A DNA stretch of 64,000 nucleotides from an uncultured Nitrososphaerota archaeon (GCA_963799845.1 CAWCYI010000006.1:160001-224000), one strand, 5' to 3'; shown: positions 1-64,000, counted from the stretch's first letter. Program-made: numbers and translations. Notes: a model not told the origin generated them from the sequence alone.

Positions 1-24
1 TGAAGCCTTTACTCAAAAAATCAA

Positions 25-222
25 TCACAGAATCTGATCTATTTTGGATCGCGGAACCCTAATGAAGAAAGGCTTTTGACCCTTCGACTTTGAATTTGCT
101 TCTGCGTAGACAACTTTCAAGTTCTTGCCATGAGAAATTACTTCATTTTCAAGTATTGCAATCCATTCCCCGGCAAAACCGGAAAGGTCTTTCTTGCTGT
201 AATACTGAAGCTCTGTTGACAA
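25..222 (-). CDS. DUF5678-like small protein
   Basis: Pattern 'GEWIAILENEVISHGKNLKVVY...PFFIRVP' is typical of DUF5678. Confidence 0.65.
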   Translation of the reverse strand: MSTELQYYSKKDLSGFAGEWIAILENEVISHGKNLKVVYAEANSKSKGQKPFFIRVPRSKIDQIL

Positions 223-575
223 CTCAGACCACCAGGGAAGCTAAACTTTCAGCGACATCCAATATAGACATTTGGTACATAACCCAGAAGGAAGATGGTT
301 TAGTACCTAGAGAATCTGCACGATTTAGAGGAAAAAAGTCAGAGTCCTTTAAAGCTTTAACAGTTGGCCTCTCAGTATATCGGATCCAGCAATAAACAAG
401 CTCTCCTAACCACTGGTAAAAGGTCATTCATCGCCAGCGTCAAAGTAAATCCTGCATAACGAGAGCGCCGGCGCTGTTTCTTGATCGACAAAGTAAGGTG
501 TCGCGCTCGTTGAAACCATTGTACGAGCGTAATCGATTCCACCTGTACTAATGGAAACGAACCAAACGACACTTA

Positions 576-821
576 TCATGAGAAATACAACGGGTCCAAA
601 AGTACTCTTTGACGGCGTACTTTTTCTTCGAATTCTTTTATGCGACTGCGTTCAAGTCTAAGATGCGGGTTGGGCGGTCCAACTCTTTTGCCAACATGAT
701 AGCAGGGAATAGAGCAATATTTCGATTCAGGTCTAATTGACTCATACTTTCTATCGCAATTTTTGTTTTGGCAGACTAGCTCGTACAATTCTTTCAAGCT
801 CTCCGAGCCGAGTGATGCCAT
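576..821 (-). CDS. Hypothetical Cys-rich small protein
   Basis: 81-aa ORF with CxxxxC...YCSxxC; no family recognised. Confidence 0.4.
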   Translation of the reverse strand: MASLGSESLKELYELVCQNKNCDRKYESIRPESKYCSIPCYHVGKRVGPPNPHLRLERSRIKEFEEKVRRQRVLLDPLYFS

Positions 822-1066
822 TTGATATGATCGCGAAGCTCGATTTCAGTCCCAAATTTTGAATCGCCTAAGCCTGAATGTTGGCAGTACCGGCAGGAGA
901 AGACCGGCTCTCTTGGTTCGTAGCTATACCGAGAGTTATTTGGCACGTCTCCCGTTTGTCAAAGCATCTAAATTTAATCCGGTAAGTTCGTTTTTTGAAA
1001 GGAATTTATAGCCCGGGAATCTATTATCTGAGCGGTTAACCGCGCTCAAATAAGTATTATTTTCGT

Positions 1067-2860
1067 CTAATATCCGTAAAGGGGAGAAACTTTGCGCCTG
1101 ACCGAAATTATTTCCTTGAGTAACTGTCGATCATCGTTCGATATCGCTTGAAGGTATTTTTGATTTAGCAGTCTCACTTCCTGCTCCGAGGGTACTGTGT
1201 ACAGTATGTCTCCTTCGTTCACCTGTCTTCCAATAGTAGGTCCACTGATCGAAACTGCGATCTGCTCGCCCTTCTTGGCTTCGGCAATTGTCTTGCCCTC
1301 TTCCTGGATCTGATGAATTACGCCAATAGTCTTTCCCGTAACCCCCATTATATTGCATTTCTGCCTTAATTTTCCTTCGATAATTTCAACGCCGAAAACA
1401 GCCGGATCGTTACGCCTAAAAGAAAACCCCTTGAGAAATTGAAACTTACATAACGGGGTCAGAGCTTCCAGCCCTGTCTTTTGTTCCGAGTCTTGCTCTT
1501 GCGTTACCCAGCCAAGATAATTGTCGATCAGATTGTAGATTATCTGATCTGAAAACACTTTCAGTTTGCTGTCTTGAATCTCTTGCTCCGCATCAGGGAG
1601 AATCTTCACACTGAATGCGAGAATCACACCTCTGTACTTGTCATTCTTTCTCACCGCTGAAGCCTCCACTACGTCTCGCCTTGACACAGGGCCAATATCC
1701 GCTCGTTTGATTGGTATCTGCCGTGATTTTAGCATCTCTACAATTGCTTCAAGAGATCCCAACGTGTCCGCCTTCAGGATAATCCCGTTGACATCGGATT
1801 CGATCATTACCTGCTTAACTTCGGATTCGACCATCGCCTTAGTTTCGTCCATTCTAGCTTCATCGAACGCAACCAAAGGAGAGCCAGCTAGAACTCCTTC
1901 AAGATCTGGAGTCACAATTTTGACTCCCGCCGCGGCTGCGATGGAGTCTACACTTGCAAACTTATCCCGCGGATCCCGCATTTCATCCAGTGGTTTTGGC
2001 ATGAAAATGGCTTTGATCTTCGTAACGACTGCTCCGTCTTTTTTAGCCATTACAACCTGATCGCCGTTTCGCAGCACACCCTCGAGGAGGATAATATTTG
2101 CAGTCTCCCCGACCCCGGGCTCTTGTTTGACTTCCAAGACAATGCCGCGGGCGCGAGCGTCCGATGATACCGACAGTCTCTTTTGAAGATACACCTGAGT
2201 TAATCCAACCAAAACTGCGATCAACTCTGGTATCCCTTCTCCGGTCCTTGCACTGACGGGAACAATTGCGACTTCCTTTCTGAAATCTTTGATTCTGTAG
2301 AGCGCTTCGGAGTTTATTCCTAATCTGGACAGCTCACCGACTACCGTGTATATTTTCTGGTCCAGAATGTCTACGACCGATTTTGGTTGATTCTTGATAG
2401 CTTGGGTGATAAATTTGGAAGTTCCTTTCTTCCAACCAGCTATCGTATCTACTTTGTTCAGCGCAATAACGAACGGAACTTTTCGTTGTCGAAGTATTTC
2501 CAGGCTTTCTTTGGTTTGAATTTCGAGTCCTTTCTGGACATCAACGACCAGAATGGATATGTCTGCCGCGGAACCGCCACGATTTCGCAGATTGGTAAAT
2601 ATTTCGTGGCCAGGAGTATCTATGACAAGAAGACCCGGGACACGAATTTCGCCGCCACCGATCGTTTTCAAAAGGGGGCCGCATATCTCTTTCAGTGTCT
2701 CAGCGGGGAAGAAACTTGCGCCGATGTGCTGAGTAATTCCCCCCACTTCTCTTGCCTGGACGCCAGTTCCTCTTATCTTATCTAGAAGCGAGGTTTTTCC
2801 CGAATCTACATGGCCGAGTACCACTACAACCGGCGATCGTATTTGAGAAGTGGTTTCCAT
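1067..2860 (-). CDS. infB: Translation initiation factor aIF5B/IF-2
   Basis: GHVDSGKT, ITQHIGA, DTPGH and NKVD GTPase motifs; 597 aa. Confidence 0.98.
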   Translation of the reverse strand: METTSQIRSPVVVVLGHVDSGKTSLLDKIRGTGVQAREVGGITQHIGASFFPAETLKEICGPLLKTIGGGEIRVPGLLVIDTPGHEIFTNLRNRGGSAADISILVVDVQKGLEIQTKESLEILRQRKVPFVIALNKVDTIAGWKKGTSKFITQAIKNQPKSVVDILDQKIYTVVGELSRLGINSEALYRIKDFRKEVAIVPVSARTGEGIPELIAVLVGLTQVYLQKRLSVSSDARARGIVLEVKQEPGVGETANIILLEGVLRNGDQVVMAKKDGAVVTKIKAIFMPKPLDEMRDPRDKFASVDSIAAAAGVKIVTPDLEGVLAGSPLVAFDEARMDETKAMVESEVKQVMIESDVNGIILKADTLGSLEAIVEMLKSRQIPIKRADIGPVSRRDVVEASAVRKNDKYRGVILAFSVKILPDAEQEIQDSKLKVFSDQIIYNLIDNYLGWVTQEQDSEQKTGLEALTPLCKFQFLKGFSFRRNDPAVFGVEIIEGKLRQKCNIMGVTGKTIGVIHQIQEEGKTIAEAKKGEQIAVSISGPTIGRQVNEGDILYTVPSEQEVRLLNQKYLQAISNDDRQLLKEIISVRRKVSPLYGY

Positions 2861-2960
2861 AATTTCTGCTCTTCCTCTAGGGCCCTATAGACGAGGAAAA
2901 ATTGTGTTTTGAAACGGAAAAAGTTAACTGATGAAGATTGTTGGCACTAAGATACTTGTT

Positions 2961-3365
2961 TCACAATTCGGGAAACAAAATCTTTGATTCCCGAGCATAA
3001 CTTTCTTGAGAGTCTGAGGCGTGGACAACGTTATCGGTGTAACCCAGACCAAAATCCCCCCTGATTGTTCCGCTTGAAGCCTCGAAGCTCTTCGTGACGC
3101 CGATCATTCTTCTTACTACGTCGACAGCGTTAGCTCCTTCAACCACAATCGCAACCACTGGTCCTGAAGTAATGAATTGCTCTAACTCGGGGAAAAAAGG
3201 CTTGCCAACATGCGGAGAATAAAAATCGTTTGCGAGTCCATTGTCAAAAGATAGTTGATTTAATGCAATGATTTTGAATCCCTTCTTCTCGAACCTGGAA
3301 ATAATCTCCCCAATGAGTCCACGCCGTACCCCATCAGGCTTGATTACGACCAATGTTCGGTCCAA
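2961..3365 (-). CDS. ndk: Nucleoside diphosphate kinase
   Basis: IKPDGV and GTIRGDF motifs; NVVHASDS with catalytic His. Confidence 0.97.
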   Translation of the reverse strand: MDRTLVVIKPDGVRRGLIGEIISRFEKKGFKIIALNQLSFDNGLANDFYSPHVGKPFFPELEQFITSGPVVAIVVEGANAVDVVRRMIGVTKSFEASSGTIRGDFGLGYTDNVVHASDSQESYARESKILFPEL

Positions 3366-3370
3366 TGGGA

Positions 3371-3613
3371 CTAGGCCTTTTCCTTTGCAGCCACGGTCGC
3401 CACCTGGGCGGGACGGCTAGCCTTGACCGGCGGTTTCGGTCTTTGCCTCGCCCATTTTAGAGACCTCGGATCTCTCTTAAGGATCGAAGCGTTCTTTCGG
3501 CACTTTGAAGAATCATACCAGAACGTTGCACCGTCATTTTTGATATACATCACACCGGTTCCCAGAGGGATCAATTTACCGCAAAATGAACATCTCTTAG
3601 CGCTGTAGGACAT
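3371..3613 (-). CDS. rpl24e: 50S ribosomal protein L24e
   Basis: CSFCG..I..GTG, SSKC and RDPR..KW motifs; conserved synteny. Confidence 0.96.
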   Translation of the reverse strand: MSYSAKRCSFCGKLIPLGTGVMYIKNDGATFWYDSSKCRKNASILKRDPRSLKWARQRPKPPVKASRPAQVATVAAKEKA

Positions 3614-3644
3614 TTCAAGAAATCGACCGTTTTGCCCTAATTTC

Positions 3645-3860
3645 CTACTTTATCTTTCTTGCTTCACGCTCAGTTTCGCGAAGCATCAAGACATCCCCCA
3701 TGCGGACCGGCCCTTTTACATTACGCGTTAAGATTCTGCCCCTGTCTCTGCCCTCAAGAAGTTTGACTCGAACTTGAGTAATCTCTCCGGCGACTCCTGT
3801 TCTCCCAACGACTTGAATGATCTCCGCTGGAGTGACGCGCTCTTCTGCTCTAGTACTCAA
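3645..3860 (-). CDS. rps28e: 30S ribosomal protein S28e
   Basis: [19 protein letters not shown] and ETEREAR motifs. Confidence 0.97.
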
Positions 3861-3894
3861 ATAACTACACTGTTCTACTCGTTATTGACTGGAC

Positions 3895-4278
3895 TCAGGA
3901 AGTAGCGGGAACTTTGAGCTTCGATATCTCAGAAACGACTTGGTCGATAAGAGGCTGCGCATCTCCCGATTCAATTATGCATGCAGAAGCAGCCCCCACG
4001 TCAATCCCCAAGGCGGGTCCCATGCTAGCGCGAGTTGGAACAAAAACAAACGGAACGTTGCGCTCCTCGCAAATAATTGGAAGATGTGCAACAACCTCTG
4101 GCGGTTCGACATCCTCGGCTATTATCACAAGCTTGGCTATTCCACGTTCAATAGCTTTCGTAGTTTCATTAGTGCCTTTCCTAATTTTTCCGGTCTGCTT
4201 CGCTTGCCTTAGTGCCTCATAAGCGGCATCGGAGATCTCTTTAGGAGTTTCAAACTTTACAAAATACGGCTTTGCCAT
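3895..4278 (-). CDS. rpl7ae: 50S ribosomal protein L7Ae
   Basis: KGTNETTKAIERG and IAEDVEPPE motifs. Confidence 0.97.
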   Translation of the reverse strand: MAKPYFVKFETPKEISDAAYEALRQAKQTGKIRKGTNETTKAIERGIAKLVIIAEDVEPPEVVAHLPIICEERNVPFVFVPTRASMGPALGIDVGAASACIIESGDAQPLIDQVVSEISKLKVPATS

Positions 4279-4331
4279 AGTCTCAATCCAACTTTACGAA
4301 AGCAACAGCTGGAATTGCGACTATTTCTGCG

Positions 4332-4354
4332 GGGTTCATCTTATTCTTTCGCCC
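4332..4354 (-). promoter_or_regulatory. Putative K-loop in the rpl7ae 5' leader (L7Ae autoregulation site)
   Basis: Minus strand reads GGGCGA-aagaauaa-GAUGAACCC (GGG/CCC helix, tandem GA/AG, 3-nt GAU bulge), just downstream of a TATA-like ttattaaaag near 4375-4384. Confidence 0.55.
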
Positions 4355-4456
4355 AAGATCTATCATTTTCCGTCCCTTTAATAAGTTGTATCATTGGATT
4401 ATTGGTTTGATTTCGATCGTTTACCGAAATACGAGCTCAGATCTATCGAGCTGACT

Positions 4457-6208
4457 TTACTTGTGGGTGAAGATTGCCGATTCAGGCGAGTCGAGTCTAC
4501 AGAAACCAAATCGAACAAATTGAAAAATCTCGCCAACTTTTAGATCGCGCGCCGACAGCTCCGCTTTGCCTTCCGAAATTTTCAAACTGTCAGGATTATA
4601 CTCTTCATCAATCAAGAGCGGACCCGTGACAGCGACTTGGAAGGGAACGGACTTTTCAGGCACAACCCATTGAAATTTCATCATCTTTTCGGAACTTTCT
4701 TCAGAAATTCGTTTTGCCTTTATCATATTATCTTGAATCGAGTAAACTTCGCAATTACAAACCTCAATTAACCTGAATCTTGAGCCGATTTTGAGTTGGG
4801 AAGCATCTAACCATGAAATTAGAAATCTTCCATTCGTCTCAATTACTCGAGATCCAAGATCCGCATCCGGGTGAAACTTTAATGATACTTCGATTGGCGG
4901 GGACCCGTCAATCCCAAGGCCGACGGGATTTTCCACGAAGAAAAATCTCCTCGTGATTGGATCCAACAATTTTCTGTTTATGCTTTCGAGCAAGTCCCAC
5001 GTGGGTTGGGACTCCACTTTGCTAACACCCATTGAGAGAACAAATTCTCTTATGGCTCCTGGAAGAATCCCACGACGTTTGAGTCCTGAAATCGTGGGCA
5101 ATCGCGGATCGTCCCAGCCGTTCACTTTTCCTTCATCGATAAGTTTTCTCAGATTTCTCTTGGACAGAGTAGTGTTTTGGAGTCGCAGTCGCGAAAATTC
5201 AATTATCTTCGGTTTCCGCAAGTCAACAGAATCCAGTATCGCGTAGTACAGTTCATCCCGGAGTTCGTACTCCTTGCTTCGCATAGCATGCGTGACACCG
5301 TCTAGACTGTCTTCGACAGGGCCGTCAAAGTCGTAAGTCGGCCATACCCTGAACGACGATCCCTTCAATGGATGAGGATGCTCAACGACCCTAAAAAGAA
5401 CGGGATCACGCATCGTCGTATTCAAGCTCTGCATGTCCCCAACAAATCTCAATGTCGAGTGCTTCGCTTCAGTTTTCTCTGTAATCATTAGCTCCCATAA
5501 GGAAATATTTTGATTCGCAGTTTGCGACCTGTGCTCGCAATTCAAGCCCGACATACGGTTCTGTCGCATTTTTTCTTGAGTACAGCTGCAAACATAAGCC
5601 GCATACTTCTCAATCATCGCTCGGGCTATCTCGTAGAATTTAGGCATATCATCTGAGGCATTTCTTATCAGATCGGCCTTGATCTCCATCCACTCAAGAG
5701 ATTCCAGAAATGCACCATAGAATTCTTTCTTTTCAGCAGCGGGATTCGTATCGTCAAACCGAACTATGAACTTCCCCTGGTATTTTTTCGCATATTCAGA
5801 ACCGATAATCGCCGCCTTCGTATGACCTATATGCATGTAACCATTCGGCTCTGGAGGAAATCTTGTAACTACATTTCCGATTTGTGCATTGGGTAGATCA
5901 GGAAGAGTAAATTTCTTCTCTGAATCATTCTTGGAAATTTCCTTTTTTCGAGCGATTGTCTTTTCAATTTCCCCGGGAAAGTCTCTTTCAAGGACGGCTT
6001 TTTGCTCGGCGATTGTCATCCCATTTATCATGGAGACGACCTTAGTAGCTATTGACTTGACTCGACTCGGATCTTTTCGCAGCTCGGGTTTTTCTGATAA
6101 TATCCGACTGATTACTGCCCCTGGGTTTGCTTTGCCATTGTGTCCGATCGCATTAAGATAAGCGATCTTTTGAATAAGAATAGAAATCTCGTCATCGGAA
6201 TCCGTCTA
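4457..6208 (-). CDS. gltX: Glutamyl-tRNA synthetase (archaeal type)
   Basis: RFPPEPNGYMHIGH and LSKR motifs. The frame stays open upstream of the listed ORF (TDSDDEI..LNAIGHNGKA..) to about 6208, where the start codon looks corrupted. Confidence 0.95.
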
Positions 6209-6211
6209 AAT

Positions 6212-7336
6212 TCACCTCAAAGTCTTCCAGAATGGACTTCGATTCAATAGTCGCGAGAGCTCAGGGTACTCCAGGAGAGACCTCGTTTGCCTGTATATTC
6301 TTGGATGTATTTTGGATTGTTCAGAAGTAAGTTCGTCAAACGATTCCATTGCTAACCGAGAATGATTTGAGGCAACACCACGAGCATAATCAATGGAACC
6401 GCTCTCTATCATTAGATCAAAAACCCACCTGATTTCGTCCGCCGATTTTTCAGAGCGTTGTTTGGATAATATTTCAAGGACCTGAGTCTTCCGCTTCTTC
6501 TCCAAGTGATCCAGTAAATGAATTAGCATGATAGTCCTCTTCCCTTCGAACAAATCACCAAGAATTTCCTTTCCATACTTTGCTTCGTCTGCAGTCAAAT
6601 TCAGAACATCATCCACAATCTGAAAAGCAATTCCGAGGTTTGTGCCGAAATCAACGATTCGTTCCAAGGTCTTCGTTCTTTCCAGGCTTTCCTCGTCATC
6701 TTTGCCTACGGAAGAGAGAAGTACGCCCAGCCTACAAGGGGTAATACAAGTGTACCAGGCTGCTTTCTTGGTGACCATCACCAGATAGTCTTTCTCGCTT
6801 ATCTCCCAGTTATTCAGGCATGTCCAAGACAATTCAATTTGCTGACCTTCGGTTGTTTCATTGAGCATTCGCGTGAATTCAGCGAGAATATTGAGAGTCA
6901 AGTCCGCGCCCATAGCACGTTTGTTTGTGAGCAGCAGCTCCCACATCTTTCCGTGCAAGGCATCCCCCGCATTGATGGATAATTCGATACCGTGTTTTTT
7001 ATGCAGCGCAGGCAAGCCTCGTCGCAGGTCTGATCCGTCTTCTATATCATCGTGAATCAGAATCCAATTCTGAAAGAGTTCTAGTGCAGAAGCAGTCACG
7101 AGTGCATTCTGTTTCTTTCCCGAGAACATCTCGCACCAAAGAAGGCACAAACTACCTCTGAGACCTTTACCGCCCCGACTAGGATAGTCCCTCATCATGT
7201 CATAAAGAAGCTGAATTTCCGTCGATTCTGCAGACCTCGGCAAGAAATCCAGAACTATCTTATCGAGTAGTTTCTTGTTGGAGCTTAACATATCTAGCAG
7301 GTTTTGAGTCTCAGTTCTGAGTTCCATTTGGTTCAA
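6212..7336 (-). CDS. idsA: Geranylgeranyl diphosphate synthase (polyprenyl synthetase)
   Basis: GGKGLR, IHDDIED..RRG, EGQ and FQIVDD motifs; C-terminus probably frameshifted (EYLSSRDY* if one C is removed). Confidence 0.92.
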   Translation of the reverse strand: MNQMELRTETQNLLDMLSSNKKLLDKIVLDFLPRSAESTEIQLLYDMMRDYPSRGGKGLRGSLCLLWCEMFSGKKQNALVTASALELFQNWILIHDDIEDGSDLRRGLPALHKKHGIELSINAGDALHGKMWELLLTNKRAMGADLTLNILAEFTRMLNETTEGQQIELSWTCLNNWEISEKDYLVMVTKKAAWYTCITPCRLGVLLSSVGKDDEESLERTKTLERIVDFGTNLGIAFQIVDDVLNLTADEAKYGKEILGDLFEGKRTIMLIHLLDHLEKKRKTQVLEILSKQRSEKSADEIRWVFDLMIESGSIDYARGVASNHSRLAMESFDELTSEQSKIHPRIYRQTRSLLEYPELSRLLNRSPFWKTLR

Positions 7337-7383
7337 ACCTTGGAGTTAAGGGCCTTCTCCATCATCCGTTCGATTCAGAGACT

Positions 7384-8183
7384 TCAATTACTCCGCGAAT
7401 AAATCTTTGTCGCGAGGACATTATTATCCCCGCGAAGCAATCTAGACAGCCTTGTTCTCTTTGACCCGTTTACGAAGAACACGTCTGCCCCGAGCTTTGA
7501 TAATTCCAAACCGGTAGTTATTTTCGATTGCAAACCCCCAGTTACGTCGAAGTCTCTGATTCTACTTTTGACTTGTAGCTCACCATTTAGTTCTCGAATT
7601 ATCGGGCCGTTCAATTCAGCAGATCTATAAACGCCGTCAACATCCATGGCGAATATTGCTTTTCTGACTCGAAATTTTCTTGCTAGAGCTCAAGGCGATC
7701 TTGTCGCCAGAAATAATGTAAGAGCCGTTTTCCAAAACAGAGATGTTTCCGAAGGTGATCGGTACGAGTCCGCTTTCTAGCATTGAAGAGATCCGAGATT
7801 CTCCAGTAGGAGTAACGGAATCTCCATTTTTTGAAAGTATCTCGATTGGAAGGATTGTTCCGCAAAAGACTCCGGCAGAGTTCAATTCTTCAAGCATGAT
7901 GGAATGAAGTTTGATCATCGCAGATGCAGTCCTCAGCTAATCCTTCGGGCGAGACGTTTCTTTCCAGAACTGTTCCTAAGCCAAATTTTTTTGCGAAGAA
8001 ATGGCCAAAGGAGCCACCGCCATGAATAAGGACCAATTGCAGGGCTTTGTCCGTCGAAATTGCCTGTGAAATTTCTCGACAGAGTAATTTCATTTTTGGA
8101 ATGTTTGCGCTTTCGGGAATATCCTTGTTTGTAATTAGACTCCCGCCCAGCTTCACAATTACGAGATTTTCGATTCTTCCCAT
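7384..8183 (-). CDS. ipk: Isopentenyl phosphate kinase, split into three ORFs by frameshifts
   Basis: KLGGSLIT.K, HGGGSFGH, ISGD, DVDGVY and DVTGG motifs are spread across ORFs 7890-8183, 7637-7918 and 7384-7647. Confidence 0.9.
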
Positions 8184-9121
8184 CGAAGACCTTCCTGAGG
8201 AATCTCGGTTATGAAGCTATAGGGATAATGCTCTAAAGACGATTTTAGAACAACATCGATCGCTTCTGGTCGGGTCGAAACGATTACACTGCCACCACCG
8301 CCCGCTCCGGTTAATTTTGATCCGAGAACATTTTTCCCTGAAATCCTTTCAATAAGCTCGTCCAGTTGCGAAGTCGACACATTTATCCAAGATAACTGAC
8401 TCTGGGCAGTCGTGAATAACGATCCCAAGCGATCCATATCTTTCGAAATCGCAGCTTCAACAACCTCCTGGCTGACGTATGACGCAGCCTTGACTAACTG
8501 AGCGAAGTAGTGAGGAAATTTCTCCTTTCGTCGCGCGACCTTTGCTATCAATCGAGACGTGCTCCGTTTTTTTCCAGAAAAAATGACTACCAAACTGAAT
8601 GATTCTGGAACCGGTATCTCTGTCGTACCGGTTTTCCTGTCGAACAAGATGAGACCCCCCGAAATGCTCGCTTGAATGTCCAATCCTGAAGGATTGCCAT
8701 GAACTTTTTTCTCGCCCGCTAATGCTTCCTCAGATATCGTTTTCCGATCCAGCGAAAGGCCAAGGAATCTGGAAAGAGCAGCAACAGATGCTACAGATAC
8801 GGCCGCAGACGAGCCCAAACCAGATCCGGCTGGTATCTCAGAAGAAACGGAAATTTCAAACGATCTCTTATCCCTGGACGATCTCGCTAGAACGTTCCTA
8901 ACTACTGTCTTGACCACGACAAAGCTACCGTCGTCCAAATCGAAATTTGAACGAATATTATCAGAAACTATTCGTGATCTTGCATCGGCGTCTATTTCGC
9001 GAACTGTAACGTATACTCTTTTGTTAATCGCTGCAGCAACCGCTAATGATCCGTGGACCACAAAATGTTCTCCCGAGAGTATGATTTTTCCAGGTGCGCT
9101 GGCGGCTACTTGGTGAATCAT
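8159..9121 (-). CDS. mvk: Mevalonate kinase
   Basis: APGKIILSGEHFVV, P.GSGLGSSAA, HGNPSGLD and KLTGAGGGG motifs. Confidence 0.95.
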   Translation of the reverse strand: MIHQVAASAPGKIILSGEHFVVHGSLAVAAAINKRVYVTVREIDADARSRIVSDNIRSNFDLDDGSFVVVKTVVRNVLARSSRDKRSFEISVSSEIPAGSGLGSSAAVSVASVAALSRFLGLSLDRKTISEEALAGEKKVHGNPSGLDIQASISGGLILFDRKTGTTEIPVPESFSLVVIFSGKKRSTSRLIAKVARRKEKFPHYFAQLVKAASYVSQEVVEAAISKDMDRLGSLFTTAQSQLSWINVSTSQLDELIERISGKNVLGSKLTGAGGGGSVIVSTRPEAIDVVLKSSLEHYPYSFITEIPQEGLRWEESKIS

Positions 9122-10009
9122 GCAAAGTGCACCGACGGATAGCCAACAACGGAGGACTTGTCCCCAGATGTATCTCCACTTGTGGCATACTTCAGAATCT
9201 CTCCCTTCCTTTTACTTAATTTCTGTGAAAGCTGCATGGTAGCTGCGATGGCGCCGTATCCGCACGCCGACAAGTTCAATTTTTCAATTACCGTGTAAAA
9301 AGCGGGAATGTCCATTTTTTCAACTTCCTTGAGGAGCTTCGAGTCCTTCGCAAATGCTCTTTCGTATGGTTCATAATGAGTGAGATCGCTTGATCCTAAC
9401 ACAACAAAAGGAACATCCACTTCGTCGATCATGCGAAATAATTCATTTCCCACCTCTTTTGAAGTCTCAAAATCTTGGAGCATCATGCAAATCGGCAGAA
9501 TCGAGACCTTTTCAATTAGTGTTCCAGCCATTGCTTGTAGGAACGGAATCTGAACCTCGATCGAGTGTTCCCTAGAATGAGCCACGTCATCTAGGTCGAT
9601 GATGCTGGACCTTTCTGTCAATCGTTTCGCAAGTTCAAGATCAACTTTCACTTTTCCAATTGGCGTTTCCCAAAATTCGGAGTTTGAGAGGGCAACACCA
9701 CTTCCAATGCCATAGTGATTAGGTCCGAGAATAATTACGACGACCTTCTTTTCACTATTGAATGATTGGAAGAAATCGTGAATCAGATCGAAAGCTGTGA
9801 GCGGCAACTGGACCAGAATAAATGTAACCGGCGTGTGGAACCAATAGAGATTCCACTCTGCTAACTTTTCTTTCCTTGACCGACTTGGAAGGAAACTTTC
9901 CGGGACCGATTGGATCGGTGAACGATCTGTGAATTAGTTCGAAAAGCTCGTCTCTATCAGAGGGGTAAAACTGGCCGGCGACGCTCGGAGGTCTTGTCTT
10001 TGAACCCAA
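9118..10009 (-). CDS. MEMO1/AmmeMemoRadiSam protein B, frameshifted
   Basis: R.P.VAGQFYP and PHAGYIYSG in 9755-10009; GPNH, EHSIEVQ.PF and SSDLTHY in 9118-9807. Confidence 0.9.
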
Positions 10010-10042
10010 TTACTTAGCATCGTTCTGGAGACAATACGAAAA

Positions 10043-10714
10043 CTATTCGTAAGATCGCTCTTCGTCTTCTTCTACTAGCTTCGTCTCAAAATCCTCTATT
10101 GAATACTTCAGCTGCTGGTCAGAGTTTAGAGCACCGCTGTGCATCAATACGTATCTAGCAAGCAACCAGAAGATTGCGGCGAGCGCGCTCCTTCCTCGAT
10201 TGTTGGCTGGGATCACAACATCGACGTTGGCCGTTACATTGTCCGTGTCACAGATTGCTACCACGGGGATTCCCAGTTTTGACGCCTCGTCCAGCGCTTG
10301 ATAGTCAACTGCCGGATCGGCAACGACTACAATTTCTGGGTCAAGGTGGCGGGGAAAAAGTGGATTAGTAAAAGTACCAGGCATGAATCTTCCGGTGAGC
10401 GCTTTGGCGCCCGTCGCCTCGCAAAACTTGTCGATTGGAGTCTTGGCATACTCCCTTGCTGAATAAACTACTACCCTTGAGATTTCAGAACGGGCGATGA
10501 ACTTGGCAGCGATGTCGATTCTGCTAAGAGTCTTTGAAACATCAATGACGTGAAGACCGTTAGCCTGCGTCCTGCTCACAAACTGAGCCATACTTTTCGT
10601 CTTTACTAGAGTACCGATTCTAATGCCTGTTGAAAGAAGGGCTCTCTCAGACAAACCTGGGGCAATTGTTGCCTCGGCCGACCCTTCGTCCTCTACTTCG
10701 TCGCTTTGAGCCAA
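10043..10714 (-). CDS. rps2: 30S ribosomal protein S2
   Basis: GRFMPGTFTNP, DTDN and IPANNRG motifs. Confidence 0.96.
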   Translation of the reverse strand: MAQSDEVEDEGSAEATIAPGLSERALLSTGIRIGTLVKTKSMAQFVSRTQANGLHVIDVSKTLSRIDIAAKFIARSEISRVVVYSAREYAKTPIDKFCEATGAKALTGRFMPGTFTNPLFPRHLDPEIVVVADPAVDYQALDEASKLGIPVVAICDTDNVTANVDVVIPANNRGRSALAAIFWLLARYVLMHSGALNSDQQLKYSIEDFETKLVEEDEERSYE

Positions 10715-10791
10715 AATTGGAAATACCGATAATACCGAACTGTTGTTTTTGTTTATAAAATGCTTACCGTGGGATCGGCGCTATCGGAATT

Positions 10792-11325
10792 TTAGCCGAT
10801 GTACGAAGTACTCGAACTATCGAATTTCTGAACGACCTCGAACTCTTTCGAAAAAGGCTGCTGAGAAAGAGACTGAAGCTGTGGGTACAACTCGAGCCAG
10901 TTTGCGCTCGCCAGCTTGACGCTCGGATGATCTGGGCCCAGGGCATCGCTGGAAACTCGCTGGGACACTCTGCGAACCTCAACTTCATCCAAATATCCCA
11001 GACTGTGCAAATACTCGTGAAGGAGAATCATAAACACGAAGGCGTTGATTTCCTTCGGGTTCTTGGTCACAGCCTGCATTCCGTTGATTAGAGATTTGTT
11101 TACAACGATGATATTGGCGCCGACTGGGTGATACGCTCCAACCGTACTTGGCATGTTCGCCAAAACAAGGCTGAGTCCTGCCCTGTGCGCACCCAGTTCT
11201 TCTTCGACAACTCTCTTCACTAGCTCGAATATTTCGTCAAAATTCTGCGCTCTATCTACACGTCTAGCGAGATCTTCCTGCCTCTCCTTCCTTGTTATGA
11301 AAAAGGAACCTGAGTTATCTTTCAT
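10792..11325 (-). CDS. Putative zinc metallopeptidase (HEXXH) of unknown function
   Basis: LLHEYLHSLG motif followed by a downstream Glu. Confidence 0.65.
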   Translation of the reverse strand: MKDNSGSFFITRKERQEDLARRVDRAQNFDEIFELVKRVVEEELGAHRAGLSLVLANMPSTVGAYHPVGANIIVVNKSLINGMQAVTKNPKEINAFVFMILLHEYLHSLGYLDEVEVRRVSQRVSSDALGPDHPSVKLASANWLELYPQLQSLSQQPFSKEFEVVQKFDSSSTSYIG

Positions 11326-11352
11326 GCTCTGTAGGGATCACTCTTGTTTAAC

Positions 11353-11695
11353 TTAGGCGATCTGATTTTTGGAAAGTAGTTTCTCATAAAATTCTGAAGG
11401 CGCTGCACCGATGGCTTGATCAACGAGCTTTCCCATCTTTGAAAACCATTATCGTTGGAATACTCATGATATTGTACTTCATTGCAAGCTCCTGATTATC
11501 GTCGACATTAACCTTCACAACTTTGACTTTTCCGGAGTACTTACCGGCAAGCTTCTCGATCACCGGCGAAACCATTCTGCATGGACCACACCATGGAGCC
11601 CAAAAGTCCACCATTACCGGGACATTCGATTGTTCCACTTCCTTTTTCCAGTTGGAGTCTGTTCCAACAACTATTTGTGGTGAAGCGTTTGACAT
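11353..11695 (-). CDS. trxA: Thioredoxin, with C-terminal frameshift
   Basis: WCGPC and SIPT motifs; shifted frame continues VDQAIGAAP... to a stop at 11353. Confidence 0.93.
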
Positions 11696-11764
11696 AAGTT
11701 CCTAATTAGCACCCGATTATATTTAAGGGTTCTGTCCCGAACTTCCGTAACTAGTCCCGAATAA

Positions 11765-12049
11765 TCATTCTGATATTAGTTTGAAACATATCCTACGCCG
11801 ACCCAACTCGGAATCCCCTTTTTTCAGATATGCCTCGACTATTCCAATTCTTTCAAGTAAATCCATGTGATCCATAACCGTAGAATATGAAGCCCCCGTC
11901 TCCTTCGCAAGATCGTCCGCCGTTTTGTCAGACCTTTCCAGTGCCTGAAGGATCTTCACGCGAGTGTCGCATGGTGTCACGAGTTTGAAACCAGAAATCT
12001 CGATCACACAGAACGAACCCATTCTGCTTGAGATTTCCCTGACCTTCAT
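11765..12049 (-). CDS. ArsR-like winged-helix regulator with three Cys
   Basis: TRVKILQAL..TADDLA...STV..H...LE..GIV pattern. Confidence 0.8.
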   Translation of the reverse strand: MKVREISSRMGSFCVIEISGFKLVTPCDTRVKILQALERSDKTADDLAKETGASYSTVMDHMDLLERIGIVEAYLKKGDSELGRRRICFKLISE

Positions 12050-12093
12050 ACTAAAAAAGTACGTGCAATCCTGGCTTTTTAGCGTTTAGCCCA

Positions 12094-12113
12094 AGTCCCG
12101 AATAATCGGGATT
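12094..12113. promoter_or_regulatory. Palindromic operator TCCCGA-N4-TCGGGA
   Basis: Perfect palindrome at 12096-12111 upstream of the ArsR gene; the 14-mer agtcccgaataatc recurs at 11753-11766 upstream of trxA. Confidence 0.6.
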
Positions 12114-12118
12114 GAAAC

Positions 12119-12355
12119 CTAATATCTATCGCTAGAGAATTCTAGATGTCTCTTCCACATTGCCTCGTTGTACGGCATTAACTGGTCTATGACATCCATG
12201 CTGGAGATGAGCATCCTTCTACAGCAGTACCTCTTTAGGCCCAGAGAGTTCAGAACCTTTGCAGGGTCCTCCCCGTTTTTCACTTGATTTACAAACTCGT
12301 TGTACTTGTCGGCAACGAGATTGCCGCAGGTAAAGCATCTAACTGGAACGATCAT
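12119..12355 (-). CDS. rpoN: RNA polymerase subunit Rpo10/N
   Basis: PVRCFTCG and RYCCRRM motifs. Confidence 0.97.
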
Positions 12356-12362
12356 GTTCTAA

Positions 12363-12779
12363 CTACCTGTATGATTTCTGTTTCCTTCTTCTGGCGCCCG
12401 GTCCGCCGAACTTTTTCGATTCAGACTGCCTTGCGTCGCCAGATAACAGATGAACGTCGTGTTCAATAATTCTTTTGCGCAACTCCTGTCCCCTTGTCCA
12501 GTCAACTAGGGCTTTGGATATAGCCATAGCGGAAGCTTCTGCTTGACCCATGAAGCCTCCTCCAGAAACTCTGACATCAATGTCAACTTTGTCACGTAGC
12601 TCTCCCGAAAGTACAAGAGGAGTCATCACTCGCTGGCGAGAAACGGTAGGAGTCATAATCTCCACCGGTACATTGTTTACTCGTATCTTTCCGGTCCCGG
12701 GCATTATGGCCGCTGTCGCTCTTGCTTGCTTTCGAGCTCCTGCATACAACTTGGTTTTTCTTGCAGTAACCATCTTCAA
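12363..12779 (-). CDS. rps9: 30S ribosomal protein S9
   Basis: V.GGG..GQAEA motif; C-terminus KKFGGPGARRRKQKSYR. Confidence 0.97.
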   Translation of the reverse strand: MKMVTARKTKLYAGARKQARATAAIMPGTGKIRVNNVPVEIMTPTVSRQRVMTPLVLSGELRDKVDIDVRVSGGGFMGQAEASAMAISKALVDWTRGQELRKRIIEHDVHLLSGDARQSESKKFGGPGARRRKQKSYR

Positions 12780-12784
12780 TCACT

Positions 12785-13282
12785 CTATTCTGTGGGCGCG
12801 CCTTTCCAACCTATTCTTTCTGCCACTTCGCCTAACGGGACATAATATGCGAGCGGCTTTGTTGCTCTTGCTTCCTCGAAATTTATGAACGAAATTTTTT
12901 CTAGCCCCTTCGGAACATCGGTGTAAACTCTCAACCTCCTCAGCGCAGAAATTCCACTCGGCTTCGTCCTGGGAATCATTCCTCTGACCATTCTAGTCAT
13001 GATACCGGCAGGCGTTCTCGGATGGAATGGACCGTGCTTTGGGTGGACGACGCTGGCTATCTTGAGCCTTTCAAAGAAATCGCCCATGACACTCGATCTG
13101 TGACCGCTGAAAAGCGCCTTGTCAGCGTGAATGATGACGACGCTATTGCCTGTAAGTAAAAGCTTTGCAACCTTCGAGCACATGCGTCCGATAATCTGTC
13201 CGCTAGCATCAACAAAATATTTGGTCGGCGCTTCCGATTTCTTCTCCATCTGGAGAGTCGGCTCTTGCAACGAGCTAGCCAA
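12785..13282 (-). CDS. rpl13: 50S ribosomal protein L13
   Basis: DA...I.GR..S.VAK, GPFHPR.P and VRGMIP motifs. Confidence 0.95.
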   Translation of the reverse strand: MASSLQEPTLQMEKKSEAPTKYFVDASGQIIGRMCSKVAKLLLTGNSVVIIHADKALFSGHRSSVMGDFFERLKIASVVHPKHGPFHPRTPAGIMTRMVRGMIPRTKPSGISALRRLRVYTDVPKGLEKISFINFEEARATKPLAYYVPLGEVAERIGWKGAPTE

Positions 13283-13625
13283 GTAGCAACACGCCCTTTA
13301 CCGAAGCATTAGTGTCCATAAATTCTCTTACACTCAAACAACTTCCCCCGGAAGCTTTGATTTTCGCTCTCGCATCCTTTGAAAAGGAAAACGCTCCAAC
13401 AGTTACTTTGTGATCGATCGCTCCCAAACCCAGCACTTTTCCTGGAACGAGGATCTTAGCACCGTCCTTCGAGTTCCGTGAAATATCCGAGACGTTTACC
13501 TCAGGTCTGTTTTTCCGGCTTGCGAGAACAGCTTCTGATGCGTCGCCCCAGATCATCTGTTTTGATTTCTTGGAATGTCTTTCCAGATCAAAGCCAAGTT
13601 TTAACCTGAATTCATTTTCCTTCAT
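13275..13625 (-). CDS. rpl18e: 50S ribosomal protein L18e
   Basis: VPGKVLG.G and FS..A..KI...GG motifs. Confidence 0.95.
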   Translation of the reverse strand: MKENEFRLKLGFDLERHSKKSKQMIWGDASEAVLASRKNRPEVNVSDISRNSKDGAKILVPGKVLGLGAIDHKVTVGAFSFSKDARAKIKASGGSCLSVREFMDTNASVKGVLLLG

Positions 13626-13637
13626 TCTAAATCACCA

Positions 13638-14282
13638 CTACTCGGCCAAAAGCTGGGCAGAAAATTCCTGAAGACTCTTCTGAAGCTTCTCTATGGATCT
13701 GATAAAGATCTCGGGAGCGGGGATTGAGCCGACTGATTCAATATACAACTCGTATTCATCAGGCTTACCGGTTTCGGATAGAACAGAAGCGGAAGTCGCT
13801 TGCCACTTTGCATGCTCGCTTCCCTTTCCAAGTCTGGCGTAAGCCTCGAGTTTTACTTTTTGCCCAGGCGCCAGCTTCACAATAGGGATAAGATCACTTA
13901 TGGGTTTAGTCTCTGGATCTTCTGAAACAAGATCGCCCGAATTTACAGTTCTAATCTTGTCGGTCGCCTCTGCATCCAACACAAGTAGCACCCGGCACTT
14001 AGGACATCCTAGCGCGCTCTTACAATCGCAATCCTCTGGAAGGTTGTATCTATTCAAGTCAGTCTTTAGCGGAATTAGACCCAACCTGTGTGCGACTAGT
14101 TCATCGAACATTACGGAAGAGTTCTCCAATATCACGACATCGTCAATGGCCATAGTAGGAACTTGCGAAATAGCAATCCTTCTAATTGCGTTCGCGTAGG
14201 CCCTCTCGACACCCTTCATCCGAAGCCTAATTCGGGAGGGCTGAGACTCTATTACATCAATTGTTACCACTAGAATAAACAC
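13638..14282 (-). CDS. rpoD: RNA polymerase subunit Rpo3/D
   Basis: ANAIRR, ENSSV.FDE.VAHRLGLIP and HAKWQ motifs. Confidence 0.96.
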   Translation of the reverse strand: MFILVVTIDVIESQPSRIRLRMKGVERAYANAIRRIAISQVPTMAIDDVVILENSSVMFDELVAHRLGLIPLKTDLNRYNLPEDCDCKSALGCPKCRVLLVLDAEATDKIRTVNSGDLVSEDPETKPISDLIPIVKLAPGQKVKLEAYARLGKGSEHAKWQATSASVLSETGKPDEYELYIESVGSIPAPEIFIRSIEKLQKSLQEFSAQLLAE

Positions 14283-14450
14283 TTCTCAAACAAAAATGAC
14301 AGAACGAAACTAATCGTAACAGAACCTCTGGGCTTGATGAGTTTAAAACCTTAACGGGTAGCATGATTTCTGCCGTTAACTTAAGCGTGATTTGAACCGA
14401 ACGGCCTATGGCCCAGACTGTCTGAAACCCTTCGTCATGATGTTAGGATT

Positions 14451-15487
14451 TCTCTTTTCCGACAATTATTTCGCAAGCTGGTAAATAGGAGTAGACTGGG
14501 AGAGTTTTGGAAGAGCGTAACAAAGCGTTACGAGAAACATGTGCCCGCGAAGCTTGATAGCGACAAGATCAGTTACCTCTTCAGAGCTAGAGAAAGGGGC
14601 GAGACCTGCGCAAACATTGCTCTCCAGCTCGGGGTGTCAAAGAGGAGGGTTGAGCAGATACTTGCCCAGCACAGGAAAGGTGGGGGTGCGCCTCTCCTCC
14701 TCAAGAAACCAGGAAGGAAAAGCATTCCAATTACCGACGAGGAAACTTCGCTCGTCATTGATGCTTATCAGAGATACAGGGCAAACGCCCTCTACCTTGA
14801 ACGAAAGATCGAGAGCGATAGCAAGATTCACATCAACCACAACAGGATACACAGGGTGCTCCTGATGAACTCCTTTGCGTCAAACTCTAGGAAGAAGTGG
14901 ATAAGGAGGAAGTGGGTCAGATACGAGAGGGAACACTCGAATTCATTATGGCATACGGACTGGCACGAGGTAAAGGATCCGAGGTGGAAGGGCAAGTGGC
15001 TCACCTGCTATGAGGATGATGCTTCTCGTCTCATTACCGGATTTGGGGTCCATGAAACGCTGACCTCGGAGTACTCTGTTTCCTGTCTTGAGAGCGCCAT
15101 GAAGGAACACGGCAAACCTGCATCGATCCTATCCGACCACGGAACCACATTTTACACGATGGAATCTGAGAGGAGGGAGAAGGGGATGACAGAATTCGAG
15201 AGGTGTCTCTTGAAGCACAAGATAAGATTCATCCTCGGAAGAGTCAACCACCCCCAGACGAACGGCAAGATCGAGAAGTTCTTCGACATATTCGAGAGTA
15301 AGATCAAGTGGTTCTCCTCGATAGATGAGTTCATGAAGTGGTACAATGAAGTGAGGCCTCATGGAGCCCTTGACCTCAAGACGCCAACCCAGGCTTACTA
15401 CGAGAAGATGCCGCAGTTAGATGCTCTTGAATATCCTTTGTCTATGGAGGTCTCCTGACAGATGCGAAATGATTTCTGGAAAAAACA
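14451..15487 (+). mobile_element. IS481-like element type A, copy 1 (1037 bp)
   Basis: 25-bp imperfect IRs; 15-bp TSD catgatgttaggatt at 14436-14450 and 15488-15502. Confidence 0.92.
14541..15458 (+). CDS. IS481-like DDE (rve) transposase
   Basis: N-terminal HTH; WHTDW, DDASR, SDHG, PQTNGKIEK and YNEVRPH motifs. Confidence 0.92.
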   Translation: MPAKLDSDKISYLFRARERGETCANIALQLGVSKRRVEQILAQHRKGGGAPLLLKKPGRKSIPITDEETSLVIDAYQRYRANALYLERKIESDSKIHINHNRIHRVLLMNSFASNSRKKWIRRKWVRYEREHSNSLWHTDWHEVKDPRWKGKWLTCYEDDASRLITGFGVHETLTSEYSVSCLESAMKEHGKPASILSDHGTTFYTMESERREKGMTEFERCLLKHKIRFILGRVNHPQTNGKIEKFFDIFESKIKWFSSIDEFMKWYNEVRPHGALDLKTPTQAYYEKMPQLDALEYPLSMEVS

Positions 15488-15588
15488 CATGATGTTAGGA
15501 TTGTTCAATGAATTAAACCGAACATTCGAAAGTGCCGCAAAAGATTTTCGTAAGTCGAGCGATTCTGGCAGAAGCGGTTGAACTATCC

Positions 15589-15993
15589 ATGGCACGTTCG
15601 TGGGAAGACAGGGTCGCAGAGTATATTGATTCACCAAGACTGCGCCAACGTCTGAAGGTCGATCAACAGATCTCCTGCGTAGTCGATGGTAATTATGGCA
15701 TATACAGAACTCAAGCTTCCTTGAAGAGCAAAACGAAGTCTTTTTCCTGTTCCTGTCCCTCAGACGACTATCCCTGCAAGCATGTGGTCGCCTTGTTACG
15801 GACGTACAAAATCCATCCGCGATCCTTCCTAGATCTTCATGCAATTATGAAAAGGCTAGTCAAGATGGAAAAACCCGAGCTCCTGGAGGTGATCCGTAAG
15901 ATGGTCGTTGAATCTCCGCCATCGCTATCCGCGTTGGGCGTGAAGGGCTTCGACGAACCTCGGATAGACTACGACGAGGAAGAAGGTTGGTGA
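15589..15993 (+). CDS. SWIM zinc-finger protein
   Basis: V.GNYG.Y and CSCP....PCKH motifs; likely ATG at 15589. Confidence 0.8.
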   Translation: MARSWEDRVAEYIDSPRLRQRLKVDQQISCVVDGNYGIYRTQASLKSKTKSFSCSCPSDDYPCKHVVALLRTYKIHPRSFLDLHAIMKRLVKMEKPELLEVIRKMVVESPPSLSALGVKGFDEPRIDYDEEEGW

Positions 15994-16063
15994 TCGAGCA
16001 ATCTATTTGCCTTCTGCTGGAAATAGGAAGGCCTTTATCCTGGGTACGCCCTAACGTATTTTC

Positions 16064-17574
16064 ATGACCGGCTCAAACAACCAGAAGAACGATTATGTGA
16101 AAGGACAAGAAAGGGATCAGCTCATCCTTTTTCCTGGTAGCGTTGAAGAGTACATCGATGAGGATAACGCTGTCAGAGTGATAGATGAATTCGTAGATAG
16201 CCTCAACTTGGAGGAGCTCGGGTTCATTCACTTCGAGCCGAAGGATCTTGGTGGGAGACCAGCTTACAACCCCTATGATCTGCTAAAGCTCTATCTCTAC
16301 GGATATTTGAACGGCATAAGGACGAGCCGGAAACTGGAAAGAGAGTGCAAAAGAAATATCGAACTCATGTGGCTCCTCAGGAAGGTCACACCAGACTTCA
16401 GGACCATCTCAGATTTCAGGAAAGATAATATCGACTGCATCAAGAAAGTGTTCGGGAAGTTTGTTGAGCTTTGCAAGGGTCTTGACCTGATATGAGGAGA
16501 GCTCGTTGGGATCGACGGAACAAGCTCAAGGCTGTCAACTCAAAGGGCAGGAATTTCAACAAGGGGAAGCTCGAATACAGGATAAAACGTCTTGAGGTTC
16601 ACGTAGCCGAGTATCTCAAGGAGCTTCAGGTGAATGATGACAAGACTTCTTCCTTCGCATCATCTTCTTCCATCGCCGATGTCACAGCACAACAACATGC
16701 CAAAGAAGAGATCGCGAAACTCGAATCCAAGAAGACCGAATACAACTATTTACTGGCAAAACTCAAAGAAATGGGACAATCCGAGGTCTCGCTCACCGAT
16801 CCTGAAAGCAGGACAATGAAGAATAATGAGCGGCTAGAACCATGCTACAACGCTCAGGTTTCAGTGGATTCCAAATTTCATCTTATCCCTGAGTATTACG
16901 TAACGAATGAACCAGTTGATCATTCGCAGCTTTCAAAGATTGCAATCAGCACAAAAGAAGTTCTTGGGGTTGGGAGATTGGATGTTACAGCTGATAAGGC
17001 GTACTTCAATTCGCAGAAGATCAAGGAATGTTTAGAGAGCGGAATCGTCACATACGTTCCTGAATTAGGAAAAGACGGAATTGTTGCCAATCCAATCGGC
17101 GTGCCAAAACCCGCGTTTTACAGAAACAAATTTCATTATGACAGTGAGCAAGACATCTACATCTGTCCAGCCAATCAAGAGCTTCTCTTTCGAAAGTGGC
17201 AGACTGACAGGTACGGCAAGAGAATGAAAATCTACAGAACTGAACGCGGAACGTGCAGTGCCTGCCAGTTCAGAGCCAGGTGCACAAAAAGTAGCTCAAG
17301 AGCAATAGAAAGGTGGGAAAGTGAAGAGATAATCGAAGAGTTAAGGTCGAAGCTCAAAACTCGTGAAGCTTCGAAGATAATCGAAAAGAGAAAGGAGCTT
17401 ACTGAACATCCATTTGGAACGATTAAGAGAGCGTTCAATCAGGGTTATTTGCTCTTGAAGGGTCTTCGTAAAGTCAATGGGGAAGTCGGTCTCACAATGC
17501 TATCTTACAATTTGAGGAGAGTAATCAACGTGCTTGGAAGCAAAAATCTCGTCATGGCAATCAAGAAAGCCTAG
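16064..17574 (+). pseudogene. IS1182-family transposase, disrupted near 16490-16520
   Basis: GRPAY.P, SRKLEREC, PDFRTISDFR, IDGT, TDPESR.M, ADKAY and EHPFGTIK motifs; in-frame TGA plus a frameshift. Confidence 0.85.
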
Positions 17575-17717
17575 ATACGGAAGAAAAGAAGTCGTGTGAT
17601 GCGGAGAGGCAAAATCCCAGCGAAACTCTAGCCTTGTGGAAACAAAAAAACCAGTGGCAAAATGAGGTTTTCAGACAGTCTGTGCCGAGAGCTCGCTCTC
17701 CTACCATTTGATTTTGA

Positions 17718-18298
17718 ATGATGGAAAGAGAACGAACTCCATTGGAGGTAATATACCACGCCATCTATCTAGTTTTCGAGGGACTGTCCTTCAGGGCATG
17801 CTCTCGAGCAATCGAACCATTCACTAAGAGAAGCCACGTTGCTGTCTGGCAGTGGTGCCAGGAGATGGGCTCGTACGAGAAGATGCACAGATTATTCAGG
17901 CTTGGAAGAGAGCGAGTTAAAATATTCGCAATCGACGAGACGGGAGTGAACGTTGCCGGTGCTGAAGCATACTTTTTCGTCGCATACGAGCCATTCGCAA
18001 ACAGAATCCTTGGATTATATTTCGCGTGGAACCCAAATTCCATATCAGTAGAAATGTTTCTTCGGGATCTAGTGAGCAAGTACGGCCACCATCCTGTCTG
18101 GACGGATGGAGGTGACTGGTACCCTCCAGCTTGTGTGTCGACGAATCTCAAACACCATGTCTACATGCACGGTTCTTGGCTCTGGAAGGTCATGGAGAGG
18201 CAGATGGAGAAGCTGAAGGATAGAACTGAGGGATTCGATGACCTGTTCCCTTGCAGGAGCCACGGTACAAGATGCAGATTGCAACACGTCTTCAATTG
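17718..18298 (+). pseudogene. IS6/IS240-like transposase, truncated by IS insertion and inversion
   Basis: IDET, TDGG.WY and ER....KDRT..FDD.FPC motifs; C-terminus lies inverted at about 49948-50046. Confidence 0.85.
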
Positions 18299-19334
18299 TG
18301 TTCTATCAAAGAATCATTTCGCTCTCCCACATGATTGAAGGATCTATGAGTTCCTCTTTTATTTCCATCTTCCTGTAGTAGGCTTCCAGTGGAGTTTCAG
18401 CTCTCTCCAGATCAAGGGCTCCGTGGGGCTTGATGCAGTTGTACCAGCGTACGCACTCCTCAATCGGAGAGAATCCCTTCGCGAGTCCTCTTTCAACCGT
18501 ATCAAAGAGCTTCTCCAATTTTCCATTGGTTTGGGGATGTCTCACTCTTGAAAGAATATGTTTGATGTGATTCCTCATCAGATAGAGCTCGAATTCAGTG
18601 AGACCTTTCGTTTTTGTTTCAGCTTCGACCGCATAGAAGGATGTACCTCTGTCTGAGAGGATTGATGCTGGTCTGCCATGTTCCCTGATCGCTTCCTTCA
18701 GGACGCTCACTGCATTTTCAGACGACGGAGAGTCAAACACGCCATAACCCATGATGTACCTCGATGCGTCATCCTCGTAGATTACCAGCCACTTGCCCCT
18801 GTATACTGACGATTTCATCTCGTGCCAATCGACGTGCCACAACGAATTGGAATGCTCCCTTTCATATCTGATCCACTTGCGCTTGAAGCGCGTCCTTGCT
18901 GTATTGTACAACAATCCTTCCTCCTTCAATACGCTATAGACTCGCATGTGGTTTGTTTCATCGATGCCGTAATCTCTCTTGAGGATTGAAACGAGGTAGC
19001 AGGCTCCGACGCCAAACTTCCTTGAAGCTTCGATGATCGCATTCCTCTCCTCAATTGGGATCTCGATTCTTTTTCTGCCTGCCTTCTTGAGAGATGGTAT
19101 CTCTCCGGATTCCCTGTATTGGGCATAAAGCTGCTCCACTCTTCTCACGGTGATGTTCTGGGTTGATGCGATATCCCTGGCTGCAAGGCCGCTCTCTCTA
19201 GCCTTGACCACCCACACCACCTTTTCCTCTGAAAGCTTTCTTGACCCATAGCCATGCTTCTTCCAGATGCTCCTCCAATAGTCCCCCAGCCTAACCTTGT
19301 TGACTATGGAGCGAAATAATTGTTTGATAAGAGA
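18299..19334 (-). mobile_element. IS481-like element type B, copy 1 (1036 bp)
   Basis: Ends tctcttatcaaacaattatttcgc and tgttctatcaaagaatcatttcgc; flanks match those of the copy at 50047-51082 crosswise. Confidence 0.92.
18306..19220 (-). CDS. IS481-like DDE transposase
   Basis: WHVDW, DDASR, SDRG and PQTNGKLEK motifs. Confidence 0.92.
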   Translation of the reverse strand: MVWVVKARESGLAARDIASTQNITVRRVEQLYAQYRESGEIPSLKKAGRKRIEIPIEERNAIIEASRKFGVGACYLVSILKRDYGIDETNHMRVYSVLKEEGLLYNTARTRFKRKWIRYEREHSNSLWHVDWHEMKSSVYRGKWLVIYEDDASRYIMGYGVFDSPSSENAVSVLKEAIREHGRPASILSDRGTSFYAVEAETKTKGLTEFELYLMRNHIKHILSRVRHPQTNGKLEKLFDTVERGLAKGFSPIEECVRWYNCIKPHGALDLERAETPLEAYYRKMEIKEELIDPSIMWESEMIL

Positions 19335-19352
19335 GGTTGACCTTGAGAACGT

Positions 19353-20309
19353 CTAGAGTTTAAGGAAGATCGGCATTCCGCTCGAACTGCTCGCGAGCGC
19401 GGCCTCGGCGATGGTCGTGTTGTTCAGGCCATCCTTCGGCTTGACGAGCGGAGCCCTTCCGTTCCGCAGGGAGTCGAGGAAGGCTTCCATTTCTGCGACG
19501 AGCGGTTCTCTGACGTCGCGCCTCGGAATTGTCGTCCCCTTTACGTCGTCGAACCGAATTTCCTGAGTGATAAAGTCCAGAGAAATTACTCCCTGAGTAC
19601 ACGCGATTGTCAACTGCCTCAATCTTTTAGGCGTTACCCAGTTGGAGACGATGAACGCAGTTTTCTTTTGATCGAAGCCGAGGGTAACCGCGGCAAAGTC
19701 TTCCCTTGATTCCGATAGAACGTTTCCAACTCTCGCAAAGACAACTTTCGGTTCTTCGTCAAACAGCCACCTCGCCGTGTCGATATCATGCACGGTAGTA
19801 TCAGCGACGATTCCGACATCGGTTATCCTCCCCGCCCACTTGTTTTCCCTGTGGAACTCCAGCAAAAGAGGCTCGCCCAACATTTTCTCCTTAATTGCTT
19901 TCTTCGCATCCACCACAGCTGGATTGAATCGCTCGATGTATCCGACAGTCAGGAATACGCCAGACTCCTTCGCAATCTCCACCAGTTTTTGTCCCTCGGA
20001 AGCTCTGGCCGTCATCGGCTTCTCGACGAAGGTATTGATCTTTTTTTCAAGAGTCTTTGACGCTACGCCAAAATGTGTAGACGTGGGAGTGCAAACAGTT
20101 ACCGCATCAAGCTTCTCCGTCGCAAGCATCTTGTCAAGATCCGTGTACGCGTTGCAGCCGTATTTTGAGGACCACAGTGTCGCCCTCTCCGGATCGATGT
20201 CGCACAGCGATGCGAGTACTCCGAACTCGCTGAACACTCTAAGGTGATTTTTTCCCCAGCCGCCCGTCCCGATGACTCCAATTCTCAACTTGTCCATTTT
20301 CCAGACCAA
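19353..20309 (-). CDS. Gfo/Idh/MocA oxidoreductase (WbpB-like nucleotide-sugar 3-dehydrogenase)
   Basis: GTGGWG, VEKPM, VGYIERFNP and D..VHDID motifs. Confidence 0.85.
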   Translation of the reverse strand: MVWKMDKLRIGVIGTGGWGKNHLRVFSEFGVLASLCDIDPERATLWSSKYGCNAYTDLDKMLATEKLDAVTVCTPTSTHFGVASKTLEKKINTFVEKPMTARASEGQKLVEIAKESGVFLTVGYIERFNPAVVDAKKAIKEKMLGEPLLLEFHRENKWAGRITDVGIVADTTVHDIDTARWLFDEEPKVVFARVGNVLSESREDFAAVTLGFDQKKTAFIVSNWVTPKRLRQLTIACTQGVISLDFITQEIRFDDVKGTTIPRRDVREPLVAEMEAFLDSLRNGRAPLVKPKDGLNNTTIAEAALASSSSGMPIFLKL

Positions 20310-20311
20310 CT

Positions 20312-21475
20312 CTAAGAAACAAACTCAACCGGAAGATTCGCCCGAATCGAGTGAGATTTAGTCATCTCGATCTGTTCCTCATATAACTGCATCAACTTCA
20401 GCTCTGCACTCCCGGAAAGAAAAACCATGAGGTTCGTCTTGTCCAGCCCCATCGGAAAGTTAAACCCCTCCTTCATCACATTCATGTAATCGATGTCAGA
20501 GAAGTAGTCCCGCAGTCTTTCAAGAAGATCGGCCGCAAGGCTCAACTTGTCGCCGCGCATTTCGAGGATGTCAGTGTCGCTGAACAGGATAATTTTGAGT
20601 CTCGCAGCTTTCAGTTCCTTCAACCTGACGAACTCCCTGACTCGCTCGACCAGAAACCTGCCGTAGCTTTCGATGCTCTTATTGGCGCCCGATGCGAGAT
20701 ACAAAATCGGATCGCCCGTTTCTAGAGAATCCAAAACGAGGTTAAGATCGTAGAGATCAGAGCTGAGGTCTTCAGCAAACACCTGCTTGTACTCCCTTGG
20801 ACTGTCGGTACCGGATTGCGTTAGACGTCGAGCAGTTTCAAATGCGGATGCCAGACTGGAATATTTCGCAACGACCTTCTGAGCGTGAACAAGTTCGGAT
20901 TTCTGAAGGCTCATTACTTCCGTTGCAAGCCCTGCAGCCTCGATGACCGTTGGACGGGGCGCCTCCTTTCCGTCGCAGCCAAAAACGCTCGGTCTCCCTT
21001 CGTCAAGCGGAGAATAAACAAACCAGAACTCCTTCCCGTTCACCAGACCCGAAGAGTGCTCGATCCGATCGATGATCTCTTTCGTCCCGCCGATCCCAAC
21101 TGGGAGGCAGAAGACAAACACTGTTTCGGCGCTCATCGTCTTCGTTGCGTCGGAGACTCTCGATTTAACCTCGGCAAGAAGCTCTTCATCCTTCCTGCGA
21201 AGCTTCGGAGCAAAAAAAAGGACTTTCGCGTTAGAGATAGACTCCTTTTTCGATCTAATTTCCATGAGTAGCTCGTCGGAAAGAAGCGATCTGAGGTCTC
21301 TGTAGTCTCCCGCAACCTCGGGCCGCAACTCCATAGCAGTTCCGAGGAGTTCGTCAATCAATGTGACCTGATATCCTTTTGTGGCAAGTTTCGATCCGAT
21401 TTGAAAGCCTTCGGAGCTCAGACCAAAAATAACCGTCGACTCTTTTGGTTTGAGCTCGGAGGAGCTTTCTGCCAT
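20312..21475 (-). CDS. Degenerate nucleotide-sugar dehydrogenase-like protein
   Basis: Rossmann-like N-terminus and 'IEHSSGL..GKEF..VYSP' resemble UDP-sugar 6-dehydrogenases; catalytic motifs are absent. Confidence 0.55.
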   Translation of the reverse strand: MAESSSELKPKESTVIFGLSSEGFQIGSKLATKGYQVTLIDELLGTAMELRPEVAGDYRDLRSLLSDELLMEIRSKKESISNAKVLFFAPKLRRKDEELLAEVKSRVSDATKTMSAETVFVFCLPVGIGGTKEIIDRIEHSSGLVNGKEFWFVYSPLDEGRPSVFGCDGKEAPRPTVIEAAGLATEVMSLQKSELVHAQKVVAKYSSLASAFETARRLTQSGTDSPREYKQVFAEDLSSDLYDLNLVLDSLETGDPILYLASGANKSIESYGRFLVERVREFVRLKELKAARLKIILFSDTDILEMRGDKLSLAADLLERLRDYFSDIDYMNVMKEGFNFPMGLDKTNLMVFLSGSAELKLMQLYEEQIEMTKSHSIRANLPVEFVS

Positions 21476-21585
21476 GTGCCCTGACTGACCTAATCGGATT
21501 ACGATTGTTTTGAAATAGTTATTCTCTAGATGCCGAAATCTTAATTGGCACTCTTTACACGTTGAGTCTGAAAACCTGCGACTTT

Positions 21586-21707
21586 AGCCCGGTGGTGTAG
21601 GGCTCCAATCTAGAGCGCAAAACGGTCAAGCAAGCGTTGATCTAGTCAACGACCTTGATTACTGGCCTTTGGAGCCGGTGACCTCAGTTCGAATCTGAGC
21701 CGGGCTA
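21586..21707 (+). tRNA. tRNA-Gln(UUG) with two non-canonical introns (15/16 and 24/25)
   Basis: Acceptor stem AGCCCGG/CCGGGCT, anticodon arm CTGGC-CTTTGGA-GCCGG, T-arm CTCAG-TTCGAAT-CTGAG; introns 21601-21622 and 21633-21659 have BHB-like junctions. Confidence 0.9.
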
Positions 21708-22155
21708 TCTTTTGCTTTTACTTTAGAGGATTGTCTCCAGGATTTTTTGGATACTCCGTTTCGACCTGTCTTGCCCTAAATTGTTAGTAATCGATTTTTC
21801 CCGGTTTCATGTCGAATCCAGGATATGTCCGCTCTGCCACTAGCGAATGAATATCTTGAATGCTGCGAATGTTGCAGCATCCCTCGAAGTTCGATGAAAT
21901 ACAATATTCAGAGCCAAACTATTGCTGAAGATAAGGTTGATTCCTCGAAATGACGGCCAAAAACCCGACAGATCGCAGCAGTGGAGAGGTCTAGTCATAT
22001 GTCCGCTACTCCAGAATAACTATAAGCGAGTCCAATAAGGAATTCACAATTCCTTTTGCGATTACTTCTTCCTAGCTTTAGTTCTTCCCTCCTAGTCAGC
22101 ATCACCAACGGCATTTGTCAAAGTTAAGTAGGAGGCGTTCACTTCTGCCGTCAGA

Positions 22156-22464
22156 TTGCCAGAAACCATTACCATTGATGGAAGGGGAATCACAATCCAA
22201 GAAGCGATAAAGGAGATGTGGAATAGAATGCAACCGCTTGAGCAAAGAGGCTTCCAACCTATTACCGAGGTCGAAATTGTCGACACATCCAAAAAAGAGA
22301 TAATCCAAACATTCCAACTGACTGATCCGGAATTCCAGATCCATTTGAAATTTGATCAGGAGGAGAAAAGCGAACAGGTCGCCGACAGGCTGAACCAGAA
22401 CCCGCACGCTCCCGAGAGCATAGAACACTATCCCTACATTGCACGGATTCGACTAGAGGGCTAA
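22156..22464 (+). CDS. Hypothetical protein
   Basis: 102-aa ORF with protein-like composition. Confidence 0.5.
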   Translation: MPETITIDGRGITIQEAIKEMWNRMQPLEQRGFQPITEVEIVDTSKKEIIQTFQLTDPEFQIHLKFDQEEKSEQVADRLNQNPHAPESIEHYPYIARIRLEG

Positions 22465-22613
22465 TCGCCACCTGATTAGAATCTTGACGCCCTTTTCCCT
22501 TAATCATTTCCTGCCTCGTGAATCGACCATGAATTATGGAGTAGAAAGTCAGAAAGGATATTGTGCTCCAATAGGCGACTTCAAGAATTGATTGAACCGA
22601 CAATGTTGTACGC

Positions 22614-23216
22614 CTAACTCTTCGGACGATCCAACTCCGCAATTGCGAGATGATAGGCCGACCTGCCGAGCGTCGAAATGATTTCCTGATCGCTGTATCC
22701 TCCCGAGTCCTTCAGACTCAAAACCGCTTCGGCACTTATAATGACCGACAGGGCAAGTTGTACATCCCGACGCCGTTTCTTCCCCAATCGCCTTGGGATT
22801 CGTTCGAGCACCGCATCAATAAGCCCCAAGCGGAATGCCGGCCGTAGTTCCCCCGCGGAATGAATCTCGTCTGAGTTCCGAGTTGAATACGACAAAGCGA
22901 TGAGCGCTCGAACTTGAGCCTCGTTCTGAATAATCGTGCGCGCCATAGCTTCTGCGGCAAACCGCGCCCGCTCTCCAACAGTCGGAAGTGCGCGCAGATC
23001 CGCAAGCACTTTTTCCAAACCGGGCCAATTGACCGCCAGGGCGTCCTGCAACAGGCTGCGTGCGCTGGTGTAGTAGCGGTAGGCGGTAGCTTCTGATATC
23101 AGAGCTCGTCCTGCGCTGGCTGCTACTGTCGGGGCGCGTCCTTCTGCGAGCAGCTCCCGGGCAGCTTCCAGTAACGCCTTGCGGGTCCTCTCCTTTTGCT
23201 TGGTTCGGCTGGTCAT
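22614..23216 (-). CDS. TetR/AcrR family regulator
   Basis: RTRKALLEAA..L and ISEATAYRYY HTH motifs. Confidence 0.88.
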   Translation of the reverse strand: MTSRTKQKERTRKALLEAARELLAEGRAPTVAASAGRALISEATAYRYYTSARSLLQDALAVNWPGLEKVLADLRALPTVGERARFAAEAMARTIIQNEAQVRALIALSYSTRNSDEIHSAGELRPAFRLGLIDAVLERIPRRLGKKRRRDVQLALSVIISAEAVLSLKDSGGYSDQEIISTLGRSAYHLAIAELDRPKS

Positions 23217-23260
23217 CCCTTAATCCGCCTCCCTGTTACTTCATACTGCAATTTCATTCG

Positions 23261-23284
23261 TGAGACTAGACTCTCATTATGAGA
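23261..23284. promoter_or_regulatory. Putative TetR operator (overlapping TGAGA/TCTCA inverted repeats)
   Basis: TGAGA-ctagac-TCTCA-tta-TGAGA in the divergent tetR/cupin intergenic region. Confidence 0.55.
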
Positions 23285-23300
23285 ATAGCTAATATAGTGT

Positions 23301-23786
23301 TTGGCAACATGGAACAATCAGAAGATTAGTATGGCAACCATCAACACGATTCTTAAGGGAACCGGAGAAATCCTTCAAGTAGGTCAGATTCGGGCCCGCG
23401 TACTGGAAGATGGATCTCGCACGGATGACCGCATCGGCGCTGTCGAGATCACAGTTCCGCCTAATACGGCCCAGACGCCCCAGCACTTGCATCGTATGCA
23501 CGACGAGACATTTCTCGTCATTAGCGGCACGCTGCGGTTTACCGTCGGCGACACTGACCACGATTTCCACGCTGGCGACTACGTCGTCGTTCCTACCGGG
23601 GCATCTCATACATTCTCGAATCCATTCGACGAAACGGCTGTCTTTTTCAATTCGTTTACACCCGCGTATTACGTAAATTATCTGAGAGACCTCGCGGCAC
23701 TTGGCGCGAAGGATGGTCTTTCGCAAGAGGCCATTCTTAATGTCATGGCGAGATATGCAACCGAGCCGGCAGGAAGCTCGAATTAA
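23301..23786 (+). CDS. Cupin domain protein
   Basis: H.H...DE.F.V.SG and GD.V.VP.G..H.F.N motifs. Confidence 0.88.
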   Translation: MATWNNQKISMATINTILKGTGEILQVGQIRARVLEDGSRTDDRIGAVEITVPPNTAQTPQHLHRMHDETFLVISGTLRFTVGDTDHDFHAGDYVVVPTGASHTFSNPFDETAVFFNSFTPAYYVNYLRDLAALGAKDGLSQEAILNVMARYATEPAGSSN

Positions 23787-23800
23787 GAAGGCGTTTTGAA

Positions 23801-24592
23801 ATGTCGGATACTTCGAAGAAATTAGTAAAACTATTTGCGGAAACGCTTGAGCTTAGCATTGTCGAATCTGGAAAGGGGCGCCCCTACCTTCTTTTGCATG
23901 GTGGTGCCGGCCCGGCGTCTCTTGCCTCGTTGGCAGGTGGGTTGTCGAAGGATGCGAGAGCAATCGTGCCGACCCATCCCGGTTTCAACGGTCAACCTCG
24001 ACCGGAATGGTTCTCGACGGTCGAGGATCTGACGCTGGCTTATTTGGACCTGCTCGATCGGTTAGATTTGAAGGACGTTATCGTCGCTGGTAATTCTCTT
24101 GGTGGTTGGATCGCGGCGGAGATGGGGCTGCGGAATTCCCCGCGCATTTCCGGGATAATCCTTCTCGACGCCGTTGGGATCGATACCGGTTCCCCCGAGA
24201 AAAAGATCGTGGACCCGGCAACCTTACCTCTGCAAGAGACGCTAAAACTTTCCTTTTACAATCCCGCGAAGTTTGCAGTAGCGCCTTCCGGCCCGGACGC
24301 AGTAAAAATCAGGGCTGAGAACCAGCGGACGTTGCGGATTTATGCGGGAAGTGCCTTGATGTATGATCCTACCCTGAGGGCTCGCCTGGCAAGCACCTCC
24401 AGTCCTGCTCTGGTCATCTGGGGGGAAAGCGATGGTATAGTCGATAAAGAATACGGCCGTCGCTTTGCTGACTCGATCCCCGGCGCTCGTTTTGAGACTG
24501 TTCCAGAAGCGGGCCATTTCCCGCAGATCGAGCAGCCCGATAAAGTGCTGAGCTTGATCAACGGGTTCGTCAGTGACTTGCATGAATCGTAA
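23801..24592 (+). CDS. Alpha/beta-fold hydrolase
   Basis: LLHGG, GNSLGG, WGESD and GHFPQIE catalytic-triad motifs. Confidence 0.9.
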   Translation: MSDTSKKLVKLFAETLELSIVESGKGRPYLLLHGGAGPASLASLAGGLSKDARAIVPTHPGFNGQPRPEWFSTVEDLTLAYLDLLDRLDLKDVIVAGNSLGGWIAAEMGLRNSPRISGIILLDAVGIDTGSPEKKIVDPATLPLQETLKLSFYNPAKFAVAPSGPDAVKIRAENQRTLRIYAGSALMYDPTLRARLASTSSPALVIWGESDGIVDKEYGRRFADSIPGARFETVPEAGHFPQIEQPDKVLSLINGFVSDLHES

Positions 24593-24967
24593 CTAAACGA
24601 AACGACTAGAGGATTGGCAAATTCGCTCCCGCGACCAAATCGGTGAGATCCAGGGAGTGATTCAAGCCTGTCTCTTTCGCAGTATAGTATGATTCGATCC
24701 ACTTTTTTTGTGATGGTCTGCACGGCAGGGTTGAAACCTTCAACTCGTCTTGACAGAATTGGTAGATTTTGACAACAGAATCCTCTTGACGGAGCGAGCA
24801 TCTCTCGCAGATTCCACTCTGAAAGTGATGATCAACTGACTCGCTCGTATTATCTGACCTTCAATCCAGACTCAAAATGGATAATATTTTTGGGTATCGC
24901 ATGTTCACTATTGGAGAACGGCAACACCAACTTTATCTCCAACTACCAAGTCAAAAGGATAGATAAA

Positions 24968-25204
24968 ATGCGAAAAGCTTCTCCAAAAGAAGGCGATACT
25001 TGTTCATCTTGCCAAAAGGGAATTTTAGAATACTTCAGAAATGATAATAATAAGCTCGAATTGAAATGCAATAATCCAAAATGCTCGAATAGTCACGATG
25101 GTCTTCGCTCAAGCACTCCAGGAAAAGCCAGCGAATCCGTGACGCCAGAACATCGAGACGATAACGCACAGACTATGCTCAGATCTCGATTTGGGCAAAG
25201 ATAG
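24968..25204 (+). CDS. Small zinc-ribbon-like protein
   Basis: CSSC...KCNNPKC; likely ATG at 24968. Confidence 0.45.
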   Translation: MRKASPKEGDTCSSCQKGILEYFRNDNNKLELKCNNPKCSNSHDGLRSSTPGKASESVTPEHRDDNAQTMLRSRFGQR

Positions 25205-25310
25205 AATATCCTAGACTCTGGAGTCCTTGTTAATTGAGACGGAATTCCTCGCCGGATTAAGCGCTGAGGAAGTTAAGGATGGAAAGTCGATTCAGTGTGG
25301 CTGGATGTAA

Positions 25311-26843
25311 TCATGAATAAGCCAGCAAGCTTCCGAAGATAGCTGAAGGTATCACATTATCCGGCGGAGCATTTCTAGTTCTCATCCAATTGAAGGTCAT
25401 GTAATGAGATGAGGGCAAGCCGTTGATGAAGACAATGTCCGCGTACGACTGGCCGTAAGTTAGAGTGCTGTCAGTTCCCTTCAACTGCTGGACTCCATTG
25501 TAATTCGCGTATTCCGATCCGGTCGAGGGCCACACCATCGATCCAACTCCCGTCCACCCAACAAACGAACCGTTAGAAACTGTAGAACCATTTTCACCTG
25601 AACCCTGGTCCAGATGAATCGAGAGAGTATTGCCGCAACCGCAGAGAAAATCTAGGCTGCTGTAAGAAGAATAGAAGCCATTGTCAAGATATCCAGTTCT
25701 AGGCAGGTTCGTGTCCATGGAATTGTAGCGGTACGCAGCCTCGGAGCCAACGCTTGTTGGAAGATCTGTCCCGACGACATTTGAATCGATGGCGGAATAC
25801 GATTCTGGTGTATTCAGATAGACGTGATAGCCGTATCCTGCTCCGCTAGGAGCTCCCGTCGCGGTGATCATGAGCCCGTTGGAAATACTGTAACTTGCGG
25901 ACCCACCCGTATACAATCCGCCCAAGAACGGCACCGCAGTCAAACAACTGCAGAGAGATGAACCGTTGAAGTTGTTGTAAAAGTCGAAAACCTCCGGACC
26001 GTTGTCATACTTCCCATATGTCGAAGTTAAAGTCGGGTACGCGCCCCAGTATCCCGAGCTGCTGTACTGAATCGATGAAACCGGAAAGATGTACATGAAC
26101 ATCAGCTGTTGACTGTAAGGCTGGATAGTTGCATTATCCTTTATCCAAACGTTCGAAGAGCTTTGAGTATTTCCGCAATTTGATTCGCACCACGCATAAA
26201 GCGGATCGCCAGACGCATCGGTGAATACCACGTTTCCCACGTTCGGAGCGAGATGGGAACTGTAAGCGTTCCAGTCCACGTTTAGAAGTATCTGCGTGTT
26301 GGGAGAGGTAGCCGATGACTGGCCGTTCGAAATGATAACGGGGACACAATAGACAGGCGTACCCGAGCCTCCAAAAATCGAACACGCGGTGCTGCCGGAT
26401 ATGGTGGAGGTTATCGTAGAATTACTCGATGTGACTGTCACTGTTTGAATCAATGTCTCAGTCAATGTCGTGGCGGTGTAGTTCTCATACACCGTTGTCG
26501 TTCCGTTTTCGTAAATCGTAGTCTCGGTGCCATTCACAAAGACGGTTGTCACTGAGCCATTTTCGATGAAAGTAACCGTTACCGTGGTTGTCTCAAGTCT
26601 CGAACTTGTTCTGGCGGAATTGGCGCTGATAGTTGAGCCATAAGAGCTCATTGTCGTTTTGTTCAGATAAATCGTAACCGGTGAACTTGAACTCGAATTG
26701 CTAAATGACGAAGAAATTGATGTAGAGTTGGTCGAGCCCTGCAAATTCAAAGTTGGAACATAAATCACGGCGAGACCAATACTGATTGCAAGGATTACGG
26801 CCGCGACACCGCCCGCGATTATCTGCCTCCGATACTCAGCCAA
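25311..26843 (-). CDS. Membrane-anchored Ser/Thr-rich surface protein with DUF2341-like domain
   Basis: N-terminal TM, long S/T linker with many NxS/T sequons, then 'VVFTDASG.PLYAW.E...VWIK' and 'YDNG..VF.FY.NF'. Confidence 0.7.
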   Translation of the reverse strand: MAEYRRQIIAGGVAAVILAISIGLAVIYVPTLNLQGSTNSTSISSSFSNSSSSSPVTIYLNKTTMSSYGSTISANSARTSSRLETTTVTVTFIENGSVTTVFVNGTETTIYENGTTTVYENYTATTLTETLIQTVTVTSSNSTITSTISGSTACSIFGGSGTPVYCVPVIISNGQSSATSPNTQILLNVDWNAYSSHLAPNVGNVVFTDASGDPLYAWCESNCGNTQSSSNVWIKDNATIQPYSQQLMFMYIFPVSSIQYSSSGYWGAYPTLTSTYGKYDNGPEVFDFYNNFNGSSLCSCLTAVPFLGGLYTGGSASYSISNGLMITATGAPSGAGYGYHVYLNTPESYSAIDSNVVGTDLPTSVGSEAAYRYNSMDTNLPRTGYLDNGFYSSYSSLDFLCGCGNTLSIHLDQGSGENGSTVSNGSFVGWTGVGSMVWPSTGSEYANYNGVQQLKGTDSTLTYGQSYADIVFINGLPSSHYMTFNWMRTRNAPPDNVIPSAIFGSLLAYS

Positions 26844-26992
26844 GATTTTTCAACGGTTTGCCAGCAGATTACGGAAGCCTCCAATTAATACTGATCTTTA
26901 GTATGGCCCGTACTCATTCGTATCGAAGCCTAGACGAGGAAAGCTTCAAGATGTACATTAATTGAACAGGATAACTCGAACAAAAGAAGACC

Positions 26993-27449
26993 ATGCGCAA
27001 GAATGGATCTGGAAGTGGGTCTCCAGGTACAGGTGACGATTTACTCAGGGGAACCACGCTCAGGATCTACAGGTTCATGTACAAAGAAGGCAGGCCGATG
27101 GGCCTCCATGAGATTCAGCGAGCGCTTGGCCTGAGTTCGGCTTCGATACCACAGTATCACATTAACAAGTTGATCTCCGCGGGCCTTGTCAAAGAGCAAG
27201 AGGACGGCGGGGGATATTTCGTTGACCGCCTGGTCTTCGAAAACATGAATCAGGATCAGGAGATCGTTGATCCCGTTCCAGACAACGTACACGATTTTTT
27301 TCTGTACAACGCTCGTTATTCTGTTCACGCTGCTCAGGCCGGAAGTTCTGACCCCCCTTTTTCTCTTCGCCGTCTCGATCAATCTGGCGGCAATTTTCAT
27401 CTTCGCGTCGCAAGCATACAGAACCCTCAGGAGGAGGAATTCAATCTAA
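26993..27449 (+). CDS. Winged-helix protein with C-terminal transmembrane helices, frameshifted
   Basis: LRGTTLRIY..EIQRALGLSS..YH..KL...GLV; shift near 27245 joins the hydrophobic ORF 27267-27449. Confidence 0.75.
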
Positions 27450-27515
27450 TTTTGTTACATTAATTCACGCAAGATCATCTTAAAAATCCAGTCATGAGAC
27501 CCAAAGAGGACTGAA

Positions 27516-27752
27516 TTGGCATCAATCCGAGTCGTTGACGATGGCGCTCCGCCGATTGTTGAGAAGGGCCGCGAAACTCCATTCAAGCAGGGAGAATACT
27601 ATGTATTCGATGTTGAAGACGACATTGCGAGGTATTGGAACAAGTTGGCCCCTGCAAAAAGAGCCGAGCTCTCAAAGCAATCGAGAAAGGTGAACAAGGA
27701 TCTTCGGGTAATTCTCGATCCGTTTGTTCACAAGCCTCGCACGATGAAGTAG
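27516..27752 (+). CDS. Hypothetical protein
   Basis: 78-aa ORF in an intergenic position. Confidence 0.45.
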   Translation: MASIRVVDDGAPPIVEKGRETPFKQGEYYVFDVEDDIARYWNKLAPAKRAELSKQSRKVNKDLRVILDPFVHKPRTMK

Positions 27753-28115
27753 CTGTTGGCAAATAAGGCACTCCGCCTAAACAAATCTACCCGTGTTCGA
27801 CGATCCATTTTAATCAGAAAGCTTGATTCCCACCTTTAAATGTGGAAGTTGATGCTTCGAATAGGAATTGTAATTTACTCTGATCTAATCAAGTAACTCG
27901 CAACTCCGCATGGTCAGTTACAAATCAACTAGTTGTACCATAGGCGATCATCAGAACTGCACATTTTCGACAAACTGCCGGTGCTACTGCCACAATATGG
28001 AAAAGCAGAAAGTTCAACTTGAACATTATAAGACGCTAGTCTTGCAAGTGGGGGAAGCACGGCGAATGCAAAGACGATCAGGGAAAGTGCTCCTGTTCGT
28101 GCCATCGATAGAGCA

Positions 28116-29000
28116 TCATTTCGTTATTGGTACTCCAGCCTCTTGTGGACTCGACAGGGCAATCTTCGCGGGCTTGATCGCGAGGCGGATGATCCTGACA
28201 ACTAGGTAAAGACCGAATGCTATGGCGGTTATGAAGAAGCTGACAGGGTATGGCGTGTAAAATGCAATTAAGAGTCCTACCCACGTTGCCGATAGAGCAA
28301 TCAATACTGAAATCAATATCGCGCGCTCAGGTCGTCTCGACAGGTACTGGGCGGTTGCAGCAGGGGTGACCATCAGCGAGAAGATTAGAAGGACACCGGT
28401 AACTTGCACGGAGAACGACACTGCGACAGCAACGAGGATCAGGAAGAATGTCCCGAGGAAGAGCATCGGCATCCCCTTTGCTTCAGCTACGTCCTCGTCG
28501 AGCGATGCGAAGAGAAGCGGCCGGTAAACAAACCCGATTCCGGCTAAGATCCCCACACCGGCAACAAACGTCAGCAGAACATTGCTGTAGCTGATACCGA
28601 GTATTTCTCCGAACAGAATAGAGTAAGCTTCGGTAGCATACCCTGTATACAGACTGATGAATAACAATCCCAATCCGAGCGCGAACGCTAGCACGATGCC
28701 GATTTGGGTGTCGCGATTGGCGGCCCGGCGGCCCAGAGCCGATATCGCCAAGGCCCCTAAAATTGAACCTGTAAGGAGCCCTGCAATGGGCAGGATATTC
28801 AGCAGCACAGCTCCGGCCGCTCCAGCGAAACCGATCTCAGAGAACGCATGAGCCGTAAATGCCGACCGACGTAGCACTACGAAGTAACCGGTGACTCCGG
28901 CGATGATTGCGATTATTGTTCCAGCTTCATAGGCGTGCTGCATGAACTGGTAATACAACATCTGTTGCAGATCGGAAAGCAAATTGATACTGAAGGTCAT
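28116..29000 (-). CDS. Metal (Zn/Mn) ABC transporter permease
   Basis: ABC-3 family: AHAFSEIGFAG, ILFG.IL, SLDE.VA.AKG and TPAATA motifs. Confidence 0.92.
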   Translation of the reverse strand: MTFSINLLSDLQQMLYYQFMQHAYEAGTIIAIIAGVTGYFVVLRRSAFTAHAFSEIGFAGAAGAVLLNILPIAGLLTGSILGALAISALGRRAANRDTQIGIVLAFALGLGLLFISLYTGYATEAYSILFGEILGISYSNVLLTFVAGVGILAGIGFVYRPLLFASLDEDVAEAKGMPMLFLGTFFLILVAVAVSFSVQVTGVLLIFSLMVTPAATAQYLSRRPERAILISVLIALSATWVGLLIAFYTPYPVSFFITAIAFGLYLVVRIIRLAIKPAKIALSSPQEAGVPITK

Positions 29001-29821
29001 ACCATATCACCGTGGTGTTCTTCGACGCCTATGATAGCGACGTTTCCGTGTGGATCTTGTAGAACCTCGACCTGGACCCCGTACAACTGAGTTAGGCTCT
29101 CTGAAGTCAGAACTTCTAGAGGCTTTCCCGTAGCCACCCTGCCGTTCGCGATATACATTACCTTGTCGAGGTGGGGCAAAAGCGGGTTGATGTTGTGGGC
29201 GATCAGCAGCGCCGTTACGCCGCGCGAACGGACCGCATCGTTGATGAGGTGCAACAGTTCCGTTTCGCGTCTCAAATCGAGGTTCGATAACGGCTCGTCG
29301 AGCAACAAAATGTCCGGGTTGCTGGCCAATGCTTCAGCCAAAAATATTCTTTGCAGTTCTCCCCCGGACAGAACGCCCAAGGGACGATGCGCCAGCTCAG
29401 TCCCACCGACTGCTTCAAGCGCTGCAAAGGCTGCGTTCCGATCTGTATGCGAAAACGGATTGAAACCCCACTTTTTCCCTGAAAGCCCAAGCCGTACCAA
29501 TTCAAGACATTCGATATTCGTCTCGCTGTCTATTGTGTGACGTTGCGGCACGTAGCCAATCCGAGGATTTCCGCGAGTCGGCTGAGCACCAAATATTTTG
29601 ATTGTCCCGCCTATCGGCGGCTGCAGCCCGAGAAGTATTCGAAAGAGAGTCGTTTTGCCGGCACCGTTTGGGCCTATGACCGCTACGAACTCTCCTCGTC
29701 CAAAAGAGAAGTTCGCATCCCGCCAAACGGTCTTCTCCTTGTAGCCGGCCGCCAGGTTTTCAGCGGTCATGAGGTTGGACTGCACTGCGACGGGAGCAGT
29801 TTTCGAACCTATTATATCCAT
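28997..29821 (-). CDS. Metal ABC transporter ATP-binding protein
   Basis: GPNGAGKT, GYVPQ, LSGGE and LLLDEP motifs. Confidence 0.94.
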   Translation of the reverse strand: MDIIGSKTAPVAVQSNLMTAENLAAGYKEKTVWRDANFSFGRGEFVAVIGPNGAGKTTLFRILLGLQPPIGGTIKIFGAQPTRGNPRIGYVPQRHTIDSETNIECLELVRLGLSGKKWGFNPFSHTDRNAAFAALEAVGGTELAHRPLGVLSGGELQRIFLAEALASNPDILLLDEPLSNLDLRRETELLHLINDAVRSRGVTALLIAHNINPLLPHLDKVMYIANGRVATGKPLEVLTSESLTQLYGVQVEVLQDPHGNVAIIGVEEHHGDMV

Positions 29822-29828
29822 TCAATAA

Positions 29829-30860
29829 TCATTGACCGAGTGCTTGCGCATTCAATGCATCCTGGAGGGAGATTAATTCAGCGCCCTGCCAGACCTGGAA
29901 TAAAACATCGGGCGGCTGTATTGTCTCGGTTACACCGATGATTGGAATCTCGTGTTGAGCGGCCAGTGACTTGATGCTCTGCGTTAACGGAGTGACAGTC
30001 TGCTCATTGTAGACAAGTACATGCACGCTGCTATTTCCTTCGTCCATAAGATTCTGCATGGTGGCGACATCCTGCGCCGAGGGGTCGTTTCCTTCAGCAA
30101 CAGCCTCCATGAAACCCGGCGGCGAAACAACATTCAGGCCCGTGGCGTTTGCCATGTAGACGAAAATGCTCTCGGTAGACGCAACTGGCGCGTTGGCATA
30201 CTCCTGCTTGATCTCGACTTCTCGGCTCATATAGGATGACCAAAGAGACGCGTTCAGTGTGACATACTGTTGATGGAAGTAAGCCGTGTCGGCAGGGTCG
30301 ATGCTGACCAGATCATTGTACATCGCATGCACTGTGTAATTTACATAATAGGGACTGTACCAAAAATGAGGATTCACACACCCCTTGCTCGACGTCTGCG
30401 AGGCTTCGGCACAACCAGGATTGACGGTCGAATTTAGGAGTTGTTGCACATTCAAGACTTTTTGATTCGGTGTATTGCTAGCAGAAATAAGCTGGAGAGC
30501 CCAAGTATCGTACCCGGCGCCGTTAACTATGACGAAACTGGCGTTGGCGACTGCCTGCGCATCTGCGCTGTTGCTTTCGTATTCATGCGGGTCAGCGTTA
30601 GGATCAGAGACTATGCTCACCACACTGACGTGATTCCCGCCGAGTTGGGAAATCAAGCTTCCCCAGAAATTCTCTGCAGCCACGACCTGGATCACTTTAG
30701 TTGAGCCAGAGCTTATGGTTGAACTTGTAGTAGTTGAACTCGTCGTTGAGCTTCCATTAAGATATAATCCTGCGAATATCGCAACAGCCAGAACTAAAAC
30801 CACTATCACTGCGACAACAACGAGCGTATTTCTTTTCATGTGTTCTACATACTTTCCCAA
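29829..30860 (-). CDS. Metal ABC transporter substrate-binding protein (ZnuA-like)
   Basis: N-terminal TM; DPHEY, NG.GYD and NPHFW motifs. Confidence 0.92.
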   Translation of the reverse strand: MGKYVEHMKRNTLVVVAVIVVLVLAVAIFAGLYLNGSSTTSSTTTSSTISSGSTKVIQVVAAENFWGSLISQLGGNHVSVVSIVSDPNADPHEYESNSADAQAVANASFVIVNGAGYDTWALQLISASNTPNQKVLNVQQLLNSTVNPGCAEASQTSSKGCVNPHFWYSPYYVNYTVHAMYNDLVSIDPADTAYFHQQYVTLNASLWSSYMSREVEIKQEYANAPVASTESIFVYMANATGLNVVSPPGFMEAVAEGNDPSAQDVATMQNLMDEGNSSVHVLVYNEQTVTPLTQSIKSLAAQHEIPIIGVTETIQPPDVLFQVWQGAELISLQDALNAQALGQ

Positions 30861-31471
30861 ATAAGGTATTTTGGATTGTTCATCGTCATTTAATAAAGAT
30901 TATGAGATAATTATGAATTACCACACTCTTGCTTCTCATTTCTTATTAAAGCTGGACAATGAAAATTATAACTCACTACAACTAGCGGTTCCCGCATACG
31001 ACCTAGGTGGATAATCGATAATCAGCATTTGACTTTCATTCGTCATTTCAAAATTCGACCTAGAATCAGGAGATCGTGCAGAGCCATTGTATAGTAGGGG
31101 CCCCCTAGTGGAGCTTCGCATCCGCGCGCATGTACTTCGCAGATTTGTATTCTAGGAGCTCGTTTCAAGCTCTTCGGCCAGATTCTAATGCTATAGTAAA
31201 TAACGGAGCAGCTTTCAACATTCTGCAGCGAAGTCGTTATAATCACGCCTAAAATCAGGTAGTTTTGTACTCTCAGACCTGAATCGACAACAGCGAAGAA
31301 CCCGCTGTAATCTCATCCTTTGTGAATCTGTTCGATATCCTGCTCGAACCGTAAGATGGATTAGGATAAATAACGTTCCAGCGATGTTATCGAAAGCAGG
31401 CGCAGTGATAGTAGCTGCCGATTGTTTATTCGACTTTTCGTTTCACGACAATTTGGTGAGGGGTTAAGATA

Positions 31472-31954
31472 TTGTTCAATCAGGGAGGGGGAGACTTCAG
31501 AAGGAGAATCTACGCAATAGCTCAAAAATTCAGGGACGCAGGAGCAACTAGCCCGGAACGCGCGATGACTGCTCAGGAGCTGGGACTGCCACCGAGGTTC
31601 GAGGAAGCGATGAAAAGACGGTTAGGACAGACCGGAATATTCGTAGAGGTGAACGGAAAGTACTACCTGAATGAAGCGAGATTAGAGCAGATGGGACGCG
31701 GAGGTACTCGCTACGGAGGAAGAATGCAGGGACGAGGAAATGTCCGAAGCAATATGCTCACTCTTAGAATGATTAGGCTGACAATCGGAATTGTAACTTT
31801 GCTTTTGATAATCGCGAACATTTTCTACTTAAGGAATCCAGAAGTTTGGATAGCTGTCGGAGTGTTGCTCGTCATTACGATCGCGATATCAATTGCGCAA
31901 ATTTACTATCTTTCAAGAGCGAGAAGAATGAGGAATTTCGGCACGATGCCTTAG
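31472..31954 (+). CDS. Hypothetical membrane protein
   Basis: Soluble N-terminus, G/R-rich linker and two C-terminal TM helices. Confidence 0.6.
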   Translation: MFNQGGGDFRRRIYAIAQKFRDAGATSPERAMTAQELGLPPRFEEAMKRRLGQTGIFVEVNGKYYLNEARLEQMGRGGTRYGGRMQGRGNVRSNMLTLRMIRLTIGIVTLLLIIANIFYLRNPEVWIAVGVLLVITIAISIAQIYYLSRARRMRNFGTMP

Positions 31955-32001
31955 TCCGCTCGGTTGTTATTCCCTGAGGATCAACATAAGCGGCTCGGAA
32001 C

Positions 32002-33411
32002 TCAATCCAGCGATTCTGCTAGAATGGTATGTAATAGTCTCTCGGATTCGGCTAGATCGGCGTCTTTCAGGAGAGCCATCTTGCTCGCCTCAATCGATCC
32101 TTCTGCGTGCAGCATGAGGGTCAGCATGTATCCGGTGTGGCTGCTCGCGCCGAGTTCCTTCGCTATTCTGATTGAATAGATCCTATCTCTGCCAGAACCG
32201 GTGCCAGCCAAGTACTTCGAGATGTATTTTTCTTCAAGAGGCTCTTTCTGGTCTTCGAGCGAGGGAAGCGTCGAGATAATCCCTCCCGAGATATCGACGA
32301 GGCCGTCAAGAATGTTCGAAAAATTCTTGTTGGAGTAGAGCTTCCCGATGTTGGTGTAGAGCGGGTTCGGAATCGCGATCCCATCCTTCATGAGCGGAAG
32401 ATTCGCGGCGGTGATCGCGCTCATCCTCATCAACTCCTTGTACATGACCATCTCAGAGAGACGGTCTTTCACGTGAGGGGACTCAAGGATTCCATTCTGC
32501 CTAGCCATGGAAAGTGCGGAACCCAGGTATAGATTCGATGTTGCGGACCTGTATGACACCGCAGTAAATCTGTGGAATGTCGCAAAAGTAACCGCCAGAG
32601 GTCCCGCCATTTCGTACTCCCTGCACTGGAAGACCCTCTCCCACGGAACAAATACGTGATCGAAAATAGTGAGCGTCTCGAGTTCGTAGTCCTGTTTGCT
32701 GATCATCGCTGAAGTGTTTCCCTCGAGTTCCTCGATGGGTCTAACGATCATCTTCAATCCCTTTGTCGAGGAGGGGACCGCGAACGCCACTGCAAAGTCT
32801 GCGTCTTTTTCGACCATCGCCCTTGTGGGGATTACAATTATTTCGTCCGACACGGCGGCCTGCGTCGTGTGAGCCTTTGCACCGTTGACGACGATACCGT
32901 CTTTTTCGACTGATGTAACGTGGACATACATATCAGGATCGGTCTGTTCGTGCGGTCTCTTCTTTCGATCCCCCTTCACGTCCGTCTGAGCAACGGCCAG
33001 AGTCAGATCTTTCTTTGCAACGGACTCGTGATATTTTTTCACCCGAAGGAAGTAATCCTTGGGATGCTTGGCGTCGGTTTCACCGGAAATCAAGTGAAGG
33101 GCAAAAATTGCATCGCTTCCGATCGCCTGAGAGATGTTGAAAATCCCGCTGCAAGCCATCGTTGTGTCGTAGATCAATCGATGCCTCGAAACAAGATCGC
33201 TCGACGAGCGAGGTGTTACAAAATAACTACTGATCTCGCCGAGGGTTTCATCATGAACTGCTCTTTTCAATCCAAAAAGCTTGGAAGCATGCAACGCCGC
33301 AATCCTGAGTACCGGATGCCCAGCAATATCATCGACTTTCTTTCCCCTGTAATAGACTTCTCTCCCGTCCGAGAGCGAAGACAGGTACTGTCCCTTCGTT
33401 CGCATGCGCAT
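32002..33411 (-). CDS. HpaB/4-hydroxybutyryl-CoA dehydratase family protein lacking Fe-S cysteines
   Basis: AQTDVKGDR, DPDMY, GAKAH and FDHVFVPWERVF motifs; no CFQRC. Confidence 0.85.
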   Translation of the reverse strand: MRMRTKGQYLSSLSDGREVYYRGKKVDDIAGHPVLRIAALHASKLFGLKRAVHDETLGEISSYFVTPRSSSDLVSRHRLIYDTTMACSGIFNISQAIGSDAIFALHLISGETDAKHPKDYFLRVKKYHESVAKKDLTLAVAQTDVKGDRKKRPHEQTDPDMYVHVTSVEKDGIVVNGAKAHTTQAAVSDEIIVIPTRAMVEKDADFAVAFAVPSSTKGLKMIVRPIEELEGNTSAMISKQDYELETLTIFDHVFVPWERVFQCREYEMAGPLAVTFATFHRFTAVSYRSATSNLYLGSALSMARQNGILESPHVKDRLSEMVMYKELMRMSAITAANLPLMKDGIAIPNPLYTNIGKLYSNKNFSNILDGLVDISGGIISTLPSLEDQKEPLEEKYISKYLAGTGSGRDRIYSIRIAKELGASSHTGYMLTLMLHAEGSIEASKMALLKDADLAESERLLHTILAESLD

Positions 33412-33555
33412 CGCTAGTTACCGAGCTTATTTAGTAAATTGGCAAGCTTGTCTGTGGTTCCTCGAAGGAGTTTTTCGCTTGATTCAAAGAAGATTTTTTA
33501 TTTCTTGGCGATCAGAGGGTTTCAGCCGAATTCTGATTCGTTCTGACGTGATTAT

Positions 33556-35205
33556 TTGAATCCCTCCGAAACTGCATTAACTCCAATTGATTTTCTGGAC
33601 AGAGGCAATAGAATATTCCCTAGCAGAACCGCGATTGAAGACCTCGATAACGAGAACACCTTCGACTATTCACAGTTTATTCAAAGGATTGGCTCGCTCG
33701 CTAAAGCGATCAAGGGATTGGGAACAAAGAAAGGGGACAAAATCGCTTTCCTGTCGTTGAATTCAACTGCTCTGCTCGAAGCTCACTTCGCCGTCCCACT
33801 AGCTCAGCGCGTTCTCGTAGCGATGAACTATCGGTTGACCGCGAAAGAAATTTCTTACATCATAAGGCACTCAAGATCCAAGATCTTGTTTTTCGATTCG
33901 AGATTATCGAAACTAGTCTCAGAAATAGAGGGAAAATTGAGACGGGATTCCACTTTCAAACTGATACTGATAGGAGATAGACCAGATAAAATCGGAACCG
34001 ACGGTTCCTACGAAGATTTTGTCAAAGATGTAAAGAAAAATAATCTTCTAAAAGAATTCAAATTGACGACGGAACGGTCTCCCATTTCCATAGATTATAC
34101 CTCAGGCACTACCGGAGTACCCAAAGGCGTTCTCTACTCACATCGCGGAGCTTATCTGAACGCGATTGCGGACATTACTCACAGCGGTTTGAACGACGAT
34201 TCCTCGTACCTCTGGACGTTGCCGATGTTTCACTGCAACGGGTGGTGCTACACTTGGGCTACGATCGGGGCGGGGGCAACAAATGTGATAATCTCGAAGA
34301 TCGAACCAGAAAGGATCTGGCGGATAATCCAGGATTATTCCATAACGCATTTGTGCGCGGCCCCGACGGTTCTCGTAAGCCTTGCATCAGTTTCAGAAGC
34401 GATCAAGAAAAACATCAAACTGGATAGAAGGTTGATCATCCTCACCGGCGGCGCCCCTCCAGCTCCCAAAGTTATTGAGAATATTGAAAATCTGGGTGCG
34501 GAAGTAATCCATCTTTATGGATTGACGGAAACATACGGACCAAACACCCTTTGTCTTTGGAGATCAGATTGGAATCGTCTTTCACCCGAGGAGAGGAGCT
34601 CAATAAAGGCCCGCCAGGGTGTCCCGCACGTAAATGCACATAGTACCCTCGTAGTTGACGAGGAAATGAACGAAGTCCCACCCGACGGCAAAACGATCGG
34701 AGAAGTTGTGATGAGGGGAAATACGGTTATGCTGGGGTATTATCGGGACGTCAAAGCCACCCGAGAGGCATTTAGGGGTGGCATGTTTCACAGCGGCGAC
34801 CTTGCGGTTGTGCACGCGGATGGTTACATCGAGCTTGTCGACCGGAAAAAAGACCTGATAATTTCCGGAGGTGAAAAGATCTCCAGTATCGAGGTCGAAG
34901 CCATCTTGTACAAGCACCCTTCGGTTCTAGAGGCTGCGGTGATCGCAGTTCCTGATCAAAAATGGGGGGAAGTTCCAAAGGCCTTTGTTTCTTTGAAGGA
35001 AGGCAGCACTGCAAGTGAAGCCGAGCTGACAGAATTTTGCAGAAGAAATCTCGCACATTTCAAATGTCCCAAATCTTTCGAGTTCGGCGCTCTTCCTAGA
35101 ACTTCGACCGGCAAGGTCATGAAATATGCTCTGCGCGAAAAAGAGTGGGCGGCCAGGACAAACGAATTCATTAAGGCAGATCTCAATAAGGGTCGAGTGA
35201 TTTGA
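33556..35205 (+). CDS. Acyl-CoA synthetase (AMP-forming, fatty-acid type)
   Basis: YTSGTTGVPKG, PMFHCNGW, YGLTET, HSGD and ISGGE motifs. Confidence 0.92.
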   Translation: MNPSETALTPIDFLDRGNRIFPSRTAIEDLDNENTFDYSQFIQRIGSLAKAIKGLGTKKGDKIAFLSLNSTALLEAHFAVPLAQRVLVAMNYRLTAKEISYIIRHSRSKILFFDSRLSKLVSEIEGKLRRDSTFKLILIGDRPDKIGTDGSYEDFVKDVKKNNLLKEFKLTTERSPISIDYTSGTTGVPKGVLYSHRGAYLNAIADITHSGLNDDSSYLWTLPMFHCNGWCYTWATIGAGATNVIISKIEPERIWRIIQDYSITHLCAAPTVLVSLASVSEAIKKNIKLDRRLIILTGGAPPAPKVIENIENLGAEVIHLYGLTETYGPNTLCLWRSDWNRLSPEERSSIKARQGVPHVNAHSTLVVDEEMNEVPPDGKTIGEVVMRGNTVMLGYYRDVKATREAFRGGMFHSGDLAVVHADGYIELVDRKKDLIISGGEKISSIEVEAILYKHPSVLEAAVIAVPDQKWGEVPKAFVSLKEGSTASEAELTEFCRRNLAHFKCPKSFEFGALPRTSTGKVMKYALREKEWAARTNEFIKADLNKGRVI

Positions 35206-36845
35206 TTAGCATCAGCAAAATTGCGGAGGCTCTGGGAGTAGATCCGGGACAGATCAACCCGTACGGAAAATGGAAGGCAAAGATAGGCCTCGATGCCGTT
35301 TACAACGATGAGGGAAAACGCGGCAAGTTGGTTCTAGTGACGGCTATCAATCCCACACCATCCGGTGAGGGAAAGACCGTAACGGCGATCGGCATTTCGA
35401 TGGCTCTAAACCTGTTAGGGCGAAGGTCGGTGGTTTGCATCAGACAACCTTCCCTGGGTCCGGTATTCGGTGTAAAGGGCGGAGCCGCGGGCGGTGGCAA
35501 ATCGACCGTCGAACCAATGCAGGAAATTAATCTCAGGCTGACTGGGGATATAGATGCCGTCGGGGCGGCTCACAATCTTCTAGCGGCGATGACCGACAAT
35601 CACATCTTCCAGGGAAATGAACTGAGGTTTGATATCCATTCGATAAACTTGCAAAGAGTTGTAGACATGAACGACAGGGCCCTGAGAAAGATAGTTGTCG
35701 GCCTCGGAGGGAAGGGCGACGGAATTCCCCGCGAAGCTGGATTCGTCATCACTGCAGCATCCGAGGTCATGGCGATATTATGTCTGTCCCGAGGATATTC
35801 TGACCTGAAGCGAAGATTGGGCCGGATCACAGTAGGGTACAGCGAAGAAAATCTTCCGATTACCGCGGATGACCTAAAGTCAACGGGAGCTATGGCCGCC
35901 ATTTTGAAGGAAGCGATGCAACCCAACCTGGTTCAGACCGCCGAGGGAACTCCTGCCCTCATCCACGGTGGCCCGTTCGGAAACATCGCTCTCGGCACTT
36001 GCAGTCTCTCTTCGATAATCTTTGGACTGAATCATTCTGAATTTACCGTCGTCGAGGCAGGTTTCGGGAGTGATTTGGGCGGCGAGAAGTTCTTCGATAT
36101 CGTTTCGAGGGTCGGAGGCTTCAACGTTGATTGCGCAGTGATCGTTGCCTCTGTGAAAGCCCTAGAACATCACGGCGGGTATAAACCGGAAAAAGGGGAA
36201 GGTGAGTCTGCCGAAAATTTGCGAATGGGTGCCTTCCAAAGAGGACTGGAAAATCTGACGAAACACATCGAGAATGTTCAAATGTTCGGCGTTCAGCCTA
36301 TAGTCTGCATCAATAGATTCCCATCCGACACCGAAGACGAGATCCGACTCGTTGAAACATTTTGTAAAAGCCTGGGGGTCGAGTGCTCGTTATCTACAAC
36401 TTTTCAAAACGGCGGTGAAGGTTGCACAGACCTTGCAGGGAAAGTAATCGAGGCAAGCGAAAGAGGATTCAAAGGCGTCCCGATATACTCGTTTGAAGAG
36501 AGCATCGAGTCAAAGATAGGAAAAATCGTTACCAAAGTCTACGGCGGTGATGCGGTTGAATTTGAACCAGATGCCAGGAAGTCAATTGGACTAATTCAAA
36601 AACTTGGTTTCGCAGATCTTCCGATCTGCGTAGCGAAGACTCCCCTGTCGCTCTCTGACGATCCGAAAAAAATTGGACGCCCCAAGGGCTTTACCTGCAC
36701 AGTGAAGAAACTGGAAATCGCGGCCGGCGCAGGTTATCTTATCGCCCACATGGGAGACATTGTTTCAATGCCTGGCCTTCCCGTACGGCCCGCCGCTGAA
36801 AATATTCAACTTGATGACTGTGGAAATATTTCAGGTCTTTTCTGA
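35202..36845 (+). CDS. fhs: Formate--tetrahydrofolate ligase
   Basis: TAINPTP.GEGKT, KGGAAGGG, HGGPF.NI, EAGFG.DLG.EKF and MPGLP motifs. Confidence 0.96.
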   Translation: MISISKIAEALGVDPGQINPYGKWKAKIGLDAVYNDEGKRGKLVLVTAINPTPSGEGKTVTAIGISMALNLLGRRSVVCIRQPSLGPVFGVKGGAAGGGKSTVEPMQEINLRLTGDIDAVGAAHNLLAAMTDNHIFQGNELRFDIHSINLQRVVDMNDRALRKIVVGLGGKGDGIPREAGFVITAASEVMAILCLSRGYSDLKRRLGRITVGYSEENLPITADDLKSTGAMAAILKEAMQPNLVQTAEGTPALIHGGPFGNIALGTCSLSSIIFGLNHSEFTVVEAGFGSDLGGEKFFDIVSRVGGFNVDCAVIVASVKALEHHGGYKPEKGEGESAENLRMGAFQRGLENLTKHIENVQMFGVQPIVCINRFPSDTEDEIRLVETFCKSLGVECSLSTTFQNGGEGCTDLAGKVIEASERGFKGVPIYSFEESIESKIGKIVTKVYGGDAVEFEPDARKSIGLIQKLGFADLPICVAKTPLSLSDDPKKIGRPKGFTCTVKKLEIAAGAGYLIAHMGDIVSMPGLPVRPAAENIQLDDCGNISGLF

Positions 36846-36950
36846 AACTGAGTCATTTTCTTAGAACCGATGCTGTATATCATTTACAAAGCTTGACAAT
36901 GGTTCTTTCTAAGGATGGGTATAACACAAATCCTTGGAACTGGAATAATC

Positions 36951-37304
36951 ATGCCTGCAAAGAACGTATGATCTTACATCCAAGAAATTTCTGATCCAAA
37001 TTTGCGTCGTCTGGCGAAGAAAGTTCGCTCTATCATCAGAAAATCGATCCCCGATGCGGTTGAATCCCTGAAAATGGGCTCCCCCTGCTATTCAGTGAAT
37101 GGACAGATGGTCGCTTTAATCGGAGATTACAAGAAACACATCAATCTCTACTTTTTCCAAGGAGCCAGACTTTCATCTGAGCGGCTCGAGGGCACGGGAA
37201 AGGGGATGCGCCACATCAAGGTTGCGGTGGAATCGGACATCAATCCTGAGGAATTTTCCCGGCTGTTAAAGGAAGCTGCAAAAAATGCTGAGAAAGTGAA
37301 ATGA
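36951..37304 (+). CDS. DUF1801/YdhG-like protein, 5' end disrupted
   Basis: 'HINLYFFQGA.L....LEGTGKGMRHIK'; natural start MPAKNV at 36951 is followed by a stop or indel. Confidence 0.7.
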
Positions 37305-37328
37305 GCCGACTGATTTAATTTCAACAGG

Positions 37329-39299
37329 CTAAGTCTTTTCTTCAGAGGCCTTCATTTCGAGTTCGAGTTCGTCGTACGCTCTCTTGGCTTCTTCAACGCT
37401 CGTTTCATCCTCAAGTGTGGTAACGTCCCCGATCGGTTTTTCCGAAGCTACAGCCCCGACTACTCTTCGCATGATCTTTCCGCTTCTCGTCTTTGGAAGT
37501 TTTTCAACAAAATAGATTGCGTCGGGAACTGCGATGGGACCTATAGTTTTTCGGATGTGGTTCATCAGTTCTGTGCGAAGCCGGTGCGATGGCTTGTGAC
37601 CTGGCCTCAATACTACGAAGGCGACTGGAACTTGCATCTTGATTGGATCTGCTCTTCCGATGACAGCAGATTCCGCCACGGCACCGTGCGAAATTAGAGC
37701 GTTTTCCAATTCAATCGTACCTATTCTGTGCCCTGCGACCTTCAGTACCTCGTCTGCCCTGCCGAGCAACCAGAAATAGCCATCCCTGTCCTTCACGGCA
37801 TAGTCTCCGGGATAGTAGCATCCAGGGTACTTCGAAAAATAGACGCTGGAAAATCTCTCGGAATCGTTCCAGAGGGTCATGAACTGACCGGGCCAAGGTC
37901 TCCTGATAACGAGGTAGCCTTTCTCCATCGGCTTGGCCTTCTCGCCGTCTTCCGTGAGAACGTCGGCCTCGACTCCTGGAAGCGGGAATGTTGCGGAGCC
38001 GCGCTTCAAAGGAACGAGAGCCAGTCCGGGTTGCGGACTGATCATGATACCTCCAGTCTCGGTCTGCCACCACGTGTCAACGATGGGAGTTCGCTTTCGA
38101 CCAATGTTCGAATAGTACCAGTTCCATGCTTCAGGATTTATCGGTTCGCCGACGCTGCCCAGCAACCGCAGAGAGGAAAGATCATGTTTCTTTGCCCACT
38201 CCTCTCCCAACTTCATGTGTGATCTGATCGCGGTTGGTGAAGTGTATAGTATCGTTACGCCGTACTTTTCGATGATCTTCCACCATCTGTCCGGAGACGG
38301 AAAATCAGGAGCACCCTCGTACAGAACAGAAGTGATTCCCGTTAAAAGAGGCCCGTAGACGATGTACGTATGGCCCGTGACCCACCCAATGTCGGCAGCG
38401 CACCAGTAAACATCCTCATCTCGTACACCAAAAACTGCATTTTGAGTAAAATATGTCCAGAGCATGTAGCCACCTGTACTGTGAGTAGCCCCCTTTGGTT
38501 TCCCAGTTGTGCCTGAGGTGTAAAGAATGTAACTTGGATGGGTTCCTTCCACCATTTCCGACTCTGCCCTAACTTTCTGAGAGTCGTCCATCTTCTGCAT
38601 CAACTCATGGTACCAAGAGTCTCTTTCCTTTTGCATGTGAACAGGATTTCCGACCCTCTTGACTACAATCACTCTCTCGACTGGTGTAGTCTTGCTCAAA
38701 GCGTCGTCGACTACTGACTTTAGATCGATGGTTTTTCCGCGTCTGAACGCTCCATCAGAGGTTATCACAATCTTGCTACTAGAATCCTCAATCCTATCTG
38801 CTACGGCTTGCGAAGTAAAGCCAGCGAAAATTACAGAATGAATCGCCCCCAGTCGAAGCACCGCCAGCATCGCGACCGGCAGTTCAGGAATCATCGGGAG
38901 ATAGATCGTTACCCTGTCTCCCTTCTTTATTCCTGATTCCTTTAGCACCTCCGCGAACTTACATACCTCTCTGAATAACTGAGCGTAAGATATCGCTCTT
39001 TCCGATCCGTCCTCTGCTTCCCAATAATACGCGATCTTGTTTTTCCGTGAGGAGATTATGTGGCGATCCAGCGCATTGTAACAGATATTGGTCTTCCAGC
39101 CTGGAAACCATTTCCCGAAAGGCGGGGTCTGAGTTTTTTCAAAAATGGGTCCATTTTTCTCACTCCAAAAAAGATCATCCGCAATTTTCCTCCAGTATCC
39201 TTCGACCTCGTCTAGACTTTTTTCGCGAATCTGGCGAAGAATCTCTACTCCTGGATCGACTACCGATTCTGTGGGGAGAATTTCGCCGAGTTCAGACAT
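37329..39299 (-). CDS. acs: Acetyl-CoA synthetase
   Basis: YTSGTTGKPKG, DIGWVTGH, GEPINPEAW, DTWWQTETG and PKTRSGKIMRR motifs. Confidence 0.96.
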   Translation of the reverse strand: MSELGEILPTESVVDPGVEILRQIREKSLDEVEGYWRKIADDLFWSEKNGPIFEKTQTPPFGKWFPGWKTNICYNALDRHIISSRKNKIAYYWEAEDGSERAISYAQLFREVCKFAEVLKESGIKKGDRVTIYLPMIPELPVAMLAVLRLGAIHSVIFAGFTSQAVADRIEDSSSKIVITSDGAFRRGKTIDLKSVVDDALSKTTPVERVIVVKRVGNPVHMQKERDSWYHELMQKMDDSQKVRAESEMVEGTHPSYILYTSGTTGKPKGATHSTGGYMLWTYFTQNAVFGVRDEDVYWCAADIGWVTGHTYIVYGPLLTGITSVLYEGAPDFPSPDRWWKIIEKYGVTILYTSPTAIRSHMKLGEEWAKKHDLSSLRLLGSVGEPINPEAWNWYYSNIGRKRTPIVDTWWQTETGGIMISPQPGLALVPLKRGSATFPLPGVEADVLTEDGEKAKPMEKGYLVIRRPWPGQFMTLWNDSERFSSVYFSKYPGCYYPGDYAVKDRDGYFWLLGRADEVLKVAGHRIGTIELENALISHGAVAESAVIGRADPIKMQVPVAFVVLRPGHKPSHRLRTELMNHIRKTIGPIAVPDAIYFVEKLPKTRSGKIMRRVVGAVASEKPIGDVTTLEDETSVEEAKRAYDELELEMKASEEKT

Positions 39300-39329
39300 T
39301 CTTACGGAGACCTGCCCGAAAAGTTACAT

Positions 39330-40439
39330 TTAGCCTGAAGTAGACTTGGTAGAAACTAGCTTGCCTTTTTCGACGACAGACGTAGATCCAATCTTAAGAG
39401 TTGCATTCTTGACGATTCCAGTAAAGCCGAAACCCGAGATTCCGATCGACCCCGCCACGAAACGATCCTGAGCATATCCATAGGTGATCAGCGGATTCAA
39501 ACCGACCGTAATCATAGAAAGAACCCTCTTCTCCGGGGATAAGTTTCCAATAATCGAATCTAGTTTTTGCTGGGTCGATTTATTTTCCGAAGCCCAGTGT
39601 ACAAGCCTGCCATTTTCGAATTCTAGAGCGCTCTCTCCGACAAGGCCCAACCGAGTTATAGCGCCAGAGATCTTGACACTTCCAGAGGCTGAGGTCGGAT
39701 CGACCTCTTTCCAGATCATGCCGGGAAGAATGTAAGAGATGTTGTTTTTTGCTGCTACATCTGCGGCATCGGCGACGCCATCCTCGATTCCGGTATCGCC
39801 CTTCAATTTGAATGTCAGGGAATCGCCACCCGCTTCCAATTTCGCTTCTGCCCCATCAGTAAGCAATGCCAGAATCGGTCTGCCGGAATTGCGAATCGTC
39901 TCAGAGTCTACAAGTGAGGCTTTTAGCTGTCTGCGGACTATCTCGTCCCGTTTTTTTCCGAGAAGCTTCGCGACATCTTGTCCGACATACCCAAAGGTTA
40001 ATCGAACTCCGCGAACTCCTGCCTTTTCAGCGGCCTCGTACCAGGAAGAGTTGTAAGAAGTAGCTGCAGAACCTTCTTCTTTCGGAACCATTGGAATGTA
40101 GACCCCTAACGGGGGACCGGGAATGAATACGTATGCATCGGTCGATGATAGAAGGTTATACTCGTGTTTTCCCATCTTTCCTAGGGATTCTTTTGGCGTG
40201 GTCTTCAAGGCCGAAACGTATGCCTCCTCATCTTCCAAGAGCAGAATTGGCAAGGCCCCTACCTTACGAGCCTCTTTCACAACTTCCTTGGCAAATCCCA
40301 GTCCGTTATTCCATGTTTCGACGGTCACCGAATCGCCCTGGTTCAAGTGAATTGAATCGGAAACTATCTTCTTGGCCAATTGTGAATAAAGAGCAGCGTT
40401 CGAGGAAGCTTTGGACTTTGCATTTCTTGTAGAACTCAT
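39330..40439 (-). CDS. Aminopeptidase M29-like protein with degenerate metal site
   Basis: N-terminal layout plus 'LEFENGR' and 'VGLNP' resemble M29; canonical Glu/His ligands not seen. Confidence 0.55.
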   Translation of the reverse strand: MSSTRNAKSKASSNAALYSQLAKKIVSDSIHLNQGDSVTVETWNNGLGFAKEVVKEARKVGALPILLLEDEEAYVSALKTTPKESLGKMGKHEYNLLSSTDAYVFIPGPPLGVYIPMVPKEEGSAATSYNSSWYEAAEKAGVRGVRLTFGYVGQDVAKLLGKKRDEIVRRQLKASLVDSETIRNSGRPILALLTDGAEAKLEAGGDSLTFKLKGDTGIEDGVADAADVAAKNNISYILPGMIWKEVDPTSASGSVKISGAITRLGLVGESALEFENGRLVHWASENKSTQQKLDSIIGNLSPEKRVLSMITVGLNPLITYGYAQDRFVAGSIGISGFGFTGIVKNATLKIGSTSVVEKGKLVSTKSTSG

Positions 40440-40605
40440 AGGTATACGGAGAATCCGAGCCCATCTTCGATTAAAAAGTTAGATGCCCTCGCAGGAATCG
40501 AAGCTTGGATCTCAAACATATCTTCCACGAATGCATTTTTATGGGTGTAGATAGCCCAGTTCGTAACTCTTCTTTTCTGTATATTTTGATAGGTGCCCGA
40601 ATCAA

Positions 40606-41031
40606 TTGGTACTTTATGCCAAAGACATCGTAGAATCAGAATTCATAACTCTCCCCGGCGAAACTTCGGCTCTCGCCGCGGCCAGGATCATGAAAGAGAA
40701 GAAGCGCGGTTTCGCGCTAGTGTTCGTCAACGGAAAGCCTAAGGGCATTGTTACGGAATGGGATTACCTTTCAAAAATTATCGCAAACGATAGGAGCCCG
40801 TCGAGCGTTCTATTGAATGATATAATGAGCGAAAACTTGGTGACAGTCAAAGCAAATGACGGAATAGATTCTGTCTCCAAACTCATGGCTGAAAAGGGAA
40901 TTAGGCGAGTCGTGGTTATGGAGAACGAAAAAATACTCGGGGTCATAACTTCAAAGACGATTCTCTTGAGGCTCGAAGAGTATGTCAACAGGGTGTCCGC
41001 TCAAATTGCGCGACTGCAGAGTCCCTTTTGA
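40606..41031 (+). CDS. CBS domain protein
   Basis: GIVTE.D, IM...LVTV and GIRR..V motifs. Confidence 0.9.
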   Translation: MVLYAKDIVESEFITLPGETSALAAARIMKEKKRGFALVFVNGKPKGIVTEWDYLSKIIANDRSPSSVLLNDIMSENLVTVKANDGIDSVSKLMAEKGIRRVVVMENEKILGVITSKTILLRLEEYVNRVSAQIARLQSPF

Positions 41032-41039
41032 TATTTCGC

Positions 41040-42586
41040 TTAGAATCCAACGCTAGCGCCGTCTCCTCTCGGGTCTGCTGCCCCAAAAAGCCCGTTGTTC
41101 TTTCTGTAAATCGCTTGGGCATGACCGAAGAGCGATGACAAGCCGTCCATCTGAACAACTTCCAAGCCGTTGGTTGCCAAACCTTTTGTCGGTTCAAATT
41201 CTGTGTAGATCTTCGAGGGTTTTTCGTAAATTGTCATCGGGACAACCCATCTGGGCTTATCTATTGAATGCTGCAGATCTTCTCCAAAGTCGATTACTTG
41301 TGTCATGAGCTGAGCATGGATTTGGGGCTGAACATCCCCTCCCATGGAACCAATCGCAAAGAGAGTTTCACCATCTTTCTCCGCAAGAGATGCGCATAAA
41401 GTGTGAAACGTTCTTTTTCCCGGTGCGATCGAATTGTGGTGAGAACGATCTAGAGAAAAATAACAGCCTCGATTATGGAGAACTATCCCAGTTCCTTCTG
41501 GGATAAGGCCAGATCCGAATCCCATGTAATTGCTCTGTATGACTGACAAGCAATTCCCTTCGGAGTCTGTAACTGCAAAGTAAGTAGTGTCGCCGTCAGT
41601 CCCAGTTGTTTTCGATGAATAACGATGATACGGTTCATTTGAGTATAGAACATCATCAGCAAATTTTTTCGAAATGAAATCCGGCTGTAGCGGATAAAAC
41701 GATGGGTCGGCAATTGACTTTGCTCTTTCGGCATAGGCCTTGAGGCATGTATCTAGCATAATTTTGATGAGCTTGTCAGAACCCAGTTCCATCTCAGCAA
41801 TATCAAATCTCTCTAACATGTTCAGCCAAAGAAGTACGGTCGCGGCCTGACTGTTGGGAGAGGTTTCGTAGATCTTGATGCCACGATAGTTCGTCGAAAG
41901 AGGACGGTCATTCCAATTTGATTCATGATTTCGAAGATCTTCTGAAGTGATTACTCCTCCCCGTCGGGCCACTCCATTGATAATTTTCTTTGATAACTCA
42001 CCATCGTAAAAGTCATCAACGCCCGACTTCGCAATTGACCTGAGTGATGCTGCTAGATCCTTCTGCTTGAAAACAAATCCGGGATCGGGAATTTTACCCT
42101 CTTGCAAGAAAATTCTTTTCCACTCATTGTAGGCGCCCAGAACTTGTGCTGAGTTTCTTATGGATTGTACGTACTTTTCGGTAATTGGGAAACCTCCTTC
42201 CGCGTAATTTATTGCGGGCTCCAATAATTTGCCAATTTCCATCGTGCCTAATTTCGAAAGCTCCCCCATCCTCGAACAATGCCCGGAACCGTGTTGGCGG
42301 ATAGAGGACCGCTCGTGGGGATTTGGGAGAATCCTTTCTTTTCATAGAAGTCTATTGTGGCCCTTTCTGCGGCTCGGCCGCTCGAATTCAACTCCGTAAC
42401 TTTGCCGTTGACCTTTAGGAGAGCAAACAAATCCCCGCCGAGGCCACACAGGTTGTTTTGAACTACAGAAAGCACGGCACTGGTAACAATTGCGGCATCG
42501 ACCACGTTTCCTCCTTTGAGCAGCACGTTTGCTCCCCAAAACGAAGCAAGTTCATGTGAAGAAGAGACCATCCCCTTCCTTGCCAT
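41040..42586 (-). CDS. ggt: Gamma-glutamyltransferase, frameshifted near 42260
   Basis: GGNVVDAA, GLGGD, DTTYF, QSNY.GFGS, PGKR.FHT and ADPR motifs. Confidence 0.9.
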
Positions 42587-42639
42587 GACAGTCGAGCGCG
42601 AGCTCAGATCAATTCATCTTGTATTAATGGAGTTCAGAC

Positions 42640-43383
42640 TTATCCGTAGAGTCTCTTGTCTTTGTCGGTGACTTGGTCATTCAACTTCCGGTATTGCTCG
42701 GACATCTCGCTCAATCGCTCATTCAACCTTTCAACATTCTGTTCGAGCTCACTGGTTCCGATATTGAGATCGTAAATCTGGTTTATAGATTTGATCAAGA
42801 CAAGAGCGGCGCCTGGATCAGGAATCTCGATTGAAACAGGCGTGAGAAGGGATACTCCGCTGACCCGCCGGGTCAAACACTGGTTTAGGATGCTTCCGCC
42901 GACGCCACTTATCATCGCGGATTGAATTGCGCTTATGCCCTTCTGCTCTAATTGCTTTATTCTTGTTTCGTCAGCAACGCTGTAAGCTTCCCTCTGATCA
43001 GGTATCCCAGACACGCCGACACCATCGAGAATGACTATTTCTCTAGCGTGGACCTGGTCTGTCCAGTCGAGAAGCGCCGAAGATATTTCGTAGAGGCCCT
43101 CAATATCGATTGGCATCTCGCATATCATTACAACGACTTTTCCCGGGTCATCGGTGTAGATCCGGAAAGGATGTCGAAGCTTGGCACCAACAAACACCGC
43201 GACGGGAGGAATATGTTGGGACTGCACATGAGCAATCTCGTGCAGATTCAGCTTCTCAATCATATAACCCGCGGTTACTAGTCCAACCAGACCAGGCCCC
43301 ACAAATCCACCAAAAACGATCGGCTCGTTGAATTGGTTTTTTCTGAACTCCACTACTTTGGTCTCGAAAAGATGATCGGACAA
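42640..43383 (-). CDS. PAC2/proteasome assembly chaperone family protein
   Basis: GF.G.GLVG, PFRIY and PDP.AA motifs; C-terminus ...LYG. Confidence 0.85.
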   Translation of the reverse strand: MSDHLFETKVVEFRKNQFNEPIVFGGFVGPGLVGLVTAGYMIEKLNLHEIAHVQSQHIPPVAVFVGAKLRHPFRIYTDDPGKVVVMICEMPIDIEGLYEISSALLDWTDQVHAREIVILDGVGVSGIPDQREAYSVADETRIKQLEQKGISAIQSAMISGVGGSILNQCLTRRVSGVSLLTPVSIEIPDPGAALVLIKSINQIYDLNIGTSELEQNVERLNERLSEMSEQYRKLNDQVTDKDKRLYG

Positions 43384-43493
43384 CTTCTAAAACTCACTTC
43401 TGGTCGTGAAACTATGCATATGAGTTTTCAGTTGGAATTTTCGGGTGAATTGATTTAGCCTGGGGTCTTTGGGACCTAGAACCGCAAAGAACT

Positions 43494-44501
43494 CTATCTC
43501 TTGCGCTCAAAATACGATAGAACATTATCCCCGCATAATTTGATGAACGCCCTTTCATCCGGTGAAAGGCTCGCAACGTAGACGTGATCGAAACCCAGGT
43601 CGAAAGCACTCTCGATTGGCTTTATGAGATCCTCGGCTGATTGAGCGACCACGAATGCTTTCGCAAGCTGCTCATCACTTATGCCGGACCCCATCTTCTC
43701 TATCACCCTCGGATCGTAAATGGCATCCGTGAATACCTCTGGAAACAGAGTGCCGGCTTGAGTCCTCAGGGGGGCAAGCGCCTTATCATACTCTTTGTGA
43801 TAAGACATGTCTATTTCGATGACCTTTGTAATGTCGTCAAGTGTTTTACCAACCTTTCTTGCGCCTCTTTCGATTGCAGGAAACAGCTCGGCTTTTGCAT
43901 AATCCGCTCCCTTTATCGTAAGAAATCCGTCCCCCAGTTCGCCAGCAACCTCTGCCATTTTCGGCCCGGACGCTCCGATGTAGATGGGAAAACTTGCTTT
44001 CATGTACAGGTTTGCATCGCGTAACGTGAAATGTTTTCCTTTGAAAGTAACAAATTCTTCATTGATCAACTTTCGAATGATCTTTGCAGATTCTGTCACG
44101 CGTTCCCTCCTCTCCGGTACTCCAATCCACTCATAACCAAGTGGAAGTTCATTCAGGGCTTCGCCAGATCCGAGAGTGAGAAAAACACGCTTCCCGTGAA
44201 TTGCCTCCATGCTGGCGAAAGCCTGAGCAATGATCGCGGGATGGTACCTCAAAATTGAGGCCGTGACGCCAGTCCCGACAGGTATGGATTTCGTCCTATC
44301 AAGAAGAGTCGACATCCAGATCCATGCTTGAGTCTCTTTCGCTCCGGTGTGAAACCAGGGATGAAAATGATCTGAAGCCCAGATTGCGGAGAAACCTACT
44401 TTTTCAGCTTCTACTGCATAATCAAGCATCGTAACAGCATCGGCGATGTCTAGATTGCATGAATAACTGACCGTATTGCGCTTTATCATCGACCCGGGCA
44501 A
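43494..44501 (-). CDS. F420-dependent LLM oxidoreductase (FGD-like)
   Basis: SDHFHPW, GTGVT, GSGEALNE and A.GP.MA motifs. Confidence 0.88.
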   Translation of the reverse strand: MPGSMIKRNTVSYSCNLDIADAVTMLDYAVEAEKVGFSAIWASDHFHPWFHTGAKETQAWIWMSTLLDRTKSIPVGTGVTASILRYHPAIIAQAFASMEAIHGKRVFLTLGSGEALNELPLGYEWIGVPERRERVTESAKIIRKLINEEFVTFKGKHFTLRDANLYMKASFPIYIGASGPKMAEVAGELGDGFLTIKGADYAKAELFPAIERGARKVGKTLDDITKVIEIDMSYHKEYDKALAPLRTQAGTLFPEVFTDAIYDPRVIEKMGSGISDEQLAKAFVVAQSAEDLIKPIESAFDLGFDHVYVASLSPDERAFIKLCGDNVLSYFERKR

Positions 44502-44762
44502 ATTTGATCATGCCAGAAAAGAGGAAGCATATATTCTGATTGTCAGAGCTCGAAAGACGCTGTCACTTGAATCACCCCTCGAACTTTCTTGTTTTTTCAG
44601 GATGTACTCCCGATGGCAAGCTCCGCATTCCTGAAACTATTTTACAAGTGACGTTACTGTAATATTACTGGATAACAGAGAACGGACTTGCGTTTATCTC
44701 AAAGTTATATGCACGTTGAAATTTCACCAGTAAACCGAACTGAATTCTCGAGTCGAACAAGA

Positions 44763-45116
44763 TCACGCTTCATGAGCAAGCTTTCTCAATTTCCCGACTC
44801 TCATCCTTACGATCCGGACGAGCCTTGACTTTAGCTCCTCGGGTGTTAGATTCTGGGATGACACAGTTTGAATCTGTTTTGCAAGCGTTGGATCACCCAG
44901 CATGCGAACCCAATTTTCAAAGTCATGCCTTTGCGAATGGAAATAAATGGACTCTGGATCAATGGATTCGATTTCGGAAAGGAATTCTCGAAGGCTCGTT
45001 GCTTTCAGTCCAGAGGGGGAACCTTCTCCCTTGTAAAAGTAAAACGCGCTTTCGCTCGGAACTGTTCTCAAAATATCTGAAACACTCTTGCTTGGGTTCG
45101 AACCTGATTCAGCCAT
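44763..45116 (-). CDS. DUF5752-like protein
   Basis: FYFY, A.SL.EF, SI.FH...DF..W and D..LA motifs. Confidence 0.75.
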   Translation of the reverse strand: MAESGSNPSKSVSDILRTVPSESAFYFYKGEGSPSGLKATSLREFLSEIESIDPESIYFHSQRHDFENWVRMLGDPTLAKQIQTVSSQNLTPEELKSRLVRIVRMRVGKLRKLAHEA

Positions 45117-45242
45117 GGTTCAATACTCAGGCCAACCCACGCTTAAGCTTACCTTTCTCGCAGCGCACTCGGCGTGCTGACGGGAGCTCTTAATAGTGAA
45201 AACGAGATGGGAATAATTCCCGAATAGAGTGTTGAGATCGAC

Positions 45243-48071
45243 TTGGAGAAGGCTTCATTCGAGTTCCTCTCGAAAGATATCAGAGATATTCTGACAGAAC
45301 TGGGATTCTCCAAGGAAACCCCTGTTCAAACAGAAGCAATCCCCGCAATTCTCTCAGGGGAAAACGTGCTGATAATCTCCCCGACCGGATCAGGGAAGAC
45401 AGAAGCCGCACTTCTTCCGGTTTTCGAGAAGATCAGATCTGAAAAGGGAACATTTGGTACAAAGGCACTTTACATTACTCCGCTTCGAGCCCTGAATCGT
45501 GACATGTTGAAACGACTTCAGATGTGGGCTAGACAACTTGAACTGACCGTTGAGGTCCGGCACGGCGACACTTCCCAATCTGACAGAAGAAAGCAGTCAC
45601 TGCACCCCCCGGACATATTGATTACGACACCAGAGACTCTGCAAGTGCTTCTAGTAGGATCACGACTAAGGGCCAATCTAAAGAGTCTCAAATATATAGT
45701 CGTTGACGAAATTCACCAGCTCGCGGGCGACCGTCGGGGTTCCCAACTGTCTTTCGGTCTCGAACGACTGCAGAAGGTCGTCGGACAGGGAGCCCAGCTA
45801 ATCGGCCTCTCTGCGACAGTAGGTAATCCCAAGGAAATGGCAAGATTTCTCTGCGGAAATGAGCGGCCATTTCGCCTTGTTGATACGAGCAGAATTCTAA
45901 AAGCTGCGGAATACTCGGTCGAGATGCCTTCTCCAACCAAAGAGGACGAAATTCAATCCAGAGAGCTGTTCGTCAGTCCACAAACTGTAGCTAGAATCCA
46001 GAGGATCTTGGATTTGATCGAGGGCCACGAAAGGACCTTGATTTTCGTAAACAGCAGGACAGTCGCCGAAGAACTCGGCTCACGACTAGGCATGCTCGGA
46101 ACGAAGGTGGGCGTTCACCACGGCTCGCTCCCCCGCGAAGAAAGGGAAAGAGTGGAGCAGGAATTCAAAGAAGGCATAATTAGGGCAATGGTTTCCACCG
46201 CTACTTTAGAACTTGGCATTGACATCGGTTCTGTCGATCTCGTAATTCAATACATGTCTCCGAGGCAGGTCAACTCTCTGATTCAAAGAGTCGGAAGATC
46301 TGGTCATAGCCTGTCGAGAAAGTCTGAGGGAATAATTCTTTCTGTCAGCCCGGAGGATAGTCTGGAGTCGATTGCGATCTCCAACGAAGCGGTGGCGAGA
46401 AGACTGGAAGCGACTGTTATCCACGAATCGCCACTGGACGTTTTGGCTCATCAAGTGGCAGGACTGTTGATGGAGTATGGGGAAATCACACAAGACGAGA
46501 TTCTGGACATGTCGCATAGGTCGTTCTCTTTCAGATCACTCACAAAAAACTCTTTGCAGGCAGTACTCGCGTTCATGGAAAAACTCGGTTATCTGACGAT
46601 AGATGGCGACAGGGTAATCCGAAGAAGAAAGTGCCGGGAATACTATTTGCAAAATCTCTCCATGATTCGTGATGAACGGCGTTACTCTGTCGTGGATATG
46701 ACCACTCAGAAAAGGGTCGGTATTCTAGGAGAGGAGTTCATGATGATCCACGCAAAGGTAGGCATCCACTTCATAATCAAGGGCAAGGTTTGGCAGATCG
46801 AATCTATCCAGGAAGATATGGTCTACGTTACTCCGATAGTTGACCCGAGTGCGGCAGTTCCCGGGTGGGATGGCGAGATGATTCCGATACCAGAATCTGT
46901 CGCGAGAAACGTAGCAATCGAGAGGGGCAGAATTGAGGTACTACTCGATCATCCGCTCGAAGATTCTAACCTGACGCGCGCTCTGAACTGGAATGCTGAA
47001 AAATCAGCGAGACTCGAAGTCGTGGATGAAATCAGAACACAGATTTCGAATTATAGAGTTCCAACCGAAAAGAGAATCGTGGTAGAGCGCTTCAAGAATT
47101 TCCTCATTATTCATACCTCCGCTGGAGATAGAGTAAATTCAACCCTAGGCGAACTTTTTGAAGAGATATTGATTCGAATGGGAGGACTGGTCAGACACTG
47201 GTGGACCGATGGATATCGAATTTTGATCGAGCTGACAACCGATGAATACGAAACGGAAAAGTTAGCAGAGAAGATTTTTCACTACGACAGCACGCTTCCC
47301 AGTTTTATCGAAGGGGTTCTCCGCAAGCACTTCCCATTCGGCTACGAGATGAAATTCATAGCGGAAAGATTTGGGGCGCTAAAGAGAGGGCGTCTAATGT
47401 CCGGTGACGAAATGAAGGAGCTGGGAGTAAAATTCAGATTCACGCCTATCTACGAAGAAACGATGAGGGAAGCCTTCGAAACGAAGGTTGACATTCCGAG
47501 AACGGTCGAAATTCTCAAAGATTGCGAAGAAGGGAAGATCAAGCTAGTCACGGTTGTTTCCGAAAAACCTAGTCCACTTGCAATGTATATACTTTCACGA
47601 TACGCGGAAGACGAAGACTATGCCGATTCCGCCGTTAACTCCGTCGAGTCAATGAAAGCCCACATCGAAAAAGAGGTTGCCAGCTTTCTATGCTTCGATT
47701 GCGGGAATCTGAAAGAATTCGTCCGAGTGGGAGATCTCGAAGAATTCCCAAAGTGCGAAAAGTGCAGCTCAAGGCTCATGGCTGTCCTGTTTTACGGGGC
47801 TAGATTTACTACGAGCGCTCTGCTGAAGAAAAAATCGAAGAAGCAAGCTCTTACGAAGGATGAAAACGATGTTCTCTCGAAGACAAGGAGGTCCGCAGAT
47901 CTCGTTCTAGCATATGGAAAAAAGGCGGTTATCGCCTTGAGCGTTTACGGGGTGGGTCCTCAGATGGCAGCAAGAGTACTTTCGCGAATGCACGATTCGG
48001 AGCAGGAGTTTTACGACGACTTGCTAGAAGCAAAGCTCAAATTTATTGAAACCAAAAAATACTGGGACTAG
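45243..48071 (+). CDS. lhr: Lhr-like SF2 helicase
   Basis: PTGSGKT, DEIH, LSAT, LELGIDIG, QRVGRSGH and P.W.GE motifs; C-terminal CxxC...CxxC. Confidence 0.92.
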   Translation: MEKASFEFLSKDIRDILTELGFSKETPVQTEAIPAILSGENVLIISPTGSGKTEAALLPVFEKIRSEKGTFGTKALYITPLRALNRDMLKRLQMWARQLELTVEVRHGDTSQSDRRKQSLHPPDILITTPETLQVLLVGSRLRANLKSLKYIVVDEIHQLAGDRRGSQLSFGLERLQKVVGQGAQLIGLSATVGNPKEMARFLCGNERPFRLVDTSRILKAAEYSVEMPSPTKEDEIQSRELFVSPQTVARIQRILDLIEGHERTLIFVNSRTVAEELGSRLGMLGTKVGVHHGSLPREERERVEQEFKEGIIRAMVSTATLELGIDIGSVDLVIQYMSPRQVNSLIQRVGRSGHSLSRKSEGIILSVSPEDSLESIAISNEAVARRLEATVIHESPLDVLAHQVAGLLMEYGEITQDEILDMSHRSFSFRSLTKNSLQAVLAFMEKLGYLTIDGDRVIRRRKCREYYLQNLSMIRDERRYSVVDMTTQKRVGILGEEFMMIHAKVGIHFIIKGKVWQIESIQEDMVYVTPIVDPSAAVPGWDGEMIPIPESVARNVAIERGRIEVLLDHPLEDSNLTRALNWNAEKSARLEVVDEIRTQISNYRVPTEKRIVVERFKNFLIIHTSAGDRVNSTLGELFEEILIRMGGLVRHWWTDGYRILIELTTDEYETEKLAEKIFHYDSTLPSFIEGVLRKHFPFGYEMKFIAERFGALKRGRLMSGDEMKELGVKFRFTPIYEETMREAFETKVDIPRTVEILKDCEEGKIKLVTVVSEKPSPLAMYILSRYAEDEDYADSAVNSVESMKAHIEKEVASFLCFDCGNLKEFVRVGDLEEFPKCEKCSSRLMAVLFYGARFTTSALLKKKSKKQALTKDENDVLSKTRRSADLVLAYGKKAVIALSVYGVGPQMAARVLSRMHDSEQEFYDDLLEAKLKFIETKKYWD

Positions 48072-48079
48072 TCAATAAG

Positions 48080-48256
48080 TTGTCTGAGCAGTTTGAAACC
48101 AGGTTCTGTGATCGATGCATGACGAGAACCAAGAATTACATAGTGAATTATGAAAATGTGAGGAACCCACGGGGTTACGCGAACTTCAAATGCGGCAAAT
48201 GTGGAAGGGAAAGAAGGATGCGCCTTCTACGTCCCAGCGCCGAATCATCGTACTGA
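48080..48256 (+). CDS. 58-aa zinc-ribbon protein, not in the ORF track
   Basis: TTG start; MSEQFETRFCDRC...FKCGKCGRERR...; begins 8 nt after the lhr stop. Confidence 0.65.
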   Translation: MSEQFETRFCDRCMTRTKNYIVNYENVRNPRGYANFKCGKCGRERRMRLLRPSAESSY

Positions 48257-49114
48257 TTTTATGGTCTTTACTGTCGCGCCTAATTTTTTCGCAGCAGTAA
48301 TCATCTCGGAAGCCGCTTTTTCCAGCTGGCCCACCGATTTTTCTTTGTCCTGCGCTTTGGACGTGAGGATCAATTGAACGTGAATGATTGACTTGCCATT
48401 CTCAAAGCCCATCGGGTGCGACTTGACATAGAGGAGCGGCGAGTATTTTTTCGAAATTCGAGCAACCGGTGTCGAAATTCTTGATTCAGAAGTGCCGACG
48501 AGTTCGAGCCATTCCTCAGCATTGATGAATTTTGAGGAGGTTTCCTGTATTCTGGGAACTAGCTCTTCTGTAAAAATTGCCTTCATTTCACTTGGAACTC
48601 CGGGCAACGATGCTATAGTCGTATTCCCAACTTTGAGCAAAACTCCTGCCGCACTCCCGACCGAATTGTAAAGAGCGGTCGCCCCACGAGGGATCATCGC
48701 CATCTTCAGACTTGCCTTCGGCAAGCGGCGGATCGGATGATTGAACATTTTCCTTCTTCGCTCATAACTGTCCTTCAACATCTGAACCGCCGAATCGTCA
48801 AGATAGAGCTCCTTTCCGACAGATTTCGCGAGACCCTCGATTGTCATGTCGTCGTAAGTGGGTCCGAGGCCGCCTATAGAAAATATCCACTCCGGCTTTC
48901 TCCTAAGACATTCCTTGAAGGTTAATATTATGACACCCAATTCATCTCTAATAGTGGTTTTTCTTGTTACCCTTACGCCGAGCTTCGTAAGCTCCTCCGA
49001 CATCCAATGTGAGTTAGTATCGAGAGTAGTTCCATTTAGGAGCTCGTTTCCAACGACGAGGATTTCTGTTTTAACCTGTTTTGACTCTTGTTCTTTCTGG
49101 GAATCTATGCTCAA
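48245..49114 (-). CDS. CinA N-terminal-like (MoCF-biosynthesis domain) protein
   Basis: VGNELL.G...DTN, GGLGPT.DD.T and LPGVP.EM motifs; probable TTG start at 49114. Confidence 0.85.
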   Translation of the reverse strand: MSIDSQKEQESKQVKTEILVVGNELLNGTTLDTNSHWMSEELTKLGVRVTRKTTIRDELGVIILTFKECLRRKPEWIFSIGGLGPTYDDMTIEGLAKSVGKELYLDDSAVQMLKDSYERRRKMFNHPIRRLPKASLKMAMIPRGATALYNSVGSAAGVLLKVGNTTIASLPGVPSEMKAIFTEELVPRIQETSSKFINAEEWLELVGTSESRISTPVARISKKYSPLLYVKSHPMGFENGKSIIHVQLILTSKAQDKEKSVGQLEKAASEMITAAKKLGATVKTIKSVR

Positions 49115-49160
49115 ACGGAAACGTTCATCTCTGATGCGACGACAATTAAGTTGATTTCTA

Positions 49161-49917
49161 TTGCGGGCAATATTTCTTACAGGAACGGCAGGAGCAGGCA
49201 AGTCAACTCTTTGTTCGGTCTTGGCACCTTGGTATACGGACAAGGGTTCGACGGTTGCGACGGTAAATTTGGATCCGGGAGTTCAGGAACTACCATACGA
49301 GCCTGACATTGACATCAGAGAAATGATCGATATTTCGACCGTGATGCAGAACTACCAGCTGGGGCCAAACGGAGCCCTGATTATGGCGGCGGACCTTGTT
49401 GCGACGCGAATAAATGACATCCAAGATTCCCTAGAATCCATAAACCCCGATTACGCGATCTTCGATACCCCGGGCCAAATCGAACTGTTTGCCTATCGTA
49501 ACAGTGGACCCTACATCGTGGACAACGTTACTGCCGAGGCCACGACGATGCTCTTCCTTTTCGATTCTACTCTCGTCTCAACTCCGAGCAACTTCCTGAG
49601 TATAGCCCTGCTCTCTGCCTCGATTAGACTCAGGTTGAAGGTCCCGCACATCTCTGTTCTGTCTAGAAAAGACATGCTCGGGCCGAATCTCAAGAAAGTC
49701 CTTTCCTGGTCTTCCAACGCCTACAAATTGGAAGAAGCGCTTAGGCAGGAATCAATGCACAGCTGACGAGCTGGACTCCATACTGCTCAGGGATATTTCG
49801 CGAGCAGGGATGTCGAGCGAACTTTACCCTGTTTCTGCGACAACGCGTGATGGTCTTCTCGATCTTAGCGCAGTGATAACCCGACAACTGAATCAAGGCG
49901 AGGAGAATGAAGAATAA
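49161..49917 (+). CDS. GPN-loop GTPase, frameshifted near 49755
   Basis: GTAGAGKS, NLDP, LGPNG and DTPGQIE motifs; shifted frame ends at 49917. Confidence 0.9.
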
Positions 49918-49939
49918 ATTGTGTAGAATCAATCATGCT

Positions 49940-50046
49940 TCTGCCGTTAACTTAGCATCATCACCTTTTTGATTTCCGTTATGAATGATTTCTTGTATCC
50001 GGGCTGATTGTGCAGCCAGAAAAGGTTTATCCAATTGAAGACGTGT
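49940..50046 (-). mobile_element. Right end of the IS6-like element, displaced by inversion
   Basis: Minus strand encodes HVFNWINLFWLHNQPGYKK..MMLS*, continuing ORF 17718, then the IR and agcatgatt. Confidence 0.85.
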
Positions 50047-51082
50047 TCTCTTATCAAACAATTATTTCGCTCCATAGTCAACAAGGTTAGGCTGGGGGAC
50101 TATTGGAGGAGCATCTGGAAGAAGCATGGCTATGGGTCAAGAAAGCTTTCAGAGGAAAAGGTGGTGTGGGTGGTCAAGGCTAGAGAGAGCGGCCTTGCAG
50201 CCAGGGATATCGCATCAACCCAGAACATCACCGTGAGAAGAGTGGAGCAGCTTTATGCCCAATACAGGGAATCCGGAGAGATACCATCTCTCAAGAAGGC
50301 AGGCAGAAAAAGAATCGAGATCCCAATTGAGGAGAGGAATGCGATCATCGAAGCTTCAAGGAAGTTTGGCGTCGGAGCCTGCTACCTCGTTTCAATCCTC
50401 AAGAGAGATTACGGCATCGATGAAACAAACCACATGCGAGTCTATAGCGTATTGAAGGAGGAAGGATTGTTGTACAATACAGCAAGGACGCGCTTCAAGC
50501 GCAAGTGGATCAGATATGAAAGGGAGCATTCCAATTCGTTGTGGCACGTCGATTGGCACGAGATGAAATCGTCAGTATACAGGGGCAAGTGGCTGGTAAT
50601 CTACGAGGATGACGCATCGAGGTACATCATGGGTTATGGCGTGTTTGACTCTCCGTCGTCTGAAAATGCAGTGAGCGTCCTGAAGGAAGCGATCAGGGAA
50701 CATGGCAGACCAGCATCAATCCTCTCAGACAGAGGTACATCCTTCTATGCGGTCGAAGCTGAAACAAAAACGAAAGGTCTCACTGAATTCGAGCTCTATC
50801 TGATGAGGAATCACATCAAACATATTCTTTCAAGAGTGAGACATCCCCAAACCAATGGAAAATTGGAGAAGCTCTTTGATACGGTTGAAAGAGGACTCGC
50901 GAAGGGATTCTCTCCGATTGAGGAGTGCGTACGCTGGTACAACTGCATCAAGCCCCACGGAGCCCTTGATCTGGAGAGAGCTGAAACTCCACTGGAAGCC
51001 TACTACAGGAAGATGGAAATAAAAGAGGAACTCATAGATCCTTCAATCATGTGGGAGAGCGAAATGATTCTTTGATAGAACA
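50047..51082 (+). mobile_element. IS481-like element type B, copy 2 (1036 bp)
   Basis: Inverted copy of 18299-19334 with the same protein sequence. Confidence 0.92.
50161..51075 (+). CDS. IS481-like DDE transposase
   Basis: Same protein as 18306-19220. Confidence 0.9.
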   Translation: MVWVVKARESGLAARDIASTQNITVRRVEQLYAQYRESGEIPSLKKAGRKRIEIPIEERNAIIEASRKFGVGACYLVSILKRDYGIDETNHMRVYSVLKEEGLLYNTARTRFKRKWIRYEREHSNSLWHVDWHEMKSSVYRGKWLVIYEDDASRYIMGYGVFDSPSSENAVSVLKEAIREHGRPASILSDRGTSFYAVEAETKTKGLTEFELYLMRNHIKHILSRVRHPQTNGKLEKLFDTVERGLAKGFSPIEECVRWYNCIKPHGALDLERAETPLEAYYRKMEIKEELIDPSIMWESEMIL

Positions 51083-51150
51083 TTCTCAAGGTCAACCCTC
51101 AAAGTATATATTTGGGTTTAGTCCCTAACATCTAGCTTGGTCTAACCCGT

Positions 51151-51798
51151 ATGTCGTTCATCGAGGGCTATCCAGACAGTGATGTCGCCAGGGGCCTTGA
51201 TGAACTCGAACGTCCGAGCGACAACGACCTGGTAATCCTCAAGGCGATGGGCGAAGATGAGGATGCAAAAGAGCTATCCTTCCAGGGTATAAAGCGGAAA
51301 CTCGGCCTCCATCAGGAAACCCTTTCTCGCGCTCTTCACAGATTGCAGCGCGACGGATTTGTCGAGCGGCTTGATCACGCTTACAGGATCAGTCCCAAAG
51401 GAATCTCCACGATCGGAGAAACAAAGCCAGGATTATCTCCCAAGATGGAAATAGGTGATCCGTATTCGATATCGTTGCTTAGAGCGAGACTGCCTTCGGA
51501 CGTTAATATTTCGGAGCTCGTTAATTCTCTTAGTTACAAGTGGTTTGGAAACCTGCGATGGCTGGGCTCAACTCAAGCGCCAGATTCTGCGACGCTAAGC
51601 TGGATGACCAATGACTCCGGATTGAAGATCTCGATCAGGATTAAGGAAGATGTTCTTACGATCGAGACATTCCCTCTGGGATCAAATTCGGTTTCTGATG
51701 CGGCGAGATCTGCATTCGAACTTTTCGATCATGTTTCGAAGGCGTTGAAGGGATCTACTCGTTCCTCCAGCTCAGGCATCAATGCGCGAGCTGGTTAA
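51151..51798 (+). CDS. MarR-like winged-helix protein with extra C-terminal domain
   Basis: SFQGIKRKLGLHQETLSRAL.RL...G.V motif. Confidence 0.75.
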   Translation: MSFIEGYPDSDVARGLDELERPSDNDLVILKAMGEDEDAKELSFQGIKRKLGLHQETLSRALHRLQRDGFVERLDHAYRISPKGISTIGETKPGLSPKMEIGDPYSISLLRARLPSDVNISELVNSLSYKWFGNLRWLGSTQAPDSATLSWMTNDSGLKISIRIKEDVLTIETFPLGSNSVSDAARSAFELFDHVSKALKGSTRSSSSGINARAG

Positions 51799-51881
51799 GC
51801 TGTGACTTGCTGACTCGTCAGTTAGTCAATAACTATCGTTCATTTCCAATACTCATCCTAACGAAGAAGGACATTCAAAAC

Positions 51882-52463
51882 ATGACTACTATTGTAGGAA
51901 TAAATTGTAAGGACGGAGTTGTTTTGTCTTCGGACAAAAGAGCTTCCAAGGGCTTCTTCATCGGGTCCAAGGAAACGCAAAAGATACTCCCAGTTGATGA
52001 AACGATCGCGGTCGCGATCGCCGGTCAGGTTTCTGACGCGGAGTACCTGGTCAATGCAGTCAGAGCGGAAAGAAAACTGGTGACGCTCCAGAGAGGGTTT
52101 CCCCTAACGGTAAAGGAGACTTCCAAGCTGATCGCGAATATCGCGTACAACGGCATGAAGAGCTACCAGCCATACTATGCTGAATTCATCGTCGCCGGAG
52201 TCGATCAGACCGGGCCTCACGTATTCATTTCCGACATGAGTGGCGCGGTGTCGCCCGAGGAATACGTCTCGACTGGTTCTGGAAGTCCAATCGCGTACGG
52301 TGTTCTGGAAAGCAGCTACCACAAAGACCTGACGATGGAAGAAGGTAAGAAAATTGGAACATCGGCGGTCAAAGCAGCAATGGAAAGAGATCCTGGATCA
52401 GGAAACGGCATTGACGTGCTCGCAATCCCTCTCCTCGTCGCTCCAACCATGAGCGTGAACTAG
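51882..52463 (+). CDS. psmB: Proteasome beta subunit, apparently without propeptide
   Basis: MTTIVG, SDKRAS, QKI, STGSGS and ERDPGSG motifs; SD-like agaagga before ATG 51882. Confidence 0.9.
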   Translation: MTTIVGINCKDGVVLSSDKRASKGFFIGSKETQKILPVDETIAVAIAGQVSDAEYLVNAVRAERKLVTLQRGFPLTVKETSKLIANIAYNGMKSYQPYYAEFIVAGVDQTGPHVFISDMSGAVSPEEYVSTGSGSPIAYGVLESSYHKDLTMEEGKKIGTSAVKAAMERDPGSGNGIDVLAIPLLVAPTMSVN

Positions 52464-52483
52464 AAAAGAGGTTGAAGAAAAAA

Positions 52484-53161
52484 ATGGAATCACAACAGCA
52501 ACAAGCGGGTGGAAGGATGCCCTACTTCTACGGGCCTGAAGGGAGCCTAGTCCAAGTAGACTTTGCTCTTGAAGCAGTAAACCGTGGTTCGACTACTCTG
52601 GGAATAAAGACAAGCGATGTCGCAATTCTCGCAAGCCAGCTAAAGCCCACGAGGCCCCTGATTGATCCGTCGGAGAAGGTATTTCTTGTCGACGACCACA
52701 TCGGAGCGACTGGCGCGGGATACATCGGTGACGTCCTAAAACTCATCCAGGAACTGCGGGTCGAAGCACAGAAGCACAATCTGACCTTCGGTTCGCCCAT
52801 TGACATCAAGACGGCAGCGGAGACTCTGAGCTCCTATCTCCACCAGTACACCATCTACGCAGTTAGACCCCTAGGTGCCTCGGTCATAATGGCCGGAAAA
52901 GATCCGACAGGTGTCCAGCTGTACCAGGTAGACCCGAGCGGAACATTCTTCCGAGGATCTGCTTTCGCAATCGGCTACAAATCAGAGCAGGCAATCGAAT
53001 ACATACAGAGAAAATATGATCCGAATCTATCAAAGGATCAACTCATCGTCTTGGCTCAAGACGCAATCAAGAGTGCAACCAGCGAAGACGCTCCAATCGA
53101 AATCGGCATCGTCAACGGAACCGACTCCAAGTTCCACAAGATGCCTTTACTGACTCACTAG
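52484..53161 (+). CDS. psmA: Divergent proteasome alpha subunit
   Basis: P.G.L.QV..A.EAV.RG.T.LGI, EKVF.VDDHI, RPLG.S and DPSG.F motifs. Confidence 0.85.
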   Translation: MESQQQQAGGRMPYFYGPEGSLVQVDFALEAVNRGSTTLGIKTSDVAILASQLKPTRPLIDPSEKVFLVDDHIGATGAGYIGDVLKLIQELRVEAQKHNLTFGSPIDIKTAAETLSSYLHQYTIYAVRPLGASVIMAGKDPTGVQLYQVDPSGTFFRGSAFAIGYKSEQAIEYIQRKYDPNLSKDQLIVLAQDAIKSATSEDAPIEIGIVNGTDSKFHKMPLLTH

Positions 53162-53171
53162 ACGAACTAGA

Positions 53172-53206
53172 CCCGGTTGGCAACGGCCAACACGGGCACT
53201 TTTTTT
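53172..53206 (+). terminator. Hairpin plus T-run after the proteasome operon
   Basis: cccggttggc-aacg-gccaacacggg followed by a T tract. Confidence 0.55.
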
Positions 53207-53229
53207 CTTTTACTGACGGCAACGTTTTT

Positions 53230-54266
53230 TCTCTTTTCCGACAATTATTTCGCAAGCTGGTAAACAGGAGTAGACTGGGAGAGTTTTGGAAGAGCGTAAC
53301 AAAGCGTTACGAGAAACATGTGCCCGCGAAGCTTGATAGCGACAAGATCAGTTACCTCTTCAGAGCTAGAGAAAGGGGCGAGACCTGCGCAAACATTGCT
53401 CTCCAGCTCGGGGTGTCAAAGAGGAGGGTTGAGCAGATACTTGCCCAGCATAGGAAAGGTGGGGGTGTGCCTCTCCTCCTCAAGAAACCAGGAAGGAAAA
53501 GCATTCCAATTACCGACGAGGAAACTTCACTCGTCATTGATGCTTATCAGAGATATAGGGCAAACGCCCTCTACCTTGAACGAAAGATCGAGAGCGATAG
53601 CAAGATTCACATCAACCACAACAGGATACACAGGGTGCTCCTGATGAACTCCTTTGCGTCAAACTCTAGGAAGAAGTGGATAAGGAGGAAGTGGGTCAGA
53701 TACGAGAGGGAACACTCGAATTCATTATGGCATACGGACTGGCACGAGGTAAAGGATCCGAGGTGGAAGGGCAAGTGGCTCACCTGCTATGAAGATGATG
53801 CTTCTCGTCTCATTACCGGATTTGGGGTCCATGAAACGCTGACCTCGGAGTACTCTGTTTCCTGTCTTGAGAGCGCCATGAAGGAACACGGCAAACCTGC
53901 ATCGATCCTATCCGACCACGGAACCACATTTTACACGATGGAATCTGAGAGGAGGGAGAAGGGGATGACAGAATTCGAGAGGTGTCTCTTGAAGCACAAG
54001 ATAAGATTCATCCTCGGAAGAGTCAACCACCCCCAGACGAACGGCAAGATCGAGAAGTTCTTCGACATATTCGAGAGTAAGATCAAGTGGTTCTCCTCGA
54101 TAGATGAGTTCATGAAGTGGTACAATGAAGTGAGGCCTCATGGAGCCCTTGACCTCAAGACGCCAACCCAGGCTTACTACGAGAAGATGCCGCAGTTAGA
54201 TGCTCTTGAATATCCTTTGTCTATGGAGGTCTCCTGACAGATGCGAAATGATTTCTGGAAAAAACA
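53230..54266 (+). mobile_element. IS481-like element type A, copy 2 (1037 bp)
   Basis: 15-bp TSD gacggcaacgttttt at 53215-53229 and 54267-54281; a few SNPs versus copy 1. Confidence 0.93.
53320..54237 (+). CDS. IS481-like DDE transposase
   Basis: Matches 14541-15458 except one A>V substitution. Confidence 0.92.
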   Translation: MPAKLDSDKISYLFRARERGETCANIALQLGVSKRRVEQILAQHRKGGGVPLLLKKPGRKSIPITDEETSLVIDAYQRYRANALYLERKIESDSKIHINHNRIHRVLLMNSFASNSRKKWIRRKWVRYEREHSNSLWHTDWHEVKDPRWKGKWLTCYEDDASRLITGFGVHETLTSEYSVSCLESAMKEHGKPASILSDHGTTFYTMESERREKGMTEFERCLLKHKIRFILGRVNHPQTNGKIEKFFDIFESKIKWFSSIDEFMKWYNEVRPHGALDLKTPTQAYYEKMPQLDALEYPLSMEVS

Positions 54267-54314
54267 GACGGCAACGTTTTTCTTTTCAGTTATCATCTTG
54301 TTCTCTGTTTACAA

Positions 54315-54611
54315 TTGCCCCGCGCAAAGAATGTCGAAGAGCTCCGCCAATCTCTTCTCTACAACAATACTCTCGAAGTATGGATGGCGCTGTGCACGGA
54401 GAGAGGCGTGCAGTGGAGAGACGTTGAAACTTACGGAAAGTTTCTCGACCACCTCGCAAAGGTTGGAGTTAAACTCGATCTTTCTGTCGTTTGCCCGCCC
54501 ATCAAGGGCTTTTCAGAAAAACCTCCGAAAGCATTCAACATCAAGCTCGACAATGAAACTATTCGAAAGATCAGGCTTTTTGAAAATCCAGCCGAAGCTC
54601 CAACAAATTAA
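54315..54611 (+). CDS. Hypothetical protein
   Basis: 98-aa ORF co-oriented with the Trm112-like gene. Confidence 0.55.
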   Translation: MPRAKNVEELRQSLLYNNTLEVWMALCTERGVQWRDVETYGKFLDHLAKVGVKLDLSVVCPPIKGFSEKPPKAFNIKLDNETIRKIRLFENPAEAPTN

Positions 54612-54652
54612 ATAACTGACAAAGAGAACCGAATCGATTACCAAGGAGCTCA

Positions 54653-54934
54653 TTGCCCCAAATGAAACGAAAATTATTGGATATACTCGCTTGCCCGATC
54701 GACAAGCACTATCCGCTGGAATTGTTTGAGATCAATTCGGAGGACGATGTCATCGTTGACGGTGCTTTGTTTTGCACGGAGTGCAACAGGTTCTATCCTA
54801 TTACTGATGAAATTCCAGTCATGTTGCCGGACGATCTTAGGAACAAGAGCGAGGACATTGACTTTCTTACAAAGTTCAGAGACAAGCTTCCAGAGAAGAT
54901 TGTAAAGCAAGGGAAACCGGTCCATTTGCAGTGA
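54653..54934 (+). CDS. Trm112-like protein
   Basis: LLDILACP.DK and C..C.R.YPI.D.IP.ML motifs. Confidence 0.9.
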   Translation: MPQMKRKLLDILACPIDKHYPLELFEINSEDDVIVDGALFCTECNRFYPITDEIPVMLPDDLRNKSEDIDFLTKFRDKLPEKIVKQGKPVHLQ

Positions 54935-54952
54935 CGCTTTCAGTGTTTATTT

Positions 54953-55480
54953 TTGAAGGCCAAATGCTCGAAATCAAAGTCGGCAACTCGTAGCAAGAAG
55001 ATTTCAAAAGTTCCAAATCTGATTTCTCCCAAAGCAAAGCTTGGAGACAACGTGCGAGTCTGGAACTTTGCGTACGTTGGCGGCGATACTACAATCGGTG
55101 ACAACACGAAGATTGGATATCTCGCTCATGTCGATTACAACGTCATTATCGGAAAGAACTGCAAGATCGAAGGACTCGCGTACATCGCTCCACTCTCGAG
55201 GATCGGGGATAACGTCTTCATCGGACCTGGGGCGGTTCTTACAAATGACCCCTATCCACTATCCGACAGAATGATCGGCGTCACGGTCGAGGACGGAGCG
55301 TTGATCTGTGCTCGTGCCGTTGTCAAAGCAGGAGTGATTATCGGAAAAAATAGTGTAGTCGGTATGGGCGCCGTCGTAACCAAGGATGTTCCTCCAGACA
55401 CGGTCGTGGTTGGAGTTCCCGCCAAGGTAGCTTATTCCCGAGAAGAATACGAGAAAAAGAGACTCGCCTGGAATAGCTAA
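54953..55480 (+). CDS. Hexapeptide-repeat N-acetyltransferase (WbpD-like)
   Basis: VFIGP..VLTND.YP and GAVVTKDVP..VVVGVPA motifs. Confidence 0.88.
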   Translation: MKAKCSKSKSATRSKKISKVPNLISPKAKLGDNVRVWNFAYVGGDTTIGDNTKIGYLAHVDYNVIIGKNCKIEGLAYIAPLSRIGDNVFIGPGAVLTNDPYPLSDRMIGVTVEDGALICARAVVKAGVIIGKNSVVGMGAVVTKDVPPDTVVVGVPAKVAYSREEYEKKRLAWNS

Positions 55481-55542
55481 ATCAAGACCTCATTATTACA
55501 AATACCATATCCGCTAACTGAATAATTCCCTTAGGGCGGAAT

Positions 55543-55788
55543 CTATGCTTTCAACTTGTTTTTTTCTATCCGCAGCTGAGTTCTGACCATCCTCTTTTGC
55601 ATTTCGTAGAAGAGGAATAACCAGACAACAACCAAGATGGATGCAAGAATTCCTTTGAGTATGCCGTCCAGAAACGAATGAAAAACCACAAGCGGGACGA
55701 TATATTCGAAAATGATCACAGTTCCGACAAGGACGAGAATCCAGACTGCCGTAAAAATACCGATTAGCGTTTTGACAGCATCAGGCAA
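55543..55788 (-). CDS. Small membrane protein
   Basis: Two hydrophobic helices; overlaps the end of the aglH-like gene. Confidence 0.6.
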   Translation of the reverse strand: MPDAVKTLIGIFTAVWILVLVGTVIIFEYIVPLVVFHSFLDGILKGILASILVVVWLFLFYEMQKRMVRTQLRIEKNKLKA

Positions 55789-56824
55789 TGGTGATCACCC
55801 ATGTCAATATTGCAGTTAGACCCGCCAGAAAGGCAGTGTAGGCGCTTAACTTCAGGATGTCGCGACCAATCTGCTTTTCGGTTTTTGCTTGGGTCCCGAC
55901 GAGCAAACGCATCAGAGTAACTGGAGCATTCGGGTCTTCAGTTGCAAGCATCGTATTATCCGGCAGAATGACAACTGGCTGGGATTTGATCTCGCGATGC
56001 TCGACCAAACGTCTTACACTGGAAAGGAAGAAGAACGAATTCATTATCGCGGGCAGGATTGCGATGACGGCGACCACCTCGACGCCTCCGATGATAGCCA
56101 TCGTACCATAAGCGGCCCCCAGTGCCATTGCACCAGAGTCACCTGGAAATATCTTCGAAGGAAATTTGTGAAAGTAGTAGAAAGCCAGGGTGGCAGTCAC
56201 AAATGGAAAGAAAGTCGCCAGAATGACCGGATTTTCCTTTCCCACGAGGTAACGGAGGATTATTGCAAACCCCATCGGTACAGAAGCAATTAGAATCGTG
56301 CCGGTTACGACCCCGTTCAGCACGTCAATCGTGTTAATCGTGTTGGTGACAACGGGGATTGCAACTATAATCAGTAATATGTAGATTAGCGGAACGTTTG
56401 TGGGCTCGCGAAAGAGGGGCAGGTAAAGATGGGGGTTGTAAACCATCGCCCCGGGCACCAGATACTGGAGAGCAACCAGCGGGAGACCTCCAACTAGCAA
56501 TAGCGCAGGCTTTACAATTCCTCCCAGAGTTTTGAGATCGTCAACAACGCCGATGAGCCCCGAAAGCAAAGTCACCAGTGCCAGCCCCAGAGAGGCGTAG
56601 CTTCCGGTAATCGCGAAAAGAAAGACTTCGGATGCGACAATCGCGAAGATGATCGCGGGGCCGCCCGGTCTAGGAATCTGGGGTTTTCCTACCTTGTGAT
56701 AATCCAGCACAGTCATTTTCTTTTTTGGAAGGTACTCGATCAGGGCCTTGGTTCCACACAAGCACAGAAAAAATGAGAATACCGAGACAGACAGTGCTTC
56801 CGCAACAAGATTCAGATAGGACAA
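55781..56824 (-). CDS. aglH: UDP-GlcNAc:dolichol-phosphate GlcNAc-1-P transferase (glycosyltransferase family 4/MraY-like)
   Basis: D.HK, PGG, G..DD, N..D.LNG and IFPGDSG motifs; multiple TM helices. Confidence 0.85.
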   Translation of the reverse strand: MSYLNLVAEALSVSVFSFFLCLCGTKALIEYLPKKKMTVLDYHKVGKPQIPRPGGPAIIFAIVASEVFLFAITGSYASLGLALVTLLSGLIGVVDDLKTLGGIVKPALLLVGGLPLVALQYLVPGAMVYNPHLYLPLFREPTNVPLIYILLIIVAIPVVTNTINTIDVLNGVVTGTILIASVPMGFAIILRYLVGKENPVILATFFPFVTATLAFYYFHKFPSKIFPGDSGAMALGAAYGTMAIIGGVEVVAVIAILPAIMNSFFFLSSVRRLVEHREIKSQPVVILPDNTMLATEDPNAPVTLMRLLVGTQAKTEKQIGRDILKLSAYTAFLAGLTAILTWVITIA

Positions 56825-56943
56825 AGCGATATTCTAAAAATCCGTATTCACACTTTTGCGATTTTCAATTTTAAAATGCTATCCCAGTTGATCTTAACAG
56901 TTTAAATAATAACTTCTGCAAAGGAAAGTGCTGTTAAAACGAA

Positions 56944-57231
56944 TTGAGAATCGCTGATCTAAAGGGCGAACAAAGTCGAGTAGACGTTGAAGGCGAGGTA
57001 ATTGAGAAAGGGGAGGTTAGGACTGTCAATCTTCGAGCTGGGGGTTCTTCGACCGTGGCAGATGCGACGATAAAGGACGACAGCGGGACGATCAAACTTT
57101 CTTTGTGGGGAGAGCAGATCAACTCTGTAGATGTCGGTGACAAGGTTAGGATCGAAAACGGGTACACGAAAGCGTTCCGTGGAGAAGTCCAGCTGAACAT
57201 CGGCAGATACGGAAAGCTCGCCAAAGTCTAG
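56944..57231 (+). CDS. ssb: Single OB-fold ssDNA-binding protein
   Basis: D.SG.I.LSLW and GD.V.IENGY...FRG..QLNIGRYG motifs. Confidence 0.85.
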   Translation: MRIADLKGEQSRVDVEGEVIEKGEVRTVNLRAGGSSTVADATIKDDSGTIKLSLWGEQINSVDVGDKVRIENGYTKAFRGEVQLNIGRYGKLAKV

Positions 57232-57334
57232 AAAGATTCTTCGTGAATCCTCTGGCATTCTCTGCCAGAGTTCATCTAACTTTGTACTAAAGCTCTGAAA
57301 CTTTTAAAAATCTCACTCGTGCTTCTCCTCTTTT

Positions 57335-57940
57335 ATGGTAAAGAAATACACTCTTCCGGAACTTCCCTACAAATACGACGCTTTGGAACCGTACATCTCG
57401 AAAGAGATAATGACGCTTCATCACGATAAGCATCATCTCGCCTATGTCAACGGCGCGAACGCCGCGTTGGACAAGCTGGATATGGGCAGGAAAAACAACT
57501 GGCAGGGCGTAGACCTCAAGGCTGTCGAACGTGACTTGAGTTTCAACCTCGCTGGACACGTGTTGCACTCTGTTTTTTGGCCGAACATGAAGGCAAACGG
57601 CGGGGGTAAACCAGGCGGGAAACTGGCTGACAAGATCAACGAAGATTTTGGCACCTTTGACGCGTTCAAAGCACAGCTCTCTGCGGCCGCAAAGCAGGTC
57701 GAAGGCTCTGGATGGGGATTGCTCGTCTACGATCCAACCAGCGACCAGTTGTTGACGCTTCAGGCTGAAAAGCACAACCTGCTCGCGACTCAGAACTCCT
57801 TCCCATTGCTGGTTTGCGATGTCTGGGAGCATGCGTACTATCTGCAGTACAAGAACGACCGGGGAGCCTATGTCGACGCCTTCTGGAACGTAATCAACTG
57901 GGACTATGTCGACGGGCAGCTTGCGACTGCTGTGATGTAG
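57335..57940 (+). CDS. sod: Fe/Mn superoxide dismutase
   Basis: HHDKHH, GH.LHS.FW and DVWEHAYY motifs. Confidence 0.97.
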   Translation: MVKKYTLPELPYKYDALEPYISKEIMTLHHDKHHLAYVNGANAALDKLDMGRKNNWQGVDLKAVERDLSFNLAGHVLHSVFWPNMKANGGGKPGGKLADKINEDFGTFDAFKAQLSAAAKQVEGSGWGLLVYDPTSDQLLTLQAEKHNLLATQNSFPLLVCDVWEHAYYLQYKNDRGAYVDAFWNVINWDYVDGQLATAVM

Positions 57941-57951
57941 AATTCAACTCG

Positions 57952-57975
57952 GAACGCCCTAATTTTGGGGCGTTC
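57952..57975. terminator. Hairpin between convergent sod and metK
   Basis: gaacgccc-N8-gggcgttc. Confidence 0.45.
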
Positions 57976-57986
57976 TATGAATTTTT

Positions 57987-59175
57987 TTAGAATATTGAGT
58001 GCTCTCTCTTCACGATCTGCTTCCAGAGGTTTGGCATATCTTTCATTTTTTCTTCTACGATTGACTGGACGTCCTTTTCCAGCTTAGAGTTCCTCTGAGT
58101 GAATAGATCAACGTTGATCGCCTGCGGCTGGTTGATCGGCTTGCCGATTTCCGAAACAATGTAACAAGCTGTCTGCTCGAGTTCGGGGTATTCCTTCCGA
58201 ATTGCAGAGACGATTGTGCTTGCACAGATGTTGTAGATCTTTCCAGTGTGATTGATTGGATTTTTCCCCGCGGTAGCCTCCAGTGTCATTGGTCTGAAGG
58301 GCGTTATCAGCCCATTTGCCCTGTTTCCTCTACCGACTTGACCGTCGTCTCCGTGTTCGGCGCTAGTACCTGTAACAGTAAGGTAGTAGAGCTTCTTAGC
58401 GAAGTTATCGGCCGTGTTTACCTTGATTGCCACGTCCATCGAAGTGTACTTGTTGGCTACGCCCTGAGCAATCTCTCGGACTATATCCCGAGTTTCACTG
58501 TATTCGGCTTCGTCTTTCACAAATTTTGAAATTATCGCGCAGGCAATGGTCAGATTGATTTTGTCATGACGCCTGACTCCCATGACCTTGATATCCTCGC
58601 CGATCTGAGGGTATTTTCTCTTGACGTCACCGGAGTTTCAGCTCGGTTTCCACATTGTACACTACGTTTTCGATTTCGGTATTGGGGCCGTACCAGACGC
58701 CAAAACTTGTATCGTTGGAGAGCGGAACATCGTCTTCTAGGTCATAGTTCTTGACGAGATCTACGCTCCCTGGCCTAATTTTGGTGGCAATCGTGACGTC
58801 TTTCTCTGCATCCAGAGCGTGCATCTCCTTTTTCATCCATTCGCGCGTGACCTCCTGCGCGATCTTTTCAATGGGGACTTCCTTTCCTTCGATTCGACTC
58901 GCTGCACGCCCGACAATCATCAGATAAATCGGCTCGGTCACTCGGCCCCCGCCGAAAGTGACTTGGGATTGACCGCCGACCAGTACGCACTTGTCCACAT
59001 TATGGTGATAAATTCGCCCGAAGTTTGAAAGATAGTAGTCGCATAGAGCTATGCTCAACTCTTCGGCGGCACGGTCTGAGAGAGTGTCCGGATGTCCCTT
59101 GCCCTTTCTTTCCACGAACTCGACGGGCATTTTGGAAACAGTTGTATTTGCAGAAAATGTAATCTCTAGGTTCAA
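57987..59175 (-). CDS. metK: Archaeal S-adenosylmethionine synthetase, frameshifted near 58630
   Basis: VERKGKGHPD, HHNVDK, SNDTSFGV, GTSAEHGDDG.VGRGNR and AGKNP..H.GK motifs. Confidence 0.93.
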
Positions 59176-59318
59176 TTATGAAGATCTCGCAGCTATTTCC
59201 TAACACGGCGTGAATTATGCCTTTTAACGATTTTTACTTCCAATAATAATTGAAACCCTAAAAAATTCCTAAAGGAATAACACGGTCAATTCAGCATTAA
59301 TACCATTAAGGGTACTTT

Positions 59319-60359
59319 TTGGAAAAAAAGCGTGTATTCAATTCGATGATGTTTAGTGTGGACTCTACGTTGACAGGCATTCACTCTCGATCTGAAGAGA
59401 CTGTGAAAGTGTCGAGAGATTACGATCGTTCCAGAGCAACCAAGGAGACTCTGGATTCTACGTTTGAAGCAGATGCAAAAAACCTGGTAAAATTACAACT
59501 GGAATCGGGAATTAGTCGAATCTCTGACGGACAATTACTCTGGCAGGATTTTATCCGCCCGTTCTCTGAAAGTCTTATCGGTCTGAAAGGCGGCGCTGAC
59601 CTGTCTCGATGGTTTGACACCAATTCCTTTTACCGAAAGCCTTCGGTTGTAAGAAAGGTAAAACTCCCTGAAGATAGATCCTTCATTCAAGATTATGAGG
59701 TAGCTTCCGCCCTAAGTCTCGCAAAAGAGGCCAAGGCAAAGAAGAAGCTGTCAATTCCGGGGCCGTACACTCTGGCAAGCCTCGTTCAGGACGATTACTA
59801 TGACTCGCGGGATGAATTGATCGAGGATTTTGCCAAGGTTATCAAGAAACTCCTGAAGAATCTCGTGAACCTTGGTTATGAATCAGTTCAGATAAACGAA
59901 CCTTCACTGGTTTATCGTTACGGAATATCCGCACTGACGAGCAAGAAGGAACTCAAGAGTTTCATTTCTGCTTTCGACGACAACTTCAGGTCGCCTCCAC
60001 TCCAGTTGAGTCTCCACACATACTTCGGGGATTCGTCGCAAATTTTGAACAAACTGCTTGATCTGGAAGGGGTTTCTGAGATAGGCATCGACTTTACTCA
60101 AACTTCACTGGATTCGTTAGAAGGGAGCGAGTTCGATGAAAAGGCTCTAGCCTGTGCGTGTGTGGACGGAAGGAATTCACTTGTTGAATCCCCCGAGTGG
60201 ATTTCGGACTTCTGTCTAGATGCGGTGAAGACTCTGAAGCCCTCCGGATTAGTGATCCTTCCAAGTTCGGAATTGAAGTACTTACCGAGAAATGTTGCCG
60301 ACGAAAAAATAAGCGCTATCGGCAAAGCGGCGACAATTGTTAGGAAGAAGTTGAACTAA
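59319..60359 (+). CDS. Split MetE, N-terminal (non-catalytic, folate-binding) barrel
   Basis: DGQ..W.D, RWFDTN.FYR.P, GPYTL, TYFG and VDGRN motifs; no Zn ligands. Confidence 0.8.
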   Translation: MEKKRVFNSMMFSVDSTLTGIHSRSEETVKVSRDYDRSRATKETLDSTFEADAKNLVKLQLESGISRISDGQLLWQDFIRPFSESLIGLKGGADLSRWFDTNSFYRKPSVVRKVKLPEDRSFIQDYEVASALSLAKEAKAKKKLSIPGPYTLASLVQDDYYDSRDELIEDFAKVIKKLLKNLVNLGYESVQINEPSLVYRYGISALTSKKELKSFISAFDDNFRSPPLQLSLHTYFGDSSQILNKLLDLEGVSEIGIDFTQTSLDSLEGSEFDEKALACACVDGRNSLVESPEWISDFCLDAVKTLKPSGLVILPSSELKYLPRNVADEKISAIGKAATIVRKKLN

Positions 60360-60362
60360 ATT

Positions 60363-61616
60363 TTGGCGAAGAATAAAATTTCAGAATCAAAGTTATTCCC
60401 TCTTCAGGAGATCGGGAGCATCGCCAAACCGGCCTGGCGGGTAAAGGGAGTTTCAAATGATTCCAGAATCTCTGATAGTGACATCGAAAACGCCGCATTG
60501 TGGGGGGAAAAAGTCGGAGTAAAGGACTATGAAAAACTCGTAGAACTGCTGACCCGAAGGTCTCAATCAGGTATCCCCCCGACGGAGGAAGAAAAAGAAC
60601 TGGTCCGGGATTTCTCTGTGATTTACGTACTTTCCTTGTTTGACAAGGTCGGGCTGGATCGAGTCTATTCCGGCGAGCAGTGGAGAGTCGAGATGTATGA
60701 ACACCTCGTAAGGAATATCAAGGGATTCAAACTCCTCGGTTCCGTTCATTCGTTCGATTACAAGTACTTCACGAAGGGCGCGATTTTAGGCGTTCCGGAG
60801 TTTATCCACCCGATCCTTCTGGACGAGTTTCAGTTTGTAAAAGCCCACACGAACCGTTTCGTCAAAATACCGATAACGGGGCCTTACACCACTGTAGATT
60901 GGTCTTTCAATGAATATTACGAGACTCTAGCGAGAAAAAAATCAAAGGGCAGAAGGATAGATCTCAGAAGGACTTACTTCGAGGCCCGGAGAAATTTTAT
61001 TCTGGATCTTGTGAAGAATGCTCTTAGACCGGAGGTCGAATCGCTGATCAAGAATGGCGCCGAGTGGATTCAAGTCGATGAGCCGGCCGTGACAACTCGC
61101 CCTGACGACGATGAGATGCAACTTTTTGTCGATGCGATAAATGCCCTCACTTCTGGGTTTAGTGGCTGCGTCTTTAGTGTCCATAACTGCTATAGTGATT
61201 ACAAGCTGCTTGCGCGGTACTCGGTGCAGTTGAAGGACATCACGCAGCTCGCGCTAGAGTTCGCCAACAGGGATTCCACCGATCTCGGTATGGATAAAAA
61301 GACCAGACCGGGCTACACCGACCTCAGGCATTTCGAGAAAGAAGGATACGAGGGAGGGTTTGGTTTGGGAGTTACACACGTACATGACTTTTCCGGATCT
61401 TCGGGCGAAGGAGCCGTCGTGGAGGGGAGAAACGTTTTGGAATCCCCCAAACTCGTCAGAGACCGAATCTTGTTCGCAACAAGTATCATCAAAGACCCGT
61501 CAAGAATTTCAGTGAATCCAGACTGCGGGTTGAGGACTAGAGACTGGGAAACCATGTACAAGAAACTGGAAGTAATGGTCGAGGGAACGAAGCTTGCCAG
61601 AAAGAAGATCAGCTAA
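60363..61616 (+). CDS. metE: Split MetE, catalytic barrel
   Basis: EIGS, GE..R..M, ITGP.T and Q.DEPA motifs; Zn ligands HNC, E (LEFANR) and PDCGL. Confidence 0.9.
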   Translation: MAKNKISESKLFPLQEIGSIAKPAWRVKGVSNDSRISDSDIENAALWGEKVGVKDYEKLVELLTRRSQSGIPPTEEEKELVRDFSVIYVLSLFDKVGLDRVYSGEQWRVEMYEHLVRNIKGFKLLGSVHSFDYKYFTKGAILGVPEFIHPILLDEFQFVKAHTNRFVKIPITGPYTTVDWSFNEYYETLARKKSKGRRIDLRRTYFEARRNFILDLVKNALRPEVESLIKNGAEWIQVDEPAVTTRPDDDEMQLFVDAINALTSGFSGCVFSVHNCYSDYKLLARYSVQLKDITQLALEFANRDSTDLGMDKKTRPGYTDLRHFEKEGYEGGFGLGVTHVHDFSGSSGEGAVVEGRNVLESPKLVRDRILFATSIIKDPSRISVNPDCGLRTRDWETMYKKLEVMVEGTKLARKKIS

Positions 61617-62871
61617 GAAGAAGAGCAAGTTCCCGTCGACTACCGTCATCGGCAGTTATCCGATAACAGTTCCCGAAAGCGAGATCGAGCAGTTCAAGTC
61701 ATTTCCCGAAGAGAGCCAAGATCCGGTAAATTCTACTATACAGCTTGCCGTACGCGATTTCATCAGCGCTGGAATAGAATTCCCTTCCACAGGTCAAACC
61801 AGAGAATCGTTCGTCAGGCTATTTCTAGATCCCGACCATGTCGAGGGGATAGAATACAACGGCTCGGAAATTCTGGTACGTGGAAAAATTCGACGAAAAT
61901 CCCCTATCCGTTTGTCTGACGTCCAAGAAGCGAAATCCCTGATTCCAAAGTATTACGGATTCAAGGAGCCGGTGACTGACCCCTATACACTTGCGAGGAA
62001 TTGCAGAATCGAGTCCAACTCTTACTCTGACCTGCGTGAACTGACTTTTGCGATTGCAAGAGAAATTGTTCGGCCTGAGCTTGAATCGATCCAGGGCCTG
62101 GTAGACTATGTTCAGCTCGACGCGCCGCATTTCTCATTCGAGCCGTTCAAGGATTATATCAATGCCGTCTATGAAGAGATGCTATCGGGCATAAAAATTC
62201 CAGTTGTGCTTCACGTCTGTGGCGATTCGTTCTCGGTCTTCAAGGAATTGACGAAACTTAATGTTGATATCATCAGCCTTGACTTCACTTTCAATGACAA
62301 ACTGCTTGACGAGGTCGCGCGTCGAAATTTCGATCAAGAGATCGGTCTCGGTTGTGTAAGCACGGGTAGTCTGATCGTCGAGCCTGTCAAGAGCATTTCC
62401 AATCTCATTCAGCGCTCTGCCACGAAGCTTGGCGAATCGAGAATCCGCTTTGTTCATCCCGCCTGCGGAGAAAGAAATCTACCACTGGATACCGCGTATC
62501 AGAAAAACATCAATCTGACGCTTGCGAGGAACGAGGTCTTCCTAGGTTCCCCGCAAACGGCAAAGAGCGTCAACCTAAGCGAAAACGAATACGATCCAAA
62601 CGGGTATTTCTTGATCCAGGTTGACCCACAAAGTCAACAGATTTACGTTTCGTTTAACTCGTACGACAACATTCCAAAGTTCAGAGTCCAGTCCGCCAGC
62701 GGCGAGAAGCTGATCGGCGCCATAATTGACAGCAAGATCATCAGCGATACCGACCTGGGAAAAAGGCATCTCGGTTATGTTGGTTACGAAATAGGGAAAG
62801 CCGAAACCGCCCTAAAGAATAGAGTCCCTTACAGACAAGACAAACCGCTGAGCCTACCGGGAATCTACTGA
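61594..62871 (+). CDS. Core (MesA-like) methionine synthase barrel fused to a C-terminal DUF4346-like domain
   Basis: TTVIGSYP, HVC, SLD and PACG motifs; then DPNGYFLI.VD...H..Y.G.E..KAE.AL....Y.QD. Confidence 0.75.
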   Translation: MPERRSAKKKSKFPSTTVIGSYPITVPESEIEQFKSFPEESQDPVNSTIQLAVRDFISAGIEFPSTGQTRESFVRLFLDPDHVEGIEYNGSEILVRGKIRRKSPIRLSDVQEAKSLIPKYYGFKEPVTDPYTLARNCRIESNSYSDLRELTFAIAREIVRPELESIQGLVDYVQLDAPHFSFEPFKDYINAVYEEMLSGIKIPVVLHVCGDSFSVFKELTKLNVDIISLDFTFNDKLLDEVARRNFDQEIGLGCVSTGSLIVEPVKSISNLIQRSATKLGESRIRFVHPACGERNLPLDTAYQKNINLTLARNEVFLGSPQTAKSVNLSENEYDPNGYFLIQVDPQSQQIYVSFNSYDNIPKFRVQSASGEKLIGAIIDSKIISDTDLGKRHLGYVGYEIGKAETALKNRVPYRQDKPLSLPGIY

Positions 62872-62893
62872 TTCGCGGGCCCTTTTCTCTTCG

Positions 62894-63802
62894 GTGGTAC
62901 TCGCTTTGCGAGTTTCAGATGTAATCAATTCGGGAAACTTTGCAAGGATCATTGAGATCTTTCCGCCGGGTATGCCCGCGCCTGGTTCCATTAAGTCCAA
63001 TCAGAGAATCGATCTCTCCGTGCGTTTTGAGAGAATAGTCGAAAGCATTGGGCAACTCGAAGCTCTCGCAGATGCTTTTTCTCTCCCTGAGCTTCGCGAC
63101 GGGTCGCGAATTCACCTCAATTCGGTTTCCGTTGCCGCAGAGCTAAAGCGGAGAACGACGAGCTCGATTATTCCAACGATAACACTCAGAGACTCGAACA
63201 AGCAGAATCTTCTAGGAACGATTACTTTCGCTATCTTCTCTGGGGTAGAAAACGTTCAGATAGTCAGGGGTGACCCATATAACTCTGATTCAGGACTAGA
63301 GCCAAAGAATGTTTACGATTTTTCCAAGATTGCCACATTCGTTACTATAGTCAGGGATCTTGAAACTCACCTTTCAAACGCACAAAAAACCTGCATCCTC
63401 GCACCGCTGAATCTTACAAAAATTTCCGATCCAAACTACGTCAGGATAGCCAAGCAGAGAGAAGTATCTGGCGTAGATATTTTTGTGACGGAATCACTGT
63501 TCGAAGATACGTCAAAGTATCTTGATCGTGTAGTTTTGGCTAGGGAAAAAGGAATCAAAATACCTATCATTCACAATATATTTCCATTCCGAAGCTACGA
63601 GGATGCTGTGTCATGCGTACTGAAATTTGGATGGAAAATTTCCGAGGCGGAACTTCAAGGACTCAAGTCAGGCGGAGCGAAGTATGGCATAGAAACTGCC
63701 AGGAAGAGATATTTTGATCTTATAGATCGAAAAGAAATCTCACAGGGGGCCTGCATTTCTACGAGGGGAAACACGGAAATCGTTCGGCAAATAGTTTACT
63801 AA
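62894..63802 (+). CDS. metF: Divergent methylenetetrahydrofolate reductase-like protein
   Basis: E.FPP, T.RD.N, RGDP and G.D.FVT motifs; located in a methionine operon. Confidence 0.7.
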   Translation: MVLALRVSDVINSGNFARIIEIFPPGMPAPGSIKSNQRIDLSVRFERIVESIGQLEALADAFSLPELRDGSRIHLNSVSVAAELKRRTTSSIIPTITLRDSNKQNLLGTITFAIFSGVENVQIVRGDPYNSDSGLEPKNVYDFSKIATFVTIVRDLETHLSNAQKTCILAPLNLTKISDPNYVRIAKQREVSGVDIFVTESLFEDTSKYLDRVVLAREKGIKIPIIHNIFPFRSYEDAVSCVLKFGWKISEAELQGLKSGGAKYGIETARKRYFDLIDRKEISQGACISTRGNTEIVRQIVY

Positions 63803-63831
63803 TTTTTCAAGACTACTAAACAGAATGAGGG

Positions 63832-63911
63832 GAATGTGCCCCGGCTCTGACGCTAAGCGATCATCGATCTAGCACAGTTGCTTTTTCCTTTCACTAGCTC
63901 TTATCCGGGGC
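63832..63911 (-). ncRNA. Probable H/ACA pseudouridylation guide RNA
   Basis: Stem GCCCCGG/CCGGGGC followed by ACA; pocket AUAAGA/GUCAGAG; upper stem with GUGA/GAUGAUC K-turn-like motif; 14 nt from upper stem to ACA. Confidence 0.7.
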
Positions 63912-64000
63912 GCCGAAGAAAAGAAGTTTAGCGCGGCCTGTTTCACGCCTGGGTAAACCCCGTTCCTCACTGATCGGACAAGGCCGTCGGCGCGAATTCG

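Follow-up and report, generated by a model that had tools for sequence, protein, structure and literature searches.

A MesA-like barrel fused to DUF4346 and paired with an MTHFR-like gene in a thaumarchaeal methionine operon

A 64,000-nt stretch of DNA from an uncultured Nitrososphaerota archaeon (hereafter the window) carries four tightly packed genes, g1 to g4, of which the third encodes a MesA-like barrel with a predicted zinc site fused to a PterinBD-DUF4346 domain and the fourth a remote MTHFR homologue. The pairing of g3 with g4 and the fusion suggest an undescribed route of methyl feeding for core methionine synthases. Such synthases are widespread, and what donates their methyl group in the cell has mostly been predicted rather than measured, according to the account of MesA by Price, Deutschbauer and Arkin 2021 (PMC7857596, drawn on here in excerpt). 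The genomic setting of g3 narrows the choice of donor sharply, with a predicted methyl-pterin-forming reductase paired to it and the corrinoid donors known for core synthases, MtrA, MtrH and CoFeSP, not found in the genome. At stake are the use of methyl-pterins by a core barrel once given DUF4346, the role of this domain in other one-carbon enzymes, and the way in which soil Thaumarchaeota that do not oxidise ammonia obtain methionine in the absence of MetH.

The four frames lie on the plus strand, with a gap of 3 nt between g1 and g2, an overlap of 23 nt between g2 and g3 and a gap of 22 nt between g3 and g4, and metK diverges from them on the minus strand. The sequence-only reading of this DNA had described four tightly coupled genes divergent from metK, and the frame coordinates agree; all the motifs that it quoted recur when the frames are translated: g1 has TYFG and VDGRN, g2 has HNC, LALEF and PDCG, and g3 has TTVIGSYP, HVC, SLD and PACG. 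The features are as follows.

57987..59175, minus strand: metK, archaeal S-adenosylmethionine synthetase (Pfam AdoMet_Synthase, two frames)
59176..59318, no strand: AT-rich intergenic region between metK and g1 (sequence read; GC 0.40 over 59000-59499)
59319..60359, plus strand: g1, split MetE N-terminal-type barrel, 346 aa (Meth_synt_1, 2.7e-24)
60363..61616, plus strand: g2, split MetE catalytic barrel of MetE type, 417 aa (Meth_synt_2, 9.1e-21)
61594..62871, plus strand: g3, whole frame, predicted Zn barrel fused to PterinBD-DUF4346, 425 aa (Pfam)
61594..62544, plus strand: g3 barrel, MesA-like core, residues 1 to about 317 (Meth_synt_2, 2.1e-18)
62545..62592, plus strand: g3 linker, about residues 318-333 (low-confidence stretch of the model)
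62593..62871, plus strand: g3 C-terminal PterinBD-DUF4346, tail and stop codon (PF14251, 2.2e-11)
62894..63802, plus strand: g4, remote MTHFR homologue, 302 aa (MTHFR, 9.7e-10)

The intergenic region presumably holds the divergent promoters; an Rfam scan of 56500-64000 with E up to 1 gave zero matches, and no riboswitch was seen. The 3' neighbour of g4 is a convergent gene for the PheRS beta chain. The true start of g1 may be the ATG at 59346, since relatives align from about residue 10-18. Gene metK, the sole copy in the genome, is read as two frames (57987-58583 and 58627-59175) that match AdoMet_Synthase with 1.7e-62 (profile positions 2-181) and 8.8e-74 (positions 199-394). The window has one additional A relative to the metK of relatives G011 and G006, and contigs of sequencing runs X1 and X4 have one letter fewer at 58639. 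The split is an assembly error, an extra A near 58639, and the same relatives and contigs rule out a pseudogene.

Genes g1 and g2 were analyzed against published criteria for split MetE (PMC7857596, excerpted), which ask of the N-terminal part a higher score to Meth_synt_1 than to Meth_synt_2 and adjacency of the two genes, and of the catalytic part a score of 200 bits or more against Pyrococcus PF1269 together with a length of at most 400 aa. Protein g1, a barrel without zinc ligands, scored 86.7 bits with Meth_synt_1 and 39.8 with Meth_synt_2, lies 3 nt from g2 and grouped in a starred 25-row clade of the tree with other split-MetE-type halves. The 417 aa of g2 are counted from a TTG start. 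Its NCBIfam matches, NF003317 (222 bits, cut-off 406) and NF002272 (212 bits), are both under cut-off, and the canonical MetE model TIGR01371 (cut-off 929.95) is passed neither by g2 (84.9 bits) nor by g3 (24.2 bits). Aligned to Thermotoga maritima MetE, g2 retains Glu462, Met468, Trp539, Asp577 and the full-length hairpin. Profile scores and adjacency thus support the earlier assignment of the two genes as a split MetE, of the archaeal Pyrococcus PF1268/PF1269 type in which an N-type and a catalytic barrel are likewise encoded side by side and for which methyl-pterins are the predicted donors (PMC7857596, in excerpt). They would form an ordinary split MetE drawing on a methyl-pterin pool in common with g3. 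What sets the window apart is g3 as a third barrel, from another lineage in the tree; neither a third barrel nor DUF4346 occurs in the passages of PMC7857596 drawn on here.

The barrel of g3 matched Meth_synt_2 (PF01717) over residues 16-303 with 67.1 bits against a cut-off of 21, and its top NCBIfam model was NF002119, at 166.6 bits under the cut-off of 258. In the tree g3 nests in a starred clade of about 300-aa NF002119-type core synthases, and g1 and g2 fall in a clade apart, which rules out a recent duplication of g2 as the origin of g3; two MtrA-DUF4346 proteins included in the tree, P0215 and P0246, formed a long-branched pair and left these clades unaffected. Pfam, NF002119 and the tree concur with the earlier description of g3 as a separate, MesA-like barrel, with a putative zinc-ligand set of its own. 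The AF2 model of the barrel (pLDDT 89.3) matched MetE barrels in Foldseek with 6.7e-19 for T. maritima MetE and a TM on the query of 0.61.

Residues Ser21, Gln68, Asp176, His207, Cys209, Asp230 and Cys291 of g3, which do not vary among 24 fusion proteins that are 41-84% identical, align with Ser411, Glu462, Asp577, His618, Cys620, Glu642 and Cys704 of T. maritima MetE, whose roles are taken from PMC539065. The first three correspond to the homocysteine site of core methionine synthases (Ser433, Glu484 or Gln, and Asp599 in E. coli numbering), glutamine at the Glu462/Glu484 position being the MesA/MesC state (PMC7857596, in excerpt). Of the zinc ligands (His, Cys, Glu, Cys; H641, C643, E665 and C726 in E. 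coli), the two cysteines and the histidine are kept and the third position holds an invariant Asp230 instead of Glu, a plausible zinc ligand. The pterin contacts of MetE are unmatched: Trp539 aligns with Asn136, Glu583 falls in a stretch absent from g3, and the hairpin bearing Arg493 and Arg496 is shortened, loop alignment being uncertain at such distance. By its sequence, then, the g3 barrel is MesA-like rather than MetE-like, given the glutamine at the homocysteine site, the missing equivalent of Trp539, the short hairpin and the nesting among core synthases. The sequence-only reading had proposed that g3 may be a thiol methyltransferase; the invariance of the Ser21/Gln68/Asp176 triad allows the more specific assignment of a probable methionine synthase.

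MesA of methanogens (NF002119 / PRK00957; PMC7857596, in excerpt) is, like g3, a single zinc barrel without the MetE N-domain, and shares with it the Ser/Gln/Asp triad and HxC...C zinc motifs. By contrast, g3 scores under the MesA cut-off, has Asp as the putative third ligand and a C-terminal DUF4346, and is paired with MTHFR in non-methanogen hosts where MtrA was not found. A further model, NF004712, had zero matches in the window's genome at E<=0.001; its cut-off is passed in one control genome, and the only controls that it matches are M. acetivorans and S. acidocaldarius, from which list we infer that it represents MesC.

The C-terminal domain of g3, put by the sequence-only reading at about 62590-62850 as DUF4346-like, was recovered by Pfam as PterinBD-DUF4346 (PF14251; 44.8 bits, cut-off 29.6) at residues 334-416, nt 62593-62841, and a search of the whole genome returned it at 48.4 bits as the single DUF4346 present. 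PterinBD is Pfam's own name for the domain. The domain model shows three strands followed by two helices (pLDDT 83.8), and comparison with the PDB gave 0 matches by fold at E<=0.001 and 0 by profile at E<=10; the ESM Atlas returned nothing usable for the DUF4346 part. A literature search found no paper naming DUF4346, in keeping with the earlier view that its fusion to a core synthase may be undescribed. The linker is weakly modelled (pLDDT blocks of 63 and 66 over residues 321-340, below 50 at 330-333), yet the whole model has a pTM of 0.89, which suggests that barrel and DUF4346 pack in a defined arrangement.

An indel artefact as the source of the fusion was ruled out by relatives, the genome survey and contig pieces. 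Both PF14251 and PF01717 were present in 114 of the 120 best relatives listed, and relatives that are 41-93% identical retain the fusion; P0127, a 415-aa representative without a Pfam match, is not counted among the full-length fusions. Where short-read contig pieces from run X1, possibly the window's own assembly sample, lie on g3, no letters are missing or added, in a check that comprised contigs of four runs from one study and in which small stretches of g2 and g3 lie outside all listed pieces.

Elsewhere DUF4346 occurs in DUF6513-Pterin_bind-DUF4346 proteins of 522-545 aa, in MtrA-DUF4346 fusions and in thymidylate-synthase-like proteins, so that both companions named earlier, DHPS-like and MtrA-like, were found. 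Nine residues are invariant across three architectures: D334, G337, F339, Y395, E399, A403, L407, Y413 and Q415. The DHPS-like TIGR00284 protein (DUF6513, Pterin_bind, DUF4346) has its C-terminal domain in common with g3, down to the invariant positions for Asp, Gly, Phe, Tyr, Glu and Gln; its catalytic part is a pterin-binding barrel, whereas that of g3 is a zinc barrel. Other families of the order encode proteins of this type, which were not found in the window's genome.

Gene g4 is the only MTHFR-family match in this genome. It exceeds the Pfam cut-off for MTHFR (PF02219; 38.7 bits versus 24) and stays far under the cut-off of all NCBIfam MTHFR equivalogs (for TIGR00676, 36.8 versus 293.7); its top PDB match is Thermus MTHFR 1v93 (1.8e-4). 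Of 401 genomes sampled from the order, 49 carry the g3 fusion, and the neighbourhood comparison proposed with the sequence-only reading gave a near-universal pairing: a g4-like gene was found in 49/49 g3-bearing genomes, within 400 nt on the same strand in 48/49, the lone exception being a contig break. A computed complex of g3 and g4 (score 0.00, mark 0.32) speaks neither for nor against their association. By family, the fusion was counted in 11/12 genomes of f1 plus that of the window, 1/1 of f3 and 36/97 of f9, and in 0 genomes of 17 other families. In the sample searched, amoA was not found in the three fusion-bearing families. MtrA-like genes were seen in the ammonia oxidisers sampled, the g3/g4 pair in the three families without amoA found.

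Our best reading, to which we give not quite an even chance, is that g3 is a methionine synthase whose methyl group comes directly from a methyl-pterin that g4 produces, the pterin site being provided by DUF4346. The barrel would bind zinc via His207, Cys209, Asp230 and Cys291 and hold homocysteine via Ser21, Gln68 and Asp176; g4 would make N5-methyl-tetrahydropterin, from which the methyl would pass straight to homocysteine at g3, no corrinoid carrier intervening in the window's lineage. The 85-residue DUF4346 would keep the pterin positioned above the catalytic face, a task that in MetE belongs to the cleft between the two barrels. The donor, its binder and the direct transfer are what we infer from the whole setting, a pterin donor being in accord with the near-universal pairing of g3 with MTHFR. 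Also in its favour are the occurrence of DUF4346 in other pterin and one-carbon enzymes and its invariant polar residues. Compared with canonical MetE (T. maritima 1T7L/1XPG; PMC539065), g3 has the same barrel fold and the same positions of zinc and homocysteine ligands, and on this reading would perform the same chemistry, the methyl passing directly from methyl-pterin to a zinc thiolate; it differs in that the second barrel is absent, with an unrelated 85-residue domain in its place, and Trp539, Glu583, Arg493 and Arg496 have no match. This last difference argues against the pterin reading, all the more as g2 retains Trp539 and the hairpin: with no such contacts in the g3 barrel, all pterin binding would fall to DUF4346. 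Two further points against it are that the characterised core synthases use methylcobalamin in vitro (PMC7857596, in excerpt) and that two synthases are kept in one operon across deep divergence. As a tentative extension, a MesA-type barrel fed by methyl-pterin through an 85-residue pterin-binding domain may constitute a fifth route to methionine. If true, this would be an independent answer to the problem that MetE solved by barrel duplication, and would explain what DUF4346 does in the DHPS-like, MtrA-like and thymidylate-synthase-like proteins that carry it.

The sequence-only reading had left the carrier docked by DUF4346 as pterin or corrinoid; the MTHFR pairing fits the first, and the second fared worse. 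A corrinoid relay, in which DUF4346 is a docking or accessory module for an unrecognised carrier or methyltransferase, or free cobamide serves as donor, is unlikely in our estimate. The MesA-like features of the g3 barrel (Gln68, no Trp539 equivalent, short hairpin, nesting with NF002119-type synthases) fit such a relay, the MesA family being defined by methylcobalamin:homocysteine methyltransferase activity and none with methyl-pterins, with MtrA as its predicted donor (PMC7857596, in excerpt). DUF4346 is moreover fused to MtrA elsewhere, and the window's organism uses cobamide, since it has a methylmalonyl-CoA mutase. The nearest fusion outside Thaumarchaeota, P0123 from a Nanoarchaeota MAG (36% identical to g3; PF01717 and PF14251), passes the NF002119 cut-off with 287.8 bits and is encoded at locus L035 in one operon with MtrA-like and MtrH-like genes upstream and a convergent MTHFR adjoining, where the thaumarchaeal operon has split MetE and a genome in which MtrA and MtrH were not found. 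As the P0123 operon already has a pterin-binding methyltransferase, DUF4346 may serve a corrinoid relay as a docking or accessory part instead of forming a pterin site, which counts against our best reading. This DPANN fusion occurred in its source genome alone among 201 genomes sampled from its phylum (1/201). A metagenome scan with P0124 as query found no relative.

Against the relay, MtrA was present in 228/401 genomes of the order and in 0/12 of f1, 0/1 of f3 and 0/97 of f9 (0/111 counting the window's genome), and MtrH in 0/5 g3-bearing genomes searched. In the window's draft genome, MtrA, MtrH and CdhD were all not found with Pfam models; its only B12-binding domain lies beside methylmalonyl-CoA mutase, and its sole Pterin_bind protein is a 298-aa DHPS-type match. 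A DHPS-like DUF4346 protein is encoded in genomes G017 and G033, in neither of which MtrA was found. These absences rest on Pfam models in drafts, the window's genome being 86.7% complete and G014, discussed below, 75%; on them, a corrinoid carrier in the window's lineage is unlikely. The complementary pattern of MtrA and the g3/g4 pair suggests a lineage-level switch in one-carbon wiring.

The operon itself invites the reading that g3 works in a complex with split MetE, either with g1 serving both catalytic barrels or as a three-barrel assembly to which DUF4346 is the attachment. Gene order g1-g2-g3-g4 is retained in f1, g2-g3-g4 in 6/6 loci fetched from f9 with g1 detected in 4/6, and g2 and g3 overlap by 23 nt. 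Genome G014, of family f3, speaks to the contrary: its MTHFR gene overlaps g3 on a contig that carries neither g1 nor g2, both of which were also not found in the rest of the assembly, and the whole genome has only one Meth_synt_2 match and no MetH homocysteine domain. The separation of the g1/g2 clade from g3 also weighs against a complex, which we hold to be improbable. G014 further supports the methyl-pterin reading, as g3 and MTHFR there appear with no other methionine synthase found. It likewise counts against a role for g3 outside methionine synthesis, in the methylation of another thiol or the demethylation of methylated sulfur compounds with the same pterin pool, since g3 is the sole candidate synthase found in that genome. 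Such a role would account for a complete split MetE in the same operon, beside which a second identical activity looks redundant, and would suit the Asp in place of Glu as putative third zinc ligand; the homocysteine triad is nevertheless invariant across the family and the operon adjoins metK, and we give this reading little credence.

The MetE-fusion of Phaeocystis and other protists (PMC10861871) is likewise a core MetE barrel that works by virtue of the accessory domains fused to it. That fusion is eukaryotic or bacterial and its partners are PKS/PP-binding and CzcO oxidoreductase domains, whereas the partner in g3 is DUF4346.

The Pfam searches returned the following features:

57987-59175, minus strand: archaeal metK, divergent from the four genes below and occupying two frames in the window
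59319-60359, plus strand: g1, MetE N-barrel (Meth_synt_1, 2.7e-24)
60363-61616, plus strand: g2, MetE-type catalytic barrel (Meth_synt_2, 9.1e-21)
61594-62871, plus strand: g3, zinc barrel (Meth_synt_2, 2.1e-18, residues 16-303) fused to PterinBD-DUF4346 (2.2e-11, residues 334-416, exceeding the cut-off)
62894-63802, plus strand: g4, remote homologue of MTHFR (9.7e-10)

These matches bear out the four-gene operon with a barrel-DUF4346 fusion proposed in the sequence-only reading, all of whose quoted motifs were found. Genes g1 and g2 are separated by 3 nt, g2 and g3 overlap by 23 nt, and g3 and g4 are 22 nt apart; a convergent gene for the PheRS beta chain comes after g4. The listed start of g1 is a TTG (window 59319-59346) and two ATG codons lie at residues 10-11. 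Since relatives of g1 align only from about residue 10-18, its true start is probably 59346.

Conservation of the fusion, defined by PF01717 plus PF14251, was assessed in databases and across the order Nitrososphaerales. Both domains were present in 114 of the best 120 of 221 database relatives (41-93% identity); the remaining six were shorter (260-397 aa), three being labelled partial. Source names of the listed relatives were Nitrososphaerales or Thaumarchaeota MAGs. Among 401 genomes sampled from the order, full-length matches to g3 were found in 49, namely the genome of the window plus 11/12 of its family f1, 1/1 of f3 and 36/97 of f9; none was found in the 17 other families, including f12 (0/112) and f15 (0/112). 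Counts for f1, here and below, take in the unpublished genome G001, without which the pattern is the same. In a 41-genome sample, amoA was present in 8/8 genomes of f4, f8, f12 and f15 and was not found in the genome of the window, 12 other f1, one f3 and two f9 genomes, so that the carriers of g3 belong to families without detected amoA. A search of 1.84 billion protein representatives with g3 reached E<=1e-30 for only 19 proteins, and both domains were aligned in only six 50%-identity clusters (P0004, P0106, P0121, P0122, P0123 and P0124). Judged from these comparisons, the fusion is real and old.

The quality of the assembly was also considered. Where contig pieces from sequencing run X1 fall on g3 and g4, they have zero gaps and a single A>G difference at 63282 in g4, where the window has A and contigs of both X1 and X2 have G. 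X1 is possibly the source sample of the window and would then not be independent support; conservation of the fusion in relatives is independent. Two relatives have one base fewer than the window in an A run of metK, one letter at 58639 is absent from contigs of two soil-study runs, and this metK is the sole one in the genome. By these sequence comparisons, the metK break is thus an assembly error, one extra A in the window. Similar indels elsewhere could be a cause of the 86.7% completeness of this genome despite its only 9 contigs. Its size is 4.6 Mb versus 1.4-3.7 Mb for sampled family relatives, with a contamination estimate of 4.87%.

The relationship of the g3 barrel to known methionine synthases was analyzed next to that of g2. 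Core methionine synthases MesA-D and split MetE are described in PMC7857596 and its 2026 follow-up PMC13759103; no g3-type fusion was found in the available portions of these two papers, whose supplements could list such proteins, and the MetE fusion in the corresponding portion of PMC10861871 differs from that of g3. The best NCBIfam model for g3 was that of MesA, NF002119 (166.6 bits versus a cut-off of 258). Beyond the fusions, g3 is closest to standalone proteins of about 300 aa, mostly above or near that cut-off, which are named methionine synthase at source and belong to Methanosarcinales, Altiarchaeota and other groups. A quick maximum-likelihood tree with 107 rows placed the 11 thaumarchaeal fusions in a single clade (SH-aLRT 99) nested in a 24-row clade (98) with these standalone proteins and the two outside fusions. 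Genes g1 and g2 fell in another, 25-row clade (98), and this separation rules out g3 being a copy of g2.

Residues Ser21, Gln68, Asp176, His207, Cys209, Asp230 and Cys291 were invariant in 24 fusion sequences. In a family-profile alignment they correspond to Ser411, Glu462, Asp577, His618, Cys620, Glu642 and Cys704 of Thermotoga maritima MetE (paper numbering, to which 32 is added for the chain aligned, as calibrated on Ile409 and Ser411), whose roles are described in the portion of PMC539065 available. That g3 acts on another substrate seems very unlikely. The pterin contacts of MetE are unmatched in g3: Trp539 aligns to Asn136, Glu583 falls in an absent segment, and the hairpin bearing Arg493 and Arg496 is shortened. 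In g2, Glu462, Met468, Trp539 and the full hairpin are all retained. On this basis the operon combines a MetE-type pair (g1 and g2) with a MesA-type barrel (g3).

The DUF4346 domain was modelled with a pLDDT of 83.8 as three strands followed by two helices. It had no PDB matches by fold (E<=0.001) or by profile (E<=10), and a literature search found no publication naming DUF4346 or PF14251. The domain is also terminal in MtrA-like proteins, standalone in P0268 (117 aa), and C-terminal in DUF6513-Pterin_bind proteins (522-545 aa) from other families of the order, encoded on the minus strand at L028 1955-3520, L029 2024-3592 and L030 2010-3644. At L030 this gene is beside those for a DUF447 protein and a sugar nucleotidyltransferase. 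Between g3-type and DHPS-type domains, Asp, Gly, Phe, Glu and Gln are invariant at one position each and Tyr at two. DUF4346 is single-copy in the genome of the window, which excludes pairing there of two such domains on different proteins.

Gene order pairs g3 with MTHFR. The order g1-g2-g3-g4 is retained across f1; in f9, g2-g3-g4 is retained in 6/6 fetched loci and g1 was detected by tblastn in four of them. Genes like g4 occur in 77 of the 401 genomes, confined to f1, f3 and f9, and in all 49 carriers of g3. In 48 of these they lie on the same strand within 400 nt of g3 (47 downstream, one upstream), the other case being a contig break. In four f9 genomes lacking g3 (G020, G063, G045 and G158; loci L031-L034) the gene is elsewhere, not adjoining MetE-type genes. 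In the f3 genome G014, which is 75% complete, aconitase and UbiA genes flank an MTHFR gene (7.3e-27) that overlaps the fusion gene at its start; the whole assembly yielded a single Meth_synt_2 match and no MetH homocysteine domain. It is quite unlikely that g3 works in a complex with split MetE.

Price and co-authors predict that MesA receives its methyl group from MtrA, and MesB and MesC theirs from CoFeSP (PMC7857596, in the portion available). No MtrA, MtrH or CdhD was found in the genome of the window, which has a single Pterin_bind match, of DHPS type (298-aa open frame), and a single B12-binding domain, adjoining methylmalonyl-CoA mutase; MtrH was found in 0/5 carriers of g3 searched. 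Most of the order's ammonia-oxidising families carry small MtrA-like genes, with open frames mostly of 155-260 aa (e.g. G023:C1 and G026:C1). These genes were present in 228/401 genomes (f12, 98/112; f15, 104/112; f4, 7/9; f8, 10/11; f11, 6/10; f13, 3/4) and were not found in f1 (0/12), f3 (0/1) or f9 (0/97), a pattern unchanged by the included unpublished genomes G259 and G270. The case for g3 using methyl-pterin without a corrinoid relay rests mainly on this complementarity and on the MTHFR pairing. We tentatively favour, at somewhat short of even chances, g3 as a methyl-pterin:homocysteine methyltransferase that would draw the methyl group directly, without a corrinoid relay, with DUF4346 providing its pterin site.

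An unlikely alternative, that g3 uses an unrecognised corrinoid or other carrier for which DUF4346 would be a docking module, draws on the fusion P0123 from a Nanoarchaeota MAG (JAHIWS010000028.1), which sits in an operon with MtrA-like and MtrH-like genes. Its locus reads:

L035 6555-10134: MtrA-like (192 aa), MtrH-like (289 aa) and, third, core-MetE::DUF4346, forming a compact operon; an MTHFR gene (1.5e-61) lies convergent at the end of it

The barrel of P0123 passes NF002119 (287.8 bits), and in this DPANN archaeon the operon is a candidate for a methionine synthase fed by a corrinoid relay. Because a pterin-binding methyltransferase is already present in this cassette, DUF4346 may have a docking or accessory role in such a relay. 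Plausibly, MtrA and MtrH were lost in the thaumarchaeal lineages and the fusion and MTHFR were retained, the split MetE genes now taking the place of MtrA and MtrH. The cassette was found in 1/201 genomes sampled from its phylum, and its MTHFR gene is canonical.
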